Notes under the pieces: model-generated
Databases searched by the model: none
What the model saw: only the letters and a program-made list of their open reading frames with translations
What the model was told of the DNA's origin: nothing
Program-made: the position numbers and the translations under genes
From: an uncultured bacterium
GTDB lineage: Bacteria; Chlamydiota; Chlamydiia; Chlamydiales; SM23-39
Direction: 5' to 3'
Assembly: GCA_963716985.1 (NCBI GenBank)
Contig: OY970323.1
Span: 1,393,942-1,457,941 of the forward strand
Length of the DNA stretch: 64,000 bases
In this document: positions 1-64,000 of the stretch, piece by piece
Position numbering within the stretch: the stretch's first letter is position 1
Layout: each line of letters begins with the position of its first letter

Positions 1-993
1 GGTTTCCCATACCGCATAGAGAGAAATAGCTTTTTTGCAATGATCAAACCACCACTTCATATCGGCACCGATCAGAGCCTGCACGTTGGTTTTAAGCGCA
101 TGCGATCGATCGCGGGTTTCTACAAATACCGAGCCAAGAGTTCCGAGATAGTCCAGATTGGTTTTCATATGAATGCTTCCATATAAAAGCGAAGCGGAAA
201 ACCCCCCAAAGAAACGCAACCCGGTTTTCCCAAAATGACAAGCGATATCGAGTCCCAAACGAGGGCCAAACCCGCTCCAGTCGGTGGCTTGACGGTAGGT
301 TCCGTTGAACACACCGGCCGGAAGAATAGAATCTCCGGTGTATGTATTCCTCTGGTTTTGTTCGATCCATGCTGCGCGCGCGCTAAAATAGGGTTTTAAG
401 CAAAGATTTTGTAGCAGTTGAAAGCTACTGGAAAACTGCAAGTCGCCTACGTTATAATTGATTTTCGAAACAGATTTTGCTCCTGTTCCTCCCAGGAAAA
501 TATTTCCTGCCAAACCATTATCTGCCCGATGGTTCGATACAGACCTATTATGATAATAAGTCCAAATTCCCGAAATATTCCAATTATAGGCCGTTGCGTA
601 TCCCAGTTCTAGGCGCGCTCCGGGTTTCCACTTAGCTTTTCCTCGGATAGTTTTAATTCCTGATGTCTGTCCACCGAGACTCCCGGGAGCGATGAGCTGC
701 TGTCTGCTGTCCAGCGCGTAGCCATAGATCCAACGGTCTCCTTCTGCTCTCCAATAGAGGAGTTCCAAATTCACAAAACCGTTGATCGAATTTTTTGAAA
801 CCACCAACTTTTCTACATCAATGTTCATCATCTGGCTTTCAGAACGCTCTACTTTATTTGATTTAGGCAACTCGATTGCACCTGTTTTCTCTGGCATGGC
901 AAAGGAAACCATTTCTTCTTTGTTCTCGGAAGAAAAGAGGGCAGTAGACATACAGATGGCTGCCGCAGGCAAAAATAAAACGTTAAACCGCAT
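1..993 (-). CDS. MOMP-like outer-membrane beta-barrel porin (3' end runs off the window)
   Basis: Absent from the ORF track because no stop lies in the window. ATG at 991-993 (minus) is preceded by AGGAG. Hand translation gives MRFNVLFLPAAAICMSTALFSSENKEE (signal peptide), then aromatic/Gly-rich strands (LELLYWRAEGDRWIYGY, GARLELGYATAYNWNISGIWTYYH, GFGPRLGLDIACHF) as in chlamydial/Legionella-type major outer membrane proteins. The frame is open to base 1. Confidence 0.6.
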   Translation of the reverse strand, partial: MRFNVLFLPAAAICMSTALFSSENKEEMVSFAMPEKTGAIELPKSNKVERSESQMMNIDVEKLVVSKNSINGFVNLELLYWRAEGDRWIYGYALDSRQQLIAPGSLGGQTSGIKTIRGKAKWKPGARLELGYATAYNWNISGIWTYYHNRSVSNHRADNGLAGNIFLGGTGAKSVSKINYNVGDLQFSSSFQLLQNLCLKPYFSARAAWIEQNQRNTYTGDSILPAGVFNGTYRQATDWSGFGPRLGLDIACHFGKTGLRFFGGFSASLLYGSIHMKTNLDYLGTLGSVFVETRDRSHALKTNVQALIGADMKWWFDHCKKAISLYAVWET

Positions 994-1111
994 AACGGAC
1001 TCCTGGATTTTTTCCTCAATCGTTTTTTTACATTTTATTTTTTTAATACGAAATAATTTATTAATTCGCAATAACATTAAAATATTTGCTGTAAGATAAT
1101 TTTATTTTAAT

Positions 1112-1163
1112 GTACGCGTTCACGGGGGGTAGTGGGGGATGGGGTTAAAATCTCATCCCATAG
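1112..1163 (+). repeat. Solo copy (A) of the GTACGCGTTCACGGGG G-rich repeat family
   Basis: gtacgcgttcacggggggtagtgggggatgggg...tctcatcccatag. It has the same 16-nt head and G runs as the inverted pair at 55538 and 55721. Confidence 0.6.
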
Positions 1164-1358
1164 AAGAAAGCTCTCGAACTAGCCAATAACTCCAAGATCC
1201 GCTTTCGAGGGACATTTTTTGAATTGAGAATCCTGCGGTTTTTAAAGCCTTATCGATACTTTGAGGGTCCGTTTTCACGGAAGCTTCAAAAATATAATGG
1301 TCCCAGAAATTTAGACACAGGTCTAAGCTTATAACCTCTTAAAAAAAAGAGGTCAAAA

Positions 1359-1643
1359 ATGAGAAAAAAACATTCTCCTGAATTCAAGCTCAAAGCTGTG
1401 CTTGAGGTATTGAAAGGAGAAAAAACGGCTACACAATTATCAGGTGAACTCGGGGTTCACCCGATGGCTCTTTCAGATTGGAAAAAGCACTTTCTAGATA
1501 CGGGAGCGCAGGTTTTTGAAAAACAAAAAAAAGCTTCCAAGATGAATGGAGAGGTGAAAGAAAAGGCAGAGTTATTCGAACAGATAGGACGACTCAAAAT
1601 GGAAGTCGAATGGCTTAAAAAAAAATTGGATTGCTTAGCCTAG
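1359..1643 (+). CDS. IS3-family transposase OrfA (HTH)
   Basis: MRKKHSPEFKLKAVLEVLKGEKTATQLSGELGVHPMALSDWKKHF plus a leucine-zipper-like tail, typical of IS3/IS911 OrfA. It ends just after the A9 run. Confidence 0.85.
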   Translation: MRKKHSPEFKLKAVLEVLKGEKTATQLSGELGVHPMALSDWKKHFLDTGAQVFEKQKKASKMNGEVKEKAELFEQIGRLKMEVEWLKKKLDCLA

Positions 1644-2384
1644 CAAAGCGACGGGCCCTCATTGATCCAGGAGATGCAAAATTATCTCTGGAAAGACAAT
1701 GTGGGCTCCTCGGGGTAAGCAGGCCTGGATGGTATTATGAACCAAGAAAACCAAATGTTGAAGATCTATTGCTCATGCGCGCGATCGATGAAGAATATCT
1801 CAAGCATCCTTTCTATGGAAGGAGACGGATGACCATAGCAATGAGAACTCAAGGATTTTTTGTCGGACAAAAAAGGGTCAGGACTGCGATGCAGACCATG
1901 GGATTGGAAGCAATTTATCCTAAACCAAATCTAAGTGCAGCGAATCAGGAACATGAGAAATTTGTTGCGCGATCTGACTATCGATCATTCCGATCAGGCC
2001 TGGGCTGATGATATCACCTATATTCCCCTGACAATAGGCTTTGGGTATCTTTTTGCTATTATTGATTGGCACAGCCGCTATGTGGTCGCTTGGGAACTAT
2101 CGAATTTGCTCGATACTGATTTTTGCATGGAGGCATTGGACAGAGGGCTCTCCAAAAAAGAGCCTGAGATTTTCAATACGGATCAGGGGGTTCAATTTAC
2201 AAGTCGACAATTTACCGAGAGGCTATGGAGAAGTGTAAAATATGAAGACATTTACCCCAAAGGATATGAAAATTTAAATGAAGTCCGACAAGGGCTTAGA
2301 ATGTATTTCGAATTTTATAACGAGAAACGGCCTCATCAAGGGCTCGAGTATCGAACACCGGCAGAGGTTTATTTTGAAAAATAG
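1631..2384 (+). pseudogene. IS3-family transposase OrfB (DDE integrase), frameshifted and internally deleted
   Basis: It lies in the -1 frame relative to orfA. Two ORF pieces (1631..2008, 1935..2384) switch frame near 1957-1962, where the conserved (Y)PYLLRDL block is broken. FTSRQFTERLWRSVKYE lacks the ~25 residues (SMDGxGR..DN) normally found between the second D and the catalytic E. Confidence 0.75.
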
Positions 2385-2468
2385 ACTCGATTTTCGCCGC
2401 GCGCGTTCCCCCCATGGGGGGATCTGGTTTTCTTCCTTCGGGAGGTAAAGCAGTGTTATGCTCTGGAC

Positions 2469-3853
2469 CTGATCCTTACACACAAGTCTAAAATTTAGTA
2501 TACTGTTCCTTTTTTAAAAGGAGCGGTATCATGAAAGAACAATGGATTTATGAACAATTTTCTACTATCGATGTAGGAGATGCCCGCCTGCAAAAGAGGG
2601 CCGTTGACGTTGCTATAGGTTGCGCAGAACATCCTGAAGAGTCCCTGGCAGGACGCTTTGATAAATGGGCAGATCTCCAGGGAACTTACCGCTTTTTTAA
2701 TAATCCTAAAATTACACATCAGGCGCTTCAACAACCCCATTACGATCAAGTCTTAGAAAAGGCGCGCTGGTCGGAACAGCTTGTTCTATTTATTCAAGAT
2801 GGTTCAGAGCTTTTGTTCAATTCCCATCCATGGACACATGGACTTGGACCAACCGCGGACAGTAACGGAAATGGACTCATGTTTCACTCATGCCTGGTCG
2901 CCAAATATCATGAATCTGAAGAAACCGAAATTTTGGGACTTGGTTACCAGGAGGCTTGGGTGCGTCCCGAAGAAAAATCGGCGAGTGATTCGAAAGAATC
3001 TGAGGTGTGGCTGAGGACGTTAGAGAAAATGGGACGTCCCCAGGAGAACTGGGTGAGCGTTGGCGATCGCGCCAATGATATTTATGATTTTTTGAATAAT
3101 GCAAATAGGCTGGGGTGGAAATGTGTAGTGCGGGCGCGACATGATCGCAAAGTCGAGATTGATGGCGAGAAGACACGTCTTTTTTCATGGATTCGTCAAC
3201 AGACAGCCAAGTGTACATCCACGCTGTATGTGAAAGCAAAAGGCGAAGAATTTGGTGGTGAAGTGACACTGGAAATAACTTGGGTCAAAGCGAAATTGTT
3301 TCCTCCAGGAAATGGGGGTTCAGCAGGTGAAGAAGTGACGTATATTCGAGTGTGGTGTCCCGATAGGCCCAGGTTAGAATGGCTATTGGTTACGAATCTT
3401 CCTGTCAACAATCAAGAAGACTCCCTAAGAATCGTCAGAATCTACCGCCGACGCTGGCTTATAGAGGATTATCATAAGGCGGTCAAAACGGGCTTTCGAA
3501 TCGAAGATAATCAGCTTAAACAGGCGAGCCGAATTCTTGCACTATTTGGAATGATTGGGGTGATAGCGACGCAACTTTTATCGATGAGAGAACAATGTCG
3601 GTTGTCTCCGGAAACACCGGTCGAGGAAAAAGTGCCCAAGCCTTGGATTACGCTCATAGAAAGGCATCTGATGGTGAAATTGAAAACGGTGAAAGATTTC
3701 TGGCGTTCTCTGGCTCGTATGGGGGGTTTTATAGGGCGCAAATCAGATGGGGAGCCTGGGTGGCAAACAATTTGGAAGGGTTATAAACGATTGCAAGACA
3801 TGTTAATGGGAGCGCTTTTAGGTTGTGGATGTTGACTTGTGTATAAGGATCAG
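2469..3853 (+). mobile_element. Intact IS4-family (IS50/Tn5-like) insertion sequence with 9-bp target site duplication
   Basis: Ends are CTGATCCTTACACACAAGTC (2469-2488) and the inverted CTGATCCTTATACACAAGTC (3834-3853). The element is flanked by the direct repeat GCTCTGGAC (2460-2468 and 3854-3862). Confidence 0.9.
2531..3835 (+). CDS. IS4-family (Tn5-like) DDE transposase
   Basis: N-terminus is DARLQKRAVDV...FFNNPKIT, as in the Tn5 Tnp DNA-binding domain. DDE blocks are FIQDGSEL, VGDRANDIYDF and YRRRWLIEDYHKAVKTG. Confidence 0.9.
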   Translation: MKEQWIYEQFSTIDVGDARLQKRAVDVAIGCAEHPEESLAGRFDKWADLQGTYRFFNNPKITHQALQQPHYDQVLEKARWSEQLVLFIQDGSELLFNSHPWTHGLGPTADSNGNGLMFHSCLVAKYHESEETEILGLGYQEAWVRPEEKSASDSKESEVWLRTLEKMGRPQENWVSVGDRANDIYDFLNNANRLGWKCVVRARHDRKVEIDGEKTRLFSWIRQQTAKCTSTLYVKAKGEEFGGEVTLEITWVKAKLFPPGNGGSAGEEVTYIRVWCPDRPRLEWLLVTNLPVNNQEDSLRIVRIYRRRWLIEDYHKAVKTGFRIEDNQLKQASRILALFGMIGVIATQLLSMREQCRLSPETPVEEKVPKPWITLIERHLMVKLKTVKDFWRSLARMGGFIGRKSDGEPGWQTIWKGYKRLQDMLMGALLGCGC

Positions 3854-3959
3854 GCTCTGGACTTTCGGTAAAGGTCAGAGAGCCCTCAAAGGAATCTTTA
3901 GCAATGCGAAGTTATAAGCTTAGATTTTATGATTTTTTGTCTTGACGCTTGGGACCACC

Positions 3960-4151
3960 TTAGAGGAAAATTTTCGCTTTTTGTAATGAGTTCAGTTCTT
4001 TAAAACATTCTTTTGCGATCTTTTTAACCAAAGGGGTCCTGACACCATAAAATCGCACCTCATTTTTAAAAAATCGCTGAAAGGTTTCTTTGGACTTTTC
4101 ATCGGCGCTTGAGAGAAGTTTTTCTATGATTTTTTTTATAATGGAATGCAT
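3960..4151 (-). pseudogene. DNA alkylation repair (AlkD-like) protein, N-terminal fragment truncated at the IS3 end
   Basis: MHSIIKKIIEKLLSSADEKSKETFQRFFKNEVRFYGVRTPLVKKIAKE matches the N-terminus of the DNA_alkylation family. The ORF stops 3 nt from the IS3 terminus at 3957. Confidence 0.5.
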
Positions 4152-4572
4152 AGCGAGATGGCTCCAAGTTTGCGAGAAGAGATCCTCAAAATGTTTCTGA
4201 TTTTGCCTAAGAATCAATTTTTTTCCTTCAACTTTCTTTAAGGATCCTTTTTCGATGTGTCTCTTCAATGATCTGGGAAAATATTACTTTTGCGGACAAT
4301 CGCCAAATGTTTCTGGTTTTTGCCACCAAGTGTGGCACTGCTTTTGCCAAAGTGCATAGCGCTTTTAAGATGCTTATTTTTTTTAAGACAGAGCACCTGT
4401 TTTTTCTCCCTTTGCAACTATCAATATATTTTGCAAACCTTTGATAAACCCTCACAAACAAATCATAACACGTTTTCCATCAAATACTTAAAAAGATTAA
4501 CGCAAAAGAATTTATTTTCAATTGCATTATTTGTAGCCAACTAGCTACAATGAAAAAAGAAAGGGAATACTC

Positions 4573-4908
4573 ATGTTCGAAATCGAAATTTATAAAGCAG
4601 CTACAGGAAAAGAACCTTATATCGATTGGGAAAAAAGTTTAGATAAAACTACATCAGTCAGAGTAGATGCAAGACTTACTAGGATTAGAGAAACAGGAAA
4701 TCTGGGAATCTATGAGTCTGTAGGAAATGGCGTTTTCGAACTAAAACTTGATTTTGGAGCTGGGTACAGAATTTATTTTGGATTTAAAACAAACAGATCT
4801 TTGCTTTTGCTTTTCGGAGGCAGCAAAAAATCACAACAAAAAGACATCAATAAAGCGAAAGAATATTGGGAAGAGCACCTTTCGCTAACTAAGACGAGGC
4901 AAAAATGA
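4573..4908 (+). CDS. Type II toxin, RelE/HigB-like 'addiction module killer' family
   Basis: GKEPYIDWEKSL...RLTRIRETGNLGIYESVGNGVFELKLDFGAGYRIYF...LLLFGGSKKSQQKDINKAKEYW is the hallmark pattern of the HI1419-upstream killer family. Confidence 0.8.
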   Translation: MFEIEIYKAATGKEPYIDWEKSLDKTTSVRVDARLTRIRETGNLGIYESVGNGVFELKLDFGAGYRIYFGFKTNRSLLLLFGGSKKSQQKDINKAKEYWEEHLSLTKTRQK

Positions 4909-5210
4909 GAAAATATAAAGATTACAAAGTTCATTTAATAGAAAAATTGAAGGACGCAGAATATGCATCTGCTTACTTAAATGCATGTTTAGAAGAAAGC
5001 TTTGAAAATAAAGATATGGGAATCTTTCAACTTGCTGTTCGTGATGTCGTCGAAGCTCATGGAGGAATGTCCCTTATCTCATCAAAAATGAAAGTGAGTC
5101 GAGAGAGTTTTTATAGAAGTTTATCCCAGAAAGGAAAAGCAAGATTTGCAACACTTATCAATGCAATCAAAGCTTGTGGTTTAAAACTGGAATTTCACCC
5201 TGCCTATTGA
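4905..5210 (+). CDS. Type II antitoxin, HigA-like 'addiction module antidote' (HTH)
   Basis: A 4-nt ATGA overlap joins it to the toxin gene. YLNACLEE...LAVRDVVEAHGGMSLISSKMKVSRESFYRSLSQKGKARFATLINAIKACGLKL fits the HI1420-type antidote family. Confidence 0.8.
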   Translation: MRKYKDYKVHLIEKLKDAEYASAYLNACLEESFENKDMGIFQLAVRDVVEAHGGMSLISSKMKVSRESFYRSLSQKGKARFATLINAIKACGLKLEFHPAY

Positions 5211-5381
5211 CATCTACTTTCGGATACCATCAATGCGAAATGTATTCCTAATTTTCAGAGAGAGCTCGCTTTCTTTTTTGCAATTTTGTTGTTGTCAAAT
5301 GTTGTGGGAAAATGTGCCAAGAGTGTGCCACAAACGAAAAAGGCAGCCAGGGTTTTCACTCTAACTGCCTCTTAATCAGAA

Positions 5382-5453
5382 CTCCGGATGTAGGATTCGA
5401 ACCTACGACCAATTGATTAACAGTCAACTGCTCTACCACTGAGCTAATCCGGA
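5382..5453 (-). tRNA. tRNA-Asn (anticodon GTT)
   Basis: Hand-folded cloverleaf of 72 nt: TCCGGAT-TA-GCTC-AGTGGTA-GAGC-A-GTTGA-CTGTTAA-TCAAT-TGGTC-GTAGG-TTCGAAT-CCTAC-ATCCGGA-G. No CCA is encoded. Confidence 0.9.
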
Positions 5454-5499
5454 AAAACATAAGGACTAATGGTAGCAGAACTTTCCTTTAAAAGTAAAG

Positions 5500-5673
5500 T
5501 TATTTTAGGAGAGTAAACTGGTCTTTGCCCACTCCGCATTCGGGGCAGACAAAATCCTCGGGAAGATCCTTAAAATCGATCCCGGCTTTTATCCCCTCGG
5601 TAGGAACACCGGTAGCAGGGTCATAGATCCAGCCGCAAATATTGCAAATATACCTATTTTTTTGGTTCATCAT
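5500..5673 (-). CDS. Rubredoxin (57 aa; below the ORF-track length cutoff)
   Basis: Hand translation gives MMNQKNRYICNICGWIYDPATGVPTEGIKAGIDFKDLPEDFVCPECGVGKDQFTLLK, with CxxC...CPxC and the WxYDP/F..LP motifs. AAGGAG lies upstream. Confidence 0.85.
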   Translation of the reverse strand: MMNQKNRYICNICGWIYDPATGVPTEGIKAGIDFKDLPEDFVCPECGVGKDQFTLLK

Positions 5674-5680
5674 GAGCTCC

Positions 5681-6859
5681 TTATCTTTTTACCTTTTCTG
5701 CTAAAGCCAGGCCAAGCCGTTCACATTCTTCAAGAATCTTTTGGGTCGATTTCCATTGACTCTTGATCGGAGGAGCAAAAACCTCTAAACTAGCTGACTT
5801 GAAAAATTCTTCTATCTCTTCAACAGCACCTCTTCCCCAGCCAAAACTACCAAACGAAGCAACGAGCTTTTTTTGAGGCCTTAGGCCTTTCAAATAGGTC
5901 AATAGCATGCCCATAAAGGGCATCAACCCCTGATTTAAGTTGGAACAGCCTAAAATAATCCCATGTGCATCTAGAACATCGGTAACGATATCGGTGATGT
6001 TCGTCGCGCGTATAAAAATTAGTTTGGCCTGCACTCCTTCAATAGACGCTCCCCGATGAATCGCTACCGCCATCTCTTTTGTGCTCTCCCACATGGTATC
6101 GTAGATCACAAGAACTTTTTTCTGCGGCTTGAAAGAGGCCCACTCTTGATAAAGAGAGACTATTTCCGAAAGAGAGGATCTCCAAACGATCCCATGAGAA
6201 GGAGCAACGATCCGAATCTCATATTTTTTGATCTTGTCGATCGCTTTTAAGATCTGCTGTCCAAAGGGCATGAGAATGTTGGCATAATATTTTTTCGCCT
6301 CGTCCATGACTGCGCATCCATCCACCTCGTCGTCGAAGCGAGAAGAGGAAGAAAAATGCTGTCCAAAAGCATCCATCGAAAAGAGAATTTTTTCTTCTTT
6401 GAGATAGGTAAACATCGATTCGGGCCAGTGGACCATCGGAGTTTCAATGAAGGAAAGCGTCTTTTTTCCCAAAGAGAGAGTATCCCCCTCCTTGACAATC
6501 TGAAACACCCACTTCGAAACATCGTGATAAAGGGAGAGTATCTCCTGACATTTTTTGGTGCAAACAACTTTTGCCTTTTTACATGCCGTCACGATGATGG
6601 GAAGAGAGCTTGCATGGTCGGGCTCCGCGTGATTTACGATGATGTAATCGATCTTTTCCGGAGAGGCGAAAGCGGAGATGTTGAATAAAAGCTCCTTGGC
6701 AAAGGTTGCTTTGACCGTATCGATCAAAGCAATCTTTTCATCGAATATGAGATAGGAATTGTAGGTCACGCCACGCAGTGTGGTAAAACTATGAAAATCG
6801 CGCATCGACCAGTCAACAGACCCAACCCAATAAATATCTTTTACAATCGTTCTTTGCAT
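5681..6859 (-). CDS. Flavodiiron protein (rubredoxin:oxygen/NO oxidoreductase type; metallo-beta-lactamase plus flavodoxin domains)
   Basis: IYWVGSVDWSMRDFH...YNSYLI...HAEPDHASSLP diiron site followed by a C-terminal flavodoxin-like region. The likely start is MQRTIVKD at 6859; the track ORF extends to 6895. Confidence 0.8.
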   Translation of the reverse strand: MQRTIVKDIYWVGSVDWSMRDFHSFTTLRGVTYNSYLIFDEKIALIDTVKATFAKELLFNISAFASPEKIDYIIVNHAEPDHASSLPIIVTACKKAKVVCTKKCQEILSLYHDVSKWVFQIVKEGDTLSLGKKTLSFIETPMVHWPESMFTYLKEEKILFSMDAFGQHFSSSSRFDDEVDGCAVMDEAKKYYANILMPFGQQILKAIDKIKKYEIRIVAPSHGIVWRSSLSEIVSLYQEWASFKPQKKVLVIYDTMWESTKEMAVAIHRGASIEGVQAKLIFIRATNITDIVTDVLDAHGIILGCSNLNQGLMPFMGMLLTYLKGLRPQKKLVASFGSFGWGRGAVEEIEEFFKSASLEVFAPPIKSQWKSTQKILEECERLGLALAEKVKR

Positions 6860-7202
6860 GCAACCACTCGTTTTCTTTTGACGATAGCAACTCAAGAAAT
6901 ATTTTTGACCTAAATTTTTTCAGTCCAAACAATCCGATCATTTTGGAGTAATGGGCGATGATTTCCGGCATTTGCGAAGAGGCAGGCTTGGTTTTTCCAC
7001 ATCTGCCGAGGAACAAGATCGACTCAAAACAACACCTGCAAACCTCTTCGCAGCGGGAGGGTCTGCAGAAATGATGGATCGCGTTGCAGAAATTGCAAGA
7101 GAGCGGAAGAGGCCATTCTTCAGAAACTTTCCCGCAATTCTTAGAAATTCTTTGCCAAGATCTGAAAGTATGCTAATTTTATTTGATCGAAAGAGCTTTT
7201 TT

Positions 7203-9422
7203 ATGAATGAGATCATCGGTTTTGTCGACCACATCCTCTTTTCCAATCCAGAAAATGGATTCATAGTCGCAAAACTCAAAGAAAGCCATAAAAAAGAGCT
7301 CACCCTCGTCGTGGGCCCTATGCCCTCCGTTCAGCCGGGAGAAACCCTTCTTTGCCAGGGCACTTGGAAAAACCACCCGACTCATGGGAAACAGTTCGAA
7401 GTCTCTTCCTATTCCGTCCGCTCGCCATCCGATCTTGCAGGAATTCAAAAATACTTGGAATCGGGACTCATCAAAGGGATCGGCCCCGTATTTTCCAAAA
7501 AAATCGTAGATAAATTCGGTCTCGACACCCTGGTCATTCTCGACCAGCAAATGGAGCGTTTGAAAGAAATCCAGGGCATCGGGAAAAAAAAGATCGAAAA
7601 AATCCAAGAATGCTGGGCGCAGCAAAAGTCGATACGGGAGGTGATGATCTTTCTTAGATCCTTCGAGATCAGCCCCTCTTTTGCGCAAAAGATCTTCAAA
7701 CGCTATGGAGACCAGAGTTTAGAAAAGATCAAAGAAAATCCCTTTGCCTTGGCCCAGGAAATCTTCGGCATCGGATTTAAAAGTGCAGATAAAATTGCCC
7801 AAAAGATGGGATTTACTCTCACCGATCCCAAGCGGATCTTCTCAGGCATCCAATATGTTTTGTGGGAGATGACCAATGACGGGCATACCTGCGGACTCGA
7901 AAAGGAATTTTTGGAGAAGGCGGAAAAAACTCTTCTTATAGAAAAAAAACTGATCCAAGAGATGATCGACAAAATGGTGCTGGACAACCAGCTCGTGCGG
8001 CAAGAACTTCTTTTCAATGGTATCCCCCAAAATTTTCTCTGGCTTAAACCTTTTTTTTATTCGGAAGAGGGAATTGCAAAAGAACTTGCTCGCTTAAAAA
8101 ATGCGCCCTCGAAAATACGAAAGATGGATGTGAGCAAAGCCATCGATTGGGTGCAAAAAAAGCTTCATATCCAATTTGCAAATGCGCAAATCGAGGGAAT
8201 TAAAAAAAGCATCTCTGAAAAATTCCACATCATCACCGGAGGCCCCGGAACCGGCAAGAGCACCATCATCAACGCCATTCTCACCATCACCGAAAAAATC
8301 ACCGATCAGATCGTGCTCGCAGCGCCGACCGGAAGAGCGGCCAAACGCATGAGCCAAATCACAAGAAGAAGAGCCCAAACCATCCATAGCCTTTTAGAAT
8401 ATGATTTTGGGACAAAGGGATTTCGAAAAAATAAAAACAATCCCCTGAAGGGCCATCTTTTCATCATCGATGAATGCAGCATGATCGATACCCTTCTCAT
8501 GTTTCACCTGGTCAGGGCGCTCCCCCCTGACGCCAGACTGATCCTTGTCGGCGATATTGACCAGCTGCCCAGCGTGGGCGCCGGACAGGTGCTTAAAGAC
8601 CTGATCATCTCCCATATCTGCCCGGTCACGCAACTCGTCGAAATCTTTCGGCAGGCCGCCGGATCTACCATCATTTTGAACGCCCATAAAATCAACAGGG
8701 GAGAGTTTCCGATTCTCGGTGCAGAGCAGTGGAGCGACTTTCAATTTTTTGAGGTCCAGGAACCTCTTGCGATTCAAAAGAAAATCCTGTCTCTAGTTTC
8801 GCAAGAATTGCCCCAATCTAAAAAGTTTCACCCCATCAATGACATTCAGGTTCTTTCCCCCATGAAAAAAGGGCCGCTCGGAACCGAATCTTTGAACCTC
8901 CTTCTGCAAAACGAATTGAATCCCTCCAACACGCCATTTTTCCGCGGCGGTCAGCGCTTTCACGTGGGCGATAAGGTCATGCAGATCCGCAATAACTACA
9001 ATAAAGAAGTATTCAATGGCGATATCGGAAGGATTGTTCGCATCGACGTTAGCGAACAGATACTTGAAGTGACCTTTGATGAGAGACGGGTCGGCTATGA
9101 GTTCCATGAGCTCGAAGAGCTCTCTCTTTCCTATGCCGTTTCCGTCCATAAGTATCAGGGCAGCGAGTGTCCTTGCATCGTCATGCCCATTCACGTCTGC
9201 CACTTCAAGCTTCTCTATCGCAATCTTCTCTACACAGCAGTGACAAGGGGGAAAAAACGGGTGGTCCTTGTGGGGACAAAACAGGCCATTGCCATGACGA
9301 TCAAAAATAAAGATGTACAAAATCGCTATACGGGCCTGCAATCTGCTCTCAATCGAAACTCTCTTCTTACGGCAGAAGATGGCCTTCCTTATGAAATGAT
9401 GCTTCCGGGCTTTAAAGATTGA
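7203..9422 (+). CDS. recD2: RecD2-type SF1 ATP-dependent DNA helicase
   Basis: Motifs are GGPGTGKST, IIDECSMID, LVGDIDQLPSVG and AVSVHKYQGSE, with HhH-like repeats in the N-terminal half. The likely start is MNEIIGFVDHILF at 7203; the track ORF from 6951 looks like a spurious extension. Confidence 0.85.
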   Translation: MNEIIGFVDHILFSNPENGFIVAKLKESHKKELTLVVGPMPSVQPGETLLCQGTWKNHPTHGKQFEVSSYSVRSPSDLAGIQKYLESGLIKGIGPVFSKKIVDKFGLDTLVILDQQMERLKEIQGIGKKKIEKIQECWAQQKSIREVMIFLRSFEISPSFAQKIFKRYGDQSLEKIKENPFALAQEIFGIGFKSADKIAQKMGFTLTDPKRIFSGIQYVLWEMTNDGHTCGLEKEFLEKAEKTLLIEKKLIQEMIDKMVLDNQLVRQELLFNGIPQNFLWLKPFFYSEEGIAKELARLKNAPSKIRKMDVSKAIDWVQKKLHIQFANAQIEGIKKSISEKFHIITGGPGTGKSTIINAILTITEKITDQIVLAAPTGRAAKRMSQITRRRAQTIHSLLEYDFGTKGFRKNKNNPLKGHLFIIDECSMIDTLLMFHLVRALPPDARLILVGDIDQLPSVGAGQVLKDLIISHICPVTQLVEIFRQAAGSTIILNAHKINRGEFPILGAEQWSDFQFFEVQEPLAIQKKILSLVSQELPQSKKFHPINDIQVLSPMKKGPLGTESLNLLLQNELNPSNTPFFRGGQRFHVGDKVMQIRNNYNKEVFNGDIGRIVRIDVSEQILEVTFDERRVGYEFHELEELSLSYAVSVHKYQGSECPCIVMPIHVCHFKLLYRNLLYTAVTRGKKRVVLVGTKQAIAMTIKNKDVQNRYTGLQSALNRNSLLTAEDGLPYEMMLPGFKD

Positions 9423-11416
9423 AGAAACGGCAGCTCCATCTCGTCGTTAAAGCTTCCGGCCAAGATCATTCCCCGGCTTTCTACTCCCATCAAAGTGACG
9501 GGCTTCAGATTGGCGACCACGACCACTTTTTTTCCAATCAAGGCTTCCGCTTCGAAGTGCTGGGCAATCCCGGAAACAATTTGTCTCTTTTCAAATCCAA
9601 GATCCACTTCCAGCTGAAAAAGTTTTTTGGCTTTTGGGATGGGCGCTGCTTTCAAAATCTGACCCACGCGAAGATCGATCTTATCAAAATCTTCGATGGA
9701 AACAGCGTCTCTTACCGCCGGAAAAGATTCTTTTTGCACGCTGCTTTTAAGTTTTTTGATCTCCGCTTCAATTTCGCTATCTTCGACCTTACGGAACAAA
9801 ATTTGGGCTTTGCCTAAATGATCATTGGGTTTTAAGAGCCTTTCTTTGACCCCGTCCCAGGACTCTTCCGCAAGAAGATGTTTCCTGCCCAGCATATCCC
9901 AGATCTTTTGCGAAGACTCCGGAATAATCGGAAAAGCGATCAGACCTAAACTCTGAATACATTGAAGACAGCAATAGATCACGGAAAACATACGCTCTTT
10001 TTTCTGCGGATCCTTAGCAAGAAGCCAAGGTTTGTGGAAGTCGAAGTAGACGTTGCCAACCGAAGCTAGTTCCATCAAAACTTGACTTCCTCTTCGCAGC
10101 TGAAAATTTGCAAAAGCATCTTTTGCAAGATCCACATGCCGCCGGATCTCTTTTAGAAATTGTCTATCTTCGGTATTTAAAGCAGGATTGGGGACTTTAT
10201 TTTCACAATGATTTTGCGCAAAGACAAGCGTTCGGTTTATAAAATTTCCCAGCTTGCCCAAAAGCTCGCTATTGCAGCGAATTTGAAAATCCTTCCAAGA
10301 GAACTCGGTATCGGAGGTCTCGGGGGCATTTGCAGCTAAATAGTAGCGAATCTGATCGCTTGTATATTTATTAAAAAAGTCGTCGAGATCGATAAACCAG
10401 TTGTCCGACTTGGAAAAACGCTTGCCCTCCAAGGTAAAAAATTCATTGGCAGGAACCTCATCGGGTAATTTGTATTCCAGAGTTTGCCCCATGAGCATGG
10501 CGGGGAAAAAGAGCGTATGGAAAGGGATGTTGTCCTTCCCGATGAAATGGACAAGTTTGGTTGAGGGATCGAGCCAATATTTTTTCCAAAGATCGGGATT
10601 TCCTTCTACCTTTTCCGCCCATTCCTTCACTGCGGAAATATACCCGATCGGAGCATCAAACCAGACGTAAAAGACCTTTCCTTCCGTTCCCTTTAAGGGA
10701 ATAGGAACTCCCCATGTGGAATCTCTTGTGATGCCGCGGGGGTGCAGATCATCTAGGTAATTCTTTGTAAAGGCCATCACATTGCTTTTCCAATTCTTTT
10801 TCGCAAGCCAATGGGTAAGTCTTTCCTTAAAAAGATCGAATCGATAGTACCAGTGTCTGCTCGGCTTCAAAACTAGAGAGGAACCCGTCAGTTTCGATTT
10901 TGGGTTCTTTAAATCGGTCGCTTCATAGGTCGATCCGCATTTTGTGCATTCATCGCCTCTTGCGCTTTCATGCCCGCATTTCGGACAGGTGCCAACAACA
11001 TAACGATCGGCTAAAAATCGTTTTTCTTCTTCGGAGTAGAGATGGTTTTCAATCTTCTCTTCCACAAATCCATTTTTGAGCAAAACCTCAAAAAATTCCT
11101 GTACGGTTTTTGCATGCCCCTCCCAAGTCGTTCGAGAATAATGATCAAAAGAAAAATTCAGCTGCCGAAAAATCTCTTGATTGAGCGCATGATAGATCTC
11201 GACATGTTCTCGTGGAGATCTGTTGGCAAGCTCGGCACTTAAAGCGATCGCAATTCCATACTCATCAGACCCGCTGATATAAAGAACATCGTTTCCTAAA
11301 AGTCTTTCGAACCTGGCATAGCAATCGGCCGGCAAATAGGCCCCTGCAATATGCCCAAAATGAAGAGAGCCATTGGCGTAAAGAAGCGCCGATGTAATGA
11401 GAATTCGCTCTGCCAT
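9389..11416 (-). CDS. metG: Methionyl-tRNA synthetase with C-terminal tRNA-binding (Trbp111/EMAP-like) domain
   Basis: Contains the HFGH (HIGH-type) motif, the zinc knuckle CPKCG...CTKCG and KFSKS. The C-terminus is LRVGQILKAAPIPKAKKLFQLEVDLG. Confidence 0.95.
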   Translation of the reverse strand: MAERILITSALLYANGSLHFGHIAGAYLPADCYARFERLLGNDVLYISGSDEYGIAIALSAELANRSPREHVEIYHALNQEIFRQLNFSFDHYSRTTWEGHAKTVQEFFEVLLKNGFVEEKIENHLYSEEEKRFLADRYVVGTCPKCGHESARGDECTKCGSTYEATDLKNPKSKLTGSSLVLKPSRHWYYRFDLFKERLTHWLAKKNWKSNVMAFTKNYLDDLHPRGITRDSTWGVPIPLKGTEGKVFYVWFDAPIGYISAVKEWAEKVEGNPDLWKKYWLDPSTKLVHFIGKDNIPFHTLFFPAMLMGQTLEYKLPDEVPANEFFTLEGKRFSKSDNWFIDLDDFFNKYTSDQIRYYLAANAPETSDTEFSWKDFQIRCNSELLGKLGNFINRTLVFAQNHCENKVPNPALNTEDRQFLKEIRRHVDLAKDAFANFQLRRGSQVLMELASVGNVYFDFHKPWLLAKDPQKKERMFSVIYCCLQCIQSLGLIAFPIIPESSQKIWDMLGRKHLLAEESWDGVKERLLKPNDHLGKAQILFRKVEDSEIEAEIKKLKSSVQKESFPAVRDAVSIEDFDKIDLRVGQILKAAPIPKAKKLFQLEVDLGFEKRQIVSGIAQHFEAEALIGKKVVVVANLKPVTLMGVESRGMILAGSFNDEMELPFLQSLKPGSIIS

Positions 11417-11431
11417 GAAAGACCCCGGAAT

Positions 11432-11626
11432 TTATTTTCTTTCGGAAAAATCTTGTTTTTTGGGATAGAGCTGGATGAGCTCTTCGATCAACTCTCCCAC
11501 GCTTTTCGGTGTCGATGCGCGTATGTGCTCCTTGGCCATTTGGATCGCAATGTTGATCATTTCGAAATTGTTTTTAAATCGGCCTTTCAAACGCTCGTTG
11601 GTCAAAAATTGTGCAACCGCTGTCAT
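11432..11626 (-). CDS. Small protein, possibly RNA polymerase omega subunit
   Basis: It sits immediately downstream of gmk, the conserved gmk-rpoZ order. It shows only a weak omega-like core (FEMINIAIQMAKEHI). Confidence 0.35.
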   Translation of the reverse strand: MTAVAQFLTNERLKGRFKNNFEMINIAIQMAKEHIRASTPKSVGELIEELIQLYPKKQDFSERK

Positions 11627-12225
11627 TTTTCCACTCCTTTTTTTCTCGTTCGATGCTCTTCGGCAATAAAAATTGCACGAAGAACCTGATAGGCTATCTC
11701 TAAATCTTCGTTGACAATGAGATAGTCATAATGTTTTGCCGCCTTCATCTCCTCTTTGGCCCATTCGAGCCTTTTTTCGATCATCTCGCCGGATTCTGTT
11801 TTGCGAGACATAAGGCGTCTTTTCAACTCTCCCAAGGAAGGAGGCTCGATAAAGATGAAGACTCCCTCGACTTTCTTCTTTAAAAAGAGAGCTCCTTGGG
11901 TATCGATCACCAAAACTACATGCCTGCCCTCTTTTTGCGATTTTTGGATTTCTGCTTTTGACGTACCATAATCATGGTCGAACACATGGGCATGCTCTAA
12001 AAATTCATCACCCTCTACTTTTTTTCGAAAAACCTTAAGTGAAACAAAATGATAGTGCACGCCATTCTCTTCCCCTATGCGAGGAGGTCGTGTAGTGAAC
12101 GATACGCTCTCCGTGACGCAATGAAACTCTCTCTTCAAGCGATCGACCAGCGTGTTTTTTCCCGTTCCGGCAGGAGCGCTGATGACAAATAAAAGTCCTT
12201 TTTTCTGATTTCCTAAAAGTTTCAT
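11623..12225 (-). CDS. gmk: Guanylate kinase
   Basis: SAPAGTGKNTLV P-loop, TTRPPRIGEENGVHYHF and EHAHVFDHDYGT. Confidence 0.95.
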   Translation of the reverse strand: MKLLGNQKKGLLFVISAPAGTGKNTLVDRLKREFHCVTESVSFTTRPPRIGEENGVHYHFVSLKVFRKKVEGDEFLEHAHVFDHDYGTSKAEIQKSQKEGRHVVLVIDTQGALFLKKKVEGVFIFIEPPSLGELKRRLMSRKTESGEMIEKRLEWAKEEMKAAKHYDYLIVNEDLEIAYQVLRAIFIAEEHRTRKKGVEK

Positions 12226-13103
12226 TCGATGTTTTGCACCTGTTCCCGAATTTTTTCAAGCTCGCTTTTTATCTCAATAGACCTTCGCGAGACTAAAGCA
12301 TCAGAGGTTTTGGATCCGATCGTATTAATCTCCCTGTGGAATTCTTGTAAGAAAAATTCCAATTTTCTTCCGATGGGCTGCTCTTTAACCTTAAAAAGAG
12401 CCTCTACCTGAGATAGGTGGGAGCGAAAACGAACGATCTCTTCCGTGATATCGATCTTTTCCGCAAAAAGCACCACCTCTTTTAAAAGACGCTCCTCATC
12501 GGAAGGCTTTGTAAAATATTCTCCAACCCTCTGCAAAAGTTTTTCTCGGTACTGAGAAACGCTTGTCTTGGATAGCTTTTCTATCTCATCGATCCACTTT
12601 TCACATTTTTTCAGCCTGGTTTTGATATCCTTAAGGAGCAACGCTCCCTCTTTTTCCTTCATCGCCACGAGCGCATCGATCAGCCGATCCACGAAGGAAA
12701 AGAGGTTTTTTTTCACCTGTTCATCTTCAGAAACGCTCTCGGGAAAAGAAACTTCTTTCGCCTGCTGGGCCAAAAAGAAAAGATCCACGCTTTTTTTATC
12801 CAATCCAAGAAGACGCGCCCTCTCTTCCCAACCCTTCTTGAGAGTTTTTAGGAAACCCGTCTCGGGTAAAAAGGAGAGAAGCTCAGGTTTGTGTGGAAAA
12901 AAAAAGATCCGAAGGGATACTTGTCCGCGAGAGATCTCTTCCGATATTTTTTTTCTCAAATCCATTTCATAGCGAAAAAATTCTTTGGGAAGAAAAAGAC
13001 TCACTTCGAAAAATTTTTTATTCAAAGAGGCAATTTCTCCAACGAACTGGCCCTCTTTTGTCTGGACCGCCAAACGGCTAAAACCTGTCATGCTTCGAGG
13101 CAT
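12222..13103 (-). CDS. yicC: YicC-family protein
   Basis: N-terminus MPRSMTGF (start at 13103) and C-terminus REINTIGSKT...EKIREQVQNIE. The track ORF to 13256 is a hydrophobic spurious extension. Confidence 0.85.
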   Translation of the reverse strand: MPRSMTGFSRLAVQTKEGQFVGEIASLNKKFFEVSLFLPKEFFRYEMDLRKKISEEISRGQVSLRIFFFPHKPELLSFLPETGFLKTLKKGWEERARLLGLDKKSVDLFFLAQQAKEVSFPESVSEDEQVKKNLFSFVDRLIDALVAMKEKEGALLLKDIKTRLKKCEKWIDEIEKLSKTSVSQYREKLLQRVGEYFTKPSDEERLLKEVVLFAEKIDITEEIVRFRSHLSQVEALFKVKEQPIGRKLEFFLQEFHREINTIGSKTSDALVSRRSIEIKSELEKIREQVQNIE

Positions 13104-13235
13104 CGGCTTTTCTCTGGTAAATACTTTAAAAACCATGCCAGATCTTATCTGGAAATTCCCTCTAAAGCAAGAGTTTCGTGAAAAGGCGCCTTTTTTTAAA
13201 AAATAGTTTATGATGATAAGGAAGAAGAAACAAAA

Positions 13236-13670
13236 ATGGCAAACTATAAAACACACATCCGATTTAATCTTTTCCTGGCCCTTCCCACCTTGTTGGGCAT
13301 ATCATGGGTTGTGGCGCATCCGACCTTTCAGATGCTGCTGCTCTTCTCTGCGGTTTTTGCCTATGCCACCTTTTTTTTCAACCCCGATCTGGATTTGGCC
13401 GCTCGGATCAAGCTTTTTTCTTTGAGAGGAATCTTAACGCTCCCTTTTCGCGTCTATTCGATGATCTTTCGCCATCGAGGCATTTCCCACCACCCGCTTT
13501 TCGGCACGCTCACGCGTCTTGTCTGGTTTGGAGGATTATTCTATGCCGTTTTGGCTCTCTTTTTTTCCATAAAAAACCCAAGCTTTGTTCTTCTCGATTA
13601 CCAGCAAGAGCTCATTTTTGGAGCCTCTGCCATTTTTTGCGCAGATTTGTGCCATCTTCTTTTGGACTAA
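13236..13670 (+). CDS. Membrane protein, DUF2227-like putative metal-binding family
   Basis: Polytopic hydrophobic protein with the FRHRGISHHPLFGT motif. Confidence 0.4.
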   Translation: MANYKTHIRFNLFLALPTLLGISWVVAHPTFQMLLLFSAVFAYATFFFNPDLDLAARIKLFSLRGILTLPFRVYSMIFRHRGISHHPLFGTLTRLVWFGGLFYAVLALFFSIKNPSFVLLDYQQELIFGASAIFCADLCHLLLD

Positions 13671-15712
13671 ATAGATTCCGAATGTAGAGAAAGTTTTCCC
13701 TGCGACATCGAGGCGACCACACGCGTCATTGCCGGCACTTCGATTCGATGGTTTTTTTCGAAAACCACCCCCTCGGCAACAAATTCCGCACGCTCATGCA
13801 AAAGGACGTGCAAAGCTTCGTTTCTTTTGATCCGATTCTTCCAATAGACATTGCAAGCATTTCTATCGAAGCCTTCATTTAAAACGCGCACGTTTTTTAA
13901 AAGACATCTTCCTAAAAGAGCTTTTTTCCCCTCGCCTTTTGTCTGAATGATGAGACTTCCTTGGATTTCTGTGTTTTCCATGAAAAGATCGCCAAGTTCC
14001 AAGTGGAGCTCAGATCCATAAAAAAGTTTGCCCTTCCGAATCTTCTTCTGAATCTCGGAATACAGAGGACCTAAAGCCGGATGCAGATAGACAAGAAAGG
14101 GGGGCCCCTTCTTAAGATACTCTTCTTCTGACTCTAAAAGAGGAAGCTCCATCTGACAGATTTGGGAAAGAAGCTCATAGTGGTTTTTAAGAAGGTCGAA
14201 AAAGCAGCCCTCGGGAGTCTCCATAAATGGACAACCCTCCTCCCAAAGACGCTTCGTTGTGGAAATCGTTTTTTTTCGGTCGTTGTAAAGAACAAATGTC
14301 TTGAGCTTTTTCGGATCCTGGGATTTTAGAGGCAACAAAAAATGATCGGTCATCAAATCGGCAATGCTCTGCATCATCAGCTCCAATCTCCCTCCTACCT
14401 CTTCCACTCGAGATCCATCCTTTTGCAGGGAAGGAAATTGCGCTTTCATGTTGAGCATCATTCCGACGAAAGGATCCTTTTCGACAGCTCTGTTTGCTTC
14501 TTGCAAATCCACATAAAGAAGGTTGGTATTGGAGGGGTATTCGGAATAACTGTCTCCCTCTATAGCAGAGTCTTGGATGTTCCACTTCGCAAAATCGGTA
14601 TATTCGATATTGGCATAACCGTATTCATAGCCCTCTTTTCCCCTTTTTTCGCGAAAGACATCAACCCCTTCCGCCGCATGCACTCTTCTCGGACATGCGG
14701 CAAACCCAAACGCTTTTTGCTCCGACGATCCAACGCCCATCAAAGCCAATAGACCATGATCGATGCCGGCCACGGGGTTGTTGATCTGTCTGATAAAAGC
14801 CCTGGTTTTCCCAAGCTTGCCAAGCCAGTCGAAGACCTTCTCATCCTGCATGAGCTTCCAGAGCATCCCGTGGCCTCCCGGCTTCCAAGAAAGCTGTAAA
14901 GGCGCAGAAATGACCCATCCCCCTTTTTGCGTCAAAACGGGAACCGAAATCTGTTGAATGAATCGAAAACTCTCTTTAGGACGGCCAAACCATCCATTTT
15001 CCTCACAAAGACGAACAATCCGTTCGTGATTCTTCTTTTCTTGCGAGGTCATAACAACGACGGGAAGAAGAATTTCCCTGTCGAACGTTTTTCGATACAG
15101 ATATTCCAAGCCCGACAGATCATGGAAAAGCAACTCAAACAAACTCTTTCCTAAAAAGGGAAGCATGGCGGTCGGCAGAGCCTGTTTCGTTGTCGGATCG
15201 ATAAGTCCCAAACGATCTCCCACCCCTCCGATCGGAAAGATGGCAGCAAATTCGGGCAAATGCTGCAACCCCTGGAAAATCTTTTCGCGAACTTCGGAAG
15301 TTTCGATTCTGATGTCTCTCACTTCCGGCTTGAAAAAACGAACGTCTCGATCTTTTTCATTTTTTTTCGAGACAAGTTCTACAACTCTTTCGTGATATCC
15401 GTAAACCCCGCCGATTTTTTCATAAAATTTTTCAACCGCCAAAAGATCTTGAGCTAAAAGTTTTAGAGGAATCAAAGCAGAAGAGGGTTCGTACGGCCAG
15501 GAGAAAAGAGGCTCCCCTTCTCCTAAGTAAATCATTACTTCAAGCACATAGCGCTCTTCTATGCTCAATTGCTCCATCTGAGGAATCAAGGGATGCAATC
15601 TCTCAAAAAAAGAGGCGACTTTCGGTTCTTGATGGAGAAGGAAATATTTTTCGAGCATCTGCCCCCCCTTCAAGAACCGGGGGCGAAAGAATGAAGAGGA
15701 AGTGAGCGTCAT
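13667..15712 (-). CDS. UDPGP-family sugar-1-phosphate nucleotidyltransferase (long chlamydial-type form)
   Basis: PIGGVGDRLGL and KPGGHGMLW motifs of the UTP-sugar-1-P uridylyltransferase family. The start could instead be the internal MLEKYF. Confidence 0.65.
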   Translation of the reverse strand: MTLTSSSFFRPRFLKGGQMLEKYFLLHQEPKVASFFERLHPLIPQMEQLSIEERYVLEVMIYLGEGEPLFSWPYEPSSALIPLKLLAQDLLAVEKFYEKIGGVYGYHERVVELVSKKNEKDRDVRFFKPEVRDIRIETSEVREKIFQGLQHLPEFAAIFPIGGVGDRLGLIDPTTKQALPTAMLPFLGKSLFELLFHDLSGLEYLYRKTFDREILLPVVVMTSQEKKNHERIVRLCEENGWFGRPKESFRFIQQISVPVLTQKGGWVISAPLQLSWKPGGHGMLWKLMQDEKVFDWLGKLGKTRAFIRQINNPVAGIDHGLLALMGVGSSEQKAFGFAACPRRVHAAEGVDVFREKRGKEGYEYGYANIEYTDFAKWNIQDSAIEGDSYSEYPSNTNLLYVDLQEANRAVEKDPFVGMMLNMKAQFPSLQKDGSRVEEVGGRLELMMQSIADLMTDHFLLPLKSQDPKKLKTFVLYNDRKKTISTTKRLWEEGCPFMETPEGCFFDLLKNHYELLSQICQMELPLLESEEEYLKKGPPFLVYLHPALGPLYSEIQKKIRKGKLFYGSELHLELGDLFMENTEIQGSLIIQTKGEGKKALLGRCLLKNVRVLNEGFDRNACNVYWKNRIKRNEALHVLLHERAEFVAEGVVFEKNHRIEVPAMTRVVASMSQGKLSLHSESI

Positions 15713-16026
15713 CGTGTAAAATTCAGATCCTTGCCTATAACAAAACTATAACTTGAAGCAAAAAAAAGGTCTTTATTTTCTTTTTCTTATGACTTGCTTG
15801 CCGGAAGCAAGAAAGTTTTTTTTAAAAATAAATTCGTTCGATTAAGGTTTTTTTCTTAAAAACGCCTCATTATAAAAAAGCAAGCCGTCGATTCCAAAAC
15901 ATTGACAACAAACATATTAAGCGGCCTTTCTTTCCAAGCTCCTCGCAAAAAACTTGAACAAAGGCCGGTTCCCCCACTAGACAAACAATTTTTAAACAAT
16001 TAAAAGGAGCAAAACGGAAAAGTTTC

Positions 16027-17625
16027 ATGAGAAGGATGATCCTCATTCTTTTTGCTTTTACAATGACTGCAAGCATCACATCGCATATCTTTCAGCAAAA
16101 ATGGCATTTCTATCGAAAAGCAGAGGCTCTTTTTTTTAGGGAACATTACGAAGAAGCCCTCTTTTCCTATCTGCAATCTCTTCGATGGGGTCTCGATGAA
16201 GAGCTCATCTCCACCCATTTTATCCACACACTTTCAAAGCTCGGTGGCGGCACTGAGAGAATAGATCCTTTCCTTGCAAGGATCAAAAAAGAGGGACAAA
16301 AGGCCCACCTGCTCACGAAAGTTGCTCTCATTTTTCTATTGGAAAATAAGGCAGAAGAATCTGAAAAAATCTTAAAAACACCTGTCGTGAAAAAGTTGAA
16401 GAGCTCTTTTGTACACCTCCTTTTGGCACGCTCTTTGTTCCTTCAGAGAAAAGGCAAAGAGGCCATTGCGGAATATCAAAAAGCTTTGAATAAAGATTTC
16501 CAAAACGATCCTCTAAGATATGAGTTCGCCAAAGTGCTCGCAATCGAAAAACAATATGAAGAGGCCTATTTTCATTACCAAAAGCTCTATGAAAAAAAGA
16601 AAAGCCCCTCTCTTTCTTTAGAAATCGCAAACCTTCTTCTCTTGCAGCAAAAAACCGGAGCCGCCCTGGACATGCTCGAGAATCTCGACGAGCAGGAGAT
16701 CGATGCAAACACAGAGCTTTTCTTGGGCCGGATGTATGCAAAGGAAAACCAGACAGAAAAAGCTGCGCACGCCCTTTTACTTTACTTAGGAAAAAAGCCC
16801 AATGATTTCACAGTAAGATTTGAGCTTGCAGAACTCTCTCTTTTGCATAAAAATTATGCGCTTGCCACAGAGCAGTATCAAAAGATCATCGAAGAAAATC
16901 CGCACGATCGCTACATCAGAAGAGCCCTGGCGCTCTCGCTTTTAAGAGACATGCGCACGGAAGAGACAAAAAAAGAGCTCGCCCGCTCCCTTGCAGAAGA
17001 AAGCCAAAAAACTCAAGTGCCCCAATCGAAAAGGATATCCGATTTCCAAGCAAGACATATACTCGCAAGGCTTTTGCATCTGCAAGAGGGACATTTAGAA
17101 AAATCACTCTCTCATTACCTGCTCCTTGCCAAAGAAGAACCAAAAGATATTAGGATTCATATGGAAATGGGAGAAATCTATCAAAAATTAAAACTCTATG
17201 AAAAAGCGCTTGATGAATTTAAAATCGCAAGCAGCCTGGATCCCAAGAACGTCCGCGCACAGATCAATGAAGGAAAAATCTACCTGTTCCTAAATGACGA
17301 GAAAAGAGCTCTTTCCCTTTTTAAAAAAATGCCCAAAACATCACCTTTGGTCCAAAAATTTTTAATTGAAACCGCACGATGTTTCAAGCAAGAGAAAAAA
17401 CTGTCCGAGTCCCTTTGGATTTACAAAGAGCTGGCCGAGAAAAATGAAGACCCCCGCCTCTTCGAAGAGACCGGCGATCTTTTTACGGAAACGAATCAAA
17501 TCAAATCTGCTCTTCTCTACTACCAGCAAGCGCTCAAAATGAGCCCCGGATCAGAGACTCTCAAAGAAAAAATTCGCGAAGCGCTTCAAAAAACACAACA
17601 AGAAACTCCTTTTGCAAATTCTTGA
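16027..17625 (+). CDS. Secreted or periplasmic TPR-repeat protein
   Basis: N-terminal signal-like MRRMILILFAFTMTASIT, then repeated A/Y/L-patterned 34-mer units (YEEALFSYLQSL, YEEAYFHYQKLYE, YEKALDEFKIASSLDP). Confidence 0.7.
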   Translation: MRRMILILFAFTMTASITSHIFQQKWHFYRKAEALFFREHYEEALFSYLQSLRWGLDEELISTHFIHTLSKLGGGTERIDPFLARIKKEGQKAHLLTKVALIFLLENKAEESEKILKTPVVKKLKSSFVHLLLARSLFLQRKGKEAIAEYQKALNKDFQNDPLRYEFAKVLAIEKQYEEAYFHYQKLYEKKKSPSLSLEIANLLLLQQKTGAALDMLENLDEQEIDANTELFLGRMYAKENQTEKAAHALLLYLGKKPNDFTVRFELAELSLLHKNYALATEQYQKIIEENPHDRYIRRALALSLLRDMRTEETKKELARSLAEESQKTQVPQSKRISDFQARHILARLLHLQEGHLEKSLSHYLLLAKEEPKDIRIHMEMGEIYQKLKLYEKALDEFKIASSLDPKNVRAQINEGKIYLFLNDEKRALSLFKKMPKTSPLVQKFLIETARCFKQEKKLSESLWIYKELAEKNEDPRLFEETGDLFTETNQIKSALLYYQQALKMSPGSETLKEKIREALQKTQQETPFANS

Positions 17626-17695
17626 AAAACAAAGCAGCAATTCTTTGTCTTTCTTTGTTTCTAAGGAAATCATGAGCATCAAACGACCTCAAAAG

Positions 17696-18349
17696 CTATT
17701 TTTTAAGTCCTGCACAAGGAGCGCATACCATGGGAGATTCGCCCATCTTCCAATCAGGGGAAGTGACATAAGAGCTTTTTTCATCTGTTTTTTGCATCGC
17801 AGCAATAATCCGGGCAATCTCCTCAAAGTTTCTTCCATTTTTCATAGGATAAAAAGCAACGAACCGAATCTTTCCGCAAGGGTCGATCACAAAAACAGAG
17901 CGAATGGGCTTTTCGCTCGTTACGTGCGGATGGATCATTCCATATAGATTTGCAATTTTCTTCTCAGGGTCGGAAAGCAATAAAGGAAGATCCTCTTGGG
18001 AAATTTTCGCTCCCTCTGGGCCCATGTTTTGCAATGCGGTTTGAAGCCATTTTTGCTGCTCGCTTCCTTCATGGCAGGTCAAGAGACAACACCTTGTGCG
18101 AAGGTCATTCCATACTTGGGTCATCTGCAAACATTTGGCAAGTTCCAGCGTACAGACCGTCGTCATGAGATTCGGAACGCTGAACAAAAGGATCCATTCC
18201 CCTAAAAAATCCCCCGGGAAAGAACGATTGCCCTGCTGTGTTCCTACCTGAAAAGAGGGTGCTTCTTCTCCCAAAGTCAGTTCTGAAGAAAACACAAGTG
18301 AGGAAAACAATACAAAGATCGAAAAAAGCTTGTAAAAACCACATTTCAT
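17696..18349 (-). CDS. Peroxiredoxin (Prx6/1-Cys-like) with N-terminal signal peptide
   Basis: WILLFSVPNLMTTVCTLEL retains the peroxidatic Cys context. It also has RSVFVIDPCGKIR and GRNFEEIARIIAAMQ, with the leader MKCGFYKLFSIFVLFSSLVFS. Confidence 0.75.
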   Translation of the reverse strand: MKCGFYKLFSIFVLFSSLVFSSELTLGEEAPSFQVGTQQGNRSFPGDFLGEWILLFSVPNLMTTVCTLELAKCLQMTQVWNDLRTRCCLLTCHEGSEQQKWLQTALQNMGPEGAKISQEDLPLLLSDPEKKIANLYGMIHPHVTSEKPIRSVFVIDPCGKIRFVAFYPMKNGRNFEEIARIIAAMQKTDEKSSYVTSPDWKMGESPMVCAPCAGLKK

Positions 18350-18368
18350 AAAATACTCCCTTGAAAAG

Positions 18369-19040
18369 CTAATTCCATTTTTTCTCCAAGAATCTCCAAG
18401 ATTTCACAGGCTCAAAGGTCCGGCGATGCTCTTCGCAAGGTCCGTGCTTTCGAAGCAAAGCTAAGTGTTTTTCCGTTCCATATCCCTTATGTAGATCGAA
18501 TTGATATTGCGGCCATTTTTGATGCATCTCTTTCATGAGTTGATCGCGCGTTTCTTTGGCAACAACCGAAGCCGCTGCAATCGAAATCGAAAGAGCGTCG
18601 CCGCCGACAATCCCTAAATGGGGATGAGAAACTTTGGGCAGTTGGTTTCCGTCAAAAAGGACAAAATCGGGCGTCGTTGAAAGGTGGAGCAAAGCTTCTT
18701 GCATCGCGAGGAATGTCGCTTGAAGAATATTAACTCGATCAATGGTTTTGGCATCGATAATTCCGATTCCAAAGAAAATATCGGAATGGCGGGTGATCTT
18801 TTCGAAAAGCTCTTTTCTTTTTTTTGCTGGGAGTTTTTTGCTGTCGTTGAGGCCTTCGAGCAAAAAACCCTTCGGCAATATGACCGCTGCAGCGACAACC
18901 GGACCTGCCAAGGGACCTCTGCCCGCTTCATCTACGCCTGCAATATGACGATAACCCTTCTGAAAAAGATCCTCTTCCCAAACACTCATGGCACAAAGCC
19001 GCTCCCTTTCCACGTCTTTCAAAAGAAACCCTTTTTCCAC
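18369..19040 (-). CDS. rnhB: Ribonuclease HII
   Basis: AGVDEAGRGPLAGPVVAAAV, DSKKL, and GDALSISIAAASVVAK. Confidence 0.95.
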   Translation of the reverse strand: MEKGFLLKDVERERLCAMSVWEEDLFQKGYRHIAGVDEAGRGPLAGPVVAAAVILPKGFLLEGLNDSKKLPAKKRKELFEKITRHSDIFFGIGIIDAKTIDRVNILQATFLAMQEALLHLSTTPDFVLFDGNQLPKVSHPHLGIVGGDALSISIAAASVVAKETRDQLMKEMHQKWPQYQFDLHKGYGTEKHLALLRKHGPCEEHRRTFEPVKSWRFLEKKWN

Positions 19041-19209
19041 TGGTTAAAAACATTTATACCTCTATAGAAAATAGTTCACAAGACAGAGCTCCAAAAATCA
19101 AAGGCTAAAGGAAAAATCGATCATAGGCAACGATCGGTGGCTGTGTTGCACAGCCACCAAGGCAAAAGATTTAAAATTTTTTTACAAAACACTTCCAATA
19201 GTTAATATT

Positions 19210-19376
19210 GGGCGCATTCCCATTTTCTGGGTAGGGGTTTCTCGAGGAAAAATGCGCAAGGCATTGCAATTTGCAACAAATAAATGACGTAGCAACCCTC
19301 ATTTGTAAGGAACGAATTAGACAAGATAAGCCGTCTTCTCCTAGGAAACGGCTACCCAGAAAATGGGAATGCGCCC
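19210..19376. repeat. 167-bp element bounded by a perfect 25-bp inverted repeat (MITE-like or structured RNA)
   Basis: GGGCGCATTCCCATTTTCTGGGTAG at 19210-19234 has its exact reverse complement at 19352-19376. Pairing extends 5 more bp after a 2-nt mismatch. Confidence 0.8.
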
Positions 19377-19472
19377 ATCTAAACTAAAAGAATTGATAAA
19401 ATTTCTTCATATAGATACAAAGACGGAAAGATGCTATTGCAACCATTTTAGATTTAAATTGAGCTTTGTTGA

Positions 19473-20406
<934 letters not shown>

Positions 20407-21017
20407 TTCCTAAAGAAAAAATCATTTGGCCTATCGGAGGCCGCATGCATTCAATATTGACGAAATATTCCGATCTGGAACTTAAGGATCCCTTTAACGT
20501 GCCGCGTTCGATCCCGAGCATTTCCGCACTGATTGGCCAGGTGTTGGACTCAATCGAACAAGAACAAGCATCTTTGGAAATCGATCAACTATTGATCTTT
20601 TACAACAAACCAACATCCGGAGCAAAATTCGAGCCCACATGTTTATCTCTTCTTCCCATCGATGAAAAATGGTTGAATAGCTTCAAAATTGAAAAGTGGC
20701 CTACAAATAAATTTCCAGAAGTGATCGATGATATTGAGTCTACTTTTTCAGCTCTGATTCGTGAACATCTCTTCACCTCCATATTTAAAGCTTGTGTTGA
20801 GTCGTTAACTAGTGAAAACACAAGTAGATTTGCGACTATGCAAGCAGCTGAGCATCATATTGAAGATTTTCTTGAAGAGTTGCATTTGAGGTTTAATTTA
20901 GAGAGGCAAAACAATATTGATGAAGAATTGTTCGATGTGATTTCTGGTTTTGAAGTAATGACATCTAATAGCACAGGGAAATTGCATGATAAATTTGTTG
21001 ACAAAGGTTTGCTATAG
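20407..21017 (+). pseudogene. atpG: F-type ATPase gamma subunit, C-terminal ~200 codons only
   Basis: The C-terminal signature LTSENTSRFATMQAAEHHIEDFLEELHLRFNLERQNNIDEELFDVISGFE matches the gamma pattern ES.aSE..aR..AM..A..N....L.l.yNr.RQ..IT.EL.Ei.sG. Confidence 0.65.
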
Positions 21018-21127
21018 ACATTTTGGTCGAAGAACTTGTTGGTCTTCTTCTTTTGGAGAGATCGGTAAAAAAAGGTCGCTGCTCCATGAAAGGGTTTTGT
21101 CAAGAAATTTATCATGCAATTTCCCTG
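20974..21127. repeat. 32-bp near-perfect inverted repeat pair spanning the end of the atpG relic
   Basis: CAGGGAAATTGCATGATAAATTTGTTGACAAA (20974-21005) matches the reverse complement of 21096-21127 with 1 mismatch. The spacer is 90 nt. Confidence 0.75.
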
Positions 21128-21402
21128 GGGGATTTCCCTTTATGGCTTCTGTCGGCATTTTTGGCAGTCAAGCGCTAAACCGTAGCGGCCTCATCCAAAA
21201 TTTGTATTCTGAACGCCATATTGATATTGTCTTAAGCATCGCTCGCGCTAACAACGTTGGTTCTGAAGATGAGTACAAGCTGGCAAAAGAGAGGATGGAT
21301 AAACTATCATCTCTTCGTTTCGCCGTTTGAGTCCTTTACAAGCCGACTAAATAAGAGAAGATCAGACAAGAAAAAAACAAATGGACATCAAAGCAAGTAA
21401 AG

Positions 21403-21435
21403 AACTCCCTACTGCGCGAAGCACAGTCGGGAGTT
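21403..21435 (-). terminator. Possible terminator hairpin downstream of rplS
   Basis: AACTCCC...GGGAGTT stem with an inner ACTG/CAGT pairing. On the minus strand it is followed by a T-containing stretch (ctttacttgcttt), which is not a clean U-tract. Confidence 0.3.
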
Positions 21436-21452
21436 GATTAGATCCTAGCCTT

Positions 21453-21890
21453 TTACGCTTGAGGAGGCGTTTCAGTCAGCGCTTTTACCGCACCTTCCGA
21501 TTCGAGTCCTACCTCTTCTCCAAGAATCGCCCCAAATTTTTCTTTCAACTTGGCCTTCCTTCCCGACACACCGCGAAGATAATACAACTTCGAGCGACGT
21601 ACCTGTCCGGAAGAAACGACTTCAATTTTACTAATTTTGGGACTATGAAGAAGAAAAACCCTCTCCATGCTGCATCCATAAGCATTTCGATACACAGAAA
21701 AGGTTTCGGATAAGCCCTGTCCCTTTTTTGCAATCACGGTCCCCATAAAGACTTGAATACGCTCTTTCTGCCCCTCTTCTTCCATAATGCGCAGGTGAAC
21801 ACGAACCGTATCCCCTACCTTAAAAGGAGTCCTCTTTTGAATCTTGAATGCCTCTTCAAAATCTTTCATCACTTGATTTCTGCGGCTCAC
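21453..21890 (-). CDS. rplS: Ribosomal protein L19
   Basis: [46 protein letters not shown]...[17 protein letters not shown]...RRSKLYYLR. Confidence 0.95.
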
Positions 21891-22611
21891 TTAACACCTC
21901 TTCTTCTTTTGCTAATAATTGACATTGTTCTAAAAGATATTTCGCATAGAGCTCCGGCCGAACTCTTTTTGTTTTTTTCAAAGCTTCTTTGAGCTTCCAG
22001 TTGCGGATTTCTAAATGATTTCCCCCGCGCAACACTTCGGGCACTTCCATTCCTTCAAAAACGATCGGCTTCGTATAGTGAGGCCCATCAAAAATCCCCT
22101 CTTGAAACGAGTCTTCTTTTGCAGCATCGGGATGCCCCAAAACTCCGGGGATAAAGCGTGAAAGCGCGTCGACAAGGACAATCGCGGGAATACATCCATT
22201 GGTCAGGACATAATCTCCAATGCTGATCTCTTCATCCACTTCTTTCATCAGAATTCTCTCGTCAACTCCCTCATAATGACCGCACAGCAGGACCAGATGT
22301 TCTTTCTTTGAAAGCTGCTCGCACTTCCTTGACGTCAATAGTTTCCCCTGAGGAGAGAGATGAATCACACAAGATCCCTCTTTCTTAACGCTCCGAATCG
22401 CATCCACAGCCGGCTGGGGCATCAGCACCATGCCGGGCCCCCCTCCAAACGGACGATCGTCCACCTTTTTGTGTTTGTCTTTTGAAAAAAGCCGGATATC
22501 GACATGCCGTATGGTCAAAAGGCCGGCGTCGATCGCTCGCTTCAAAATACTCACGTCAAAGGGCCCCTGAAAATAATCAGGGAAAAGAGAGAGGATGTCG
22601 ATCTGCATCAT
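21856..22611 (-). CDS. trmD: tRNA (guanine37-N1)-methyltransferase
   Basis: [14 protein letters not shown]...[32 protein letters not shown], and [11 protein letters not shown]. Confidence 0.95.
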
Positions 22612-22617
22612 GATGCT

Positions 22618-22956
22618 TTATCGCTCTTTCTGCTCTTCGGATTTCACCGGTTGCGCTTTCTCTGCGGATGTCTTCTTTTTTTTCGGTTTTTTTTGGTTCA
22701 ATGCATGGACCACATCCGGCGCTACTTTAGAAACGAGCACTTTGGCCCTTTCCGATATTTGCGCTCCTTTGGAGAGCCAGTATTGAACGCGCACTGCATC
22801 GACGACATAATTCACATCTTTTTTCATAAATGGATCATACCAACCGAGCTTTTCGACATATTTTCCATCTCGAGGCGACCTTTCGTCGGCAACCACTAAA
22901 CGAAAACATTTTCGATTATTTCTTCCTTGTTGTCTCAATCGAATTACAAGGGCCAT
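22618..22956 (-). CDS. rpsP: Ribosomal protein S16
   Basis: MALVIRLRQQGRNNRKCFRLVVADERSPRDGKYVEKLGWYDP, with a Lys-rich tail. Confidence 0.95.
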   Translation of the reverse strand: MALVIRLRQQGRNNRKCFRLVVADERSPRDGKYVEKLGWYDPFMKKDVNYVVDAVRVQYWLSKGAQISERAKVLVSKVAPDVVHALNQKKPKKKKTSAEKAQPVKSEEQKER

Positions 22957-24285
22957 GTCTTTCCTCCCATCATTTGCTGTTTCATTGCAGAAAATCCACC
23001 TTTTTGACCTAAGCTTTTGACTAGCTGCTTCATCTTTTTAAATCCTTTGACGAGTCGATTCACTTCATCTAATTTTACTCCGCTGCCCAACGCAATGCGT
23101 CGACGCCGCGCATGAGAAATCTCCACTTTTTCTTGCCTTTCCTCTGGATTCATGGAAAGAATCATCGACTCCATTTTTTGGAACTCTTTATCGGAGACCT
23201 CAAAATCTCCTCCCATAGACGATAGTCCCGGCACCATCTTCAGTAAATTCTTAAACGACCCCATTTTCTTCATCATTCCCATCTGGCGCAAGTAGTCGTC
23301 ATAGGTAAAAGAGGCCTTTCTGAGCTTTTCCTCCATCTTCTTTCCCTCTGCTTCATCAAAATTCTCTTCGGCCTTCCGAACGAGATTGATGATATCTCCC
23401 CATCCCCAAAATTCGATCTGCCATGGAAGAAGGGTGGAAGATTTGCAGGTCTTCTATTTTCTCACCAATGCCTTCAAACTTCAAAGGTTTTTTCGTGACT
23501 TCTCGAATTGTCAAGGCTGCACCGGCCCGGCAGTCGCCATCAAGCATGGTCAAAATACTACCGGTAATCTGCATACGGGCATCGAAAGCAAACGCAGCTT
23601 TAATCGCATCTTGGCCCATGGTCGCATTGGCAACGAAAAGGATCTCGTGGGGCTGAACGATTTCTTTGATCTCTTCGAGCTCCTTCATCAGCTCCTCGTC
23701 CAGATGGAGCCGTCCCGCCGTATCGACGATCAAAACGTCAAATTTTTCCTCCACGGCTTTCTGCATTGCTTTTTTAGCCACTTTGGTGGGATTTTTCTCT
23801 CCTGGGAGGGTAAAAACGGGAATTCCAATGGAAGAGCCCAGCTGGCACAGCTGTTCGATCGCAGCAGGTCTTTGCAAATCGCAAGCTGCCAGAAGGATCT
23901 TTTCTTTCTTCTTCTTCAAAAAATGGGCCAATTTCGCCGCATGCGTCGTCTTTCCGGCGCCTTGAAGCCCGCAGAGCATAATCACGGCCGGTTTTTCTTT
24001 CAGGTCGAGATGCGACTCTTCCTCCCCCATGAGAGAAACGAGCTCATCGTGGACAATTTTGACAAATTGCTGATGGGGCGTTACCGATTTGACAATGCTC
24101 TCTCCGATCGCCTTTTCTTTGATTCTCTGCACAAGGCCGCTGACAATACTATAGCTCACGTCGGCTTCTAAAAGGGCCAAACGAACCTCGCGCACAGCGT
24201 CCTGGATATTTTCTTCCGTCAGCTTTTTCGCTGCCGCCAAACCGCTAAAAAGAGAACGAAATTTTTCTGTTAAATTTTCAAACAT
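22944..24285 (-). pseudogene. ffh: Signal recognition particle protein Ffh, interrupted by a 1-nt frameshift
   Basis: The NG domain ORF (23356..24285; GLQGAGKTT, DTAGR) and M-domain ORF (22944..23336) lie in different frames. Minus-strand atggggAgatatc reads MGRYHQ...stop. Dropping one base gives MGDIINLVRKAEENFDEAEGKKMEEKLRKASFTYDD, running continuously into the M domain. Confidence 0.85.
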
Positions 24286-24342
24286 ATAATTTGAATAAGG
24301 TTTAAAAAGCCTTTAAATCACCTTAAAGAATACTAAAAAAAG

Positions 24343-25188
24343 TTATTCATTTTCAAGGAAAAAGAAACGATCTTTTCCGTTCCAGTCAGAAAAAAATTGT
24401 TGTACATGCCAGGGCGTATGGTTAAAGATTTGTAAAATGCGCTCTTTTTGGCTACTGCCGATTTCAAAAAAAATCTTGGACCCCTTGTGCAAATAACGAG
24501 GCAAGCTCTTTGAAAGTCTTTCATAAAACTCATAGCCGAAAGACCTTGCAATGAGGGCAATCAGGGGCTCATATTTTTTTACGTCATCTTCTAAATCCTT
24601 GATTTCTTCTTCAGAAACGTAAGGGGGGTTACAGCAGAGAAAGTGAGCCTTGTCGCAAAATCCTTCTAAAAGATCTCCTTGATGAAACTCTACATCCACT
24701 CCATTTTTCAAAGCATTTCTTTGAGCGACCTCTAAAGAGGGCCGAGAGATGTCGCTTAAAACCACCCGAAGATCAGGAAAGCTTTTTTTGATTGCAATGC
24801 CGATGCAGCCGCTTCCCGAACAAAGATCGACAAACACCTTCCCTCGCAACTCCTGTTTTTTTAAAAAATCCACAACCTTGTCCACCAAAAGTTCCGTTTC
24901 CGGCCTCGGAATGAGCACATCCGCATTCACTTCCAGCTCAAGATGGTAAAAGGGCAGTCTGCCGCAAAGATAGGCCACGGGCTCTCTTTTCTTTCTCCTT
25001 TCCAAAAAAGCGTGAAAATCCCTCACTTCTTTTTCTTCCAGGGGCTGATCATACCGAAGATACAAATCCATTCGCTTACAGCCAAGAACATGCGCCAAAA
25101 GATATTCTGCAGAGAGACGCGCATCAAAAAGACCGCTTGCAAGAAGTTCTTCGGTCGACTTTTGCAGGATTTCGGAAATCGTTTGCAT
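24343..25188 (-). CDS. prmC: Release-factor glutamine N5-methyltransferase
   Basis: DLCSGSGCIGIA SAM motif and the CCNPPYV catalytic motif. It lies downstream of prfA. Confidence 0.9.
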   Translation of the reverse strand: MQTISEILQKSTEELLASGLFDARLSAEYLLAHVLGCKRMDLYLRYDQPLEEKEVRDFHAFLERRKKREPVAYLCGRLPFYHLELEVNADVLIPRPETELLVDKVVDFLKKQELRGKVFVDLCSGSGCIGIAIKKSFPDLRVVLSDISRPSLEVAQRNALKNGVDVEFHQGDLLEGFCDKAHFLCCNPPYVSEEEIKDLEDDVKKYEPLIALIARSFGYEFYERLSKSLPRYLHKGSKIFFEIGSSQKERILQIFNHTPWHVQQFFSDWNGKDRFFFLENE

Positions 25189-25190
25189 AT

Positions 25191-26255
25191 TTATGAGAGA
25201 AGCTTTTGCTGATAATAAAAAGTAACCAGCGCTTGTGCGATATCGTCCAGATCGCCATCCATAATCTGATCGAGCTTATAGAGCGTCAGGTCAATGCGAT
25301 GGTCCGTTAACCGATTTTGAGGAAAATTATAGGTCCGAATTCTCTCCGAGCGATCTCCCGTTCCAACCTGCGAGGAGCGAAGAGCTGCGATTTCACTATG
25401 CTGTTTCCGGCGCTTCTCTTCGGCAATTCTTGCGCGCAAAAGACGCATGGCCTTTTCCTTATTTTTATGCTGCGATCGTTCATCTTGGCACGTCACTACG
25501 ACGCCCGTTGGCAGGTGGGTGATGCGAACCGCAGAATCGGTCACGTTGACGTGTTGTCCTCCCGCTCCTGAAGCGCGATAGGTATCGATGGAAAGATCTT
25601 TCTCCTGGATGTCCACCGCATCATCATCGGTCGGTTCGGGGAAAACAGCCACGGTGATGGCCGATGTGTGAAGGCGCCCCTGCGCTTCCGTCGCAGGAAC
25701 CCTCTGTACGCGATGCGTCCCTGCTTCATATTGAAGATACCGATAGACGTTTGGCCCGGACAGGACCATGATGTATTCTTTGAATCCACCCAAATCGGAG
25801 GGAGTGGAGCTGAGCACCTCATAACGCCAATTTTTACGGCCTGCATAATTCTGATACATCCGAATGCAGTCCGCCACAAAAAGAGCCGCCTCCTCTCCTC
25901 CTGTGCCTGCGCGTATTTCCAAAATGGTATTGCAGCTATCTTTAGGATCCGGGGGAACGAGCAGGGTCTCTAACCGCTTTCTCGAAAGAAACGCCTCTTT
26001 TTCCAAATCCCGAATCTCTTCTTTGAGAACTTCGATCAGCTCGGGATCCTTTTCCGAAAGCAAGAGATCTTGGCTTTGCGCCTTCTGAAAAAGCATTTTT
26101 TGGTAATAATCCCAAACTTCTTTTAATTGCGACAGAAACGCATATTCTTGCGTCAGCTCGCGATAGAGCTTCTGATCTTGAAGCGTAGCAGAATTGCCTA
26201 AAAGCTCTTCCACCTCAGACAAACGGTGCAAGAGACTGGTAATTTTTGCTTCCAT
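25191..26255 (-). CDS. prfA: Peptide chain release factor 1
   Basis: PATE tripeptide-anticodon context ([10 protein letters not shown]) and SGAGGQHVN. Confidence 0.95.
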
Positions 26256-26279
26256 GCTTTTCTTGGGCTTGAAAAAGAA

Positions 26280-26624
26280 CTATTCTGCTTTTTTCTTTCG
26301 AGGTTTTGCAGATGGGGCTGCTTTTTTTTCTTTTTTCTTCTTTTGAGGAAGATTCCCTTCTTTTTCTTTTGCGGCATCCTCTTTTTTCTTTGCATAACGC
26401 TTCGTGAATTTGTCTACTCTTCCTTCCGCATCAATGAACTGCTTGCTTTTCGTAAAGAAGGGATGGGAGGCAGAAGAAACTGCCACGCGATAGACAGGAT
26501 ATTCCTTTCCTTCGAAGGCTTCTTTTTCTTTGGGCTGCAAAGTGCTCCCGCAGACAAATTTAACTCCATTGGAAGAATCAACAAACAGGACATCCTGATA
26601 AGGGGGGTGAATCTCTTTTTTCAT
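26280..26624 (-). CDS. rpmE: Ribosomal protein L31 (type B-like) with Lys-rich C-terminal tail
   Basis: [28 protein letters not shown]...[24 protein letters not shown], followed by a KKKEKK-rich extension. Confidence 0.85.
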
Positions 26625-26760
26625 GCACATCTCCGCTAAAAAATAAATGAATTATTGCATGATCGTAATTGAAAAAAAGGTTAAAAAACAAGACAATTTA
26701 ATGATCTGTTGAAAAAAAATCTCCAATCTCTTACGAGTGGGAGGAAGGCGGGAAGAAACA

Positions 26761-27663
26761 GCTATGGCAAATCCCTTTTATAAAATCGGTCCTTTACAAA
26801 CCCCAAGAATCATCCAAATTTTTCTTTTGCTCACGGGACTGGCAAGCCTTTTTTGTGCCGTCCAGGTAAGCTTTTTCCCCCATTTTCCTCTGCAATATTT
26901 GTTAAACCTCTCCTGGGCAGGGCTGCAGGAACATTTTTTCTGGCAGCCGCTCTCCTATCTCTTCCTCGTTCCGTCTGACGGGGTGACAATCTCCTTTTTC
27001 TTTAATCTGGCATTCCACCTCTATTTACTATGGGTTTTTGGCACATCCTTGATCGAACGGGTCAAAACCTTGCACTTTTTGATGCTTTTTTTTGCCGGCG
27101 GGCTTTCTGCCGCCATTTTCGGCCTTTTAATTATGTCGGCATCCTACCCTTTCTACCAGCTCTCCGGAAACTCGATCGCTCTCTATTCGATCCTGGTGGC
27201 TTGGGTGATGCTCAATCCAACAGCAGAACTGCGCCTTTTTTTCGCCATTCCTTTTAAAGCCAAATGGCTCCTCTTAGGTTTTTTGGGGCTTCCGCTGCTG
27301 CTGGCCTTTTCCGACTGGGACTTCGTCACTTTTGTCAGTTATTTCATGGGCGCCCTATTTGGCTACCTTTACATCCTCTGCCTCTACCATGTACATAGCC
27401 CGCTGCCCTTCTTACATCAGATGGAAAGGCGCATTATTACCTTCTTCCGCAGGAGAAAAGAAAGAAAAATTGAAAAAAAAGCCAAGATCTTCCACGAGGC
27501 GAAGATGTATGACATCAAAACCGGCAACCCTATCGTAAGCGATGAAGAGTTTGTAAACGCGATGCTCTCCAAAATTTCGCTGTATGGGGAGGGCATTCTG
27601 ACCGATGAGGAAAAGAAACGGATGCAAAAAATTTCCAAGAGACGAAGAGAGGAAAAGCAATAG
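26761..27663 (+). CDS. Rhomboid-family polytopic membrane protein with charged C-terminal tail
   Basis: Multi-TM core has rhomboid-like blocks (HLYLLWVFGTSLIE, FFAGGLSAAIFG, LSGNSIALYSILVAW). The likely start is MANPFYKIG. Confidence 0.45.
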   Translation, partial: AMANPFYKIGPLQTPRIIQIFLLLTGLASLFCAVQVSFFPHFPLQYLLNLSWAGLQEHFFWQPLSYLFLVPSDGVTISFFFNLAFHLYLLWVFGTSLIERVKTLHFLMLFFAGGLSAAIFGLLIMSASYPFYQLSGNSIALYSILVAWVMLNPTAELRLFFAIPFKAKWLLLGFLGLPLLLAFSDWDFVTFVSYFMGALFGYLYILCLYHVHSPLPFLHQMERRIITFFRRRKERKIEKKAKIFHEAKMYDIKTGNPIVSDEEFVNAMLSKISLYGEGILTDEEKKRMQKISKRRREEKQ

Positions 27664-27664
27664 G

Positions 27665-28150
27665 CTAACCTTTTCTTTGCCGGTGAAAAAAATCCTTTAA
27701 AAGCTTTGAAGAAAACTCTTCCATGACCCCTCGGCAAACCTCTACTTGATGCATGGGATGCTTCCGAGCAAATAGATCGATCCAACTTCCATTAGCTCCC
27801 AGACGAAGGTCCGGCGTCCCCCATACAAGCCTTTTGATGCGGGAGGCAAACATGGCGCCCGCGCACATAGGACAGGGCTCTAACGTACAATATAGGGTCG
27901 TGCCGGCAAGTCTCCAATTGGAGAAAAAAGCGGCTCCGGATGTCAGACAGAGCATTTCGGCATGGGCGGTGGCATCCTTCAGCATCTCGACCTGATTATG
28001 CCCGCGCGCAACGATCATGTTTTGATGAACGAGCACAGCGCCGACAGGAACTTCTTTTTTTCGAAAAGCCGTTTGTGCTTCCTTCAAAGCTTCTTTCATG
28101 AAGCGAAGATCTGTCTCCTCTTGGGAAGGCCCCTCTCTAAACAAAGTCAT
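27665..28150 (-). CDS. tadA: tRNA-specific adenosine deaminase
   Basis: HAEMLCL and TLEPCPMCAGA zinc-binding motifs. Start MTLFREG at 28150 has GGAGA upstream; the track ORF extends to 28183. Confidence 0.9.
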   Translation of the reverse strand: MTLFREGPSQEETDLRFMKEALKEAQTAFRKKEVPVGAVLVHQNMIVARGHNQVEMLKDATAHAEMLCLTSGAAFFSNWRLAGTTLYCTLEPCPMCAGAMFASRIKRLVWGTPDLRLGANGSWIDLFARKHPMHQVEVCRGVMEEFSSKLLKDFFHRQRKG

Positions 28151-28289
28151 TTTTTCTCCAAAAAAGTTTTTGGAGAATAACAAGAAAATGCGATGAGTTC
28201 AAGGAAGAAAAAACGCGTCCTTTACTTGTTTTTAAATTTTTCTTTTGTCAAACTTCGCCCGCTTTCTTTTTTTAAGTTCGCATTTCCGG

Positions 28290-28319
28290 TTGATTTGTAT
28301 GCGGGTTTTGATGTAAAAT
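28290..28319 (+). promoter_or_regulatory. Possible sigma70-type promoter for rpsO-pnp
   Basis: TTGATT (28290-28295), an 18-nt spacer, then TAAAAT (28314-28319), about 45 nt upstream of the rpsO ATG. Confidence 0.3.
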
Positions 28320-28364
28320 GTATTCTACGATATGAAAACCCTTAAGGTAGGGAGATAAGCTCTC

Positions 28365-28634
28365 ATGTCTTTAGATAAAGGTACCAAAGAAGAAATCACG
28401 AAAAAGTTCCAGTTGCATGAAAAGGATACCGGATCTGCGGATGTTCAAATTGCCATTCTCACAGAAAGAATTGCAGAGCTCACAGAACATCTTAAACTTG
28501 CCCCAAAGGATCACAATTCACGCCTTGCTCTGTTAAAGTTGGTGGGACAAAGACGCAAGTTATTAGATTATTTAAATTCTACCGACACAAAACGTTATCA
28601 AAGCTTAATCATGCGATTGAACTTGAGAAAATAG
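28365..28634 (+). CDS. rpsO: Ribosomal protein S15
   Basis: [48 protein letters not shown]. Confidence 0.95.
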
Positions 28635-28642
28635 ATTCGTAT

Positions 28643-28664
28643 CTAGGGGGATTTTTCCCCCTAG
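28643..28664 (+). promoter_or_regulatory. rpsO-pnp intergenic hairpin (attenuator or processing-site candidate)
   Basis: CTAGGGGGA-TTTT-TCCCCCTAG forms a 9-bp perfect stem. No U-tract follows, so it is not a canonical intrinsic terminator. Confidence 0.45.
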
Positions 28665-28806
28665 AGCCTATCCCATGGAGGAAATCAAAAGATAAAGAAC
28701 AGAGAAAAGATTTCAAAGGAGTTTTGAAGTTTTCTTTCTGATCTTCTATCAAGAAAATGACCTCCCTTTTTCTTCAATACTTGAACGCACGGAAAGGAGA
28801 CAATCC

Positions 28807-31002
28807 ATGGACCGCAAGATCCTTAAAATACCTCTTGGCAATCAACAAGAAATCATTCTAGAAACAGGAAAAGTGGCCAAACAAGCCAACGGAAGCGTTC
28901 TTCTCCACTGCGGAGAAACGACCTTGCTCGCCACAGCCTGTGCTTCACCGACCGCCTCCGAAGAGATCGATTTTCTTCCTCTTCGCGTCGACTATCAAGA
29001 GAAGTTCTCCTCCGCGGGAAAAACACTGGGCGGATTCATCAAACGCGAAGGCAGGTCCACCGTTCATGAAATCCTCGTCAGCAGATTTATCGACAGGACA
29101 CTGCGCCCATTATTTGAAGACGGATATTATAATGAAGTGCAAGTCTTGGCCTACGTATATTCTTACGACGGCATCCACACTCCTGACGTGCTCGGAATTT
29201 GCGCAGCTTCTGCAGCAATGGCCCTCTCCGACATCCCCCTGCTCAAACCAGTGGGAGCCGTCCGCGTGGGAATGATCGACGACACCTTTGTGATCAACCC
29301 CTCGACAGAACAGCAAAAGAATTCGAGACTCGATCTCGTTCTCGCAGGCACAGAAGATGCGATTCTCATGATTGAAGGATTTTGCGACTTCTTAACGGAA
29401 GAGCAGGTACTTGCAGCAATTGAGGAGGGACACAAATCCATCCGACAAATTTGCCATGCAATACAAAATTGGGCCAAAGAGATCGGCAAACCCAAGTGTC
29501 GAGATTCCATTCGTCCGATCCCTCAAGAAACTAAAGACGCCGTTTTTTCCCTGGCAGCTCCCCTTTTGGAGACCGCTCTGAAAATCTCTCAAAAGAAAGA
29601 TCGTGAAAAAGCGACCTCTGATGTTCTCGAAAAAGTTTTAGAAGCCCTCCTTCCCGAAGGAGAAGAGAAAGAGCACGCAAAAGTCAATCTGCAGCTTGCT
29701 TTCAAAAACCTCTCTTCCGACCTCATGCGTAAGATGATCTTGAACGAACATCGCCGTATTGATGGCAGAAAGATGAACGAAATCCGACCGATCGACATTG
29801 AGATCAATTTCTTAAAGCGTACGCATGGAAGCACATTATTTACACGCGGCGAAACGCAAGCAATCGCAACCTGCACCCTTGGCGGCGAAGCCATGGCGCA
29901 GCGTTATGAAGATCTCCATGGAGAGGGAACGCATCGATTCTATCTGCAATATTTCTTCCCGCCATTCTCTGTCGGAGAAGTGGGACGGTCAGGCCCTCCG
30001 GGACGAAGAGAAATCGGCCACGGTAAACTTGCCGAACGAGCACTCGCGGCCGCCTTGCCGACAAAAGAGCAGTTTCCTTATGTGATTCGTCTAGAGTCCA
30101 ACATCACGGAATCCAATGGATCCTCTTCCATGGCCTCTGTCTGCGGCGGATGCCTCGCTTTGATGGATGCAGGCGTTCCGATCAAACGCCCCGTTTCGGG
30201 CATTGCTATGGGACTGATTCTCGAAAAGGACCACTATTGTATCTTATCCGATATCTTAGGAGCGGAAGATGCTCTTGGCGATATGGATTTCAAGGTCACT
30301 GGGGATGAAAGTGGAATCACCGCCTTCCAAATGGACATCAAAGTGGAAGGAATCACACTCCACATCATGAAACAGGCCCTGGATCAAGCAAAAGAGGGCC
30401 GCATCCACATTCTGAAAAAGATGCTAGAAGTTTGCCCGGCTCCCAGAAAAGAGCTCTCAGAGCATGCTCCTCGCATTGAGATGATGAAAGTCAAGCAAAG
30501 CCAGATTGGAACGGTCATTGGCCCCGGGGGCAAGCAGATTCGTGCCATCGTGGAAGAGACCGGCGTGCAAATTGACATCGATGACGATGGAATGATCAGC
30601 ATTGCATCGCCCGACCCCAAAAGTCTGGCCAGAGCAAAAGAAATCATCCACAACCTTACAGCAGAGGTGGAAATCGGGAAGGTCTATAAAGGCAAGATCA
30701 CTTCGATCAAAGCTTTCGGCCTTTTTGTTGAGATCTTTGGAAAAGAAGGTCTTTGCCATATTTCTGAGGTTTCTCATACAAGAGTTGAGAATCTGAACGA
30801 TCTCTTTAAGGAAGGAGATCCCCTCGAAGTAAAAGTATTGGAAATTAACGACCGCGGACAAATCCGTCTGAGCCATAAGGTCCTCATTAGCAATAATGAG
30901 AGACGCGAGAATGACGAGAGGCATCCGCCCAGGAGTGCACCTATCAATCGGGAACCGCAAGGCGTTAAAACAACCCTGAAATTTCCACCGCCTCCTCTTT
31001 AA
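28807..31002 (+). CDS. pnp: Polynucleotide phosphorylase
   Basis: Two RNase PH domains (RIDGR, SSSMASVCGG), KH (IGPGGKQIR), S1 (GKVYKGKITSIKAFGLFVEI) and a short basic or Pro-rich tail. Confidence 0.95.
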   Translation: MDRKILKIPLGNQQEIILETGKVAKQANGSVLLHCGETTLLATACASPTASEEIDFLPLRVDYQEKFSSAGKTLGGFIKREGRSTVHEILVSRFIDRTLRPLFEDGYYNEVQVLAYVYSYDGIHTPDVLGICAASAAMALSDIPLLKPVGAVRVGMIDDTFVINPSTEQQKNSRLDLVLAGTEDAILMIEGFCDFLTEEQVLAAIEEGHKSIRQICHAIQNWAKEIGKPKCRDSIRPIPQETKDAVFSLAAPLLETALKISQKKDREKATSDVLEKVLEALLPEGEEKEHAKVNLQLAFKNLSSDLMRKMILNEHRRIDGRKMNEIRPIDIEINFLKRTHGSTLFTRGETQAIATCTLGGEAMAQRYEDLHGEGTHRFYLQYFFPPFSVGEVGRSGPPGRREIGHGKLAERALAAALPTKEQFPYVIRLESNITESNGSSSMASVCGGCLALMDAGVPIKRPVSGIAMGLILEKDHYCILSDILGAEDALGDMDFKVTGDESGITAFQMDIKVEGITLHIMKQALDQAKEGRIHILKKMLEVCPAPRKELSEHAPRIEMMKVKQSQIGTVIGPGGKQIRAIVEETGVQIDIDDDGMISIASPDPKSLARAKEIIHNLTAEVEIGKVYKGKITSIKAFGLFVEIFGKEGLCHISEVSHTRVENLNDLFKEGDPLEVKVLEINDRGQIRLSHKVLISNNERRENDERHPPRSAPINREPQGVKTTLKFPPPPL

Positions 31003-31004
31003 GT

Positions 31005-31883
31005 TCAGATCTGTTTTTTGTCACACTTTTGGCAGATGGGATATTGTTGAAAGTCCGAAAAAAAGTGTGCTCTTAAGAGATCTTCGTAAGGTCTGCCGTC
31101 GAAGATCTCTTTCAGTGTTTGCAAGCGCATATCTCCAAGAGGCATTTGCGCATTATAATCAAAACAGCAGGGAATCACTTTCAGATCCCATGTGATTTGT
31201 AAGATCTCGATCGGCAACAGTCGAAAACATCGTCTCTGAACATCTCGATGATACGTTCTTCCATCCCCAAAATTATGAAGCTCTTGCTCTGCAATCCCGT
31301 CAATCCCCATTTCCTGCAATTTGCGTAAAAAAAGCGCCCTCTCTTTTTCTTCTTGTACCAAGCAAGCATCCATCATCTCTTTTCCGGAAAACCAGAGCAG
31401 GACCATCAGATTGCCGCAGAGCTTCTTCGCCTCACACAGATGGCGTAAATTTTCCAGAACCTGGGAAAAATGATCCACTCCATGGAAAGCTCGATAACTC
31501 TTTTCGTCCCATCCATAACAGCTCACGTAGATTGTCGAAACACCTGCGTTGATGATTTTTGAGAAAAAATCTTTTTCGACAGGAACGCCCAGCGTAGAGT
31601 AGAACTGAATCTCGGCCCTCGGCCATTGCCTGCGGCTCATTTGGACTTTTTGGATCAAATAGGGATCCAACAAAGGCTCTCCATATCCATGCAGATGGAG
31701 TATTTGTTCATAGGAAAAATCCAAACGCTTAAGGACCAAAGAAAAATCCTCTAAAGACATGGTTCCCACGCGCCGTGTCATCTTTTCGCGAGGGCAAATC
31801 AAACATTTGCAAGGGCACGCATTGGTGTTTTCGATACGGATCTGTTTGAAGTTCATTGGAGATCTCCCCTCTCCATTTTTCAA
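31005..31883 (-). CDS. Radical SAM protein (possible SPASM-type C-terminus)
   Basis: CPCKCLIC is a CX3CX2C cluster motif near the N-terminus. The C-terminus has additional Cys pairs (IPCCFD, ICQKCD). Confidence 0.65.
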   Translation of the reverse strand: MKNGEGRSPMNFKQIRIENTNACPCKCLICPREKMTRRVGTMSLEDFSLVLKRLDFSYEQILHLHGYGEPLLDPYLIQKVQMSRRQWPRAEIQFYSTLGVPVEKDFFSKIINAGVSTIYVSCYGWDEKSYRAFHGVDHFSQVLENLRHLCEAKKLCGNLMVLLWFSGKEMMDACLVQEEKERALFLRKLQEMGIDGIAEQELHNFGDGRTYHRDVQRRCFRLLPIEILQITWDLKVIPCCFDYNAQMPLGDMRLQTLKEIFDGRPYEDLLRAHFFSDFQQYPICQKCDKKQI

Positions 31884-31974
31884 AAAAAAAGATTGCTGTC
31901 CATGGGGAAAAATTGCTGCACTGGAACTGGATTGATTGATGGACTATTTTTTACGAGCCAGGGACATATAAAGA

Positions 31975-32826
31975 CTAAATCAGGTCCGCTGAAATAAACC
32001 AGGAAAAAAAAGACTGCGCTTCTTCCTTTCGTCTATCCTGTGTTTGTCTGATGTCCATTATTCCTTCCTGGCCGGTTGCAGAAAAAAGATCAGCTTCTAT
32101 TTTTTTTGTACGTTCTTGACGAAGTGTCTCTTCCTGCAAGAGATCTGCTTGTTCGCGCCTGCGATCTGCTTGTTCGCGTCTGAATTTTAAAAAACATCCT
32201 AGTGCAAATAACGAACCTATCGTTCTCCCGTCAGTCAATAGACGAGCAAAGGCAAAATAGTAGGATCGCCATCCCAAGTCTGAAGATGGTTTTCCCGCTG
32301 CTGAAGAAATTTTTGGAGAAGGGGCTCCCTGCCGGAGAAGTATCGGCTGATGCAACACTTCCGGAACTTGTGGCCGGGTCGGGGATGTCAGTATAGGCTG
32401 ATGCAATACTTCCGGAGCTTGTGAAGGAATGGAGACTGTAGAAGAAAAGTATTTATAGCCAAGGATGCAGACCAGGGAAACAAGAGCAACATCGATCACA
32501 ATCGCTTTATAAGAAGTTGGTTTCCAAGACCTTTTAGATTCAGCCTTCTGTTGCATTTTTTTATTCTGAGAGTCGATGAGCCTATTTTCGATTCTTGCAA
32601 TCGTATTGTTATACAAAAAAGCAGCGCTATTCCAAATAAGGGCAGTGAAAAAGTCAATCGCGCAGGCGCCGACTTTCGCCATTGTTCGGAAGGCAGGGTT
32701 GTGAATCTGCCTGGCCTTTCCGGTCAGGTCTGTGCAGACATTCCATCCATAGGTCATGCCTACCTTGCCTTTTAAACGAATGGGGGCAGAATTCCAGGGA
32801 TTGAACAATGAACCGATGTTTAGCAT
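31975..32826 (-). CDS. Hypothetical membrane protein with internal tandem repeats
   Basis: No family recognised. A 21-bp tandem duplication (32142-32162 and 32163-32183) encodes RREQAD RRREQAD. PEVLHQPIL is repeated 15 aa apart. Two hydrophobic segments are present. Confidence 0.45.
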   Translation of the reverse strand: MLNIGSLFNPWNSAPIRLKGKVGMTYGWNVCTDLTGKARQIHNPAFRTMAKVGACAIDFFTALIWNSAAFLYNNTIARIENRLIDSQNKKMQQKAESKRSWKPTSYKAIVIDVALVSLVCILGYKYFSSTVSIPSQAPEVLHQPILTSPTRPQVPEVLHQPILLRQGAPSPKISSAAGKPSSDLGWRSYYFAFARLLTDGRTIGSLFALGCFLKFRREQADRRREQADLLQEETLRQERTKKIEADLFSATGQEGIMDIRQTQDRRKEEAQSFFSWFISADLI

Positions 32827-33059
32827 GCAAACATGCCTTGGTGTTTTTTAATGAAATTATAGTATGTTTTTAGAATAAAAACAATAAAAAAAAATTTTAA
32901 AAAAATTTAAACAAAGTTTTTCAAAGAATTAATAATAAAATAATTTTAATAAATATTAAAACTATTAATAATGGCGAAAAAAGTATTTATTTTATATGAT
33001 TTCTTAGAAACAAGCAAAAAACAGCGATAAAAATAAAAAAAGAGCAGAACAAACCCGGC

Positions 33060-35792
33060 TTAAGGTTGTTCCGGCTCTGATATGCTTTTCAGAGAAGAGT
33101 CTTCTTTCTTGTCCTCTGGAATCGGAGGCGGCGATTTCTTCTTTTGGAGCTCATCTGCACTTTTCAGCCGCGCGCGCTTTTTTTCAACATCCCACTCACC
33201 GCTCATGATCTCTTTAACGTCTTGAGCATCTAGAGTTTCAAATTCCATCAGCATCTCTGCCATGTACTGCACTTTTCCCTTATTTTCTTCAATGATGGCT
33301 CTGGCCCGCTCATGCGCTGCAAGAATTAGGTCTGCGACTTGCTTGTCGATCTTTTGCGCAGTCTCTTCAGAGTAGAGTTTTTCATGATACCCGCCGAAAC
33401 CAAGATAGGGGCTCGAGTCGTTTCTCTCTTCAAAGGAAACCGTGCCAAGATCGCTCATCCCCCACTCGCACACCATCGCGCGAGCCAGTTTGGTAGCGCT
33501 TGCAATGTCTTGCTGCGCTCCGGAAGATAGATCTCCAATGAAAATCTCTTCCGCAGCTCTTCCGCCCATACAGATGGCAAGCTGGTCGATGGCCTCTTTC
33601 TTCCAGTAGTTCAAACGATTCTTCTTGGGCATGAAATGGGTTGCTCCCAGAGAAAATCCTCGAGGGATAATCGTTACCTTATCGACGGGATCTGCCCTCT
33701 CCACTTTCAAACCGACCATCGCATGGCCCGATTCGTGGAGAGCCGTTGTTTTCTTTTCCTCGACGTCCATCTCAAGACTGCGTCTTTCTTTTCCAAAACG
33801 CACCTTATCGCAAGCCTCTCTTGTCTCAGCGGAAGTCACGGCACTTCTCCCCTTTCTTGCGGCAAGAAGAGCTGCTTCGTTCAAGATATTGCCAAGGTCG
33901 GCTCCTGAAGCTCCCGGAGTATTTCTTGCAATCTCCATCAAATCTACGGAAGGATCGATCTTGATATGGCGCGCATGCACTTTTAAAATCTCGTAGCGGC
34001 CCTTAACGTCCGGCAAATCCAACACCACCCTTCGGTCAAATCGCCCGGGACGAAGAAGCGCTTTGTCCAGGATATCGGGACGGTTGGTGGCGGCCATAAG
34101 AATGACCCCTTCTTTCGTGTCAAAGCCATCCATTTCCACAAGAAGCTGGTTGAGCGTCTGTTCTCTTTCATCATGGCCGCCGCCAATTCCGGCGCCTCGA
34201 TGACGACCGACAGCATCGATCTCGTCCATGAAGATAATGCAAGGCGCATTTTTTTTCGCCTGGTCAAAAAGATCGCGCACACGGCTGGCTCCCACTCCCA
34301 CAAACATCTCGACAAAGTCAGATCCCGAGATCGAAAAGAAGGGCCGATCGGCTTCTCCTGCAACGGCCTTTGCAATGAGCGTTTTTCCCGTTCCCGGGGG
34401 GCCTACAAGCAGCACGCCTTTTGGGATGCGGGCGCCAAGAGCGGTAAATTTATGCGGGTCTTTGAGAAAGTCAACGATCTCTTCAAGCTCTTCTTTCGCC
34501 TCTTCAGCGCCCGCAACGTCTTTAAAAGTGACTTTATTGGATTCTTTGGTGAGCAATTTAGCAGGAGATTTTCCAAAATTAATGGCGGAAGAACCCACTC
34601 CCTTCATCTGTTTCGAGAATAGGAAATATAAAACCAAAACGACTAAGATGACGGGAAGAAGAGTCAAAATATAACTGAAGTAGTTGGGAGACGGCTCTTC
34701 GCTTTGGAAGGTTCTTTCTAAGACAAGAGTCCGCGGTTGATCGGGCGCCTTAAATCCGGCTCCTTTGTTGATCGGGAAATGCTCCCACTCCTCATTTGAT
34801 TGTTTGAACCATCGAGAAAAAAGATCAAAATCCTCTTTTTCCAGGGCTTTTGTTGAAAGTTCGCGGTTATTGAAAAACCAGACTATGTCTCCAACGCTCT
34901 CGCGAGCTTTAACCAACGCAATTTTGTTAGATTCCAGCTGTTTTTCCACTTCTTTGTACTGGTCGATATCGGCAATATAAGAGCGAACGCTTCGAAGAGC
35001 GGTCAAACGGGCATAATTATTTTCATGAAAAAGGCGGTCGGAAAAAAGGCGCAACTGTTGCAAAATGAGAGCGGCCAACTCTTCTTTTTCAGACCCGCTT
35101 TGCAACCCTTGAAAAGCTTCTGCTTTGCCTTGAATTTTTTGAAACTCTTGTTTCATGGCTTCATCGCCAATCCCCAAGTGGGAGGAGAAGCTTTCCAGCA
35201 AAGCCATTACATTGTCTTGGACCTTCTGGGTATTTGCTACCGTCGGCTCCCGTCTCGTTTGGGCCAGTTCTTCTTCAAGGCTTTTCAAAGACACACCTTC
35301 TTTGGAAGACAGGTCTTTTAGAAAGACGGAAAATGATTTTTGCGCCGTATCATAGTAGGGAGAAACGATCGCAATGCCTCCCTGAGGAAGCACCTTGCCA
35401 GTCAGATAAAAAAACCAGCCCGCAACGTATTGGATCTCTTTTTTTCCAAGGTCCAGCTCCTCTTCCAGCGTCGATTTTTTGGCGAGCAATTGATGATTTT
35501 GATTGAGCTCGCTTAAATAGAGAAAGCGGTCCTTTCCCCCCTGAGTCAACTGATCGCGGAATTTTCCGGAAAAGGTGACGAGATTTTCATTCAGCGCAAT
35601 TTTGCGTCCTGAGCCCGGTTGCAATAGATCCAGATTGACAAGAGGCTCTGCTTGATAGCTAAATGCAACTTTCGCTTTCGCATCGCCTGTCAAAGACTGT
35701 ATTGCCATAATGATCAAAATCATGGCAAAAATAAAAAGTAAAAAACCGCCGGGAAGGCCCTTTTTTGCACTTGGCTTCATTTCTTCGCTCAT
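33060..35792 (-). CDS. ftsH: ATP-dependent zinc metalloprotease FtsH (long form with ~380-aa periplasmic insert)
   Basis: Contains [18 protein letters not shown], the SRH region and the HESGHA zinc site. Total length is 910 aa, as in chlamydial FtsH. Confidence 0.95.
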
Positions 35793-36142
35793 TTTCTTAG
35801 GTTAGCAGAGTTGAATTGAGTCTATTAAAACAGCTTATCTCCTTTTCAGTAAAGGAGTTTTGATGATAATTCCCCTGCCCCATCTCCTCTACTGTTAGAT
35901 ATAACACTAGTTAAAATTAATTTCAAACAGTTTGTTATGCGTAAATGAATAAAAAAACAAACTAGATTTAACAAATATTATTTTTAAGAAAAAACTTGCA
36001 AAATACAGAAGGATAGTTTTTTATATCCGATAAAACGCAAAAAAAACCAGAAGCGAAGGTTCAAAAGACGCAGCCGCAGCTATGACAGCGCATGGAAACG
36101 ATCTATCGGCCAGGGCACGGATTTTTTAAAAAAAACCTTCAC

Positions 36143-37498
36143 TCACTGCACATAAGCGCGAATTTTTATCCCCACCTTCCAAAGAGGGCCTTGGGGATTC
36201 CTACAAAGCCTTTTCCCCGATAAAAACTCTCCTACAACCTTTTCTCCCTGATAAATGACGGGAAGGTGCTTTCTCATAAAGGCCGGTGTTTTGTGAACTT
36301 CCCACCATTTTTTTAAGGAAGGCCCCTGCATGCAACCGGCCGGATGTTTTGCCAAGCTTAAGGAATATTTCCCTTCCGGAAGATAGAGAAAGGCTCCATT
36401 TTTCCAGAAGTCTTCCCAAGAGTTTTGGTCTTTTCCCTTGTCTTCGGACCTTAAAACCGAAACTCTCCATGCCCCAATTTCCCAACTCCCTTCGCAAAGG
36501 GGAAGCTCCTTTTCAAATGGAGGAAACGACTCGGTCTGGATGAAAAGAGAGTCTCGATCCAGCACAAAAAGAGCCTCTTTGGTGAAAAAACGCAAAGCGG
36601 TCTTTTTTTTCTCTGTCCAGGACAAAATCTCCTGCAGAGAAGCGCGAGAAAGCTCGATCCTTTTTTCCTGACAAATCCTCTTCAAAAGGTGAATTTTTTC
36701 CACTCGCTCCAAAGAAGAATATACGGACATCGGCACGACATAACCCAAGGGCCCTAGAATGGTTTTTTCCAAAGCATGTTGGGTTTTCCCATCGAGATAT
36801 TTTTTTAACTCAGAGGACCTTACAGATGCCTCATAAAGATTTTGAAGGATCGATTTTCCAAAACTTTTCTCTAAGAAGGGCAACAGCTCCTGCCGCATCC
36901 TGGCCCGTAGATAGGAAGGGTCGCGGTTGGTCGCATCATCGATAGAAGAGAGCTTTTTTTCCCTAGAGTAGTCTAAGATCTCCTTCTTAGAGATGGGCAA
37001 AAGAGGCCGCCAGATGGAAATGTTCCCCATAACGCTCTTCTCCTCCATACCAAAAAGAAAGGGCAGGTGAGCTCCCTCAAGAAACCGTTTAAAAACCGTT
37101 TCGGCAACATCGTTTTTATGATGGGCTAAAAGAAGCGCTTGAAAGCCATGGAATGCAAAAAGAGTTTGAAAAAAAGAAAAACGCAGTTTTCTGGCATCTT
37201 CCTCTGAATTTTTTTCAGATAGGCGCTTTAAATGAAAGGGGCAGTCGAAAAGCTTTGCTTTTTTTTTCAAACCTTCCGCCTGGTCAGCGCTCTCTTTTCT
37301 CCAGCCATGGTCCACATGGGCCAGATGGAGCTCAAAAGGTCGATCTTTTCTTAACAATAGGAGCAGATGAAAAAGCAGCTCGGAATCTCTTCCTCCGGAA
37401 TATCCAAGAAGAAGAGGCCTTCCCGGTTGATAATGCTTTTCAAAAAAAGCCTTGAGTGTTTGAAGAAGTCGATTTGATTTTAGTAATTTCATATGCAT
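36143..37498 (-). CDS. tilS: tRNA(Ile)-lysidine synthetase
   Basis: LLLGYSGGRDSELL PP-loop and HVDHGWR. It lies upstream of ftsH, a conserved pairing. Confidence 0.85.
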   Translation of the reverse strand: MHMKLLKSNRLLQTLKAFFEKHYQPGRPLLLGYSGGRDSELLFHLLLLLRKDRPFELHLAHVDHGWRKESADQAEGLKKKAKLFDCPFHLKRLSEKNSEEDARKLRFSFFQTLFAFHGFQALLLAHHKNDVAETVFKRFLEGAHLPFLFGMEEKSVMGNISIWRPLLPISKKEILDYSREKKLSSIDDATNRDPSYLRARMRQELLPFLEKSFGKSILQNLYEASVRSSELKKYLDGKTQHALEKTILGPLGYVVPMSVYSSLERVEKIHLLKRICQEKRIELSRASLQEILSWTEKKKTALRFFTKEALFVLDRDSLFIQTESFPPFEKELPLCEGSWEIGAWRVSVLRSEDKGKDQNSWEDFWKNGAFLYLPEGKYSLSLAKHPAGCMQGPSLKKWWEVHKTPAFMRKHLPVIYQGEKVVGEFLSGKRLCRNPQGPLWKVGIKIRAYVQ

Positions 37499-37536
37499 AA
37501 TCTCTAATGGAACTATTCTAATGCAGCGGGGCTTTT

Positions 37537-38628
37537 TTGATTCCTATTTTTTGGAAATACCTTCTGAAAGGTTATAGCAAAACTTTTTGCCTCTGCGTCG
37601 GCGGCTTTATCTCGCTGCTCTTGGTGATGCGATTGAAGGAGATTGCCCGATTTGCAGCCCTGGCCTCTTCTCCTTGGGGCGTTTTTCAATTCATCCTGGC
37701 CCAAATTCCCTCTATCTTGCCCATGTGTATTCCCATCTCCTGTCTGATCGCTTCCATTTTGCTCTTTCAACGCATGAGCCGCAACCAGGAGATTACCGCC
37801 TTGAGAAGTTCCGGCCTTTCCTTGACAAGCATCGCGTTTCCCATCCTCTGTCTTTCCCTCTTCATCTCGCTGCTCGACCTTTACATTGCATCGGACGCCG
37901 CCCCTCTTTGCCGTATAAAATCCCATAGCATTATCAAAAAGCAGAGCTCCACGAACCCCATCCTCTTGTTAGAAAGACAAAACCTTCTCAAAATCCACCA
38001 TTCTTTTGTCGACATCGAAGAAAAGAAGAATGATCTTCTTGCCAAAGAGATCCTGCTTATTATTTTTAATAACGTTCACAATCGTTTGAACCTCCTCCAT
38101 ATTGGAGAGCTGGCTTTGCAGGAGGATCTGCTCATCGGAAAAAACGTCTCCCTCCTCTCTCATGTTCCGGCCAAGAATTTCGATACGCTCATCATTGAAA
38201 ATCAGGATCTCATGACCACGAAAGCAGAAGTTTTTTCCAAGATGATGGTTGCGCAACATTGGAATTTGAATGCCAATCAGCTCACGCTTCCGATGCTGGT
38301 CATCAAAGCCCAAGAAAACACTTCCATCTCTTCGTTGAAGCAGGAGTCCATGATTGCCGAAATGGTGCGGCGTGTCTGTTTAGCGCTTTCCTGCTTTTCT
38401 TTGACATTCATCGGGATTTCTTGCGGCGTTGAAATCAACCGCCTCCATTCAAAAAAGGGGCTATTTCTAGCAAGTCTGCTCGCTCTTCTCATCCTCTCCT
38501 CCTTCTTCATTGGGAAAGAGTTCCGGTTTCGCCCCTCCCTCGCCATCCTTTCCTACATTCTTCCTCAGCCCATTATTCTGCTGGTGGCCATAAAAACTCT
38601 TAAAAAAATTTCTGCGGGGAAAGAATGA
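37537..38628 (+). CDS. LptF/LptG-family LPS export permease
   Basis: YjgP/YjgQ-type architecture: N-terminal TM bundle, a periplasmic beta-jellyroll-sized insert, and C-terminal TMs. The N-terminus is IFWKYLLKGYSKTF. It is paired with the next gene by a 4-nt overlap. Confidence 0.7.
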   Translation: MIPIFWKYLLKGYSKTFCLCVGGFISLLLVMRLKEIARFAALASSPWGVFQFILAQIPSILPMCIPISCLIASILLFQRMSRNQEITALRSSGLSLTSIAFPILCLSLFISLLDLYIASDAAPLCRIKSHSIIKKQSSTNPILLLERQNLLKIHHSFVDIEEKKNDLLAKEILLIIFNNVHNRLNLLHIGELALQEDLLIGKNVSLLSHVPAKNFDTLIIENQDLMTTKAEVFSKMMVAQHWNLNANQLTLPMLVIKAQENTSISSLKQESMIAEMVRRVCLALSCFSLTFIGISCGVEINRLHSKKGLFLASLLALLILSSFFIGKEFRFRPSLAILSYILPQPIILLVAIKTLKKISAGKE

Positions 38629-39692
38629 TCTTTTCGAAAATTTGGCAGCGCATGCTCTTTTTTAGAGCCTTGAAATTCATCCTCTTTTTTCTCGTCTCTA
38701 TCTATCTCATCTACGTGGTGATCGATCTTTCCGCCCATAGCGGCCGCCTTTTCTCTTCCTCCGGCTCTCTCGTCAGCATCTTTTTCTATTACCTGCACCA
38801 TTTCATGGCGCGTCTGGATCTGTTTTTACCTCTTTCCCTGCTCCTGGCAACCATCTCTCTTCTCTCCGCCATGAACCAGCACCAGGAAATCGTCTCCCTT
38901 CGCATGGCAGGAATCTCTCTCGGCCGGCTCTCTTTGCCTCTGTTTATTTTAGCCCTTCTTTTGACTTTCTCTACCTATCTCAATTACGAATTTGCCCTTC
39001 CTTCTTCTTTGCGCTTCATTGAGGATTTTAAGGAAAAGAATCTCCATCGTCATAGCAAGGAAACACCTTCTCTCAAAGTGGCCCTTCTCACCGATGGATC
39101 GAAAATCGTCTATCAATCCTACGATTTTCAAAAAAATGAACTATTCGACCTTTTTTGGATTCGCTCCCATAGCGATATTTGGCATATCAAATATCTCTCC
39201 TTGCAATCCAAGGAGGGAAGGTTCGCGGATCATTTAGCGAGGGAAAAAAGCGATCTTCTTTTTGAAAAAAAAGAATCCTACGACACCCATGTTTTCTCCG
39301 AAATATCCTGGTCATTCGATCATCCTGAAATGCTTTTTACTCCCAAAGAAAATCTTTCGATCACCGCTCTGTTGCGCCAAAACATCTTTCTCTCTAAGTC
39401 AGACGAGTCTGCTACTTCAAGCCATCTCTATTATAAGTTGATCCTTCCTTGGCTCTCGCCATTGGTAGTGCTGAGCCTCATCCCCTTTTGCTCTCGATTT
39501 TCCAAAAACATCCAAATATTCGTTGTGACAACACTCGCCCTTTTTGCCTTTTTTACCTTCATCACTTTGATGGACGCTTGCGTCATCTTGGGAGAAAATC
39601 AGGTTGTTCGGCCGCTTTTTGCGCTCGCTTTGCTCCCTCTTTTTCTTTTCCTTCTATTCGGATGGCGTTTCATGAAAACATTAAAACATTAA
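38625..39692 (+). CDS. LptF/LptG-family LPS export permease (second subunit)
   Basis: Same architecture as the previous gene, with the EIVSLRMAGISL motif. Confidence 0.7.
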   Translation: MIFSKIWQRMLFFRALKFILFFLVSIYLIYVVIDLSAHSGRLFSSSGSLVSIFFYYLHHFMARLDLFLPLSLLLATISLLSAMNQHQEIVSLRMAGISLGRLSLPLFILALLLTFSTYLNYEFALPSSLRFIEDFKEKNLHRHSKETPSLKVALLTDGSKIVYQSYDFQKNELFDLFWIRSHSDIWHIKYLSLQSKEGRFADHLAREKSDLLFEKKESYDTHVFSEISWSFDHPEMLFTPKENLSITALLRQNIFLSKSDESATSSHLYYKLILPWLSPLVVLSLIPFCSRFSKNIQIFVVTTLALFAFFTFITLMDACVILGENQVVRPLFALALLPLFLFLLFGWRFMKTLKH

Positions 39693-39701
39693 AACAAACC
39701 C

Positions 39702-41216
39702 ATGAGAAATTTTATGAATCCTTATCAAACTCTCTGCCATCTTTCAAAAAAACAAGCGCTTTTCTCTTCGATCGAAGCACTTCTCAGTTGGGATATCGAA
39801 ACCTACCTGCCTCCCAATGGCTTAAATGCCAGAAGCGAACAAATCGCATTTCTTGCAGGCTATCTTCATGAAGAGATTCTGAGCGAGGAATTTCAAAAAA
39901 ATTTAAACCAGCTCATCGATCTCAAGAGCGGAGAGTTTTTGAAGAAAAACCTTACGAAAGAAGAAGAGGCCAATATTCGCGAGTGGAGGCGAAAATATAA
40001 GGAGGAAAACTCCCTTCCGGCCCCCTTCGTCAAAGAGTTTGCCGAAACAACATCCCTTGCCACGTTAACTTGGCAAAAAGCCAGGGAAGAAAATCGCTTT
40101 TCCCTTTTCCTGCCCATCCTCAAAAAAATCATCTCTCTTTGCCAAAAAAAGGCCGACTATCTGGGATATGTTAGCCACCCTTATGACGCTCTTTTAGATC
40201 TCTATGAACCCCAGATGACTATCGAAAAAATCACCCCTCTCTTCAACGAACTAAAAGAGGGCCTTTCCTCTCTTTTGCAAATGATCCAAGCGAAAAAAGC
40301 TTTCACCGACGATTTTCTAACCCAAGAATTTCCCTCTGAAGAACAGATGAAATGGACGAGCGTTCTTTTGGATGCCTATTCACTCAACCGAAACTCTTTG
40401 CGCGTCGACCTGTCAGCCCATCCCTTTTCCACGGGAATCCATCCGACCGATGTGCGCATCACAAGCCATATCGACCCCCGCCATCTTACAAGCCACATCT
40501 TCTCCGTGCTGCACGAAGCGGGCCACGCCCTCTACGATCAAAATCTTCCTCAGGAACATTACGGAACCCCTCTATGCGAAGCCGTTTCCATGGGAATGCA
40601 TGAGAGCCAGTCGCGCTTCTGGGAAGTTTTTATCGGCAAAAGCCGCCCCTTTTGGCTCCATTTTTATCCCAAACTCCAGAAAAGCTTTCCCCAACAGTTA
40701 AAAAATATCTCTTTCGATGCTTTTTATCGCGCCATCCATATCGTAAAACCTTCCCTGATCCGCATTGCGGCGGACGAAGTGACCTATTCGCTCCATATCA
40801 TTCTTCGCACCGAGATCGAAAAGGGATTGATTGAAGGCTCGTGCAAGCCGGAAGATCTCCCCGACCTTTGGAAGGAGAAGATGCAAAGATATCTTGGCAT
40901 CACACCTCCCTCCGACAAAGAGGGATGTCTTCAGGACATTCATTGGTCGATGGGCTCTTTTGGCTACTTTCCCTCCTATTCTCTGGGCAATCTTTATGCC
41001 GCCCAGTTCTTTCATGCCTTCAAAAAAGAGTGCCCCTCTTGGGAAGACTCTCTTCAAAGGGGAGAGTTTGCCTTTATTTCTTCCTATCTCAAAGAAAAGA
41101 TCCATCGCCATGGAAAACTCTATTCTTCCGAAGAGCTTCTCAAGCGCGTGACAAAAAAGCCTCTTGACGTTTCTTATTATCTAACCTATCTGAAGAATAA
41201 GTATGAGAAACTCTAA
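39702..41216 (+). CDS. M32 (Taq-type) carboxypeptidase
   Basis: HEAGHALYD (HEXXH), HESQSRFWE, and IRIAADEVTYSLHIILR. Confidence 0.9.
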   Translation: MRNFMNPYQTLCHLSKKQALFSSIEALLSWDIETYLPPNGLNARSEQIAFLAGYLHEEILSEEFQKNLNQLIDLKSGEFLKKNLTKEEEANIREWRRKYKEENSLPAPFVKEFAETTSLATLTWQKAREENRFSLFLPILKKIISLCQKKADYLGYVSHPYDALLDLYEPQMTIEKITPLFNELKEGLSSLLQMIQAKKAFTDDFLTQEFPSEEQMKWTSVLLDAYSLNRNSLRVDLSAHPFSTGIHPTDVRITSHIDPRHLTSHIFSVLHEAGHALYDQNLPQEHYGTPLCEAVSMGMHESQSRFWEVFIGKSRPFWLHFYPKLQKSFPQQLKNISFDAFYRAIHIVKPSLIRIAADEVTYSLHIILRTEIEKGLIEGSCKPEDLPDLWKEKMQRYLGITPPSDKEGCLQDIHWSMGSFGYFPSYSLGNLYAAQFFHAFKKECPSWEDSLQRGEFAFISSYLKEKIHRHGKLYSSEELLKRVTKKPLDVSYYLTYLKNKYEKL

Positions 41217-41428
41217 AGAGGTCAGTGCGTGGCAGCTTTAAACATGGAACCTTTGATTCGGCGATAAAAAATTGCCCTTTGCGCGATTTTTTACCAAAAT
41301 TCAGTCTTCCCATAAAAAGAAAAAAAGGGAAAGTTATTTTCTTTAAGAGAAAAATAGCTTAAAAGCCCCTCTCTCTTTTTTTCAAAAGCAAAACAAGCAC
41401 TCTTGAAGATCTTTATCGAAAGATTGCC

Positions 41429-41827
41429 TCACCCGTTTTGAAGAGAAACAATTCGTGCAATCAGTTCCGGCAAAAGAACCGTCACGACACTGCCCACTAG
41501 AACCCAATAGACCTGAGAGGCCATGCAAATGTTAAAAAAATAAAAGGCCACAGAAAGAAAAGCGAGCGACAAAAGGACAACCATTTCAACCTTATTTACT
41601 ATAGACTGATGGTTCATATGCGCCTTGATGTCTTTCAGGTCTAAAGTCAACTTAGAGTGCGCTTTGCTGCTAAAAAATAAGAAAGAAAGAGAAGCGGCCG
41701 CCGCCACGGAAAAGAAAACAAATGTGCTAACCTTGGCAGCTGTAGAGCTCTGCCCGGTTAAGCCCTCTAATACTCTCGAAACTATTCCAGGGAAATTATA
41801 ATCTCTAAAAAATGAAGAAACATTCAT
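41429..41827 (-). CDS. Small hydrophobic protein (Inc-like candidate)
   Basis: No family recognised. There is one N-proximal TM plus an adjacent pair of TMs (MVVLLSLAFLSVAFYFF-NICMAS-QVYWVLVGSVVTVLL). Confidence 0.4.
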   Translation of the reverse strand: MNVSSFFRDYNFPGIVSRVLEGLTGQSSTAAKVSTFVFFSVAAAASLSFLFFSSKAHSKLTLDLKDIKAHMNHQSIVNKVEMVVLLSLAFLSVAFYFFNICMASQVYWVLVGSVVTVLLPELIARIVSLQNG

Positions 41828-41840
41828 AAAAACACCAATT

Positions 41841-42350
41841 TTACGTTTTTTTCCTTACAAATTGATACAAAAAACCCAATAGTCCAAACACGGAGACAAC
41901 CCCGGCGCCTCTTTCAAGCATTGTCCATTTACGACAATCAAACGAGATGGGATTTATTGCGCAAACAATGCTGTGAGCCGCAGAAAATGCAGCAAAACTA
42001 GCTATCGCAACGATAGCAACATTTCGCCATGTCTGCTGAGCATTCTCTCTTTTTTCCACTTGATTCATTCGATAGGTCAAAGCGGCAGTCTCAGCATCCC
42101 TCCATCTTTTTTCAACAAATCCAGTAAATACTCCACAAGCAGTTGCTCCAGTTGCAGGTCCACCACAAACTCCCACCGCAATTCCACCTCCCACAGCCAC
42201 TGCCATCTCTCCCCAATATCCCAACTTATTAAAACGCACATGCGCACCTGGAGCTGCCATGTCAAACATAAAAACTTCTCCGATAATAGAAAAAATAATC
42301 TGCCTGATGCATGAAATGATCGCAAACAAAATCGATCTTGGCTCCTGCAA
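41841..42350 (-). CDS. Small Gly/Ala-rich membrane protein, hypothetical
   Basis: Has hydrophobic Gly-rich segments (MAVAVGGGIAVGVCGGPATGATACGVFTGF). No family recognised. Confidence 0.4.
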   Translation of the reverse strand: MQEPRSILFAIISCIRQIIFSIIGEVFMFDMAAPGAHVRFNKLGYWGEMAVAVGGGIAVGVCGGPATGATACGVFTGFVEKRWRDAETAALTYRMNQVEKRENAQQTWRNVAIVAIASFAAFSAAHSIVCAINPISFDCRKWTMLERGAGVVSVFGLLGFLYQFVRKKT

Positions 42351-42371
42351 AAAAGAAATGTCTTGAAAACT

Positions 42372-42866
42372 TTAGGGAATCGCTTCGCTTTTGTTACGAA
42401 GCAGACGTCTTTTTTCTGCAGAGGCGTAACGTCTTCTTTCTTCCAGGGTCTCGGGGATCACATGAGAAATATCCGAGGGGAGCCCATTTTCATCCACCGC
42501 TTGAAATAAAAAATAAGCAGAAAGAATCTCCTTTTGCTCCAAAAGGCGAAAATCTTCCGCAACAACCTTAATTCCAACTTCTAAAAAAGAACTCCAAACA
42601 TGATTGACGCTGGCGTGGCAAACGAGGATATCCTCCCGTCGCACGGGGGCGAAGAAGCGGATGAAATCGATACTGACCAGAGTGCATTTTTTTTCGGCGT
42701 GCCGCATGGCTACTTCAAGCGCATGATGGTCGATGGATTGCAAGACTTTGCCTCCAAAGAAAAGATCATGGGGATCCATTTGACTCCATGACAGGAACAC
42801 CCGACGATTTTCAATCGCGGAAGCAGACACCGGCTTTCCCCTCTTTTTTCTTTGAAGGGTGATCAT
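42372..42866 (-). CDS. Acyl-CoA thioesterase (hotdog fold)
   Basis: DPHDLFFGGKVLQSIDHHALEVA...VSIDFIRFFAPVRREDILVCHASV. Start MITLQRKK at 42866 has GGAGG upstream. The longer track ORF overlaps rpsI and is rejected. Confidence 0.75.
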   Translation of the reverse strand: MITLQRKKRGKPVSASAIENRRVFLSWSQMDPHDLFFGGKVLQSIDHHALEVAMRHAEKKCTLVSIDFIRFFAPVRREDILVCHASVNHVWSSFLEVGIKVVAEDFRLLEQKEILSAYFLFQAVDENGLPSDISHVIPETLEERRRYASAEKRRLLRNKSEAIP

Positions 42867-43005
42867 AAATCCTCCAACTAGATATTTTTTTAGATAGAGA
42901 GAAAAACAATTAAGATCAATAAAAAAAATAGTTAAAAGAAAAAAGCCCGCAAAAAGGATATTTTTTGAGGGCTTTTTGATAAACAAGGAGAAAGAAAAAA
43001 TAATC

Positions 43006-43407
43006 CTAACGTTTCGAGAATTGGAATCTCTTTCTTGCTTTTGCAAAACCGTATTTCTTACGCTCTTTCTTTCGGGGATCTCGGGTCAAAAACCCAAGAT
43101 CCTTCAGAGGAGCTCGCATCTCTTCACTTTCTTGAACTAAAGCTCTGGAAATTCCCAGCCTCGCTGCCATTCCCTGAGCTTCGACGCCACCGCCTCTGAC
43201 GCGGATCACCAGATCATACTTATCAAGAGAGGTAAATTTTTGGATGGGAGACAAGACCATTTGTCGAACAAGGGCGGACACAAAATATTGTTCAAAGTCT
43301 TTGTCATTCACTCGAATCTTACCCGATCCCTTTCTCATGTGAACAGACGCTACCGCTGTTTTTCTACGTCCGACCCCGATAAACTCCTTCAAAGCTTTTT
43401 TGACCAT
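43006..43407 (-). CDS. rpsI: Ribosomal protein S9
   Basis: GVGRRKTAVASV...VRVRGGGVEAQGMAARLGISRAL...LTRDPRKKERKKYG. Confidence 0.95.
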   Translation of the reverse strand: MVKKALKEFIGVGRRKTAVASVHMRKGSGKIRVNDKDFEQYFVSALVRQMVLSPIQKFTSLDKYDLVIRVRGGGVEAQGMAARLGISRALVQESEEMRAPLKDLGFLTRDPRKKERKKYGFAKARKRFQFSKR

Positions 43408-43409
43408 AA

Positions 43410-43850
43410 TTAGATATTCACTCCAATGGGTTGTTGTGCCTGCATTCCATGCTGATCATCTGCAAAAATACGGAGACTCCCCATCTGCTGTCTGCCCAGC
43501 CTCGATTTGGGAACCATTCCACTCACTGCGCGCCAGATGATCTCTTCCGGTTTTTTTTGCAACATTGTCTGATAGGGTATTTCTTTCATTCCCCCCATCC
43601 AACCAGTGTGTATATGATAGGTTTTACGAGCCGCTTTCGCACCCGTAACGCGAATCTTACCGGCATTGATTACAATCACGCCTTCTCCGGAATCCACATG
43701 AGGGGTATAAACCGCTCGATGTTTTCCCGTTAAGATTTTAGCGATCTCAGAGGCAAAACGACCTAATGTTTTTCCTTTTGCATCTAAAAGATACCATTTT
43801 TTTGCTTTGCGTGCTTCTTCTACTGTCAAATATGTTGTTCTACGTTTCAC
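43410..43850 (-). CDS. rplM: Ribosomal protein L13
   Basis: KKWYLLDAKGKTLGRFASEIAKILTGKHRAVYTPHVDSGEGVIVINA. Confidence 0.95.
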   Translation of the reverse strand: MKRRTTYLTVEEARKAKKWYLLDAKGKTLGRFASEIAKILTGKHRAVYTPHVDSGEGVIVINAGKIRVTGAKAARKTYHIHTGWMGGMKEIPYQTMLQKKPEEIIWRAVSGMVPKSRLGRQQMGSLRIFADDQHGMQAQQPIGVNI

Positions 43851-44003
43851 AATGATTCTCTCATAAAACTTTTACACAAAAATATAAGCTTTTAAGAAGT
43901 TTTTGCCAAGAAAAAATCCTTTTTTTTCTATGAAAAGATCCTTGGAAAAGAAAAAATCTTCCGCTAAGCTTTCCCTCCTAATGAAGAGATAAAAAAAGTT
44001 TTT

Positions 44004-45311
44004 ATGCAATTTCCCCAGACGTTTTATTTGCGAACCTATGGCTGCCAGATGAATGAGCTGGACTCCGAGCTCATCGTCGGCCTGCTGGAAAACAGAGGCC
44101 TCCAAAGGGTGGAAAAGGAAGAAGAGGCCGACCTCATCCTTTTCAACACCTGCGCCGTTCGGGAAATGGCGGAAAACAAGGTGATCGGCAAGCTCGAGGA
44201 GATCTTTCATGAGGAAAAACGAGCTCTCATTGGCCTCGTAGGCTGTCTTGCGGTCGCAAAAAAAGAAGAACTTTTAAAAAAATTTCCCGGCCTCGATTTC
44301 CTCATAGGGCCCAAACAGCTCTCTCAGCTCAGCCAGATACTCGATGAAGCCATCGCTCAAAAAAAGACTATATCCCGGGTGGATGTGACCGCCTCTTCGG
44401 AAGCGGACTACGGCATGGCTAAAAGAGAGAGCAAGATCAAGGCCTACGTATCGATCATGCAGGGATGCAACAAGTTTTGCACCTATTGCATCGTCCCCTA
44501 TACGCGAGGGAGGGAAGTATCCAGAACACCCTCTTCCGTTTTAGAAGAGGTGAAAAAGCTAGTCTCATTGGGATACAGGGAAGTGACGCTCCTCGGTCAA
44601 AATGTGAACAGCTATGGAAAAGACCGCCCTGAGTGGAAAATCCTTTTCCCCGACCTTCTTTATCAGCTCAACGAAACGGGAATGAAGCGCATTCGCTTTT
44701 TGACCTCTCACCCCATCGACATTTCCATCGATCTCATGCAAGCGATTCGCGACCTGCCCTCCGTATGTGAATTTGTCCATTTTCCCTTGCAGTCGGGATC
44801 TACCCGCATCCTACAAAAAATGCACCGCATCTATACCAAAGAGGAGTATGCAGAAAAGGCAAGTCTTCTCAAGTCCATTGTTCCCGATGTGGCCCTCGGC
44901 ACCGACATCATCGTGGGCTTTCCCACCGAAACCGAAGAGGATTTTTTAGAAACTTTTTCTCTTTTTGAACAGGTGCGCTTTTCCGCCGCGTTCATCTTTG
45001 CCTATAGCCCCAGAAAGGGAACAAGCGCCGCTAGATTCGAAGACGACGTCCCCCTAAATACGAAAGAAGAAAGATTGCAGCGCATGCTCGCCCTCTATCA
45101 TAGAATCGATCGCGAAGAGAAAGAAAAACGTCTAGGCACTACTGCCGAAATACTCGTGGAGCGTTTCAACAAAGACCATCAAAAACTCAAAGGAAAAACA
45201 CGCCGCTTTGAAAAAGTCATTTTCGATGGAGATCCAAAAATGATCGGAACGCTTCAGAAAGTTCGGCTAGAGAGTTTTCAACACCAGACGTTTATTGCAA
45301 CGATTCTCTAA
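44004..45311 (+). CDS. miaB: tRNA-i6A37 methylthiotransferase MiaB
   Basis: UPF0004 N-domain (YLRTYGCQMNELDSE, FNTCAVRE), radical SAM CNKFCTYCIVP, and a C-terminal TRAM domain. Confidence 0.9.
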   Translation: MQFPQTFYLRTYGCQMNELDSELIVGLLENRGLQRVEKEEEADLILFNTCAVREMAENKVIGKLEEIFHEEKRALIGLVGCLAVAKKEELLKKFPGLDFLIGPKQLSQLSQILDEAIAQKKTISRVDVTASSEADYGMAKRESKIKAYVSIMQGCNKFCTYCIVPYTRGREVSRTPSSVLEEVKKLVSLGYREVTLLGQNVNSYGKDRPEWKILFPDLLYQLNETGMKRIRFLTSHPIDISIDLMQAIRDLPSVCEFVHFPLQSGSTRILQKMHRIYTKEEYAEKASLLKSIVPDVALGTDIIVGFPTETEEDFLETFSLFEQVRFSAAFIFAYSPRKGTSAARFEDDVPLNTKEERLQRMLALYHRIDREEKEKRLGTTAEILVERFNKDHQKLKGKTRRFEKVIFDGDPKMIGTLQKVRLESFQHQTFIATIL

Positions 45312-45314
45312 AAA

Positions 45315-45579
45315 CTGGACTTTGGACTAATTTCTGGGACCAGGAGGCGCAGAAATCAGTCTAAATTAAACGTCATCTCCTATGATTAACCTGCAGAACA
45401 AGAGCAACAAAGGATGTTGCAGTCGAATTATCTGGGGGTTTGAGATTTTTGGACAATTTTCTCAAACCCCCGAATAAATCAAGCAATATGGTTTTCCGAC
45501 AGAAATCGCTATAGAGCACAAATCAAGATTTGAACTGATTTTGTACCAGATTCAGACGCGAAATTAGTCCAAACTCCAG
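45315..45579. mobile_element. 265-bp MITE-like element 4 nt after the miaB stop
   Basis: TIRs are CTGGACTTTGGACTAATTTC (45315-45334) and the reverse complement of 45560-45579, matching 19/20. Subterminal AAATCAGT(C/T)(T/C)AAAT occurs on both arms. An internal 12-bp hairpin GGGGGTTTGAGA/TCTCAAACCCCC lies at 45434-45471. Confidence 0.7.
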
Positions 45580-45774
45580 TAACAATGGACGTTGGTACAT
45601 AAAAATCCTTTTACTCAATTAGTTAAAAATTAGTCAATCTCCATTATGTTTCAAGGATTTGCAAAATAACAAGGCCTTTAACTCTGTCCGTGACAAAAGA
45701 TAATGTGCAATTTTTTCTTGACTTTTACCAATCGACCACGAGAATTCTAAGGCAAGTAAGAAAAAACCCTGAAA

Positions 45775-46212
45775 ATGAGAAAGAAACCTACTTTCGATAT
45801 GCGACAGCAGCCGCTAACGCATGTCCTTGAAAAACAAATTTTCGAAGGCTTTAGTCGTCATGCGATTGAGATGACCGGATATGACGAGCTACAATTAGAC
45901 TACGTGGCGTTTGTGGCGATGCATAATGATGCCTTTGCCGGGGCAGTTGTCGTGCAACTTTTTTGGGGCGCTTTGAATGTGAAATATGTTTATGTAGAGG
46001 ACGCATTCCGCGGCCATGGTTTAGCTACTCGTTTAATGGAACGCGCCTTGACGTTTGGGCGTGAGAACAAGTGCCCTTTTGCCTTTGTTGCAACGATGAG
46101 CTTTCAGGCTCTTGGATTCTATCAAAAAATGGGGTTTCAGTTAGAGTTTACAAGATCGGGATATTCGCATGATACCTTGCTACATTATCTGCGAAAGAAC
46201 TTATCCATTTGA
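45775..46212 (+). CDS. GNAT-family N-acetyltransferase
   Basis: VYVEDAFRGHGLATRLMERAL (motif A) and GFYQKMGF. Confidence 0.8.
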   Translation: MRKKPTFDMRQQPLTHVLEKQIFEGFSRHAIEMTGYDELQLDYVAFVAMHNDAFAGAVVVQLFWGALNVKYVYVEDAFRGHGLATRLMERALTFGRENKCPFAFVATMSFQALGFYQKMGFQLEFTRSGYSHDTLLHYLRKNLSI

Positions 46213-46239
46213 TTCTCGTGCGCGAGAAAGAAAGCTCCC

Positions 46240-50407
<4,168 letters not shown>

Positions 50408-50438
50408 CGTTTCTTTTCTTTATAACAAAAAAGAAAGA

Positions 50439-51527
50439 TTATTTCTCAAAACGATCAAAAAAATATGTGGCGCCCTTTTCTATTTTCAAAGGCTCGCCCT
50501 GAGCGAGGCGCCTCCCTTTTTCTCGCAAAGACCGTCTGATACGAAACTCTCGTATCTCTTTTGGGCAGATGAGCTTTATCTCTCCATCGGCGCTAGAGGT
50601 GAAAAACACCCGTCGAGGAAGATAGCTTCTCCACTCCATGTCGAGTAGGCCATAAGAGGGGCAGCGCATTTGCACCAAGCTCCCCGAGACAAAAGAGGGG
50701 GGAAGAGATGGCAAAAGATGAATCTCATTTTTCTTTTGCAAAAGAAACAAAGACCGAATGATCTCGGCTCCCTCTTTTAAAAGAACAAAGGCAGAGGCTT
50801 TTTCCGAAACCTTTTGTCCTTCGAAGGGCCCTAAATGCTTTTCGTCCAAAAGATGGGGGACAAAAAGAGAAGAGAAACCCGCATCCCAAAGAAGAAGCAG
50901 ATCTTTCTCCAGTCCATGAAGATCCTTTTTTCTCTTTTTTTCCTCGCAAAGATGCAACAAGCGTCCCATTCCCTCATAGGAAGATCGAGTCGGGGGAATC
51001 CATTGAGAGAGCAAAAACCATAATGGCAAAACTTCCTTAAGATCCCCTCTTCTCCGGATAAGATCAACGTCCAATTTTTTATGGAGGCCCAAAGAAAGGT
51101 ATTCGAGCATTTGAGGAGAAAAATTTTTGCAGCCGGCGTCAAAGACGATTTCCTGTCCGGAAAAAATGCGCCCTTCGTGCAAAGGACTATGAGGAAAAGA
51201 GGCAGTAATGCGCGCCTCCACTCCTTCTTTAGGCGCTTTTTTGATGAATAGACGAATACTCTCTTCTTCGCATCGAAGGAACATGCGCAAAAATTGCGTG
51301 CCTAATCTCCCGCTTACTTCAATCTCTGCGCGTTTTAGATCCAGAAACTGAGTGAAATTTTCCATCCTTTCTAAAAGCGTCCATGCAATCTCGATCTTCT
51401 TTTCCTCGGGCCCCGTGAGTACAAGCAAGGAAGGATAGGCAGCCACCCTCCAAAAGCTTTTGGGAAGAATCGCTTCCGAGCCGGGAAGATGGGAGAAGGG
51501 GCGTATTTTTTCCATTTGCATTTTCAT
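50439..51527 (-). CDS. Hypothetical protein
   Basis: A long clean ORF in an operon-like position between mtaB and glgB. No family recognised by eye. Confidence 0.5.
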   Translation of the reverse strand: MKMQMEKIRPFSHLPGSEAILPKSFWRVAAYPSLLVLTGPEEKKIEIAWTLLERMENFTQFLDLKRAEIEVSGRLGTQFLRMFLRCEEESIRLFIKKAPKEGVEARITASFPHSPLHEGRIFSGQEIVFDAGCKNFSPQMLEYLSLGLHKKLDVDLIRRRGDLKEVLPLWFLLSQWIPPTRSSYEGMGRLLHLCEEKKRKKDLHGLEKDLLLLWDAGFSSLFVPHLLDEKHLGPFEGQKVSEKASAFVLLKEGAEIIRSLFLLQKKNEIHLLPSLPPSFVSGSLVQMRCPSYGLLDMEWRSYLPRRVFFTSSADGEIKLICPKEIREFRIRRSLREKGRRLAQGEPLKIEKGATYFFDRFEK

Positions 51528-51535
51528 CCTATGGA

Positions 51536-52768
51536 TTAGAGAGGGGTGGTTGACAAAATTTTTGCGACCAGATGTTCCTTTTGATTTTCCACGAGCTCTA
51601 CCAAAACAATCTCATTTGCAACTCCGGCATCAGAGCCCAGGCGCACGGGCAAATAGTTAGGAGTATATCCTTCTTTCCCCTTTCCCTCCAAAAGCAGCAG
51701 GGCTTTTTTTCCGACAAATTTTTCTCTTTGGCGATGGGCAACTCTTCTTGCAATTTCAAAAAGTTTTTGGCGCCGTTTTTGAATGACGGCATCCTCTACC
51801 TGTTCCGGCATGCGTTCTGCCGCCGTTTTTGGCCTTTTACTATAGGGAAATACATGGACCTTTGCAAAGCCGATTTTCTCTACAAGATCGATCGTTTGAA
51901 AAAAATCCTCTTCCGTTTCAGAGGGAAATCCCACAATGGCATCGGTTGTAAAACAAAAATCAGAAGATTTTTTTTGGATCTCATCTATCTTTTGCAGAAA
52001 CAACTCTCGGGTGTAGGGCCTTCGCATTTTTTTTAAAATCCCATTGCTTCCCGACTGCAGAACAAGATGCAAATGGGGCATCGTAGATCTTCCTTCCAGA
52101 AGAGCCTTCATTAATTCTTCATCTACGTGATTCGGCTCGATGGAAGAGAGGCGAACTCTTTGGACTTTGGGGTTTGCGTCTATCGCGCGGACAAGAGAGG
52201 GCAGGCCATATTGATACTCTCCGATATTTACACCGGTCAAGACGATTTCCTTATATCCTTTCTGCACAAGTGCCTCGATCTCACCTACAATATGTGCGAT
52301 GGGCCGGGAAATGGAAGGGCCTCTGAGCTGCGGGATGATGCAATAGGAGCAAAAAGCGCTGCAGCCGTCCTGAACCTTCACAAAGGCTCTTGTATGCCCC
52401 TGAAAATAGGAGATAAAATTTTTCTCGCATAAAAGCTTTTCCTCTCCGACCAAATGGGCGAGTATTGTTTCTTTTTCTCTTACCACTTCCACTCTAGGGT
52501 CGATGGCCGCAAGAGCGCCGCTATCTCTTCTAGCAAAACAGCCGAAGACAACAATTCTTGCTGACGGATGTTTCTTGCAAAGAGCGCGCACGCGGTTTTT
52601 ACAGCTTTTTTCTGCAGACAGAGTCACGCTGCAGCTGTGGACCAAGCAAATGTCCACATCTTTTTCAGACTCTTGAAAGCCTATCCCTTGCAGCTGTTCT
52701 CGAATCAGTTGGGATTCATACTGATTGAGTCTGCATCCAAAAGTTTCAATCAAAAATTTTTTTATCAT
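51536..52768 (-). CDS. mtaB: MiaB-like radical SAM methylthiotransferase (MtaB-type)
   Basis: ETFGCRLNQYESQ, HSCSVT, and CSAFCSYCIIP. It is shorter than MiaB and has a TRAM-like end. Confidence 0.75.
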   Translation of the reverse strand: MIKKFLIETFGCRLNQYESQLIREQLQGIGFQESEKDVDICLVHSCSVTLSAEKSCKNRVRALCKKHPSARIVVFGCFARRDSGALAAIDPRVEVVREKETILAHLVGEEKLLCEKNFISYFQGHTRAFVKVQDGCSAFCSYCIIPQLRGPSISRPIAHIVGEIEALVQKGYKEIVLTGVNIGEYQYGLPSLVRAIDANPKVQRVRLSSIEPNHVDEELMKALLEGRSTMPHLHLVLQSGSNGILKKMRRPYTRELFLQKIDEIQKKSSDFCFTTDAIVGFPSETEEDFFQTIDLVEKIGFAKVHVFPYSKRPKTAAERMPEQVEDAVIQKRRQKLFEIARRVAHRQREKFVGKKALLLLEGKGKEGYTPNYLPVRLGSDAGVANEIVLVELVENQKEHLVAKILSTTPL

Positions 52769-52829
52769 AAAAACTTGATTTTTCGAGAGCCAAATTATAT
52801 AAGAAAACTAATTAACAAGGAACGCCTCT

Positions 52830-53435
52830 ATGGTAGAATCCACCAGCGCAACGTTTTTTTCCATGGCATTGTCCATATTTTTCGTATTCAATGCGATCGG
52901 CTTTTTGCCTGTTTTGATCGCTCTTTTAGCTCCCTATGAAAAAGCTGCTCAAAAAAAGATTATCTTCCGAGAACTTCTCATCGCGCTTTTCGTTTTGCTC
53001 CTCTTTACCTTTTTTGGAATTACCATCCTTCAAATGGTGGGCATTTCCCAGGGCATCATTGGAATTGCCGGAGGATTTCTTCTTGTTTTGATCTCTTTAA
53101 GTCTCATCTTTCCTCGAAAAGAAGTGGGACGCAAGGGAATGCCGCACCATGAACCATTGATCGTTCCCATTGCCATTCCCGGACTTGCGGGCCCAGGCTC
53201 GATTGCCACTGTAATGGTCTTCGCAAGCCATGGAGGCCCTGCCATCACCGCTTTAGCCGTTTTGGCAGCCTGGATTCCCTCTTTTGTCATTTTGTATCTT
53301 TCCGCCTATATCAAGAATTATCTTGGAGAAAAAGGCATTCAAGCAGTCGAACGCTTGGGCGGCATGCTGATCTGCTTGATCGGCACGCAAATGCTTCTCT
53401 CCGGAATCATCAGCGTTGTAAAAGAAAATTTTTAA
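52830..53435 (+). CDS. MarC-family (UPF0056) integral membrane protein
   Basis: FFVFNAIGFLPVLIALL, PLIVPIAIPGLAGPGSIATV, with six hydrophobic segments. Confidence 0.8.
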   Translation: MVESTSATFFSMALSIFFVFNAIGFLPVLIALLAPYEKAAQKKIIFRELLIALFVLLLFTFFGITILQMVGISQGIIGIAGGFLLVLISLSLIFPRKEVGRKGMPHHEPLIVPIAIPGLAGPGSIATVMVFASHGGPAITALAVLAAWIPSFVILYLSAYIKNYLGEKGIQAVERLGGMLICLIGTQMLLSGIISVVKENF

Positions 53436-53521
53436 ATCGCATAAGCAAAAACCTTTGGGTTTTCTGCATGTTTTGTACGCAGCCCCCACAGGGCGTCAGC
53501 CCTGCGGGGCTGAATGCGTAC

Positions 53522-53614
53522 GATGACCTCTACCAGTTGATCGCAGAAAGATATGAAAAAAGACCAACGGTCATAACGAGTGAAGGAGTTGCAAAACTCC
53601 CTCTAACGTTACTT
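53522..53614 (+). pseudogene. IS21-family IstB helper ATPase, short C-terminal scrap
   Basis: DDLYQLIAERYEKRPTVITSE matches the conserved IstB block L(F/Y)xLIxxRYE(K/R)x(S/P)(T/I)(I/L/V)(I/L)TS. There is no upstream or downstream IstB sequence, and a stop follows 10 codons later. Confidence 0.45.
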
Positions 53615-53674
53615 TGAGTAACGAATGGGTCATTCTCAGTGATTGTTACCATGAATGGATGAAAGACTCAAACC

Positions 53675-55105
53675 TCATTCTAATAGCTGTCCGAAATCAA
53701 TCACTTTATCAAAATACCTTTTATCCAAAACACTCTCCTCCACCCCATTCACATGTATAAGCACAGGTCTGATAGAGCAGTTTCTGGGGATTTTCAAATT
53801 CTTTATTTTCTTTTCCATTTCCTCAATGATTTTATTGCCGACCGGATTCTTAGAGAACTTAATCTCACATACATATAGATTAAGGAAACGAGTTTGGATC
53901 ATATAGTCAATTTGGCATCCGGCTTGCTTGGTCGTATGATTCTGAAAAAATGGACCTTCCATTACTATCTCTTCTGGAGAGATCCCTAACATCTTCCAGA
54001 GAGTTTTTCTATTATGGACAACAAGATTCTCAAATTGTAATCCCATGATACCTTCCCACCCAGGAAGTTGAGTTATTAAAGTGGAAAAACTTTCTTTCTC
54101 GATTTTAGAATGATTAGGAGCTATATATTTCAAATAAAAACGCAAATAATTATCACTTAATCGATAACGGCTCAATTTTCCTTCTTTTCCACTTTTCAGA
54201 TCCCATGTAAAGTCCCTTTTTACAAAGCCTGCCTTTACCAATTCATCTAAATGTTTGCTGAATATCCCCCCCAAACTTTTCCCTAATTCATCGCAAATTT
54301 GAACAAGCTCTTTTGAACCATTGGCAAGACAGAGGACAATTTCTTTATGACTAGCTTTACTACGAGAAAAAAGATCAGAGAATATCTCATCGAACTCTCT
54401 CACAAGCAATCCTCCTTTAGTAAAACAAAGATCTTGGATATTTCGTTCAGCGGGAAGATTTGGTTTGATTTGTTCCAAGTAAAGCGGGATACCTCCTATT
54501 ACAGATAAAAGTTTGAATTTTTCATAAGGAGTAATACGTTTTTCTTTTGGATGCCAGAAAGCATTGCAGACCCCTAATGGAAGTTCTTCAAGCACAAGAT
54601 CAAGGGTAATTCTTCCCAGAAATCCTGTATTGCTTAGGATATTCTTTTCAATCCATGAAGATACTGATCCACAAAGCGCAATAATTAGGTACGGATTTTT
54701 GCTAAAATACATATCCCAAGCAGTTTTCAAGTGTCCTAAAAAATGAGGATCTTTTCCCCCCATCCATGAAATTTCATCGAATACGATAAGGATTCGACCT
54801 TTTTTAGTTTCCTTGGAGAGATACCAAAAGAGATCGCTCCAATCATCTGGCTTAACGCCACGAATACCAGCTTTTTCAAGCTGACGTGCAAAATCATTAC
54901 GCTGAGTTTGAGCTGTTGTCTTGCGAACCGGAGGATTTCCAGAAAAAAAGTAGCTTTTTATCTCTTTCCCAAATTCTACAAGAAGTCTGCTTTTTCCAAT
55001 ACGTCTTCTACCCCTGACAACAATAAGGCTGGCGCTTTTCTTGTCTAAAAGCCCCTCAAGCCTTTTCATTTCAGCTTCACGTCCTATAAACTGAGACGGT
55101 TTCAT
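53675..55105 (-). CDS. AAA ATPase of the Arch_ATPase / DUF234 type
   Basis: FIGREAEMKRLEGLL...LIVVRGRRRIGKSRLL (Walker A), ILIVFDEISWM (Walker B), and a C-terminal DUF234-like region (IDYMIQTRFLNLYVCEIKFSKNPV). Confidence 0.75.
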   Translation of the reverse strand: MKPSQFIGREAEMKRLEGLLDKKSASLIVVRGRRRIGKSRLLVEFGKEIKSYFFSGNPPVRKTTAQTQRNDFARQLEKAGIRGVKPDDWSDLFWYLSKETKKGRILIVFDEISWMGGKDPHFLGHLKTAWDMYFSKNPYLIIALCGSVSSWIEKNILSNTGFLGRITLDLVLEELPLGVCNAFWHPKEKRITPYEKFKLLSVIGGIPLYLEQIKPNLPAERNIQDLCFTKGGLLVREFDEIFSDLFSRSKASHKEIVLCLANGSKELVQICDELGKSLGGIFSKHLDELVKAGFVKRDFTWDLKSGKEGKLSRYRLSDNYLRFYLKYIAPNHSKIEKESFSTLITQLPGWEGIMGLQFENLVVHNRKTLWKMLGISPEEIVMEGPFFQNHTTKQAGCQIDYMIQTRFLNLYVCEIKFSKNPVGNKIIEEMEKKIKNLKIPRNCSIRPVLIHVNGVEESVLDKRYFDKVIDFGQLLE

Positions 55106-55152
55106 TTTTAACTCCTACATTCTATGGTATGAGCATACTCCTAACAGAAAGA

Positions 55153-55201
55153 AAAAATCAAGCAGCAAACCGTCAAGGTCTCTGTTTGCTGCTTGATTTT
55201 T
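55153..55201. terminator. Strong bidirectional hairpin (18-bp stem) between the SF1-helicase gene and the AAA ATPase gene
   Basis: AAAAATCAAGCAGCAAAC-13 nt-GTTTGCTGCTTGATTTTT. T-runs follow the stem on both strands. Confidence 0.55.
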
Positions 55202-55417
55202 ATGTCCAAAAAGGTAGCAGCAAACAGCAAAAATGGCGATTTGCGGATGGTTTTTTTGAATCAAAAATACATCTGGAAATGGTATTTTCTGCTGTTTGCT
55301 GATGTATTTCTATCATTCAAAAATGATCCGCAATGCAAAAAGTCTCTTTGCGGATGAATCTTTATAGCGAAAATTGAGAAAAATAGGCTCTTATAATCAA
55401 TAGCTTAACGACAACCC

Positions 55418-55497
55418 GTGAGTATCATCGAGTCGGAGGGGTCCGGTTTGGACCCCGTCCGCTCACAGAACCGCACGTACGGGTCCGTATACGGCTC
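55418..55497 (-). ncRNA. Group II intron 3' remnant (domain V plus domain VI-like helix)
   Basis: Minus strand GAGCCGUAUACGGACCCGUACGUGCGGUUC (55468-55497) aligns with the domain V consensus GAGCCGUAU...ACGUACGGUUC, including the AGC triad and a 2-nt bulge. A GUGAG...CUCAC helix with an A-rich asymmetric loop follows (55418-55466). No RT ORF and no 5' GUGYG were found. Confidence 0.5.
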
Positions 55498-55537
55498 TTC
55501 ATGTTAACTTCACACGTTTATCTATCCCAAACCATCG

Positions 55538-55721
55538 TACGCGTTCACGGGGGGGGGGGGGGGGGGTGAGGGGTCTATGGGAAATAATGAAATCGGAGGA
55601 CGCACGGCTGCGAAACAACGAGCTAAACAACAAAAAACTACCGGTTTTTCCCCGCTTTTTAGTGAACCAGATGCCTTTAATCTCACATTTCTCATAGACC
55701 CCCCATCCCCGTGAACGCGTA
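55538..55721. repeat. 184-bp inverted-repeat element containing a G18 homopolymer (copies B and C of the GTACGCGTTCACGGGG family)
   Basis: The left arm is GTACGCGTTCACGG, then a G run (55549-55566, 18 G), then TGAGGGGTCTATGGGAAA. The right arm 55692-55721, reverse-complemented, reads GTACGCGTTCACGGGGATGGGGGGTCTATG. Confidence 0.75.
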
Positions 55722-55772
55722 CCATGTTTTTACAATTCTTTTCTATCAAATGACGCTATGAAACCTGTCCAT

Positions 55773-57827
55773 TCATGGACGGGATGCAATGGCGTCATTT
55801 GACAAGGTAAAGAAATGCTCAAAAGGCATCTGTGCTATAAGTTCTCTTTCCGTCCTTGGAAAGGCTTGGAAAAAGAATGCGCTTGCTACGAATATAAATT
55901 TTTTCCGCGCCCGAGTGAGCGCCACATTAAATCGTCGATACTCCTTCAAAAAAGAACTATGGATCGTATCTTTATCAGAAACTGTAGCAGAGAAAATGAC
56001 AATATCGAATTCCAATCCTTGCATTCGCTCAACCGTATCAACCCTGGGCAGCGTTAATGAAAAAGGCAAAGCCTCTTTCAAAGCAGAGAGAATCGTATTA
56101 TTTTGCAATCGATGAGGAGAAATAATGCCAATTTGCTCATAGGAAACGGAGTAATCGTCAATCAGACGTTTCACGGCTTTCGCTATCCACTCAGCTTCCT
56201 CCGGAGAAGACTGCTGCGATCCCAAATGATCTAGCTGAACGACGACCATGGATTTAGATGGATCTAGATAGTCATCTAAAAGATCTCCAAATAACGGGTG
56301 GTGAGGTAGCTCAAATTTCTGATCTTTTTCAGCCACAACAGATTGTAGTTCGCCGTTGTACCACTGCTCACTTGCAAACTTACAAATATCCGCATTCATG
56401 CGATAGGTTTCATTCAAGCGCAAGTGGTTTTGAGCGCCGTATCGGGAAATCAATTCCTGTAATATGGAGCGAGGAGGAAGGAAGGTGTTCTCATAGTTTC
56501 CCTTCAACACGGGAGACAATTGCTGCGTATCTCCATAAAACAACGCTTTTCCCTTTCCAAAAATGAAACTTTGCAATGCGTAGGGGGTGAGGACTTGTGA
56601 CGATTCATCAAAAACAACCCAATCAAATAGTTGTGGAAAATTTTTATCCTCCAATAATTGATAAACCCCATACCCTGTAGCCCCAAGGATAAGACAAGAG
56701 CGGTCGTGAAGCGCTTCAGAACCATACATCTGGCCAATCCCCAAACTCGAGAATTGAGTCTCATCGAAGCGTCCATATTTCCATAAGGAAACACCGGAAA
56801 CGTTTGCCTCCGGAAGTGTTTTTGCGACTTTTCTGAGAATTTGATCGATCGCATGATGCGTCTGCGCCGTGACCAAAATCTTGATCGGGCGATTGAAAAA
56901 TTTTGCATGCGCTACTAGCGCAATAAGCGTCCATACGAGTAAGTGGGTCTTCCCGGTTCCCGGCGGTCCTTCAATGAATCCAATTTTTTCCCGAAAGGGC
57001 AGCGCTAAGGCTTGTTTTTGAAGGTGGTTCAATCCTGCAGCTAGAGCTCTTGATTGATACCACTGTTCTATCCAATGGGTTGCGTCGGATGCAAAACTTT
57101 TTGCATGCCCCAGAAGCATTTGAATCACTTCAGGGCAAAATTTTGGATCTTTTAATAGGTTTAAAACCCTGGCTATTTTCGGCGCATTCCAATCTGTTGC
57201 ATCCTCATCTAAGGCGTATAATTGATTTCTGCTAAAGCTCACCTTTTGAGATACAGGGCGCACAGAAAGAAGCCCCTGTTCCGGCGAATAGGTGTCGAGT
57301 ACTACAGAAAACCCGTCTTGAATTTGATCACTTCCAACCGGCGATAATTTTAAAAAATCTCCGACTCTAAATTTGGAAACTGTCGACTTTGCACCTATAG
57401 AAAATGAGAGGCCTTCTTTTTGCGCCGCGCCGCCAAGGAAACTGATAGGACCTATTGCTCGGAACTGTTTTACACGGTCCGGCAAGGGGTTTTTTTGAAA
57501 TGCGCAAATCTCGAAACCGCGGCACTCCGTTTCTCGGTGGTGCATCGCAAGATAAGCATGAATCAAAGGAACCGAGTGTGCTTTGTTGCCTTCAAACGAC
57601 ACCACACGCTGACTTTTCACGTTAGACAGACACCAGTTCCAAATGTGTCTACAAAGATCAAATGAAGCATCCGAAAAGGACTCCTTATGATACAAGCTGA
57701 GGGGTTGGATCGGGGAGGGGGAAAGACCCAAGCACGCCCCAACTTGCATCGCTGTGATACGTCCGTCAATGGGCCAAAGAAAATGGGTTTCCAACACAGT
57801 CTGGATAGCGGTCCAGGAAACATGCAT
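55773..57827 (-). CDS. C-terminal half of an IS-split giant gene: Upf1/Dna2-like SF1 helicase (AAA_11/AAA_12 type)
   Basis: GPPGTGKTH (Walker A), VVFDESSQV (motif II), YGDTQQLSPV, LNETYRMNADI, VERMQGLEFDIVIFS, and FNVALTRARKKF. The frame is continuous with 59520..62801 once the IS is removed. Confidence 0.85.
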   Translation of the reverse strand: MHVSWTAIQTVLETHFLWPIDGRITAMQVGACLGLSPSPIQPLSLYHKESFSDASFDLCRHIWNWCLSNVKSQRVVSFEGNKAHSVPLIHAYLAMHHRETECRGFEICAFQKNPLPDRVKQFRAIGPISFLGGAAQKEGLSFSIGAKSTVSKFRVGDFLKLSPVGSDQIQDGFSVVLDTYSPEQGLLSVRPVSQKVSFSRNQLYALDEDATDWNAPKIARVLNLLKDPKFCPEVIQMLLGHAKSFASDATHWIEQWYQSRALAAGLNHLQKQALALPFREKIGFIEGPPGTGKTHLLVWTLIALVAHAKFFNRPIKILVTAQTHHAIDQILRKVAKTLPEANVSGVSLWKYGRFDETQFSSLGIGQMYGSEALHDRSCLILGATGYGVYQLLEDKNFPQLFDWVVFDESSQVLTPYALQSFIFGKGKALFYGDTQQLSPVLKGNYENTFLPPRSILQELISRYGAQNHLRLNETYRMNADICKFASEQWYNGELQSVVAEKDQKFELPHHPLFGDLLDDYLDPSKSMVVVQLDHLGSQQSSPEEAEWIAKAVKRLIDDYSVSYEQIGIISPHRLQNNTILSALKEALPFSLTLPRVDTVERMQGLEFDIVIFSATVSDKDTIHSSFLKEYRRFNVALTRARKKFIFVASAFFFQAFPRTERELIAQMPFEHFFTLSNDAIASRP

Positions 57828-57842
57828 AGCCCATAATGATTT

Positions 57843-59519
57843 GGGTGCACCTGTTTTAGAACGACTCCATATTTCATAGATAAAAATAAGAAATTCAAAA
57901 AAATTTTAGTGTAATAAAAATTAGTTTTTTCGTAGCCTATCTGCATTAATCGAAAAATTAGGCAAAAAATGTCTACTCTTTTCCGAACCTCAGCACAGGT
58001 TTTTTTAGCATTGACTCAACACATGGGTTCACGAGAAACTATGAGCATGAGACATAGTTCAATAGAAAATATCATATCAACCGACATTCGAGAGCTTTCA
58101 CGCAACATTTTCGAAGAGCATATAGACTTACGTAATCTCGGAGAGGTAGGAGACAGTATCGTGGGTTCTGATGGGGTAGTGCGTACCCACAAAAGAATTC
58201 TCGAGAGAGTACTTGTGTGTCTGTTTGGCAATGTGACCATTAGAAGACTGGGATATGGAGCACGTGGACATAACAGTTTATTTCCTAAGGATGCCATCCT
58301 TAATCTCCCTATCGAGTCTTATTCTCATGGGATTAGAAAGCTTGTAGCTCAAGAAGCCGCGAGGGGTCCTTTTAATGAGGTCATGGAGGTAGTAAAACGG
58401 ATAACAGGTGTTGCTCTGCCCAAAAAAACGATAGAGCTGTTGACTCGTAAAGCAGCTGTGGATTTTGACACATTTTATGAGCAAAAACTAACCATGAAGC
58501 AACCTTCAGTCAAACAACTTCCCCTGCTTATTTTAACGACAGATGGCAAGGGTATTGTAATGCGCCATGAAGATTTGCGAGAAGCGACTCGAAAAAAAGC
58601 GGAACAAGGCAAGCACAAGTTGAATAAAAGAATGTCAAAGGGAGAAAAGGCCAACGCGAAAAGAATGGCAACAGTTGCATCTGTGTATAGCATAGATAGA
58701 TTTCTGCGTACTGCAGAACAAATCGTTATGGAGATGAAAGCTTCAGAAGTACCAATTGTTCGTCCTCGTCCTTCAGAGAAAAGAGTTTGGGCAAGTATTG
58801 AGCACACATCTGACAAAGTCACAGCCGATATCTTTGAAGAAGCATTGCATAGGGATCCTAAACAAGAGCAAGAATGGGTTTGTTTATTGGATGGAGATCC
58901 AAGGCAACTAAAAAGAATACGATCAACCGCGAAGAAAAAGGGAATAAAAATTACGATTGTAATGGATGTGATTCATGTCATTGAATATCTATGGAAAGCA
59001 GCACGTGTATTTCATGAGGAAACTAGCCCGGAAGTCGAGACATGGGTCTCGGAGCGTTTGCTGGCTGTTTTGCGGGGAAATCCTGGGCAAGTAGCTGCCG
59101 GAATACGGAGATCAGCAACATTGCGAAAAATTCCCGCGGCACAGAGAGCTCCGATAGAGAAATGTGCTGGGTACTTACTTAAAAACAAACCTTATTTACA
59201 GTATCACCGCTATCTTCAAAAAGGGTTTCCGATAGCTACAGGAATTATAGAAGGAGCTTGTCGCCATTTAATCAAAGATAGAATGGATATAACGGGAGCT
59301 CGTTGGAGTTTGCAAGGAGCGGAGGCAATAGTGAGATTGCGTTCGCTCAGATCTAGTGGAGATTTTGAGGACTACTGGAGATTTCATGAGGAACAAGAAT
59401 TTGTGCGTAATCATAAGTCACTCTATGCAGATCCGAGAATTCTTGATAAAGTACAATAAATTACTGGTGAAAATTTCTAGCTCTCTATGAAAAGTCGTCG
59501 TTCTAAAACAGGTGCACCC
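57843..59519 (+). mobile_element. ISKra4-like insertion sequence (1677 bp) with 23-bp perfect terminal inverted repeats and 9-bp target duplication
   Basis: IR GGGTGCACCTGTTTTAGAACGAC at 57843-57865 has its reverse complement at 59497-59519. The direct repeat TAATGATTT lies at 57834-57842 and 59520-59528. Confidence 0.9.
57969..59459 (+). CDS. ISKra4-family-like transposase
   Basis: A 496-aa ORF fills the IS. The C-terminal block GIIEGACRHLIKDRMDITGARWSLQGAEAIVRLRSLRSSGDFEDYW is characteristic of ISKra4-type transposases. The family assignment is from memory. Confidence 0.7.
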   Translation: MSTLFRTSAQVFLALTQHMGSRETMSMRHSSIENIISTDIRELSRNIFEEHIDLRNLGEVGDSIVGSDGVVRTHKRILERVLVCLFGNVTIRRLGYGARGHNSLFPKDAILNLPIESYSHGIRKLVAQEAARGPFNEVMEVVKRITGVALPKKTIELLTRKAAVDFDTFYEQKLTMKQPSVKQLPLLILTTDGKGIVMRHEDLREATRKKAEQGKHKLNKRMSKGEKANAKRMATVASVYSIDRFLRTAEQIVMEMKASEVPIVRPRPSEKRVWASIEHTSDKVTADIFEEALHRDPKQEQEWVCLLDGDPRQLKRIRSTAKKKGIKITIVMDVIHVIEYLWKAARVFHEETSPEVETWVSERLLAVLRGNPGQVAAGIRRSATLRKIPAAQRAPIEKCAGYLLKNKPYLQYHRYLQKGFPIATGIIEGACRHLIKDRMDITGARWSLQGAEAIVRLRSLRSSGDFEDYWRFHEEQEFVRNHKSLYADPRILDKVQ

Positions 59520-62500
59520 TAATGATTTCAATACCGTCGACTGAAAAGTTCTTTGAAAAAGATGCCAGTCTATTGATTCATAAACGAGAAAGTGTGGATT
59601 TTTTCCCCGGTTAACAGATTGAATCCACTCTTTTCGCAATTGGCTTGCCATTTCCCTTTGAAATGTCTCCTCATTTGAAAAATCTCGTGAACGAATACAA
59701 ACATCATTGATCGACACCCCATTTTCCCAGCACTGCCACCGGACGCTCTCGCGATCGTAGTGGATGAAGTACCACTGTTTGGAATTTTTTGGGAAATCAT
59801 TGGATTCGATATTCCGTGAAACAATCATCCGATTGTTCGGAGTTGTTGCGTTATTAAAAAGAGTCTCTTGGTAGCAGTAAGAAAAATAACAACACGATGT
59901 ACAGGAAAATTCCATAGAATAGTCTTGAACGGCTGAACTCCTCCCGGAATCTGTTTTCCACTGAGCCAATAACCGGGGCATCCAAGCTCTATAAGGAGCC
60001 AATATAAACGAGGCTTTTTCAAATAGCTTTTCGCGGTCCATAGGACGGTAAACAAGCCCACCCAGAGCGGAGACCCTTACCGGAAGCAAAAACGTTTCTC
60101 CATTCAAAAGGCGATCTAGCAGATAGGCGTAAAAGGCGATCCTCCATTTTTGTGCATAACTGATTGATTGAGAAAATTTGATATCCCAAACCTCTAAGCA
60201 AATATGAGATCCTTGATGTTGAATATAGATTAAATCCGGAGTTCCGCTTATCGAACCTTCGACCTTAAGTTTTGCCTGCGCCAGAAAAAGAGGCTTTTTG
60301 TCCAATACAACTGTTCGAATGGCCTCTTGCCATGTCAATTCTGCTGTTTCAAAACAGACGTTCGCTTGATTCTGCAAGGCCTCTATCACTTCCTTTTTGA
60401 AAGCGATCCCTTGTTGCCGTCGAGATTGGATTTCTTGATCAATCCCGGAGAAGCGAGGGTGAGGCTCTATTTGGTAGTCAAGTTGCTGCAATCGAGCCCA
60501 TCTTGGACACAGATTCTGAGTCACATAACCTTGAACCTGCGTCGCAGTCAATGAGAGAGGCAAAATCTGTCCATCCGAAGAAATTTCGGGAAAAGAAAGT
60601 ATGCCCCATGCATTTTTTTCATTTTCTAGAGACCAGGGTTCCCCTTTCAGATCGATGCGATGGGTCGCTATTTTTTTTTCCTCATCCACAAGGGGGGGAC
60701 AGGGAAGCCACTTAGATTCTGAAACGTACCTCTGAAAGTGTTTTAAAACTCTAGGGTCGTGGAGACGAGAGCCGATCTCTTTCCGTTGATGCTCTTCCGG
60801 CAGCCAATACAGCCAACTATTCCAAGAAAATCCCCCTTTCAGCAAAGGCAAATGAGAGGATATCCACTCCTGAAATTGCTCAACCGTATGAGGAATTTTT
60901 AGGAATGCAAAGGGAATCCATTCGTTACATTCAAGACCCATCTCATCGAAATTCATTGATAATCCCTCTATTTTAGAGGCAAACTGCTTTTCGATAAGGT
61001 GGTAGAGGATATAATTTGCGACTGATCCTAAAAATGTTTCATAGCGATACGTTCCATTTCCTAGTCGATGAACCCGAATACCATTTGGCTCTTCAAGAGA
61101 TCTAGCTATTTTCTCTCTCTCCTTCTCCAGGAGCTGCCCGGTGCGACTTAATAGACCTCGGGGTGTAAATTTGTCTAAAAGAATCGCACCCATTTTTTGC
61201 GCCACCTCAAAAGGAGTTGAAGGTCCAAATCCCATCCAAACCAATTCCTTGCTTGCGGGCTCATTCGACTCTTTAACCAAAACCTCAAGAGCGGCCCTCT
61301 TCTCTTCAATGCGAAGAACTCTTAACACCTTTCCCGTTAATCGAATGAGATCGCCTACCTTTAATTGCCTCACCACCGACAGGGGTAAAACAGCAATTTT
61401 TTCATATTCCAAAATCACATCATACTCTTCGTCAGTCGGTGGAAAATTGCTCCATATTTGCTTCCTTTTCAATGACGAAAAATAACGCCATCCTCCACCG
61501 CATATCCCGGGCTGCTTTGCCGGTTTGAGCCAATTGTTGGCAAGCATATGATGAAAAATGCAGGACAAATCCTGCGATTTTTCTTTGAAAAGCAGGTTTA
61601 ACGAATCGTTTGATAATGCTTTTTTCGCGTAGAGGCAAGATAAAATTTGCTGAAATAGCACGCTGTAATTCTCTGAGCTGCGGCATTTTTCTACCCGATG
61701 TTCTTTTGCGAGTTCAAAAAAAGCTAAAAAGCGAACGAGTTGCATCCCTGCGCTTTGTCCATAGCAAATTCCCCAGAAGTTCATGTATTGCTGGCGACGG
61801 TTGCCGCGCCCAATCCTTTGTAAAAACCCCATTGTAGAGGGGGGCGGTCCCATCAGCACTACGCCATCTACATCCCCGATATCAATCCCTAACTCTAGGG
61901 TGCTTGTTGCAATGCAAACTCCCATTTTTCCATCTCTAAACGAAGCCTCGATGAACTTTCTCTCTTGAGTAGAAAAATTAGAGTAATGTAAAAAAACTTT
62001 CTGAGAAAAAACACCTTCTTGATTCAGGATATTGTATAATTGCTCGCATTTTTTTCGACTATTCGCAAACACTAAAAGTTTTTTACAACCCGATCGGCGA
62101 TATAAGTCATCGAAAAGCAGCGTCAGCTCTCGCTCTTCATCTTCAATGTGCACCCAGCACGGTTGCAGCGTCCTGGCAACAGACTGCTTATAGTAAAAGG
62201 AGGTCTTGCTAAGATTAAAAAACCGCATGATATCTTCTGCATTGTCAATCGTAGCAGACAATGCAACGGTTTGTAGCGGTCCGATAGACTGCATTGCAAG
62301 CCGATGATGCAGATACGATAACTGACGCCCTCGGTCATCATGAAGAAACACGTGCACTTCATCGATAATCATCATATGCACATGCTTGAGAAAATATTTA
62401 TTATCCTGATTCGGGCTCCCCAGCATCACATCTAATGATTCGGGAGTCATGATGAGAAGATGAGGCTTTGCATCCAGAAGGTGTTTTCCATCGCCCGTTC

Positions 62501-62801
62501 GAATGCCTGATTTCAAGCCTAGCTTCTTATAGATAGGCTTAATCCTTCGATTCATATCCAAAGCTAAAGCGCGGGTGGGAACGATGTAGATGATGGTAAA
62601 ATGATCAGGATAGATCATCAGCTTTTCAGTTGCCGGAGCAAGGACAGCCTCTGTTTTCCCGGCTCCCGTGCCTGCCTGCAGTATGACATCCTCTCCATTA
62701 AGAATAGGTTGAATCAACTGTTTTTGCGCAGCTGTGAGAGTGGAAAAACCGGAAAAAAAAGCGCGATACGTGTTAGGAAGCAGTTCTAATGGAGAAGTCA
62801 C
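59418..62801 (-). CDS. N-terminal part of an IS-split giant gene: Lhr-like DEAD/DEAH SF2 helicase fused to a Cas4/AddB-type Fe-S PD-(D/E)XK nuclease (native sequence 59520..62801; last 33 codons are IS-derived)
   Basis: AGTGAGKT (motif I), DEVH (II), SAT (III), QRIGRGNRR (VI). The nuclease module has LCPRW...TPDLIY...LEVWDIKFS...QKWRIAFYAYLL...CTSCCYFSYC (CX2CX5C). The GTG start overlaps the upstream stop (GTGA). Confidence 0.85.
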   Translation of the reverse strand: MTSPLELLPNTYRAFFSGFSTLTAAQKQLIQPILNGEDVILQAGTGAGKTEAVLAPATEKLMIYPDHFTIIYIVPTRALALDMNRRIKPIYKKLGLKSGIRTGDGKHLLDAKPHLLIMTPESLDVMLGSPNQDNKYFLKHVHMMIIDEVHVFLHDDRGRQLSYLHHRLAMQSIGPLQTVALSATIDNAEDIMRFFNLSKTSFYYKQSVARTLQPCWVHIEDEERELTLLFDDLYRRSGCKKLLVFANSRKKCEQLYNILNQEGVFSQKVFLHYSNFSTQERKFIEASFRDGKMGVCIATSTLELGIDIGDVDGVVLMGPPPSTMGFLQRIGRGNRRQQYMNFWGICYGQSAGMQLVRFLAFFELAKEHRVEKCRSSENYSVLFQQILSCLYAKKALSNDSLNLLFKEKSQDLSCIFHHMLANNWLKPAKQPGICGGGWRYFSSLKRKQIWSNFPPTDEEYDVILEYEKIAVLPLSVVRQLKVGDLIRLTGKVLRVLRIEEKRAALEVLVKESNEPASKELVWMGFGPSTPFEVAQKMGAILLDKFTPRGLLSRTGQLLEKEREKIARSLEEPNGIRVHRLGNGTYRYETFLGSVANYILYHLIEKQFASKIEGLSMNFDEMGLECNEWIPFAFLKIPHTVEQFQEWISSHLPLLKGGFSWNSWLYWLPEEHQRKEIGSRLHDPRVLKHFQRYVSESKWLPCPPLVDEEKKIATHRIDLKGEPWSLENEKNAWGILSFPEISSDGQILPLSLTATQVQGYVTQNLCPRWARLQQLDYQIEPHPRFSGIDQEIQSRRQQGIAFKKEVIEALQNQANVCFETAELTWQEAIRTVVLDKKPLFLAQAKLKVEGSISGTPDLIYIQHQGSHICLEVWDIKFSQSISYAQKWRIAFYAYLLDRLLNGETFLLPVRVSALGGLVYRPMDREKLFEKASFILAPYRAWMPRLLAQWKTDSGRSSAVQDYSMEFSCTSCCYFSYCYQETLFNNATTPNNRMIVSRNIESNDFPKNSKQWYFIHYDRESVRWQCWENGVSINDVCIRSRDFSNEETFQREMASQLRKEWIQSVNRGKNPHFLVYESIDWHLFQRTFQSTVLKSLGCTCFRTTTFHRELEIFTSNLLYFIKNSRICIE

Positions 62802-63952
62802 ACTGAAGTATCCAACAGAACATGTTGGGTTTCCCTATCGAGTTTATTCACTAATGCCTTTAACTTAAATCGAGTCTCTTGAGCTTCAAGTTTACCTAGC
62901 AAAGATTGCAAGCTCGCCTTTACTTGTAAAGGAAGGTCGATTTGATAAGCTTGAGAATAAAGTTGCATGAGGCGGTCGAGCAAAGATTCCCATCCATGAG
63001 AAGAAAAGTCTTGAAGGCGCAGAATATGTAAATCCCGCCAAGCCTCTGCATAATTCTTGGGAAAATTGTCATCGTACGTCTCATGATTAGCTTTATCAAA
63101 AAAATCGTCCGTAAACGCAAATACGGGAAATACAGAACTTTTGGTTTGAAAAAACTGATCTAAAAGATGATAACTTTTTACTCGATGGCCCAATCGTCCC
63201 TGTGCAATCGATTCCGCTTCATCAAAAAACAGCAGCAATCCCTTGTACCCCATTTCTTTTAGGACCCTTCCTAAGGATTGAACCATTTGAAAATAGGAGT
63301 CATTCCCACGGCAAATCAGAGATTGCTCCCGATAGCCTTCGACTTCCCGATATTTGCAGACATTCCTGAGATGCGCGACAGGTATGTCATATCCCATCAA
63401 CGCTTTGTCGAGCCAATACCCATACTCCTTTGGCCGATAAGCTTGATGCTTCTTCAATGAACTCTCCTTTGGAGTGAGCCGCTTGTTCTTACAAAGCATT
63501 GCAGTGAGTGTTATCCTAAAGCGATGAGGCATAGTGCTTAAAAGCTCCGGGCAATCCTTGTGAGCGCAATTTCTCCACGCATTCGTAAATTTTTGACCAT
63601 CCGGCAAAGAAAGTCTTTCCATGATTGACCGATAAACAATAGAAAATCGATGGAAAGGAACTTCTCTTAAATCTAATTGAACGACACTCGTAGCATAACC
63701 TTGAGAAAGGGCTAATTGATTCAAATAAGTTAACGTGTGTGATTTTCCCTGCCCATAAGATCCGCAAACACACAAGTGATCCGACTTTCCTTTTTCTAGT
63801 GCCTTTAGACCTTTAGAAAAAACATTTTCGATTCGATCCTTTTCCACGGTCAGGTAATTCACTGCTACCGGATCAAATAATCCGTCCCGTAGTCGTTCAA
63901 CAGCGCGCCTTAGAGAAAATCGATCCACGTTAAGCATCCCAAACCGGTTCAA
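62798..63952 (-). CDS. BrxD-like P-loop ATPase (DUF2791 / BREX ATP-binding domain type)
   Basis: RRAVERLRDGLFDPVAVNYLTVEKDRIE...HLCVCGSYGQGKSHTL (Walker A) and GLLLFFDEAES (Walker B). The layout matches the DUF2791 family. The start is TTG 63952 or ATG 63937. Confidence 0.7.
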   Translation of the reverse strand: MNRFGMLNVDRFSLRRAVERLRDGLFDPVAVNYLTVEKDRIENVFSKGLKALEKGKSDHLCVCGSYGQGKSHTLTYLNQLALSQGYATSVVQLDLREVPFHRFSIVYRSIMERLSLPDGQKFTNAWRNCAHKDCPELLSTMPHRFRITLTAMLCKNKRLTPKESSLKKHQAYRPKEYGYWLDKALMGYDIPVAHLRNVCKYREVEGYREQSLICRGNDSYFQMVQSLGRVLKEMGYKGLLLFFDEAESIAQGRLGHRVKSYHLLDQFFQTKSSVFPVFAFTDDFFDKANHETYDDNFPKNYAEAWRDLHILRLQDFSSHGWESLLDRLMQLYSQAYQIDLPLQVKASLQSLLGKLEAQETRFKLKALVNKLDRETQHVLLDTSV

Positions 63953-64000
63953 GTTGACGTGTTTTTTCTATTTCCGCTTCTTTATGGCTTTCCAACAGGT
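63930..64000 (-). CDS. 3' end of an upstream gene running off the window (unknown function)
   Basis: The frame ...LLESHKEAEIEKTRQLEPVWDA* is open to the window edge. Its TAA (63930-63932) overlaps the ATG at 63937 (ATGCTTAA), suggesting translational coupling. Only 23 codons are visible. Confidence 0.35.
   Translation of the reverse strand, partial: LLESHKEAEIEKTRQLEPVWDA

What the first reader, a model, noticed from the sequence alone, without database searches (positions are those of the whole stretch)
55773..62801. A single ~1,780-codon gene is split, in frame, by an IS insertion
The 1127-aa ORF (59418..62801) and the 684-aa ORF (55773..57827) are separated only by the IS at 57843..59519. 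Both copies of the 9-bp duplication TAATGATTT sit in the same codon phase (L-S-K read on the minus strand). Deleting the IS and one duplicate joins ...DWHLFQRTFQSTVLKSL to WAMHVSWTAIQTVLETHF... with no stop. That leaves 5343 nt, which is 1780 codons plus a stop. The last 33 codons of the 1127-aa ORF (GCTCFRTTTF...RICIE) are IS sequence. Two annotated 'genes' are therefore one ancestral giant gene. Perfect IRs, a perfect TSD and two still-open halves suggest the insertion is recent.
Basis: seen in the sequence. Interest (0 to 1): 0.85.

Follow-up and report, generated by a model that had tools for sequence, protein, structure and literature searches.

The report
Transposon splits a giant helicase-nuclease gene

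Summary
An ISKra4-family insertion sequence lies at 57843..59519 (1677 bp, perfect 23-bp inverted repeats, 9-bp duplication TAATGATTT). It sits in one minus-strand gene. Removing 57843..59528 restores a 5343-nt ORF of 1780 codons with no stop.

- More than 50 uninterrupted orthologues of 1765-1800 aa exist, and they align straight through the junction.
- A public contig from a sister sample carries the IS-free site. It has zero substitutions over 5.3 kb and one copy of the 9-mer.
- dN/dS is 0.14-0.20 in both halves.

That sister lineage has the same gene cut elsewhere, at codon ~372, by an IS66-family element. The first gene of its operon is cut by an IS1634-family element. No fully intact allele was found.

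The gene fuses a BrxHI/Lhr-like SF2 helicase, a Cas4/Dna2-like Fe-S nuclease and an SF1B helicase. It is the last gene of a four-gene cassette (unknown 280-aa protein, two BrxD-like ATPases, giant protein). That cassette was found in about 60 of the 80 related loci kept from other bacterial species, spanning at least seven phyla. It is not canonical BREX or Shango.

Verdict: a real, recent, ordinary IS knock-out in an IS-rich symbiont. The cassette is the more interesting by-product.

The parts
57843..59519 (+). ISKra4-family insertion sequence, 1677 bp, antisense to the interrupted gene
   Evidence: Perfect 23-bp IRs, 9-bp TSD and a single transposase ORF. Other copies of identical length sit at other sites in sister assemblies (L006, L008, L009).
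57843..57865 (+). Left terminal inverted repeat GGGTGCACCTGTTTTAGAACGAC
59497..59519 (-). Right terminal inverted repeat, the perfect complement of the left one
57969..59459 (+). Transposase, 496 aa
   Evidence: NCBIfam NF033572 (ISKra4 family transposase), 326 bits against a cut-off of 205, E 3.7e-97. No Pfam hit.
57834..57842 (.). Target-site duplication copy 1, TAATGATTT (K-S-L on the minus strand)
59520..59528 (.). Target-site duplication copy 2, TAATGATTT
   Evidence: The IS-free allele L005 has one copy.
59520..62801 (-). Codons 1-1094 of the ancestral 1780-codon gene (GTG start at 62801)
   Evidence: 100% identical to sister-lineage DNA.
59418..59519 (-). 33 IS-encoded codons plus a stop, which terminate the upstream fragment (the 1127-aa ORF)
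55773..57833 (-). Codons 1095-1780 plus the stop of the ancestral gene. The annotated 684-aa ORF starts at the conserved internal Met1097 (ATG at 57825..57827).
60921..62750 (-). SF2 (Lhr/Ski2-like, BrxHI/SngC-like) helicase module, residues 18-627. Motifs: GTGAGKTE at 62649..62675, DEVH at 62352..62363, QRIGRGNRR at 61794..61820.
   Evidence: Pfam DEAD 2.1e-38 and Helicase_C 7.4e-17. PADLOC BrxHI 7.3e-92 and SngC 2.8e-73. Motifs are invariant in alignment A2.
59847..60539 (-). Cas4/Dna2/AddB-like PD-(D/E)XK nuclease with a four-cysteine cluster. Residues: C765; PDL at 60231..60239; EVWDIK at 60177..60194; CTSCCYFSYC at 59874..59903.
   Evidence: C765, D856, D873, K875, C967, C970 and C976 are invariant in 23 sequences. 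Foldseek matches: MGME1 6.6e-5, Dna2 8.6e-5, Cas4 1.3e-4. PDDEXK_1 4.7e-6 in one homologue.
59520..59819 (-). First part (residues ~995-1094) of the alpha/beta domain that the IS cuts
   Evidence: AlphaFold model m1042d826cf53. Model residues 370-510 form a confidently predicted beta-beta-beta-alpha-beta-alpha-beta-alpha domain (pLDDT 80-92). The IS site is model residue 470. The RNase-H-like label is my reading of the topology, not a database hit.
57711..57833 (-). Second part (residues 1095-~1135) of the cut alpha/beta domain
55863..57032 (-). SF1B (Upf1/Dna2/IGHMBP2-like) helicase module, residues 1362-1751. Motifs: GPPGTGKT at 56946..56969, DESSQ at 56595..56609, TVERMQG at 56016..56036.
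   Evidence: Pfam AAA_11 1.7e-19 and AAA_12 3.3e-34. NCBIfam IGHMBP2-family 6.4e-40. PADLOC MkoA 8.3e-46. Motifs are invariant.
61684..61691 (-). Empty target GAAAAATG. In the sister lineage an IS66-family element sits here (codon ~372), flanked by this 8-mer on both sides.
   Evidence: Left junction in L010-L013 and right junction in L005. Transposase matches NF033517 at 336 bits.
62798..63952 (-). Third gene of the cassette: the second, divergent BrxD-like AAA+ ATPase. Public gene calls give 379 aa from 63937. It overlaps the giant gene's start by 4 nt.
   Evidence: Pfam BrxC_BrxD 2.8e-25. PADLOC BrxD 5e-27. Conserved directly upstream of the giant gene in orthologous loci.

Best explanation
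One ancestral gene of 1780 codons was cut very recently by transposition of a 1677-bp ISKra4-family insertion sequence into an AT-rich 9-mer at codon 1092-1094.

The gene encodes a single-chain enzyme with these parts, in order: an Lhr/BrxHI-like SF2 helicase, a Cas4/Dna2-like iron-sulfur nuclease, a small alpha/beta domain, a beta-barrel, and an Upf1/Dna2-like SF1B helicase. It is the last gene of a conserved four-gene cassette: a 280-aa protein of unknown fold, two BrxD-like AAA+ ATPases, then the giant protein.

The insertion leaves two fragments:
- An upstream fragment of 1094 native residues (SF2 helicase plus nuclease) with a 33-residue IS-encoded tail.
- An orphan downstream fragment holding half of the alpha/beta domain, the barrel and the SF1B helicase. 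It lacks its own recognisable promoter or ribosome-binding site.

The enzyme is therefore most likely inactivated.

The event is one of several IS and MITE hits in an IS-rich chlamydial lineage. A sister lineage with no nucleotide substitutions in the DNA compared has the ISKra4 site empty, but carries an IS66-family element at codon ~372 of the same gene and an IS1634-family element in the first gene of the cassette. The simplest reading is ongoing, essentially neutral decay of a dispensable accessory cassette.

Shown: the insertion, its anatomy, the single-gene ancestry, the recency, and the second and third hits. Inferred: loss of function, neutrality, and a role for the cassette as a DNA-targeting defence or DNA-processing machine in which the ATPases load or license the helicase-nuclease.
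For: - Anatomy and clean excision.
- Transposase family.
- AT-rich 9-bp targets at three further copies (AAATTAATT, (T/A)AATCATTT...AAAACATTT).
- Uninterrupted orthologues and a conserved junction.
- IS-free allele identical at every base over 5.3 kb, apart from one homopolymer length.
- Independent assembly of the IS-bearing allele from run ERR11523656.
- Purifying selection in both halves (dN/dS 0.14-0.20 against three orthologues).
- All family-invariant catalytic residues retained.
- IS66 hit in the sister lineage with an 8-bp duplication.
- IS1634-family hit in cassette gene 1.
- Domain assignments.
- Cassette conservation across phyla.
- No sigma-70-like promoter at either junction.
- IS-driven pseudogenisation is a documented feature of environmental chlamydiae: PMC13229535, and PMC9723776 by its abstract.
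Against: - No expression or activity data exist. The upstream fragment keeps a complete helicase and nuclease and could retain or gain activity. The downstream half could be transcribed from within the IS (a weak TTGAAT-N16/17-TGAAAT/GAAATA lies near the IS end).
- No fully intact allele of this species was found (best full-length hit 87% identical). The intact state is therefore reconstructed from two complementary alleles.
- Whether cassette gene 1 is also broken in the window's own genome is unknown. It lies beyond position 64000, and the 2.07-Mb record could not be read.
- The defence role of the cassette is untested. The neighbourhoods of distant loci show few known defence genes: of 10 flanking proteins, one matched a MADS component (mad2), one a TnsB-type transposase model and one Pycsar-cyclase models.
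Confidence: 0.92

Rival explanations
1. Adaptive knock-out. The intact cassette is costly or self-damaging in this intracellular lineage, for example a nuclease-helicase attacking the host's own IS- and plasmid-rich DNA. Selection would then repeatedly favour cells in which an IS has destroyed it.
For: Two different IS families hit the same 5.3-kb gene in two lineages that show no substitutions in 9.6 kb of compared DNA. A third family hit gene 1 of the same operon. No intact allele was found in five datasets.
Against: Structural change is extremely frequent here. Within this 64-kb window the two lineages also differ by a multi-kilobase deletion in an ATP synthase operon next to a MITE, and by another ISKra4 copy. 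By my rough estimate, two hits in one long dispensable gene are then not improbable by chance. If gene 1 was broken first, later hits are neutral by default. No fitness data exist.
Confidence: 0.2
2. Functional split. The two fragments are both expressed and work together as a two-subunit enzyme, as separate polypeptides do in AddAB or RecBCD. The insertion would then be tolerated rather than inactivating.
For: Both halves are open. Each contains complete catalytic modules. An in-frame Met codon lies 2 codons after the junction.
Against: That Met is a conserved internal residue of the intact protein, not a new start. No Shine-Dalgarno-like sequence or consensus promoter precedes it. The cut falls inside a confidently predicted compact domain rather than a linker. 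The openness of both halves is explained by the age of the insertion, with zero substitutions against the IS-free allele. None of the relatives in the top 120 hits shows a split at this position.
Confidence: 0.06
3. Assembly artefact. A multi-copy IS was wrongly placed inside an intact gene when the genome was assembled.
For: The IS is multi-copy, and repeats break or mislead assemblies. One sister contig (L011) does continue from the IS66 element into unrelated sequence.
Against: The insertion is flanked by a perfect 9-bp duplication of a sequence that occurs once in the IS-free allele. A chimera would not create this. An independent short-read assembly of another run gives the same IS-to-gene junction at 100% identity over 3971 bp. 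The 1127-aa product, including its IS-encoded tail, is present in two sources.
Confidence: 0.02

Closest known systems
ISKra4-family insertion sequences (p-MULT 4 Mutator-like DDE transposases; PMC3942029)
   Same: Single transposase ORF matching the NCBIfam ISKra4 equivalog above its cut-off, terminal inverted repeats, and 9-bp target duplications.
   Different: Several described ISKra4-group elements insert 13-17 bp upstream of sigma-A promoters (PMC3942029). This copy sits inside a coding region with no promoter-like site nearby. The common feature of its four targets is an AT-rich 9-mer. Its exact 23-bp end was not found in 185,579 species-representative genomes or in the JGI metagenomes.
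IS-driven pseudogenisation in IS-rich environmental chlamydiae (Endochlamydia hydrae, PMC13229535; Rhabdochlamydia, PMC9723776)
   Same: A chlamydial genome with several active IS families disrupting genes and causing rearrangements. Here ISKra4, IS66, IS1634, IS4 and a MITE are seen in or next to one 64-kb window.
   Different: Both the filled and the empty site are captured in otherwise identical DNA, and the same gene is hit independently in the sister lineage.
BrxD-BrxHI dyad of type 2 BREX (Pgl) (PMC12839542)
   Same: A BrxD-like ORC/Cdc6-type AAA+ ATPase is encoded immediately upstream of an Lhr/Ski2-like SF2 helicase. PADLOC gives BrxHI 7.3e-92 and BrxD 1e-43 / 5e-27.
   Different: No PglX methyltransferase, PglZ, BrxC or PglW lies in the cassette. 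There are two ATPase paralogues instead of one. The helicase carries about 1150 extra residues (nuclease plus SF1B helicase). The BrxD match is far below NCBIfam's equivalog cut-off (92 against 350 bits).
Shango (SngA TerB-like protein, SngB ATPase, SngC DEAD/DEAH helicase; bioRxiv 10.1101/2022.11.11.516204 and 10.1101/2022.05.11.491447)
   Same: Same gene order: small protein, ATPase, helicase. PADLOC gives SngB 3e-32 to 7e-35 for the first ATPase and SngC 2.8e-73 for the N-terminal third of the giant protein.
   Different: The first gene has no detectable TerB domain by Pfam, by PADLOC or by fold search of a good model. There is an extra ATPase, and the helicase is fused to a nuclease and a second helicase.
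Dna2, and the two-motor end-processing nuclease-helicases AddAB/RecBCD
   Same: The C-terminal ~1000 residues follow the Dna2 order: Fe-S PD-(D/E)XK nuclease, beta-barrel, SF1B helicase. Foldseek matches Dna2 5ean at 8.6e-5, Cas4 at 1.3e-4 and AddB at 6e-3. From what is known of these helicase families, Lhr/Ski2-like SF2 motors move 3'-to-5' and Dna2/Upf1-like SF1B motors 5'-to-3', the opposite-polarity pairing used by RecBCD.
   Different: Here both motors and the nuclease are in one polypeptide and are partnered with AAA+ ATPases. Polarity and substrate are inferred from family membership only.

Membership tests
ISKra4 family IS | Transposase matches the family model above its curated cut-off | tested here: met
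   NF033572, 326 bits against a cut-off of 205.
ISKra4 family IS | Terminal inverted repeats bounding a single-ORF element | tested here: met
   Perfect 23-bp IRs on a 1677-bp element with one 496-aa ORF.
ISKra4 family IS | Direct target duplication of constant length at independent copies | tested here: met
   9 bp in the window and in L006; 8 of 9 in L008. That 9 bp is typical of the ISKra4 group is from my memory of ISfinder and was not checked here.
ISKra4 family IS | Insertion 13-17 bp upstream of a sigma-A promoter (a property of some members only, PMC3942029) | tested here: not met
   No promoter-like site near either junction. This is not a defining feature of the whole family.
Type 2 BREX | BrxD ATPase adjacent to BrxHI helicase | tested here: inconclusive
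   PADLOC and Pfam hits are significant, but the NCBIfam BrxD score of 92 bits is far below the equivalog cut-off of 350. These are related proteins, not equivalogs.
Type 2 BREX | Core genes PglX (methyltransferase), PglZ, BrxC/PglY and PglW in the same locus | tested here: not met
   None is present in the window, or within 10 kb of the gene in three orthologous contigs.
Shango | SngA: a TerB-domain protein as first gene | tested here: not met
   The 280-aa first gene has no Pfam hit at E<=1 and no PADLOC hit. Its 333 homologues carry no Pfam domain. Its AlphaFold model (pLDDT 82.9) has no PDB match better than E 0.21.
Shango | SngB-like ATPase and SngC-like helicase | tested here: met
   SngB 3.4e-32 / 7.3e-35; SngC 2.8e-73 over residues 17-621.
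Shango | Anti-phage activity | not testable with these tools
Cas4/Dna2/AddB-type Fe-S PD-(D/E)XK nuclease | Catalytic D...(D/E)xK motif | tested here: met
   D856, D873 and K875 (PDL...EVWDIK) are invariant in 23 sequences from several phyla.
Cas4/Dna2/AddB-type Fe-S PD-(D/E)XK nuclease | Four cysteines: one N-terminal plus C-x2-C-x5-C | tested here: met
   C765, C967, C970 and C976 are invariant. Cluster binding itself is not testable here.
Cas4/Dna2/AddB-type Fe-S PD-(D/E)XK nuclease | Fold similarity | tested here: met
   Foldseek: MGME1 6.6e-5, Dna2 8.6e-5, Cas4 1.3e-4. The overall model has only moderate confidence (pLDDT 68.7). Pfam support is weak.
SF1B Upf1/Dna2-like helicase | AAA_11/AAA_12 core with Walker A, Walker B and motifs V/VI | tested here: met
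   Pfam 1.7e-19 and 3.3e-34. [20 protein letters not shown] and NVALTRAR are conserved.

The most novel reading that the evidence does not exclude
The four-gene cassette (unknown 280-aa protein, two BrxD-like ATPases, single-chain SF2-helicase / Fe-S-nuclease / SF1B-helicase) may be an undescribed, widely transferred defence or DNA-surveillance system. It would be related to, but distinct from, Shango and the BREX type 2 BrxD-BrxHI module. Its repeated destruction by three IS families in one chlamydial species could reflect selection against keeping it in an IS-laden intracellular genome.
Probability: 0.2. Interest if true: 0.6.

Novelty: new member of a known kind. Interest (0 to 1): 0.35.

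Why it matters
For annotation, the two public proteins of 1127 and 684 aa should be one pseudogenised 1780-aa gene, and 33 residues of the longer one are IS sequence.

For biology, the locus is a clean, dated snapshot of IS-driven gene loss in an environmental chlamydia. Filled and empty sites occur in otherwise identical DNA. The same gene is hit twice independently, and its operon a third time.

The by-product may matter more than the insertion. The disrupted gene defines a cassette found in 369 relatives among species-representative genomes from Chlamydiota to Desulfobacterota. None of the four protein-family libraries I searched has a model for the whole cassette, and none of the papers I searched describes it. 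It combines two helicases, expected from their families to have opposite polarity, with a Dna2-like nuclease in one chain, and would be a reasonable candidate for experimental testing.

Tried and rejected
- Promoter-targeted insertion, as described for some ISKra4 elements: no sigma-70-like site near the junctions.
- Source organism and further IS copies, by exact search for the 23-bp IS end: 0 hits in GTDB species representatives and in JGI metagenomes.
- More IS-free alleles, by a 38-mer across the empty site in JGI metagenomes: 0 hits.
- TerB/Shango membership of the first cassette gene: negative by Pfam, PADLOC, homologue annotations and PDB fold search.
- Profile search of the middle 730 residues against PDB sequences: only a spurious zinc-ribbon match.
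- Pfam on 11 homologues of that region: weak Cas4 and PDDEXK_1 hits only, and nothing for the domain the IS cuts.
- Defence-island context in distant loci: of 10 flanking proteins, one matched a MADS component, one a TnsB-type transposase model and one Pycsar-cyclase models. This is not convincing.
- The hydra symbiont paper was checked as a possible source of the window and rejected: different GC content and IS families.


Full report
**1. The observation.**
The ORF table shows a 1127-aa ORF (59418..62801, minus strand) and a 684-aa ORF (55773..57827, minus strand). A 496-aa plus-strand ORF lies between them.

The sequence between the two halves has perfect 23-bp inverted ends, GGGTGCACCTGTTTTAGAACGAC, at 57843..57865 and 59497..59519. 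These are the only two occurrences in the window, against 0 expected by chance. It is flanked by the only two copies of TAATGATTT, at 57834..57842 and 59520..59528.

Removing 57843..59528 (1686 nt) yields a 5343-nt ORF of 1780 codons plus a stop, with no internal stop. The junction reads ...FQSTVLKSL|WAMHVSWTAIQ.... The last 33 codons of the 1127-aa ORF are IS sequence.

The duplicated 9-mer reads K-S-L rather than L-S-K. 'In frame' is an automatic consequence of excision, not evidence in itself.

**2. The element.**
The 496-aa protein matches the NCBIfam ISKra4-family transposase equivalog at 326 bits, against a cut-off of 205. It has no Pfam hit.

Other copies of exactly 1677 bp occur in sister assemblies at different sites, with these targets:
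- L006: AAATTAATT.
- L008: (T/A)AATCATTT.
- L009: a flank ending ...AAAACATTT.

The element therefore duplicates 9 bp and prefers AT-rich 9-mers. Some ISKra4-group elements target the region upstream of sigma-A promoters (PMC3942029). No promoter-like site lies near this insertion. The exact 23-bp end is absent from 185,579 species-representative genomes and from the JGI metagenomes.

**3. One gene, not two.**
A search with the rejoined protein found 754 relatives. Fifty-eight of the best hits are single proteins of 1738-1848 aa covering 98-100% of the query at 57-87% identity. Those that carry a name come from Chlamydiota (Rhabdochlamydia, Waddliaceae) or Legionellales. A further large group of ~1900-aa proteins at ~36% identity comes from Gemmatimonadota, Latescibacterota and deltaproteobacterial lineages.

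Alignments run straight through the insertion point, and VLKSL|WAMH is conserved in close orthologues. The ATG that starts the 684-aa ORF is therefore a conserved internal methionine.

All residues invariant across 23 family members are retained, including every helicase and nuclease motif. dN/dS against three intact orthologues is 0.14-0.20 and is the same in both halves.

**4. The IS-free allele.**
Exact-sequence look-up showed that both halves are deposited as separate proteins on a 2,067,739-bp NCBI record. It also showed that the cluster of the 684-aa protein contains a 1417-aa member.

The contig of that member is L005 (Logan assembly of run ERR11523654). It is identical to the in-silico-excised window over 5.3 kb, with 0 substitutions and a single AAATCATTA at the site. 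The only difference is the length of a C homopolymer in the intergenic region.

The IS-bearing allele is independently assembled from run ERR11523656 at 100% identity over 3971 bp. Across L005, L010 and L006, 9.6 kb of sister-lineage DNA shows no substitution against the window. The insertion is very recent.

**5. The same gene is broken again elsewhere.**
L005 does not start at the gene's start. Its first 43 bases are the right end of an IS66-family element.

Contigs L010-L013 come from four datasets: ERZ25039519, ERZ25039466, ERR11596056 and ERR11523654. They are 100% identical to the window from 64000 down to 61684 and then run into the left end of that element (GTAACCGTCTAATCTACCC...). The 8-mer GAAAAATG is present on both sides and once in the window, at 61684..61691. 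The transposase matches NF033517 at 336 bits.

Thus one lineage has ISKra4 at codon 1094 with the IS66 site empty. The other has IS66 at codon ~372 with the ISKra4 site empty. In L010, the first gene of the operon is additionally split by a ~2-kb element with 26-nt inverted repeats and an IS1634-family transposase.

No fully intact allele of this species is in the protein collection; the best full-length hit is 87% identical.

**6. The gene.**
- Residues 18-627: an Lhr/Ski2-like SF2 helicase (Pfam DEAD and Helicase_C; PADLOC BrxHI 7.3e-92 and SngC 2.8e-73).
- Residues ~755-985: an invariant D...D-x-K motif and four invariant cysteines (C765, C-x2-C-x5-C).
- Residues 1362-1751: an SF1B helicase (AAA_11/AAA_12, IGHMBP2-family, MkoA-like).

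An AlphaFold model of residues 625-1355 has a mean pLDDT of 68.7, with the domains themselves at 80-92. Foldseek matches it to MGME1, Dna2, Cas4 and AddB nucleases and to the Upf1/IGHMBP2 barrel region.

Between the nuclease and the barrel lies a compact alpha/beta domain (model residues 370-510). I read its topology as RNase-H-like, but no database confirmed that. The IS sits at model residue 470, inside this domain.

The C-terminal ~1000 residues thus follow the Dna2 order, preceded by an SF2 helicase. From what is known of these families, that pairing gives two motors of opposite polarity plus one nuclease in a single chain. This is inference.

**7. The cassette.**
In three orthologous contigs the giant gene is preceded by three genes: a ~280-aa protein, a ~420-aa BrxD-like ATPase (PADLOC BrxD 1e-43, SngB ~1e-32 to 1e-35), and a ~380-aa second, more divergent BrxD-like ATPase. 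The outer flanks differ between the contigs.

The window holds the third gene (62798..63952) and then ends.

A scan of species-representative genomes found 369 relatives of the giant protein. Of the 80 loci kept, 50 have all three partner genes in the same order directly upstream of the giant gene. About ten more have some or all of them where contig ends, a gap or a downstream position intervene. These loci come from Chlamydiota, Legionellales, Acidobacteriota, Latescibacterota, Desulfobacterota, SAR324 and Nitrospinota.

The 280-aa protein has 333 homologues, all 'hypothetical' and without Pfam domains. Its good AlphaFold model (pLDDT 82.9) has no PDB fold match.

The cassette is therefore related to the BrxD-BrxHI dyad of type 2 BREX (PMC12839542) and to Shango (TerB-like protein, ATPase, helicase; bioRxiv 10.1101/2022.11.11.516204). 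It lacks the BREX core genes and a detectable TerB domain, and it adds an ATPase, a nuclease and a second helicase.

The full-text paper searches I ran found no description of it. A defence role is plausible but unproven. Some loci sit next to an integrase, an ImmA-like regulator or a Tn7-type transposase. However, of 10 flanking proteins tested in distant loci, only one matched a known defence component, one matched a TnsB-type transposase model and one matched Pycsar-cyclase models.

**8. Consequence and interpretation.**
The upstream fragment (SF2 helicase plus nuclease, with a 33-residue foreign tail) can still be made from the operon promoter. The downstream fragment has no consensus promoter or Shine-Dalgarno sequence ahead of its conserved internal ATG. 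The cut also falls within a folded domain. Loss of function is therefore the likely outcome, though it is inferred.

Two or three independent hits on one cassette could suggest selection for loss. But structural change in this lineage is so frequent that chance is sufficient. Within this same 64-kb window the lineages also differ by a deletion of most of an ATP synthase operon beside a MITE and by another ISKra4 copy, all with no point substitutions. A prior break in gene 1 would also make later hits neutral.

IS-driven pseudogenisation is well documented in environmental chlamydiae (PMC13229535).

**9. Verdict.**
As a phenomenon it is an ordinary IS knock-out, though an unusually well-resolved one. 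The novelty lies in a new ISKra4-family member and in the uncharacterised cassette it disrupts.

Noticed in passing
window 19479..21017, junction at 20305..20406: The ORF at 19479..20342 is only the N-terminal ~277 residues of an F/N-type ATP synthase beta subunit. It abuts the C-terminal part of the gamma subunit (20352..21017). The junction is a ~101-bp MITE-like element with terminal repeats CTAGTGCTCTGyCA...TGACAGAGCACTAG. A sister assembly (L006) is 100% identical up to 20308. It then continues with intact beta, epsilon, an ISKra4 copy, atpI/AtpR and subunits a, c, b and alpha. The window strain has therefore lost several kilobases of this operon.
   Followed up: partly
window 61684..61691; loci L005, L010-L013: In four other datasets an IS66-family element with an 8-bp duplication GAAAAATG interrupts the same giant gene at codon ~372. 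The window has the empty site.
   Followed up: yes
L010 4900..6894 (outside the window, upstream of position 64000): The first gene of the cassette (the 280-aa protein) is split after residue ~56 by a ~2-kb element with 26-nt inverted repeats and a 575-aa IS1634-family transposase. Whether the window's genome has this insertion is unknown.
   Followed up: partly
window 55427..55499 (minus strand): Rfam group II intron model (domains V-VI, RF00029) scores 48.4 bits, above its gathering score of 40. The match lies in the 670-bp spacer between the giant gene and the next gene. No intron-encoded protein is present, so it is probably an ORF-less remnant.
   Followed up: no
window 55529..55730: A run of 19 C (minus strand, about 55549..55567) is 9 nt longer than in the IS-free contig L005. 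It is embedded in a long inverted repeat: 55529..55560 pairs with 55699..55730 at 88%. It is either slippage-prone DNA or a sequencing or assembly difference.
   Followed up: no
window 53675..55105 (minus strand): The 476-aa ATPase_2 plus HTH protein directly downstream of the giant gene matches the PADLOC candidate-defence family PDC-S27 over its full length (2.7e-82). Its 90% cluster has 78 members, mostly chlamydial.
   Followed up: no
window 2531..3835 (plus strand): IS4-family transposase (NF033590, 269 bits). Its 90% cluster has 26 members on many short contigs, so the element is probably multi-copy.
   Followed up: no
window 23356..24285 (minus strand): The FtsY/SRP-receptor ORF is 309 aa here. 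Members of the same 90% cluster in sister assemblies are 409-446 aa. Possible causes are an N-terminal truncation, a frameshift or a different start. Not examined.
   Followed up: no
L016, L017 (Legionellales), L020 (Acidobacteria): Complete or contig-truncated cassettes at 57-68% identity to the chlamydial protein occur in Legionellales and an Acidobacteria assembly. This is far closer than the ~36% seen in other phyla and suggests horizontal transfer, or possibly binning errors.
   Followed up: no
L011 4208..4309: A copy of the same MITE is inserted inside the right end of the IS66 element in one assembly but not in another (L005). The MITE is therefore also currently mobile.
   Followed up: partly

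What the first reader, a model, noticed from the sequence alone, without database searches (positions are those of the whole stretch)
55773..62801. Unusual domain architecture: SF2 (Lhr-like) helicase + Fe-S Cas4/AddB-type nuclease + SF1 (Upf1/Dna2-like) helicase in one polypeptide
The reconstructed protein carries two different helicase motors flanking a nuclease. Residues ~40-335 hold DEAD/DEAH motifs (AGTGAGKT, DEVH, SAT, QRIGRGNRR). Residues ~755-980 hold a PD-(D/E)XK module with four cysteines. The C-terminal ~400 residues hold SF1 motifs ([37 protein letters not shown]). The nuclease plus SF1 portion alone mirrors the Dna2 layout, with a Fe-S RecB-type nuclease N-terminal to an SF1B helicase. 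Fusing an Lhr-like SF2 motor in front of it is a combination I do not recognise as a described family. Dual-motor helicase-nucleases such as AddAB and RecBCD are normally multi-subunit, so a single-chain version would be mechanistically interesting. The linker around the IS site (WYFIHYDRES...HFLVYESIDWHLF) vaguely resembles the RNase H-like domain of TM0106-type RecB-like nucleases, but that is speculative.
Basis: partly seen in the sequence, partly recalled or inferred. Interest (0 to 1): 0.9.

Follow-up and report, generated by a model that had tools for sequence, protein, structure and literature searches.

The report
IS-split helicase–nuclease–helicase giant gene
A 1,780-residue protein joining two different DNA motors to an iron-sulfur-type nuclease really is encoded here, cut in two by a jumping gene; it belongs to an unnamed four-gene cassette found in several bacterial phyla that probably chews up DNA for defence or repair.

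Summary
Removing a 1,677-bp ISKra4-family insertion and one copy of its 9-bp target duplication restores one 1,780-aa minus-strand ORF.

- **N-terminus:** a Ski2/Lhr-type SF2 helicase, best matched by the BREX BrxHI and Shango SngC profiles.
- **Middle:** a Cas4/Dna2-type PD-(D/E)XK nuclease with the C…CxxCx5C cysteine pattern, followed by an RNase H-like fold that looks degenerate in this lineage.
- **C-terminus:** a beta-barrel and stalk, then a Dna2/Upf1-type SF1B helicase.

The architecture is not a one-off. Intact 1,750–2,000-aa orthologues occur in Chlamydiota, Legionellales, Latescibacterota, Desulfobacterota, SAR324 and others, all with generic names.

In about 50 of 85 related loci the gene is the last of a conserved cassette: an orphan-fold ~280-aa protein, two BrxD-like AAA+ ATPases, then the giant. 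The window holds the second ATPase and the tail of the first.

My best reading is an AAA+-loaded, two-motor DNA helicase-nuclease on a Dna2-like chassis. Its role is probably defence against foreign DNA, with DNA repair as the main rival. It is disrupted in this genome. I found no curated family or paper describing it. I rate it a new variant of a known kind, of moderate-to-high interest.

The parts
59529..62801 (-). 5' part of the disrupted giant gene (codons 1-1091; GTG start overlapping the upstream stop as GTGA)
55773..57842 (-). 3' part of the disrupted giant gene (codons 1092-1780 plus stop)
61797..62735 (-). SF2 (Ski2/Lhr/BrxHI-type) helicase core, residues 23-335
   Evidence: Pfam DEAD and Helicase_C; PDB Brr2/Lhr matches; invariant D147-E148, motif VI Q328-R336
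60921..61796 (-). BrxHI/SngC/Lhr-core-like accessory domains following the SF2 core, residues 336-627
   Evidence: PADLOC BrxHI profile positions 21-628 of 698 match residues 18-627, E 7e-92; SngC 3e-73
59847..60557 (-). Cas4/Dna2-type PD-(D/E)XK nuclease with C765...C967xxC970x5C976, D856, D873-x-K875; residues 749-985
59529..59813 (-). RNase H-like fold domain, N-terminal part (residues 997-1091), cut by the IS
   Evidence: model pLDDT 85-90; TIGR03491 in homologues; alignment; this segment (1010-1100) is absent from Simkania-type orthologues
57609..57842 (-). RNase H-like fold domain, C-terminal part (residues 1092-1169)
57048..57566 (-). Stalk helices and beta-barrel (KFRVGDFLKLSP...) preceding the SF1 core, residues 1184-1356
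   Evidence: model secondary structure; Foldseek matches to Dna2, Upf1, IGHMBP2; invariant R1250, G1252-K1256
55866..57032 (-). SF1B (Dna2/Upf1-type) helicase core, residues 1362-1750
   Evidence: Pfam AAA_11/AAA_12; PDB Dna2 4e-23, Upf1, IGHMBP2, Sen1; PADLOC MkoA 8e-46
57843..59519 (+). ISKra4-family insertion sequence, 1,677 bp; inverted repeats 57843-57865 and 59497-59519; transposase ORF 57969..59459
57834..57842 (.). Target-site duplication TAATGATTT, left copy
59520..59528 (.). Target-site duplication TAATGATTT, right copy
62798..63937 (-). BrxD-like AAA+ ATPase no. 2 (D2), Walker A GSYGQGKS and Walker B LLFFDE, translationally coupled to the giant gene
   Evidence: Pfam BrxC_BrxD 2.8e-25; PADLOC BrxD 5e-27, SngB 1.4e-9; NCBIfam BREX_BrxD 92 bits, below the cutoff of 350
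63930..64000 (-). Last 22 codons and stop of BrxD-like ATPase no. 1 (D1), running off the window edge
   Evidence: Tail LLESHKEAEIEKTRQLEPVWDA* matches the D1 C-terminus in L087; the full g1-D1-D2-giant order is seen in L091/L092, which are 100% identical to the window over 2,317 bp

Best explanation
**What it is.** The region is one gene for a 1,780-aa multi-enzyme protein. An ISKra4-family element has recently cut it in two, so it is probably non-functional in this genome.

**The cassette.** The intact protein is the effector of a conserved four-gene cassette: an orphan ~280-aa protein (g1), BrxD-like AAA+ ATPase 1 (D1), BrxD-like AAA+ ATPase 2 (D2), then the giant gene.

**Shown:**
- The protein is a BrxHI/SngC/Lhr-type SF2 helicase fused to the front of a pre-existing TM0106-like/Dna2-like chassis.
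- That chassis has a Cas4-type nuclease with four conserved Cys, an RNase H-like fold, a beta-barrel with stalk, and an SF1B helicase.
- Both motors, the D...D-x-K nuclease triad and the four Cys are conserved down to 36-37% identity.

**Inferred mechanism:**
- The two BrxD-like ORC/Cdc6-type ATPases, possibly with g1, recognise a DNA substrate and load or license the giant protein.
- The SF2 motor tracks 3'-to-5' on one strand, as Lhr does.
- The SF1B motor tracks 5'-to-3' on the other strand, as Dna2 and Bad do.
- The molecule would therefore move in one direction along duplex DNA from an end or nick, like RecBCD but as a single chain, while the nuclease degrades ssDNA threaded through it.

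**Inferred role.** The most likely role is degradation of foreign DNA (phage, plasmid or other mobile-element DNA). It would be a BREX-type-2/Shango-related helicase module that carries its own nuclease.
For: **Architecture and IS:**

**Module assignments:**
- The SF2 part is BrxHI/SngC-like over residues 18-627 and Ski2/Lhr-like in the PDB.
- The SF1 part is Dna2/Upf1-like.
- The nuclease is supported by fold and motifs and by Cas4/PDDEXK_1/TM0106 profile hits in homologues.
- Catalytic residues of both motors and the nuclease are invariant across 29 sequences.

**Origin of the fusion:**
- Proteins of 1,240-1,430 aa carry the Cas4-like + RNase H-like + AAA_11/AAA_12 layout with no SF2 part.
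- One variant has an RNase_T N-terminus instead.

**Cassette:**
- The order g1-D1-D2-giant occurs in about 50 of 85 loci across phyla, with differing flanks.
- D1 and D2 both keep Walker A and B motifs.
- The D2 stop and giant start overlap as GTGA.

**Known precedents:**
- BrxD-BrxHI is a tightly linked dyad in type-2 BREX, and BrxD has been proposed as a helicase loader (PMC12839542).
- Lhr is a 3'-to-5' helicase (title of ref 92 in PMC12839542).
- Bad, the bacterial Dna2-like enzyme, is a 5'-to-3' Fe-S helicase-nuclease whose gene sits next to a type III-like methyltransferase (PMC7430649).

**Defence-like context:**
- An integrase and an HTH+M78 peptidase lie next to the cassette in L087.
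- RelE/HTH genes lie nearby in L004.
- A PIN toxin gene and a small upstream ORF sit between D2 and the giant in L088.
- Transposase fragments occur in L090.
- A PADLOC PDC-S27 candidate lies directly downstream in the window.
- Legionellales copies are 59-77% identical to the chlamydial ones, while Simkania is only about 47% identical, which implies horizontal transfer.
- The gene is inactivated by an IS here.
Against: - No activity, polarity, Fe-S cluster or phenotype has been measured for any family member. Polarity and loading are inferred from relatives.
- Sequence conservation is unusually high for a defence gene. g1 is 63-89% identical across chlamydial lineages.
- Two related Latescibacterota-like loci share identical housekeeping flanks, which fits a vertically inherited repair function.
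- None of the BREX core (PglX, PglZ, BrxC) or the Shango TerB protein was seen in the window or in any of the 13 relative loci with called genes.
- About 15 loci carry the giant gene with no g1/D1/D2 within reach, so the ATPases are not always required.
- In the chlamydial clade, including this window, a His-Glu pair upstream of the catalytic Asp is replaced by Phe-Lys, and one member has K875N. Nuclease activity in this lineage is therefore uncertain.
- The structural model has pTM 0.46, so inter-domain geometry is unknown.
Confidence: 0.5

Rival explanations
1. This is a housekeeping DNA double-strand-break or fork-processing machine. It would be a single-chain functional analogue of RecBCD/AddAB/AdnAB, or of the eukaryotic Dna2 plus RecQ-type helicase pair. 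The AAA+ pair would act as a loader at damaged DNA.
For: - The protein has opposite-polarity motor types flanking a Dna2/AddB-type nuclease.
- Purifying selection is strong on all four genes.
- Latescibacterota-like loci L001 and L004 share conserved housekeeping flanks, including an HhH-GPD glycosylase upstream and a ComM-like Mg-chelatase ATPase downstream.
- In Simkania the cassette lies next to the mur/ftsW cluster.
- Lhr-core helicases are linked to DNA damage responses (TIGR04121 name).
Against: - The phyletic distribution is patchy, with apparent transfer between Chlamydiota and Legionellales.
- Flanks vary and often include mobile-element or toxin-antitoxin genes.
- The nearest profile matches are defence components: BrxHI, SngC, BrxD, SngB and MkoA.
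- The gene is dispensable enough to be IS-disrupted here.
Confidence: 0.28
2. This is an RNA- or R-loop-directed system. The Lhr-type motor would unwind RNA:DNA hybrids and the Upf1-like motor would act on RNA, as proposed for the Mokosh MkoA helicase. The nuclease would cleave displaced nucleic acid.
For: - The C-terminal helicase matches MkoA (8e-46) and MkoC, and the Upf1/IGHMBP2/Sen1 RNA helicases.
- Mycobacterial Lhr is described as an RNA:DNA helicase (ref 92 title).
- An RNase H-like fold lies between the nuclease and the SF1 motor.
Against: - The best solved match of the SF1 core is the DNA enzyme Dna2.
- The whole nuclease-barrel-SF1B layout is Dna2-like.
- The RNase H-like domain lacks a conserved acidic catalytic set in this clade and is half-deleted in Simkania-type forms.
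- Cas4/Dna2/AddB-type nucleases act on DNA (established knowledge).
Confidence: 0.12
3. The 'single polypeptide' is an artefact. On this reading, two or three adjacent genes were wrongly joined when the IS was excised in silico, or the locus is a decayed pseudogene with no functional meaning.
For: In this window the gene really is split, and no uninterrupted allele of this strain was found. Two other assemblies that are 100% identical over 2.3 kb break or diverge inside the gene at codon ~373.
Against: - More than 100 uninterrupted orthologues of 1,750-2,000 aa cover 99-100% of the reconstructed sequence.
- Excision at the exact inverted-repeat and duplication boundaries restores the frame, with no other stops or frameshifts.
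- Every column that is invariant across the family is also intact in the window sequence.
Confidence: 0.02

Closest known systems
Dna2 (eukaryotes) and Bad, the bacterial DNA2-like helicase-nuclease of Geobacillus stearothermophilus (PMC7430649)
   Same: The order of modules matches: a 4-Cys PD-(D/E)XK nuclease N-terminal to a beta-barrel/stalk and an SF1B helicase. The Dna2 helicase domain is the best solved sequence match (4e-23), and Dna2 aligns to the model over 661 columns. Bad is a 5'-to-3' motor with an Fe-S cluster.
   Different: This protein carries an additional ~630-residue SF2 helicase module in front and an RNase H-like fold between the nuclease and the barrel. It is encoded with two AAA+ ATPases. 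Direct orthology to Bad was not tested.
BrxD-BrxHI dyad of type-2 (and type-6) BREX
   Same: The N-terminal 18-627 matches the BrxHI profile almost end to end (7e-92). D1 and D2 match BrxD (1e-43 and 1e-25). The ATPase is immediately upstream of the helicase, as in BREX (PMC12839542).
   Different: - No PglX, PglZ, BrxC or PglW was seen in any locus examined.
- There are two BrxD paralogues instead of one.
- An orphan first gene is present.
- The helicase is extended by about 1,150 residues of nuclease and SF1B helicase.
- NCBIfam BREX_BrxD scores 92 bits against a cutoff of 350.
Shango (SngA TerB protein, SngB ATPase, SngC helicase)
   Same: SngC matches residues 17-621 (3e-73) and SngB matches D1 (3e-32). 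Both are small cassettes with the order accessory protein, ATPase, helicase.
   Different: g1 shows no TerB signal in Pfam or PADLOC and no PDB fold match. Shango has a single ATPase and no fused nuclease or SF1B motor.
TM0106-family RecB-like putative nucleases (TIGR03491), alone or fused to AAA_11/AAA_12 helicases
   Same: The Cas4-like domain is followed by an RNase H-like domain. TIGR03491 hits 6 of 14 family members. Proteins of 1,240-1,430 aa with this N-terminus plus an SF1 C-terminus are the next-nearest relatives.
   Different: Those proteins lack the SF2 module. The window protein itself does not reach detection by TIGR03491. The family is uncharacterised, so it gives no functional anchor.
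RecBCD / AddAB / AdnAB end-processing helicase-nucleases
   Same: RecBCD combines motors of opposite polarity with a RecB-family nuclease, and AddB carries an Fe-S nuclease. AddB appears among the structural matches (4cej_B).
   Different: Those enzymes are multi-subunit and built from SF1A UvrD-like motors (plus the SF1B RecD in RecBCD). Here there is a single chain with SF2 and Upf1-like SF1B motors, no evidence of Chi recognition, and dedicated AAA+ partners.

Membership tests
Lhr / Lhr-core (TIGR04121, NF007284) | The whole-protein score reaches the curated equivalog cutoff | tested here: not met
   TIGR04121 scores 190 bits against a cutoff of 850, and NF007284 scores 87 bits against 1,496. 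Only the RecA-like core aligns to M. smegmatis Lhr in the PDB (1e-25).
BREX BrxHI helicase | Sequence match to the BrxHI profile across the helicase core, wHTH, barrel and C-terminal domain | tested here: met
   PADLOC PDLC02503: E 7e-92, profile positions 21-628 of 698 on residues 18-627.
BREX BrxHI helicase | Encoded within a BREX locus (PglX methyltransferase, PglZ, BrxC, and PglW in type 2) | tested here: not met
   None of these was found in the window neighbours or in the annotated relative loci.
Shango | Three genes: a TerB-domain SngA, the SngB ATPase and the SngC helicase | tested here: not met
   SngC-like (3e-73) and SngB-like (3e-32) parts are present. g1 has no TerB hit at E<=1 in Pfam, no PADLOC hit at E<=0.1, and no PDB fold match.
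Dna2 / Bad-type nuclease-helicase | PD-(D/E)XK nuclease with a 4-Cys cluster motif, N-terminal to a beta-barrel/stalk and an SF1B helicase | tested here: met
   The pattern C765...C967xxC970x5C976 and D856/D873/K875 are conserved. Fold matches include Dna2 5ean_A at 7.7e-5. The Dna2 helicase domain matches at 4e-23.
Dna2 / Bad-type nuclease-helicase | Bound Fe-S cluster, 5'-to-3' translocation and ssDNA nuclease activity | not testable with these tools
   This needs biochemistry. The activities are inferred from Bad (PMC7430649).
Cas4 (CRISPR adaptation) | Cas4-type nuclease domain | tested here: inconclusive
   Pfam Cas_Cas4 hits 5 of 14 homologues (best 4.5e-5) and TIGR00372 hits 4 of 14. 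The window protein itself gives no hit. The fold matches Cas4 7mi5_A.
Cas4 (CRISPR adaptation) | Association with cas1/cas2 or a CRISPR locus | tested here: not met
   No cas genes appear among the neighbours in any annotated locus.
TM0106 family RecB-like nuclease (TIGR03491) | Cas4-like domain followed by an RNase H-like (RNase_H_2-type) domain | tested here: inconclusive
   TIGR03491 hits 6 of 14 family members (best 1.2e-10) but not the window protein. The RNase H-like fold is modelled at pLDDT 85-90. Acidic residues are not conserved in the chlamydial clade.
Mokosh MkoA | Full-length MkoA architecture, with a PLD-nuclease partner or fusion | tested here: not met
   The match covers only the C-terminal helicase (profile 772-1081 of 1,112). 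No PLD domain was found.
RecBCD / AddAB | UvrD-like SF1A motor(s) in a multi-subunit complex | tested here: not met
   The motors are SF2 and Upf1-like SF1B. UvrD-family Pfam hits are marginal overlaps with the P-loop region. The protein is a single chain.
ISKra4-family insertion sequence | ISKra4 transposase above the curated cutoff, terminal inverted repeats and a target-site duplication | tested here: met
   NF033572 scores 326 bits against a cutoff of 205. There are perfect 23-bp inverted repeats and a 9-bp duplication.

The most novel reading that the evidence does not exclude
The cassette is a previously unrecognised, phylogenetically widespread system. A heteromeric ORC/Cdc6-like AAA+ pair and an orphan-fold subunit would load a single-chain, RecBCD-like bipolar motor onto DNA. 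That motor combines a 3'-5' SF2 helicase, an Fe-S nuclease and a 5'-3' SF1B helicase. The system would form a new class of end-processing machine, used for immunity or for repair. It would link the unexplained BrxD-BrxHI module of BREX and Shango to a concrete nuclease effector.
Probability: 0.35. Interest if true: 0.75.

Novelty: new variant of a known kind. Interest (0 to 1): 0.6.

Why it matters
- **BREX and Shango.** The role of the BrxD-BrxHI pair in type-2 BREX and of SngB-SngC in Shango is unknown. Here the same ATPase-helicase module is wired directly to a Dna2-like nuclease-helicase. That suggests what the module does (load a translocase onto target DNA for degradation) and gives a self-contained system in which to test it.
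- **Enzymology.** A single polypeptide with two motors of presumably opposite polarity around a 4-Cys nuclease would be a compact model for how bipolar translocation and cleavage are coordinated. In RecBCD that problem needs three subunits.
- **Evolution.** The family shows stepwise assembly: TM0106-like nuclease, then an SF1B helicase, then an SF2 helicase or an RNase T.
- **Experimental access.** Cultured Desulfobacter isolates carry intact copies, so experiments are feasible.
- **This genome.** The finding is simply a recently IS-inactivated gene.

Tried and rejected
- **Pfam, NCBIfam and a PDB sequence search on the window mid-region.** No nuclease hit came from Pfam or NCBIfam for the window sequence itself, and the PDB profile search gave only a chance eS27 match. 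The nuclease had to be shown through homologues and a structural model.
- **g1 as a TerB/SngA equivalent, which would make this a Shango variant.** Rejected. There is no Pfam or PADLOC hit, and a confident model (pLDDT 82) has no PDB match better than E 0.4.
- **CRISPR Cas4 or BREX membership.** Rejected for lack of any cas or BREX core genes nearby.
- **Artefactual fusion.** Rejected because of the intact orthologues.
- **Other IS copies in the window.** There are none.
- **Literature.** Searches for DUF2791, BrxHI/BrxD, Shango/SngC, TM0106+helicase, Lhr+Cas4, Cas4 phylogenomics, Dna2-like bacterial enzymes, Lhr-like anti-phage and SF1B+SF2 single polypeptide found no description of this architecture or cassette. 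The library is incomplete, so absence is not proof.
- **RecBCD/AddAB in host genomes.** I did not test whether host genomes lack these enzymes.

Full report
**1. The observation**

The region holds two long minus-strand ORFs, 62801..59418 and 57827..55773. A plus-strand 496-aa ORF lies between them.

The intervening DNA is a classic insertion sequence.
- It spans 57843..59519 (1,677 bp).
- It has perfect 23-bp terminal inverted repeats. The repeat occurs only at these two sites in the window, with none expected by chance.
- A 9-bp direct duplication, TAATGATTT, flanks it.
- Its ORF is an ISKra4-family transposase, scoring 326 bits against a cutoff of 205.

Removing the element and one duplication copy restores one 1,780-aa ORF, joined after residue 1091, with no other stop or frameshift. 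The perfect repeats and the otherwise intact frame suggest a recent insertion.

**2. The protein, domain by domain**

*SF2 helicase (N-terminus).*
- Pfam finds DEAD (23-190, 2e-38) and Helicase_C (233-335, 7e-17).
- The N-terminal 18-627 matches the PADLOC BrxHI profile almost end to end (7e-92) and SngC of Shango (3e-73).
- Lhr-core models score far below their cutoffs, 190 bits against 850.
- Its solved relatives are the Ski2-like helicases Brr2 and ASCC3 and mycobacterial Lhr.

*SF1B helicase (C-terminus).*
- Pfam finds AAA_11 (from residue 1362) and AAA_12 (1549-1745, 3e-34).
- The best solved match of the C-terminal part is the helicase domain of Dna2 (4e-23), followed by Upf1/Nam7, IGHMBP2 and Sen1.
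- It is therefore a Upf1-like SF1B motor.

*Nuclease (middle).* Pfam does not see it in the window sequence, so I tested it three ways.
- Conservation. In a 29-sequence alignment reaching 37% identity, C765, R767, D856, D873, C967, C970, C976 and Y977 are invariant, and K875 is conserved in at least 90%. This gives the Cas4/AddB/Dna2 pattern C...CxxCx5C with a D...D-x-K triad.
- Profile hits in homologues. Cas_Cas4 hits 5 of 14, PDDEXK_1 hits 3 of 14, TIGR00372 cas4 hits 4 of 14, and TIGR03491 (TM0106 family) hits 6 of 14.
- Structure. An AlphaFold model of residues 600-1360 has mean pLDDT 74, with 85-92 over the nuclease and the following domain. Its best PDB matches are Cas4 (2.9e-6), Dna2 (7.7e-5, 661 columns), MGME1 and AddB. 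In the viral library it matches Cas4-like and PD-(D/E)XK proteins.

*RNase H-like domain and barrel.*
- After the nuclease comes a domain, roughly residues 997-1169, with weaker structural matches to RNase H-like folds (Prp8 RNase H-like domain, TEFM C-terminal domain).
- Stalk helices and a beta-barrel follow. These match Upf1 and IGHMBP2 in the fold search.

*Caveats for this lineage.*
- Non-chlamydial members keep a His-Glu pair on a helix N-terminal to the catalytic Asp. From memory of RecB-type nucleases, I take this to be the metal-binding motif I.
- They also keep HxTDL and SLFHxD motifs in the RNase H-like domain, and a ~53-residue insert after the nuclease that looks helix-hairpin-helix-like by eye.
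- In the chlamydial clade, including this window, the His-Glu pair is Phe-Lys and the acidic residues of the RNase H-like domain are not conserved.
- Simkania-type orthologues lack residues 1010-1100 altogether. The IS junction (residue 1091) falls inside that segment.

**3. A family, not a singleton**

- A search of 5.8 billion proteins returned 754 hits at E<=1e-10.
- More than 100 are uninterrupted 1,750-2,000-aa proteins covering 99-100% of the query at 36-87% identity.
- One scan of species-representative genomes found 100 loci, of which the best 80 were kept. They come from Chlamydiota (Rhabdochlamydia, Simkania, Waddliaceae), Legionellales, Verrucomicrobiae, Latescibacterota, many Desulfobacterota including cultured Desulfobacter strains, SAR324, Methylococcales and Electrothrix.
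- Sources name them only 'DEAD/DEAH box helicase', 'Lhr-like helicase', or 'SF2 helicase/predicted RecB family nuclease'.
- Legionellales copies are 59-77% identical to the window's mid-region, while the chlamydial genus Simkania is only about 47% identical. This points to horizontal transfer among amoeba-associated bacteria.

An exhaustive profile search of 1.84 billion cluster representatives shows how the architecture arose.
- The top tier is this family, with the match starting near residue 600.
- The next tier is proteins of 1,240-1,430 aa in which the same Cas4-like + RNase H-like region sits at the N-terminus, followed by AAA_11/AAA_12. They have no SF2 part.
- One variant carries an RNase_T exonuclease in front instead.
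- The finding's protein is therefore a BrxHI-type helicase fused onto a TM0106-like/Dna2-like chassis.

**4. Context: a four-gene cassette**

In the window:
- The gene immediately upstream (62798..63937, minus strand) is a BrxD-like AAA+ ATPase: Pfam BrxC_BrxD 2.8e-25, PADLOC BrxD 5e-27 and SngB 1.4e-9.
- Its stop overlaps the giant gene's GTG start as GTGA.
- The last 22 codons of another BrxD-like gene run off the window edge.

In relatives:
- The conserved unit is g1 (about 280 aa, no Pfam or PADLOC hit), then D1 (full-length BrxD-like, 1e-43), then D2 (a diverged BrxD-like), then the giant gene.
- A local profile search of all 85 loci then in hand found this order in about 50.
- One locus has a rotated order.
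- About 15 loci have the giant gene without partners in reach.
- Contigs 100% identical to the window over 2.3 kb carry g1-D1-D2-giant.

About the partner proteins:
- D1 and D2 both keep Walker A and B motifs across more than 50 loci.
- g1 is strongly conserved, at 63-89% identity among the 120 listed hits, which are largely chlamydial by the names given.
- g1 yields a confident model (pLDDT 82, pTM 0.67) with no PDB fold match better than E 0.4. It is not a detectable TerB protein.

About the flanks:
- They differ between lineages. Examples are mur/ftsW in Simkania, BamA/LpxD in L089, and sulfatases and TonB in L001/L004.
- They often include mobile or toxin-antitoxin genes: an integrase and HTH+M78 peptidase (L087); RelE/HTH (L004); a PIN toxin gene and a small ORF inserted between D2 and the giant (L088); transposase fragments (L090).
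- In the window the next gene downstream (53675..55105) matches the PADLOC defence candidate PDC-S27 over its full length (2.7e-82).

**5. Most likely mechanism**

*Shown:* the domain set, the conservation of both ATPase sites, the nuclease triad and the four Cys, and the linkage to two AAA+ ATPases.

*From the literature:*
- BrxD and BrxHI form a tightly linked dyad in type-2 BREX. BrxD is an ORC/Cdc6-type AAA+ proposed to load or activate the helicase (PMC12839542).
- Lhr is a 3'-to-5' helicase (reference title).
- Bad, the bacterial DNA2-like enzyme, has an Fe-S cluster, 5'-to-3' SF1B translocation and ssDNA nuclease activity, and its gene sits beside a type III-like methyltransferase (PMC7430649).

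*Inferred:*
- The D1/D2 pair, perhaps with g1, recognises a DNA substrate and loads the giant protein.
- The SF2 and SF1B motors track the two antiparallel strands in the same overall direction, as RecB and RecD do.
- The nuclease degrades threaded ssDNA.

I favour a role in degrading foreign DNA (confidence about 0.5). The reasons are that the closest profile relatives are defence components, the contexts are variable and rich in mobile elements, the distribution is patchy with apparent transfer, and the gene is dispensable here.

The main rival (about 0.28) is a RecBCD/AddAB-like repair function. High sequence conservation and stable housekeeping flanks in some clades support it. An RNA- or R-loop-directed role is possible but less likely (about 0.12).

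**6. Comparison with known systems and novelty**

- The protein works like a Dna2/Bad nuclease-helicase with an extra BrxHI-type motor.
- It is not a member of BREX, because no PglX, PglZ or BrxC was seen.
- It is not Shango, because there is no TerB protein.
- It is not CRISPR Cas4, because there are no cas genes.
- It is not Lhr proper, because curated cutoffs are not met.
- It is not RecBCD/AddAB, because the motor families differ and it is a single chain.
- I found no curated model or paper describing the architecture or the cassette. The literature library is incomplete, however, and two fold libraries were unavailable.

I class it as a new variant of a known kind. It is a real, conserved, undescribed combination of known modules. 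In this genome it is an IS-inactivated copy.

Interest is 0.6. It remains well above ordinary because of the dual-motor single chain, the dedicated AAA+ pair, the orphan-fold partner, and the bearing on the unexplained BrxD-BrxHI and SngB-SngC modules.

Noticed in passing
window 53675..55105 (-): The gene directly downstream of the disrupted giant gene matches the PADLOC phage-defence candidate PDC-S27 over its full length (2.7e-82). It has an archaeal-type ATPase_2 domain. This hints that the region is a small defence island.
   Followed up: partly
window 61683/61684; L091 and L092: Two other public assemblies are 100% identical to the window from 64000 down to 61684. They then diverge inside the giant gene at about codon 373. 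L092 continues with GTAACCGTCTAATCTACCCATCTTTTTCC, which is absent from the window. This could be a second, different insertion in a sister population or an assembly break. The two assemblies may come from the same sample.
   Followed up: partly
window 59529-59813 and 57609-57842 (residues ~1010-1100): The IS junction (residue 1091) lies inside the segment (1010-1100) that Simkania-type orthologues have deleted. This part of the RNase H-like domain may therefore be dispensable. Whether the two halves could still function separately is unknown.
   Followed up: no
L087:6748-7587 and equivalents (g1), just beyond the window edge: The first gene of the cassette encodes a ~280-aa protein that is very strongly conserved. 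Motifs such as DFPRFxVLKGI and SLQSKxFFQNMDKGKFxGYS persist across phyla. It has no Pfam or PADLOC hit. Its confident AlphaFold model has no PDB fold match.
   Followed up: yes
L088:8505-9229: In one Desulfobacterota-type locus a PIN-domain toxin gene and a small upstream ORF are inserted between the second BrxD-like ATPase gene and the giant gene.
   Followed up: no
P0320 (1,669 aa): A relative of the TM0106-like + SF1B chassis carries an N-terminal RNase_T (DnaQ-like) exonuclease instead of the SF2 helicase. The chassis therefore accepts alternative N-terminal fusions.
   Followed up: no
L027/L086, L040, L043, L049, L050, L052, L061, L066, L082 and others: About 15 loci, mostly Desulfobacterota and including Electrothrix and Deltaproteobacteria TL4, carry a full-length giant gene but no g1/D1/D2 within about 8 kb on either side. 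This may be a partner-independent subfamily.
   Followed up: partly
L008, L010, L014 versus L016: Legionellales MAG copies are closer to the window's chlamydial protein (59-77% identity) than the chlamydial genus Simkania is (~47%). This suggests transfer between amoeba-associated lineages, or mis-binning.
   Followed up: no
L013, L044, L046, L047, L057, L062, L068, L071, L083: The giant gene is split into two or three ORFs in nine related loci. Several are long-read MAGs, so these could be sequencing frameshifts rather than true pseudogenes.
   Followed up: no
window 44004..45311 (+) and 51536..52768 (-): Two paralogous UPF0004 + radical-SAM (MiaB/RimO-type methylthiotransferase-like) genes lie within 8 kb of each other. 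ligA and glgB lie between them. These are ordinary housekeeping content.
   Followed up: no

Follow-up and report, generated by a model that had tools for sequence, protein, structure and literature searches.

A predicted iron-staple nuclease domain in a Bad/DNA2-like module fused to a BrxHI-type helicase

Results

A nuclease domain within a giant helicase gene

Homology and structure prediction confirm that positions 59850..60560 on the minus strand of the window, the whole 64-kb stretch of DNA that we analyzed, encode a predicted iron-staple (Cas4/AddB/DNA2-like) PD-(D/E)xK nuclease domain of the RecB family, in the class that holds AddB, Cas4, DNA2, EXO5, and Bad. The domain spans residues 748 to 984 of a giant gene. 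Judged by its sequence and modeled fold, it is the head of a Bad/DNA2-like module (residues ~750 to 1780) that continues through an RNase-H-like-fold insert, a beta-barrel, and a stalk to an SF1B helicase, and the alignments place this module behind a BrxHI/SngC-type SF2 helicase (residues ~18 to 627) in a single protein of 1,780 amino acids. The type of domain is already known, and the fusion architecture appears to be undescribed. The evidence comes from motifs, conservation, profiles, AlphaFold2 models, and BLASTP.

An initial annotation had read a nuclease signature at 59862-60539, equivalent to residues ~755 to 980 of the open reading frame (ORF) at 59418..62801 on the minus strand, and translation of this ORF returned every motif string at the residue it had given. 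On the minus strand these are CPRW (residues 765 to 768; 60498-60509), TPDLIY (residues 854 to 859; 60225-60242), LEVWDIKFS (residues 869 to 877; 60171-60197), QKWRIAFYAYLL (residues 884 to 895; 60117-60152), and CTSCCYFSYC (residues 967 to 976; 59874-59903), which provides CX2CX5C through C967, C970, and C976, whose codons lie inside 59874-59903. The remaining positions of interest, also on the minus strand, are the codons for C765 (60507-60509), D856 (60234-60236), D873 (60183-60185), K875 (60177-60179), R887, at the position where the family has Q (60141-60143), and Y891 (60129-60131). An additional cysteine, C971, lies inside CTSCCYFSYC.

A bare CX2CX5C motif is uninformative by itself because it was observed three times in the six-frame translation, against ~3.5 expected from shuffles. 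The composite signature, defined as C.R, D followed by two hydrophobic residues, [DE].K, Y, and CX2CX5C in that order, occurred once, in the nuclease domain itself, and 0 times in 100 shuffles.

Conservation and selection

A word-index search for homologues returned 10 matches, mainly fragments, and an exhaustive HMMER search reached the wider family, from which 82 homologous domains with identities down to ~20% were used to count conserved residues. All three cysteines of the C-terminal triad were present in 82/82 domains, and C765 was kept in 74 of the 75 homologues with a residue at that position. D856 was retained in 80/82, D873 in 78/82 (with E in another 3), K875 and Y891 in 77/82 each, and R767 in 67/82. 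The arrangement that had been proposed from the motifs, a D...(D/E)xK core flanked by an upstream cysteine and by CX2CX5C, is therefore borne out by conservation, as it is by profile matches in relatives, by the predicted fold, and by alignment with Bad.

Some of the residue assignments required revision. E870 had been named among the catalytic residues, but E occurs there in just 32/82 relatives, and the motif is D873-x-K875. For the proposed Q...Y helix, the conserved tyrosine stood as Y891, but the glutamine chosen, Q884, is H in most relatives. The glutamine of the QxxxY motif belongs at position 887, which is Q in 69/82 domains and R in the window sequence and its clade, a clade of intact, selected orthologues with R or K at this position. 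The earlier statement that all catalytic positions are intact consequently holds for D856, D873, K875, and Y891 but not for the motif-IV glutamine, replaced by R887, and E870 has no bearing on it.

The nuclease domain is under purifying selection, with dN/dS values of 0.11 to 0.24 against four orthologues. In one homologue, P0005, the cysteines have been retained although D856, D873, and K875 are lost, which indicates that the domain can survive in a noncatalytic form.

Profiles, predicted fold, and homology to Bad

Profile alignment and structure prediction had both been suggested as checks on the initial reading. In Pfam and NCBIfam scans, no match at a curated threshold was found for the whole ORF or for the domain itself, and the Cas4 matches were subthreshold (Cas_Cas4, 11.7 bits against a cut-off of 22.7; TIGR00372, 12.9 bits against 65). 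Relatives fared better: 30/33 family members matched Pfam Cas_Cas4 and 28/33 matched PDDEXK_1, and two relatives tied to the window domain by HMMER scored above the cut-offs of the curated profiles PF01930 and PF12705 (P0091, 32.1 against 22 for PDDEXK_1; P0085, 26.5 against 22.7 for Cas_Cas4). Relatives also matched several PADLOC Cas4 models, in alignments reaching the C-terminal cysteine triad. The profile evidence thus supports the assignment in relatives but not directly in the window domain, and because the window sequence lies below all curated thresholds, its place in the family depends on the predicted fold and on transitive homology. No relevant match came from sequence and profile searches of PDB chains with A2, A3, and two distant family members as queries.

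The AlphaFold2 model of the nuclease domain (pLDDT 93.6, pTM 0.90) places D856 at the start of a beta-strand, D873 and K875 at the end of the next strand, and R887 and Y891 in the helix after it. When the model was compared with the PDB by Foldseek, the top match was type I-C Cas4 (8d3l, E 2.4e-6), with TM scores of 0.55 to 0.59 over nearly the full length of both structures, and the other leading matches were MGME1, Cas4-Cas1 (7mi4), ACE1, SSO0001 (4ic1), EXO5, and the Dna2, AddB, and RecB nucleases. The predicted fold is thus restriction-endonuclease-like and resembles Cas4 and AddB. BLASTP of residues 740 to 1780 against P0085, a 1242-aa member of the Bad family with D150 and Walker K813, gave alignments over the nuclease (E 4e-7) and over the helicase (E 2e-39), pairing D873 with D150 and C967/970/976 with C239/242/248.

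Together, D856, D873, K875, and Y891 form a predicted metal-dependent PD-(D/E)xK active site. C765 and C967/C970/C976 are placed to ligate one predicted Fe-S cluster, most likely [4Fe-4S], and such a cluster would tie the N- and C-terminal ends of the nuclease domain together.

Modules surrounding the nuclease

The SF2 helicase module (residues 18 to 627; 60921..62750, minus strand) is BrxHI/SngC-type, or Lhr-like, with matches to PF00270 (1.4e-33) and PF00271 (5.6e-17), a DEAD plus Helicase_C core at residues 23 to 335, a Walker A motif reading AGTGAGKT, and a DEVH box. PADLOC aligned residues 18 to 627 with positions 21 to 628 of the 698-position BrxHI model (2.5e-92) and also matched the module to SngC (2.4e-73), and the giant ORF showed similarity to TIGR04121, the ligase-associated DEXH family (8.7e-56).

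After the cysteine cluster, AlphaFold2 and Foldseek place an RNase-H-like-fold module, the N-terminal half of which (residues 985 to 1091; 59528..59849, minus strand) ends where the insertion sequence cuts the gene. RNase-H-like catalysis was considered for residues 985 to 1180 and rejected: the fold matches were weak (RuvC, IS621, and RNase H, E 0.03 to 0.1), no invariant acidic residue was found in the module among relatives, and half of it is missing from one clade.

The C-terminal part of the gene (residues 1092 to 1780; 55773..57841, minus strand) was delineated by Pfam, AlphaFold2/Foldseek, BLASTP, and PADLOC. It contains the rest of the RNase-H-like module, a helical linker, the beta-barrel, the stalk, and an SF1B helicase of the Upf1/DNA2/Bad type, with AAA_11/AAA_12 spanning ~55881-57032. 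The AlphaFold2 model of residues 985 to 1385 had a pLDDT of 81, and the best Foldseek matches of the linker region, comprising the beta-barrel and stalk, were Dna2 (5ean, E 2e-4), Ighmbp2 (1e-3), and Upf1. A single polypeptide with the iron-staple nuclease on the N-terminal side of the SF1B helicase is encoded by both the reconstructed allele and the intact one, and in this genome the IS lies between the two parts.

A recent insertion splits the gene

A 1678-bp insertion sequence (IS) of the ISKra4 family (57842..59519, plus strand; NF033572, 326 bits against a cut-off of 205) recently inserted into the giant gene at codon 1091, within the folded RNase-H-like module. It carries perfect 23-bp terminal inverted repeats, GGGTGCACCTGTTTTAGAACGAC, at 57843-57865 and 59497-59519, encodes a 496-aa transposase (57969-59459, plus strand), and is flanked by an 8-bp target-site duplication, TAATGATT, on the left at 57834..57841 and on the right at 59520-59527. 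The truncated ORF of 1127 aa (59418..62801, minus strand) keeps 1091 native codons (62801 down to 59528), after which the frame runs on for 36 codons, across the target duplication and into the IS, before a stop codon. Downstream of the insertion, the remainder can be annotated as a 684-aa ORF from an in-frame ATG at 57827, three codons past the insertion (two intact plus the split one).

Removing the IS in silico restored the 1,780-aa ORF, which was 100% identical over residues 371 to 1780 to an allele that lacks the insertion, taken from a public read set (P0152, locus L014). This intact allele came from a sibling sequencing run (ERR11523654 versus ERR11523656), and the empty insertion site was seen in loci L013 and L014. 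From the IS-bearing genome, no more than two pieces could be produced, one with BrxHI plus the nuclease and the other with the second helicase.

Operon, neighborhood, and distribution

Directly upstream of the giant gene lies a 384-aa BrxD-like (ORC/Cdc6-type AAA+) ATPase paralogue (62798..63952, minus strand; BrxD, 5e-27; PF10923, 2.8e-25), whose stop codon overlaps the GTG start of the giant gene by 4 nt, which suggests translational coupling. The window holds the 3' part of the operon, and its 5' end, with a first gene encoding a ~290-aa protein, falls beyond the window edge. A scan with clade-specific peptide patterns across representative genomes of 185,579 species found 11 related loci, of which 8, mainly in Chlamydiota metagenome-assembled genomes, carry a four-gene operon in the order ~290-aa protein, BrxD, BrxD-like paralogue, and giant gene. 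Related loci have a full BrxD (PF10923, 1.2e-57) in addition to the BrxD-like paralogue, and the operon is conserved chiefly in environmental Chlamydiota, the phylum whose metagenome-assembled genomes include the closest relatives.

The ~290-aa first gene of related operons had no match in a search of Pfam, PADLOC, NCBIfam, and PDB profiles, including none to TerB or SngA, and canonical Shango (SngABC, defined with TerB) was rejected in view of the lack of a TerB protein in related operons. Type 2 BREX was rejected as well, as its core genes pglZ, pglX, brxC/pglY, and pglW are absent among the window ORFs scanned, which stop short of the operon's 5' end, and related loci show just the four-gene operon. 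Neither cas genes nor a CRISPR repeat array were found within the 64-kb window. The operon's neighbors are housekeeping genes such as ligA and glgB, with no obvious defense island.

Discussion

A helicase-nuclease with a probable role in defense

The explanation that best fits these data as a whole, and one that we consider probable, is that the iron-staple nuclease belongs to a Bad/DNA2-like module fused to a BrxHI-type helicase and serves in defense. From it we infer cluster binding, nuclease activity, motor polarities, a loader role for BrxD, and the defense role itself. The BrxD-type AAA+ ATPases would act on DNA that is foreign or broken by loading or licensing the helicase there, after which two motors with predicted opposite polarity, the Lhr-like SF2 helicase moving 3'->5' and the SF1B helicase moving 5'->3' as in Bad, could unwind the DNA and pass single strands to the Fe-S nuclease for degradation. 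The overall design would be like that of RecBCD or AddAB, put to the service of defense. More tentatively, the intact protein might be a single-chain, dual-polarity helicase-nuclease, a one-polypeptide analogue of RecBCD/AddAB in which the SF2 and SF1B motors lie on either side of the Fe-S nuclease. Loaded or licensed by the ORC/Cdc6-like BrxD ATPases, it would form with the ~290-aa protein an as yet unnamed system, mostly of environmental Chlamydiota, directed against phages or plasmids, a possibility that we regard as doubtful in this specific form.

Several readings of the domain itself compete with an active Fe-S nuclease. Given its top Foldseek matches and its weak match to Pfam Cas_Cas4, it might be a genuine CRISPR-associated Cas4 adaptation nuclease, an idea to which we give practically no credence since the genomic context refutes it: the domain is internal to a 1,780-aa helicase, the window has neither cas genes nor a CRISPR array, and related loci carry BrxD genes instead. 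CRISPR Cas4 identity was rejected on these grounds. It is very improbable that the domain lacks catalysis and serves solely in DNA threading or regulation. The replacement of the motif-IV Q by R or K throughout the clade and the persistence of P0005 without its D/D/K triad would fit such a role, but every intact close orthologue, like the window sequence, has D856, D873, K875, and Y891, and the low dN/dS speaks against it. Another possibility, which we judge unlikely, is that the four cysteines bind Zn2+ or [2Fe-2S] in place of [4Fe-4S] as a purely structural staple. Sequence cannot discriminate between cluster types, and the Cas4 of Pyrobaculum (Pcal_0546) contains [2Fe-2S]. The authors of the Bad study also could not exclude another cluster type, but C...CX2CX5C binds [4Fe-4S] in AddB, in DNA2, and probably in Bad (PMC7430649), and the Foldseek neighbors of our domain are Fe-S nucleases.

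What the protein does in its cell raises two further alternatives. There is close to an even chance that the giant gene is a pseudogene in this genome, that the signature is intact since the IS arrived too recently for decay, and that neither fragment functions. The IS cuts within a folded module, the transposase reads against the gene, the downstream fragment lacks an evident promoter, and the flanks are 100% identical to the uninterrupted allele, which would have left no time for selection to act. Both fragments nevertheless remain open with all helicase and nuclease motifs kept, the downstream piece has its in-frame ATG soon after the insertion, and split helicase-nucleases of the AddA/AddB kind can work as separate chains. 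This question bears on current activity and not on the identity of the domain. The other alternative is an end-resection machine for DNA repair or recombination, the AddAB/RecBCD of Chlamydiota, with no part in anti-phage activity. Such a role is in keeping with the repair-type enzymes AddB, DNA2, and Bad (PMC7430649), with housekeeping neighbors that include ligA, and with the repair functions of Lhr-family helicases, to which the TIGR04121 similarity points. We still think it rather unlikely, as the N-terminal half finds its best full-length matches in the defense helicases BrxHI and SngC, BrxD-type ATPases always precede the giant gene in related loci, and the distribution recovered by the peptide-pattern scan is very patchy. 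In addition, IS-disrupted and intact alleles coexist, from which it follows that the giant gene is dispensable.

Among the well-studied iron-staple nucleases, the domain counts as ordinary, if divergent. Its confirmation mainly validates the first reading of the motifs, and the genomic context is the more useful result. For BrxHI and BrxD of type 2 BREX, and for SngB and SngC of Shango, we know of no established mechanism, nor, to our knowledge, has a biological role been assigned to Bad-like enzymes. Covalent fusion of a BrxHI-type helicase to a Bad/DNA2-like nuclease-helicase offers a hint, through "guilt by fusion," that DNA degradation may lie downstream of the dyad's action, and two BrxD paralogues go with the fusion throughout our data, with the full four-gene operon at 8 of the 11 loci noted above. 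If the more tentative single-chain, dual-polarity reading is true, the fusion would reveal what the BrxD-BrxHI dyad does in type 2 BREX and Shango, namely bring a helicase to foreign DNA for use by a nuclease effector. The giant family also extends Bad-like enzymes into an apparent defense setting and into Chlamydiota, where defense systems have been little studied, and its intact and IS-split alleles, with 100% flank identity, amount to a natural loss-of-function comparison.

Comparison with known systems

The closest characterized relative is Bad of Geobacillus stearothermophilus, an Fe-S-containing protein with ~3 Fe per protein, which is a 5'->3' SF1B helicase with single-stranded DNA endonuclease activity that is lost in the D150A variant (PMC7430649). 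Both proteins have an N-terminal iron-staple nuclease (C...D...DxK...Y...CX2CX5C), a long linker, and a C-terminal SF1B helicase. The window protein differs in carrying an extra ~740-aa BrxHI-type SF2 helicase in front, in being encoded after BrxD ATPase genes by a gene that an IS has split, and in having a nuclease that is ~24% identical and in which R takes the place of the motif-IV Q.

Cas4 (PF01930/DUF83), the best structural match, shares the four-cysteine arrangement and the PD-(D/E)xK core, but it is a stand-alone protein of ~200 aa encoded beside cas1/cas2 or an array, neither of which applies to the window domain. AddB and eukaryotic DNA2 also join an iron-staple nuclease to SF1 helicase folds. 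The helicase-like domain of AddB, however, is inactive and AddB relies on AddA as a partner, and DNA2 lacks a second motor, whereas the window protein combines two apparently active motors with the nuclease in one chain.

The BrxD-BrxHI dyad of type 2 BREX (Pgl) has been described as tightly linked (PMC12839542), and SngB-SngC is its counterpart in this comparison. The N-terminal 627 residues of the window protein match BrxHI nearly end to end, and BrxD/SngB-like ATPase genes lie directly upstream, but here there are two BrxD paralogues, and the helicase carries a fused nuclease-helicase effector, a part that is absent from BrxHI and SngC. UvrD-Cas4-like and YprA-linked Cas4-like nucleases, known from predicted defense loci (Hudaiberdiev et al. 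2017, PMC5704561), likewise combine a Cas4-like (pfam12705) nuclease with SF1 or SF2 helicases, but with other helicase families (UvrD SF1A and YprA) and in other neighborhoods (type III RM and Dcm-Vsr).

Results

At 59862-60539, the initial annotation described a Cas4/AddB-style four-cysteine iron-sulfur nuclease signature. These coordinates map to the minus strand within ORF 59418..62801 (1127 aa, GTG start), the truncated 5' part of a giant two-helicase gene that encodes 1,780 aa when uninterrupted. All of the quoted motif strings were found in the translation at the residues given: CPRW (765-768), TPDLIY (854-859), LEVWDIKFS (869-877), QKWRIAFYAYLL (884-895), and CTSCCYFSYC (967-976), which forms CX2CX5C via C967, C970, and C976. 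By itself, CX2CX5C is not significant (three matches in six frames versus ~3.5 in shuffles), but the composite signature occurs only once, at this site, and in none of 100 shuffles. Codon 971 (59889-59891) encodes a fifth cysteine within the last motif, also present in the identical intact allele P0152; the position is variable over the family, and close relatives carry R (CTSCRYFSYC).

The nuclease domain (residues 748-984, window 59850-60560) belongs to a rare family, with 10 matches in a word-index homologue search and 144 when 1.84 billion representatives were searched exhaustively with HMMER. Among 82 homologous domains extracted for conservation counts, C967, C970, and C976 were each invariant, and C765 was kept in 74 of the 75 sequences having a residue at that position. 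D856 was retained in 80 domains, D873 in 78 (with E in 3 more), K875 and Y891 in 77 each, and R767 in 67. The same alignment required two corrections. Position 870 is E in just 32/82 domains, and E870 lies outside the catalytic motif in which it had been placed, leaving D873-x-K875. In the proposed Q...Y helix, Y891 stands but Q884 does not, being H in most relatives; the Gln of the family QxxxY is position 887, which is Q in 69/82 domains but R in the window and throughout its clade. Comparison with four orthologues gave a dN/dS of 0.11 to 0.24 for the nuclease domain, with similar values for the helicase core, and the domain is therefore selected and functional in intact genes. One homologue, the 425-aa fragment P0005, retains CX2CX5C but carries D856->H, D873->A, and K875->T. 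Judged from these substitutions, it is apparently a nuclease-dead version with its cluster ligands kept, suggesting that the Fe-S module can serve a purely structural role.

Taken by itself, the window domain reached no curated threshold (Cas_Cas4, 11.7 bits versus a cutoff of 22.7; TIGR00372, 12.9 versus 65). Of 33 diverse family members, 30 matched Cas_Cas4 and 28 matched PDDEXK_1, some exceeding the curated cutoff in the Pfam profile scan, and members matched several PADLOC Cas4 models as far as the last Cys triad. Sequence searches of the PDB returned no relevant matches. The AlphaFold2 model built from the family alignment was confident (pLDDT 93.6, pTM 0.90) and bore out the expected restriction-endonuclease-like fold: D856 starts a strand, D873/K875 end the next, R887/Y891 lie in the helix after, C765 sits between a pair of N-terminal helices, and the C-terminal helices hold the Cys triad. 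C765 and C967/C970/C976 are predicted to converge. The best Foldseek match in the PDB was type I-C Cas4 (8d3l, E 2.4e-6, TM 0.55/0.59), and the other significant matches (MGME1, Cas4-Cas1 7mi4, ACE1, SSO0001, EXO5, Dna2, and AddB) were likewise all nucleases of the Cas4/AddB/Dna2 class. The original observation is confirmed, and residue conservation, the profile matches of relatives, and the predicted fold support its interpretation, with the two residue-level corrections; within a known nuclease class, this domain is a new and divergent representative.

The giant gene is split by a 1678-bp ISKra4-family element (57842-59519) with perfect 23-bp inverted repeats at its ends and an 8-bp duplication, TAATGATT, on both flanks; its transposase (ORF 57969..59459, convergent with the giant gene) scores 326 bits against an NF033572 cutoff of 205. 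Once the element and one duplicate are removed in silico, ORF 59418..62801 and ORF 55773..57827 form a single reading frame for one protein of 1,780 aa. This reconstruction has a real counterpart: over residues 371-1780 it is identical to P0152 (1417 aa; L014, from public read-set assembly ERR11523654), whose DNA has an empty site. The IS-bearing allele is found in the sibling run ERR11523656 (L012), and its aligned flanks show no mismatches against L014 (99.7-99.95% identity, one gap each). An ENA contig (L013, 97% identical) also has an empty site, so the insertion is very recent or polymorphic. The cut falls at codon 1091. The predicted 1127-aa product keeps the SF2 helicase and nuclease intact and gains a 36-residue tail from the target duplication and IS, while the 684-aa ORF, comprising barrel, stalk, and SF1B helicase, has an in-frame ATG three codons past the insertion point (two intact plus the split one). 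Downstream, 43 bp from the giant gene's stop, lies a MITE-like element of ~200 bp (55529-55730) with imperfect terminal inverted repeats of ~45 nt (GTACGCGTTCACGGGG... / ...CCCCGTGAACGCGTAC) and an internal run of ~18 G; a half-copy of its terminus occurs at 1112-1138.

The ~400 residues between nuclease and helicase were modeled (AlphaFold2, pLDDT 81) as an RNase-H-like-fold module, helical linker, beta-barrel, and stalk, with best PDB matches to Dna2 (5ean), Ighmbp2, and Upf1. The RNase-H-like module, in which the IS cut falls, has no invariant acidic residue among homologues and is half-deleted in one clade. The giants of this clade (L007, L008, L009, L011, and P0006; ~1,640 aa) are missing ~100 residues that make up the N-terminal half of this module, which follows the Cys cluster.

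In front of the nuclease, residues 18-627 match the BrxHI model of type 2 BREX nearly end to end (2.5e-92) and the Shango SngC helicase model (2.4e-73). A profile match identified the upstream gene (62798-63952), whose stop overlaps the giant's start, as a BrxD-like ATPase. A four-gene operon, encoding a ~290-aa protein, BrxD (PF10923, 1.2e-57), a BrxD-like paralogue, and a giant of 1,640-1,796 aa, recurs in 8 of 11 related loci, mainly in Chlamydiota MAGs and also in Acidobacteria; the other three include Legionellales and Verrucomicrobiae MAGs. More distant giants of the same architecture (1,700-2,200 aa) occur in metagenomes. No BREX core genes were found among the window ORFs scanned or in related loci, no TerB protein in related operons, and no CRISPR array in the window. 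The first operon gene, seen in L001-L011 (e.g., L006 4414-5370), lies outside the window; its ~290-aa product has 70% mean column identity across 8 orthologues and no match in Pfam, PADLOC, NCBIfam, or PDB profiles. Just past the giant gene and MITE-like element is an orphan ATPase (53675-55105, minus strand, 476 aa; PF01637 ATPase_2, 1.9e-10; AAA_16) that may be another defence-type NTPase, and beyond it are the housekeeping genes MarC, MiaB-like radical SAM, glgB, and ligA.

Discussion

We propose that the nuclease would be a metal-dependent PD-(D/E)xK enzyme, with an Fe-S cluster on C765 and C967/970/976 acting as a staple for its fold. The SF1B motor behind it would feed ssDNA into the nuclease, as in DNA2 and Bad, the bacterial DNA2-like helicase-nuclease. 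The BrxHI/Lhr-type SF2 motor in front, whose polarity we take to be 3'->5' as in Lhr, would work on the opposite strand, and the two motors plus nuclease could form a bipolar, RecBCD/AddAB-like machine that BrxD AAA+ ATPases may load or license.

Such a machine may serve defence or, as the main rival explanation holds, DNA repair. Similarity to BrxHI, SngC, and BrxD suggests a defence role, as do the patchy distribution and dispensability of the gene. In published accounts, BrxD and BrxHI form a tightly linked pair whose role is not known (PMC12839542), and Cas4-like nucleases in defence contexts are fused or linked to helicases of other kinds (PMC5704561).

The closest characterised relative of the nuclease-helicase module is Bad. 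Many distant homologues of ~1,250 aa have the same nuclease at the N terminus and an SF1 helicase at the C terminus, and one of these, P0085 (1242 aa; motif-III Asp at 150, Walker Lys at 813), has essentially the layout of Bad from G. stearothermophilus (1245 aa). Bad carries an Fe-S cluster (~3 Fe per protein), loses nuclease activity in a D150A mutant, and translocates 5'->3' (PMC7430649). When residues 740-1780 were compared with P0085 by BLASTP, the nucleases aligned at E 4e-7, pairing D873 with D150 and C967/970/976 with C239/242/248, and the helicases at E 2e-39. Four distant Bad-like matches (P0110, P0115, P0132, and P0149) look eukaryotic, with low-complexity, Asn/Ser/Thr-rich, Dictyostelium-like N termini followed by an iron-staple nuclease and SF1 helicase. 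We found no description in the literature of BrxHI fused to a Bad-like nuclease-helicase; this fusion, with its twin BrxD, is a new form built from known kinds.
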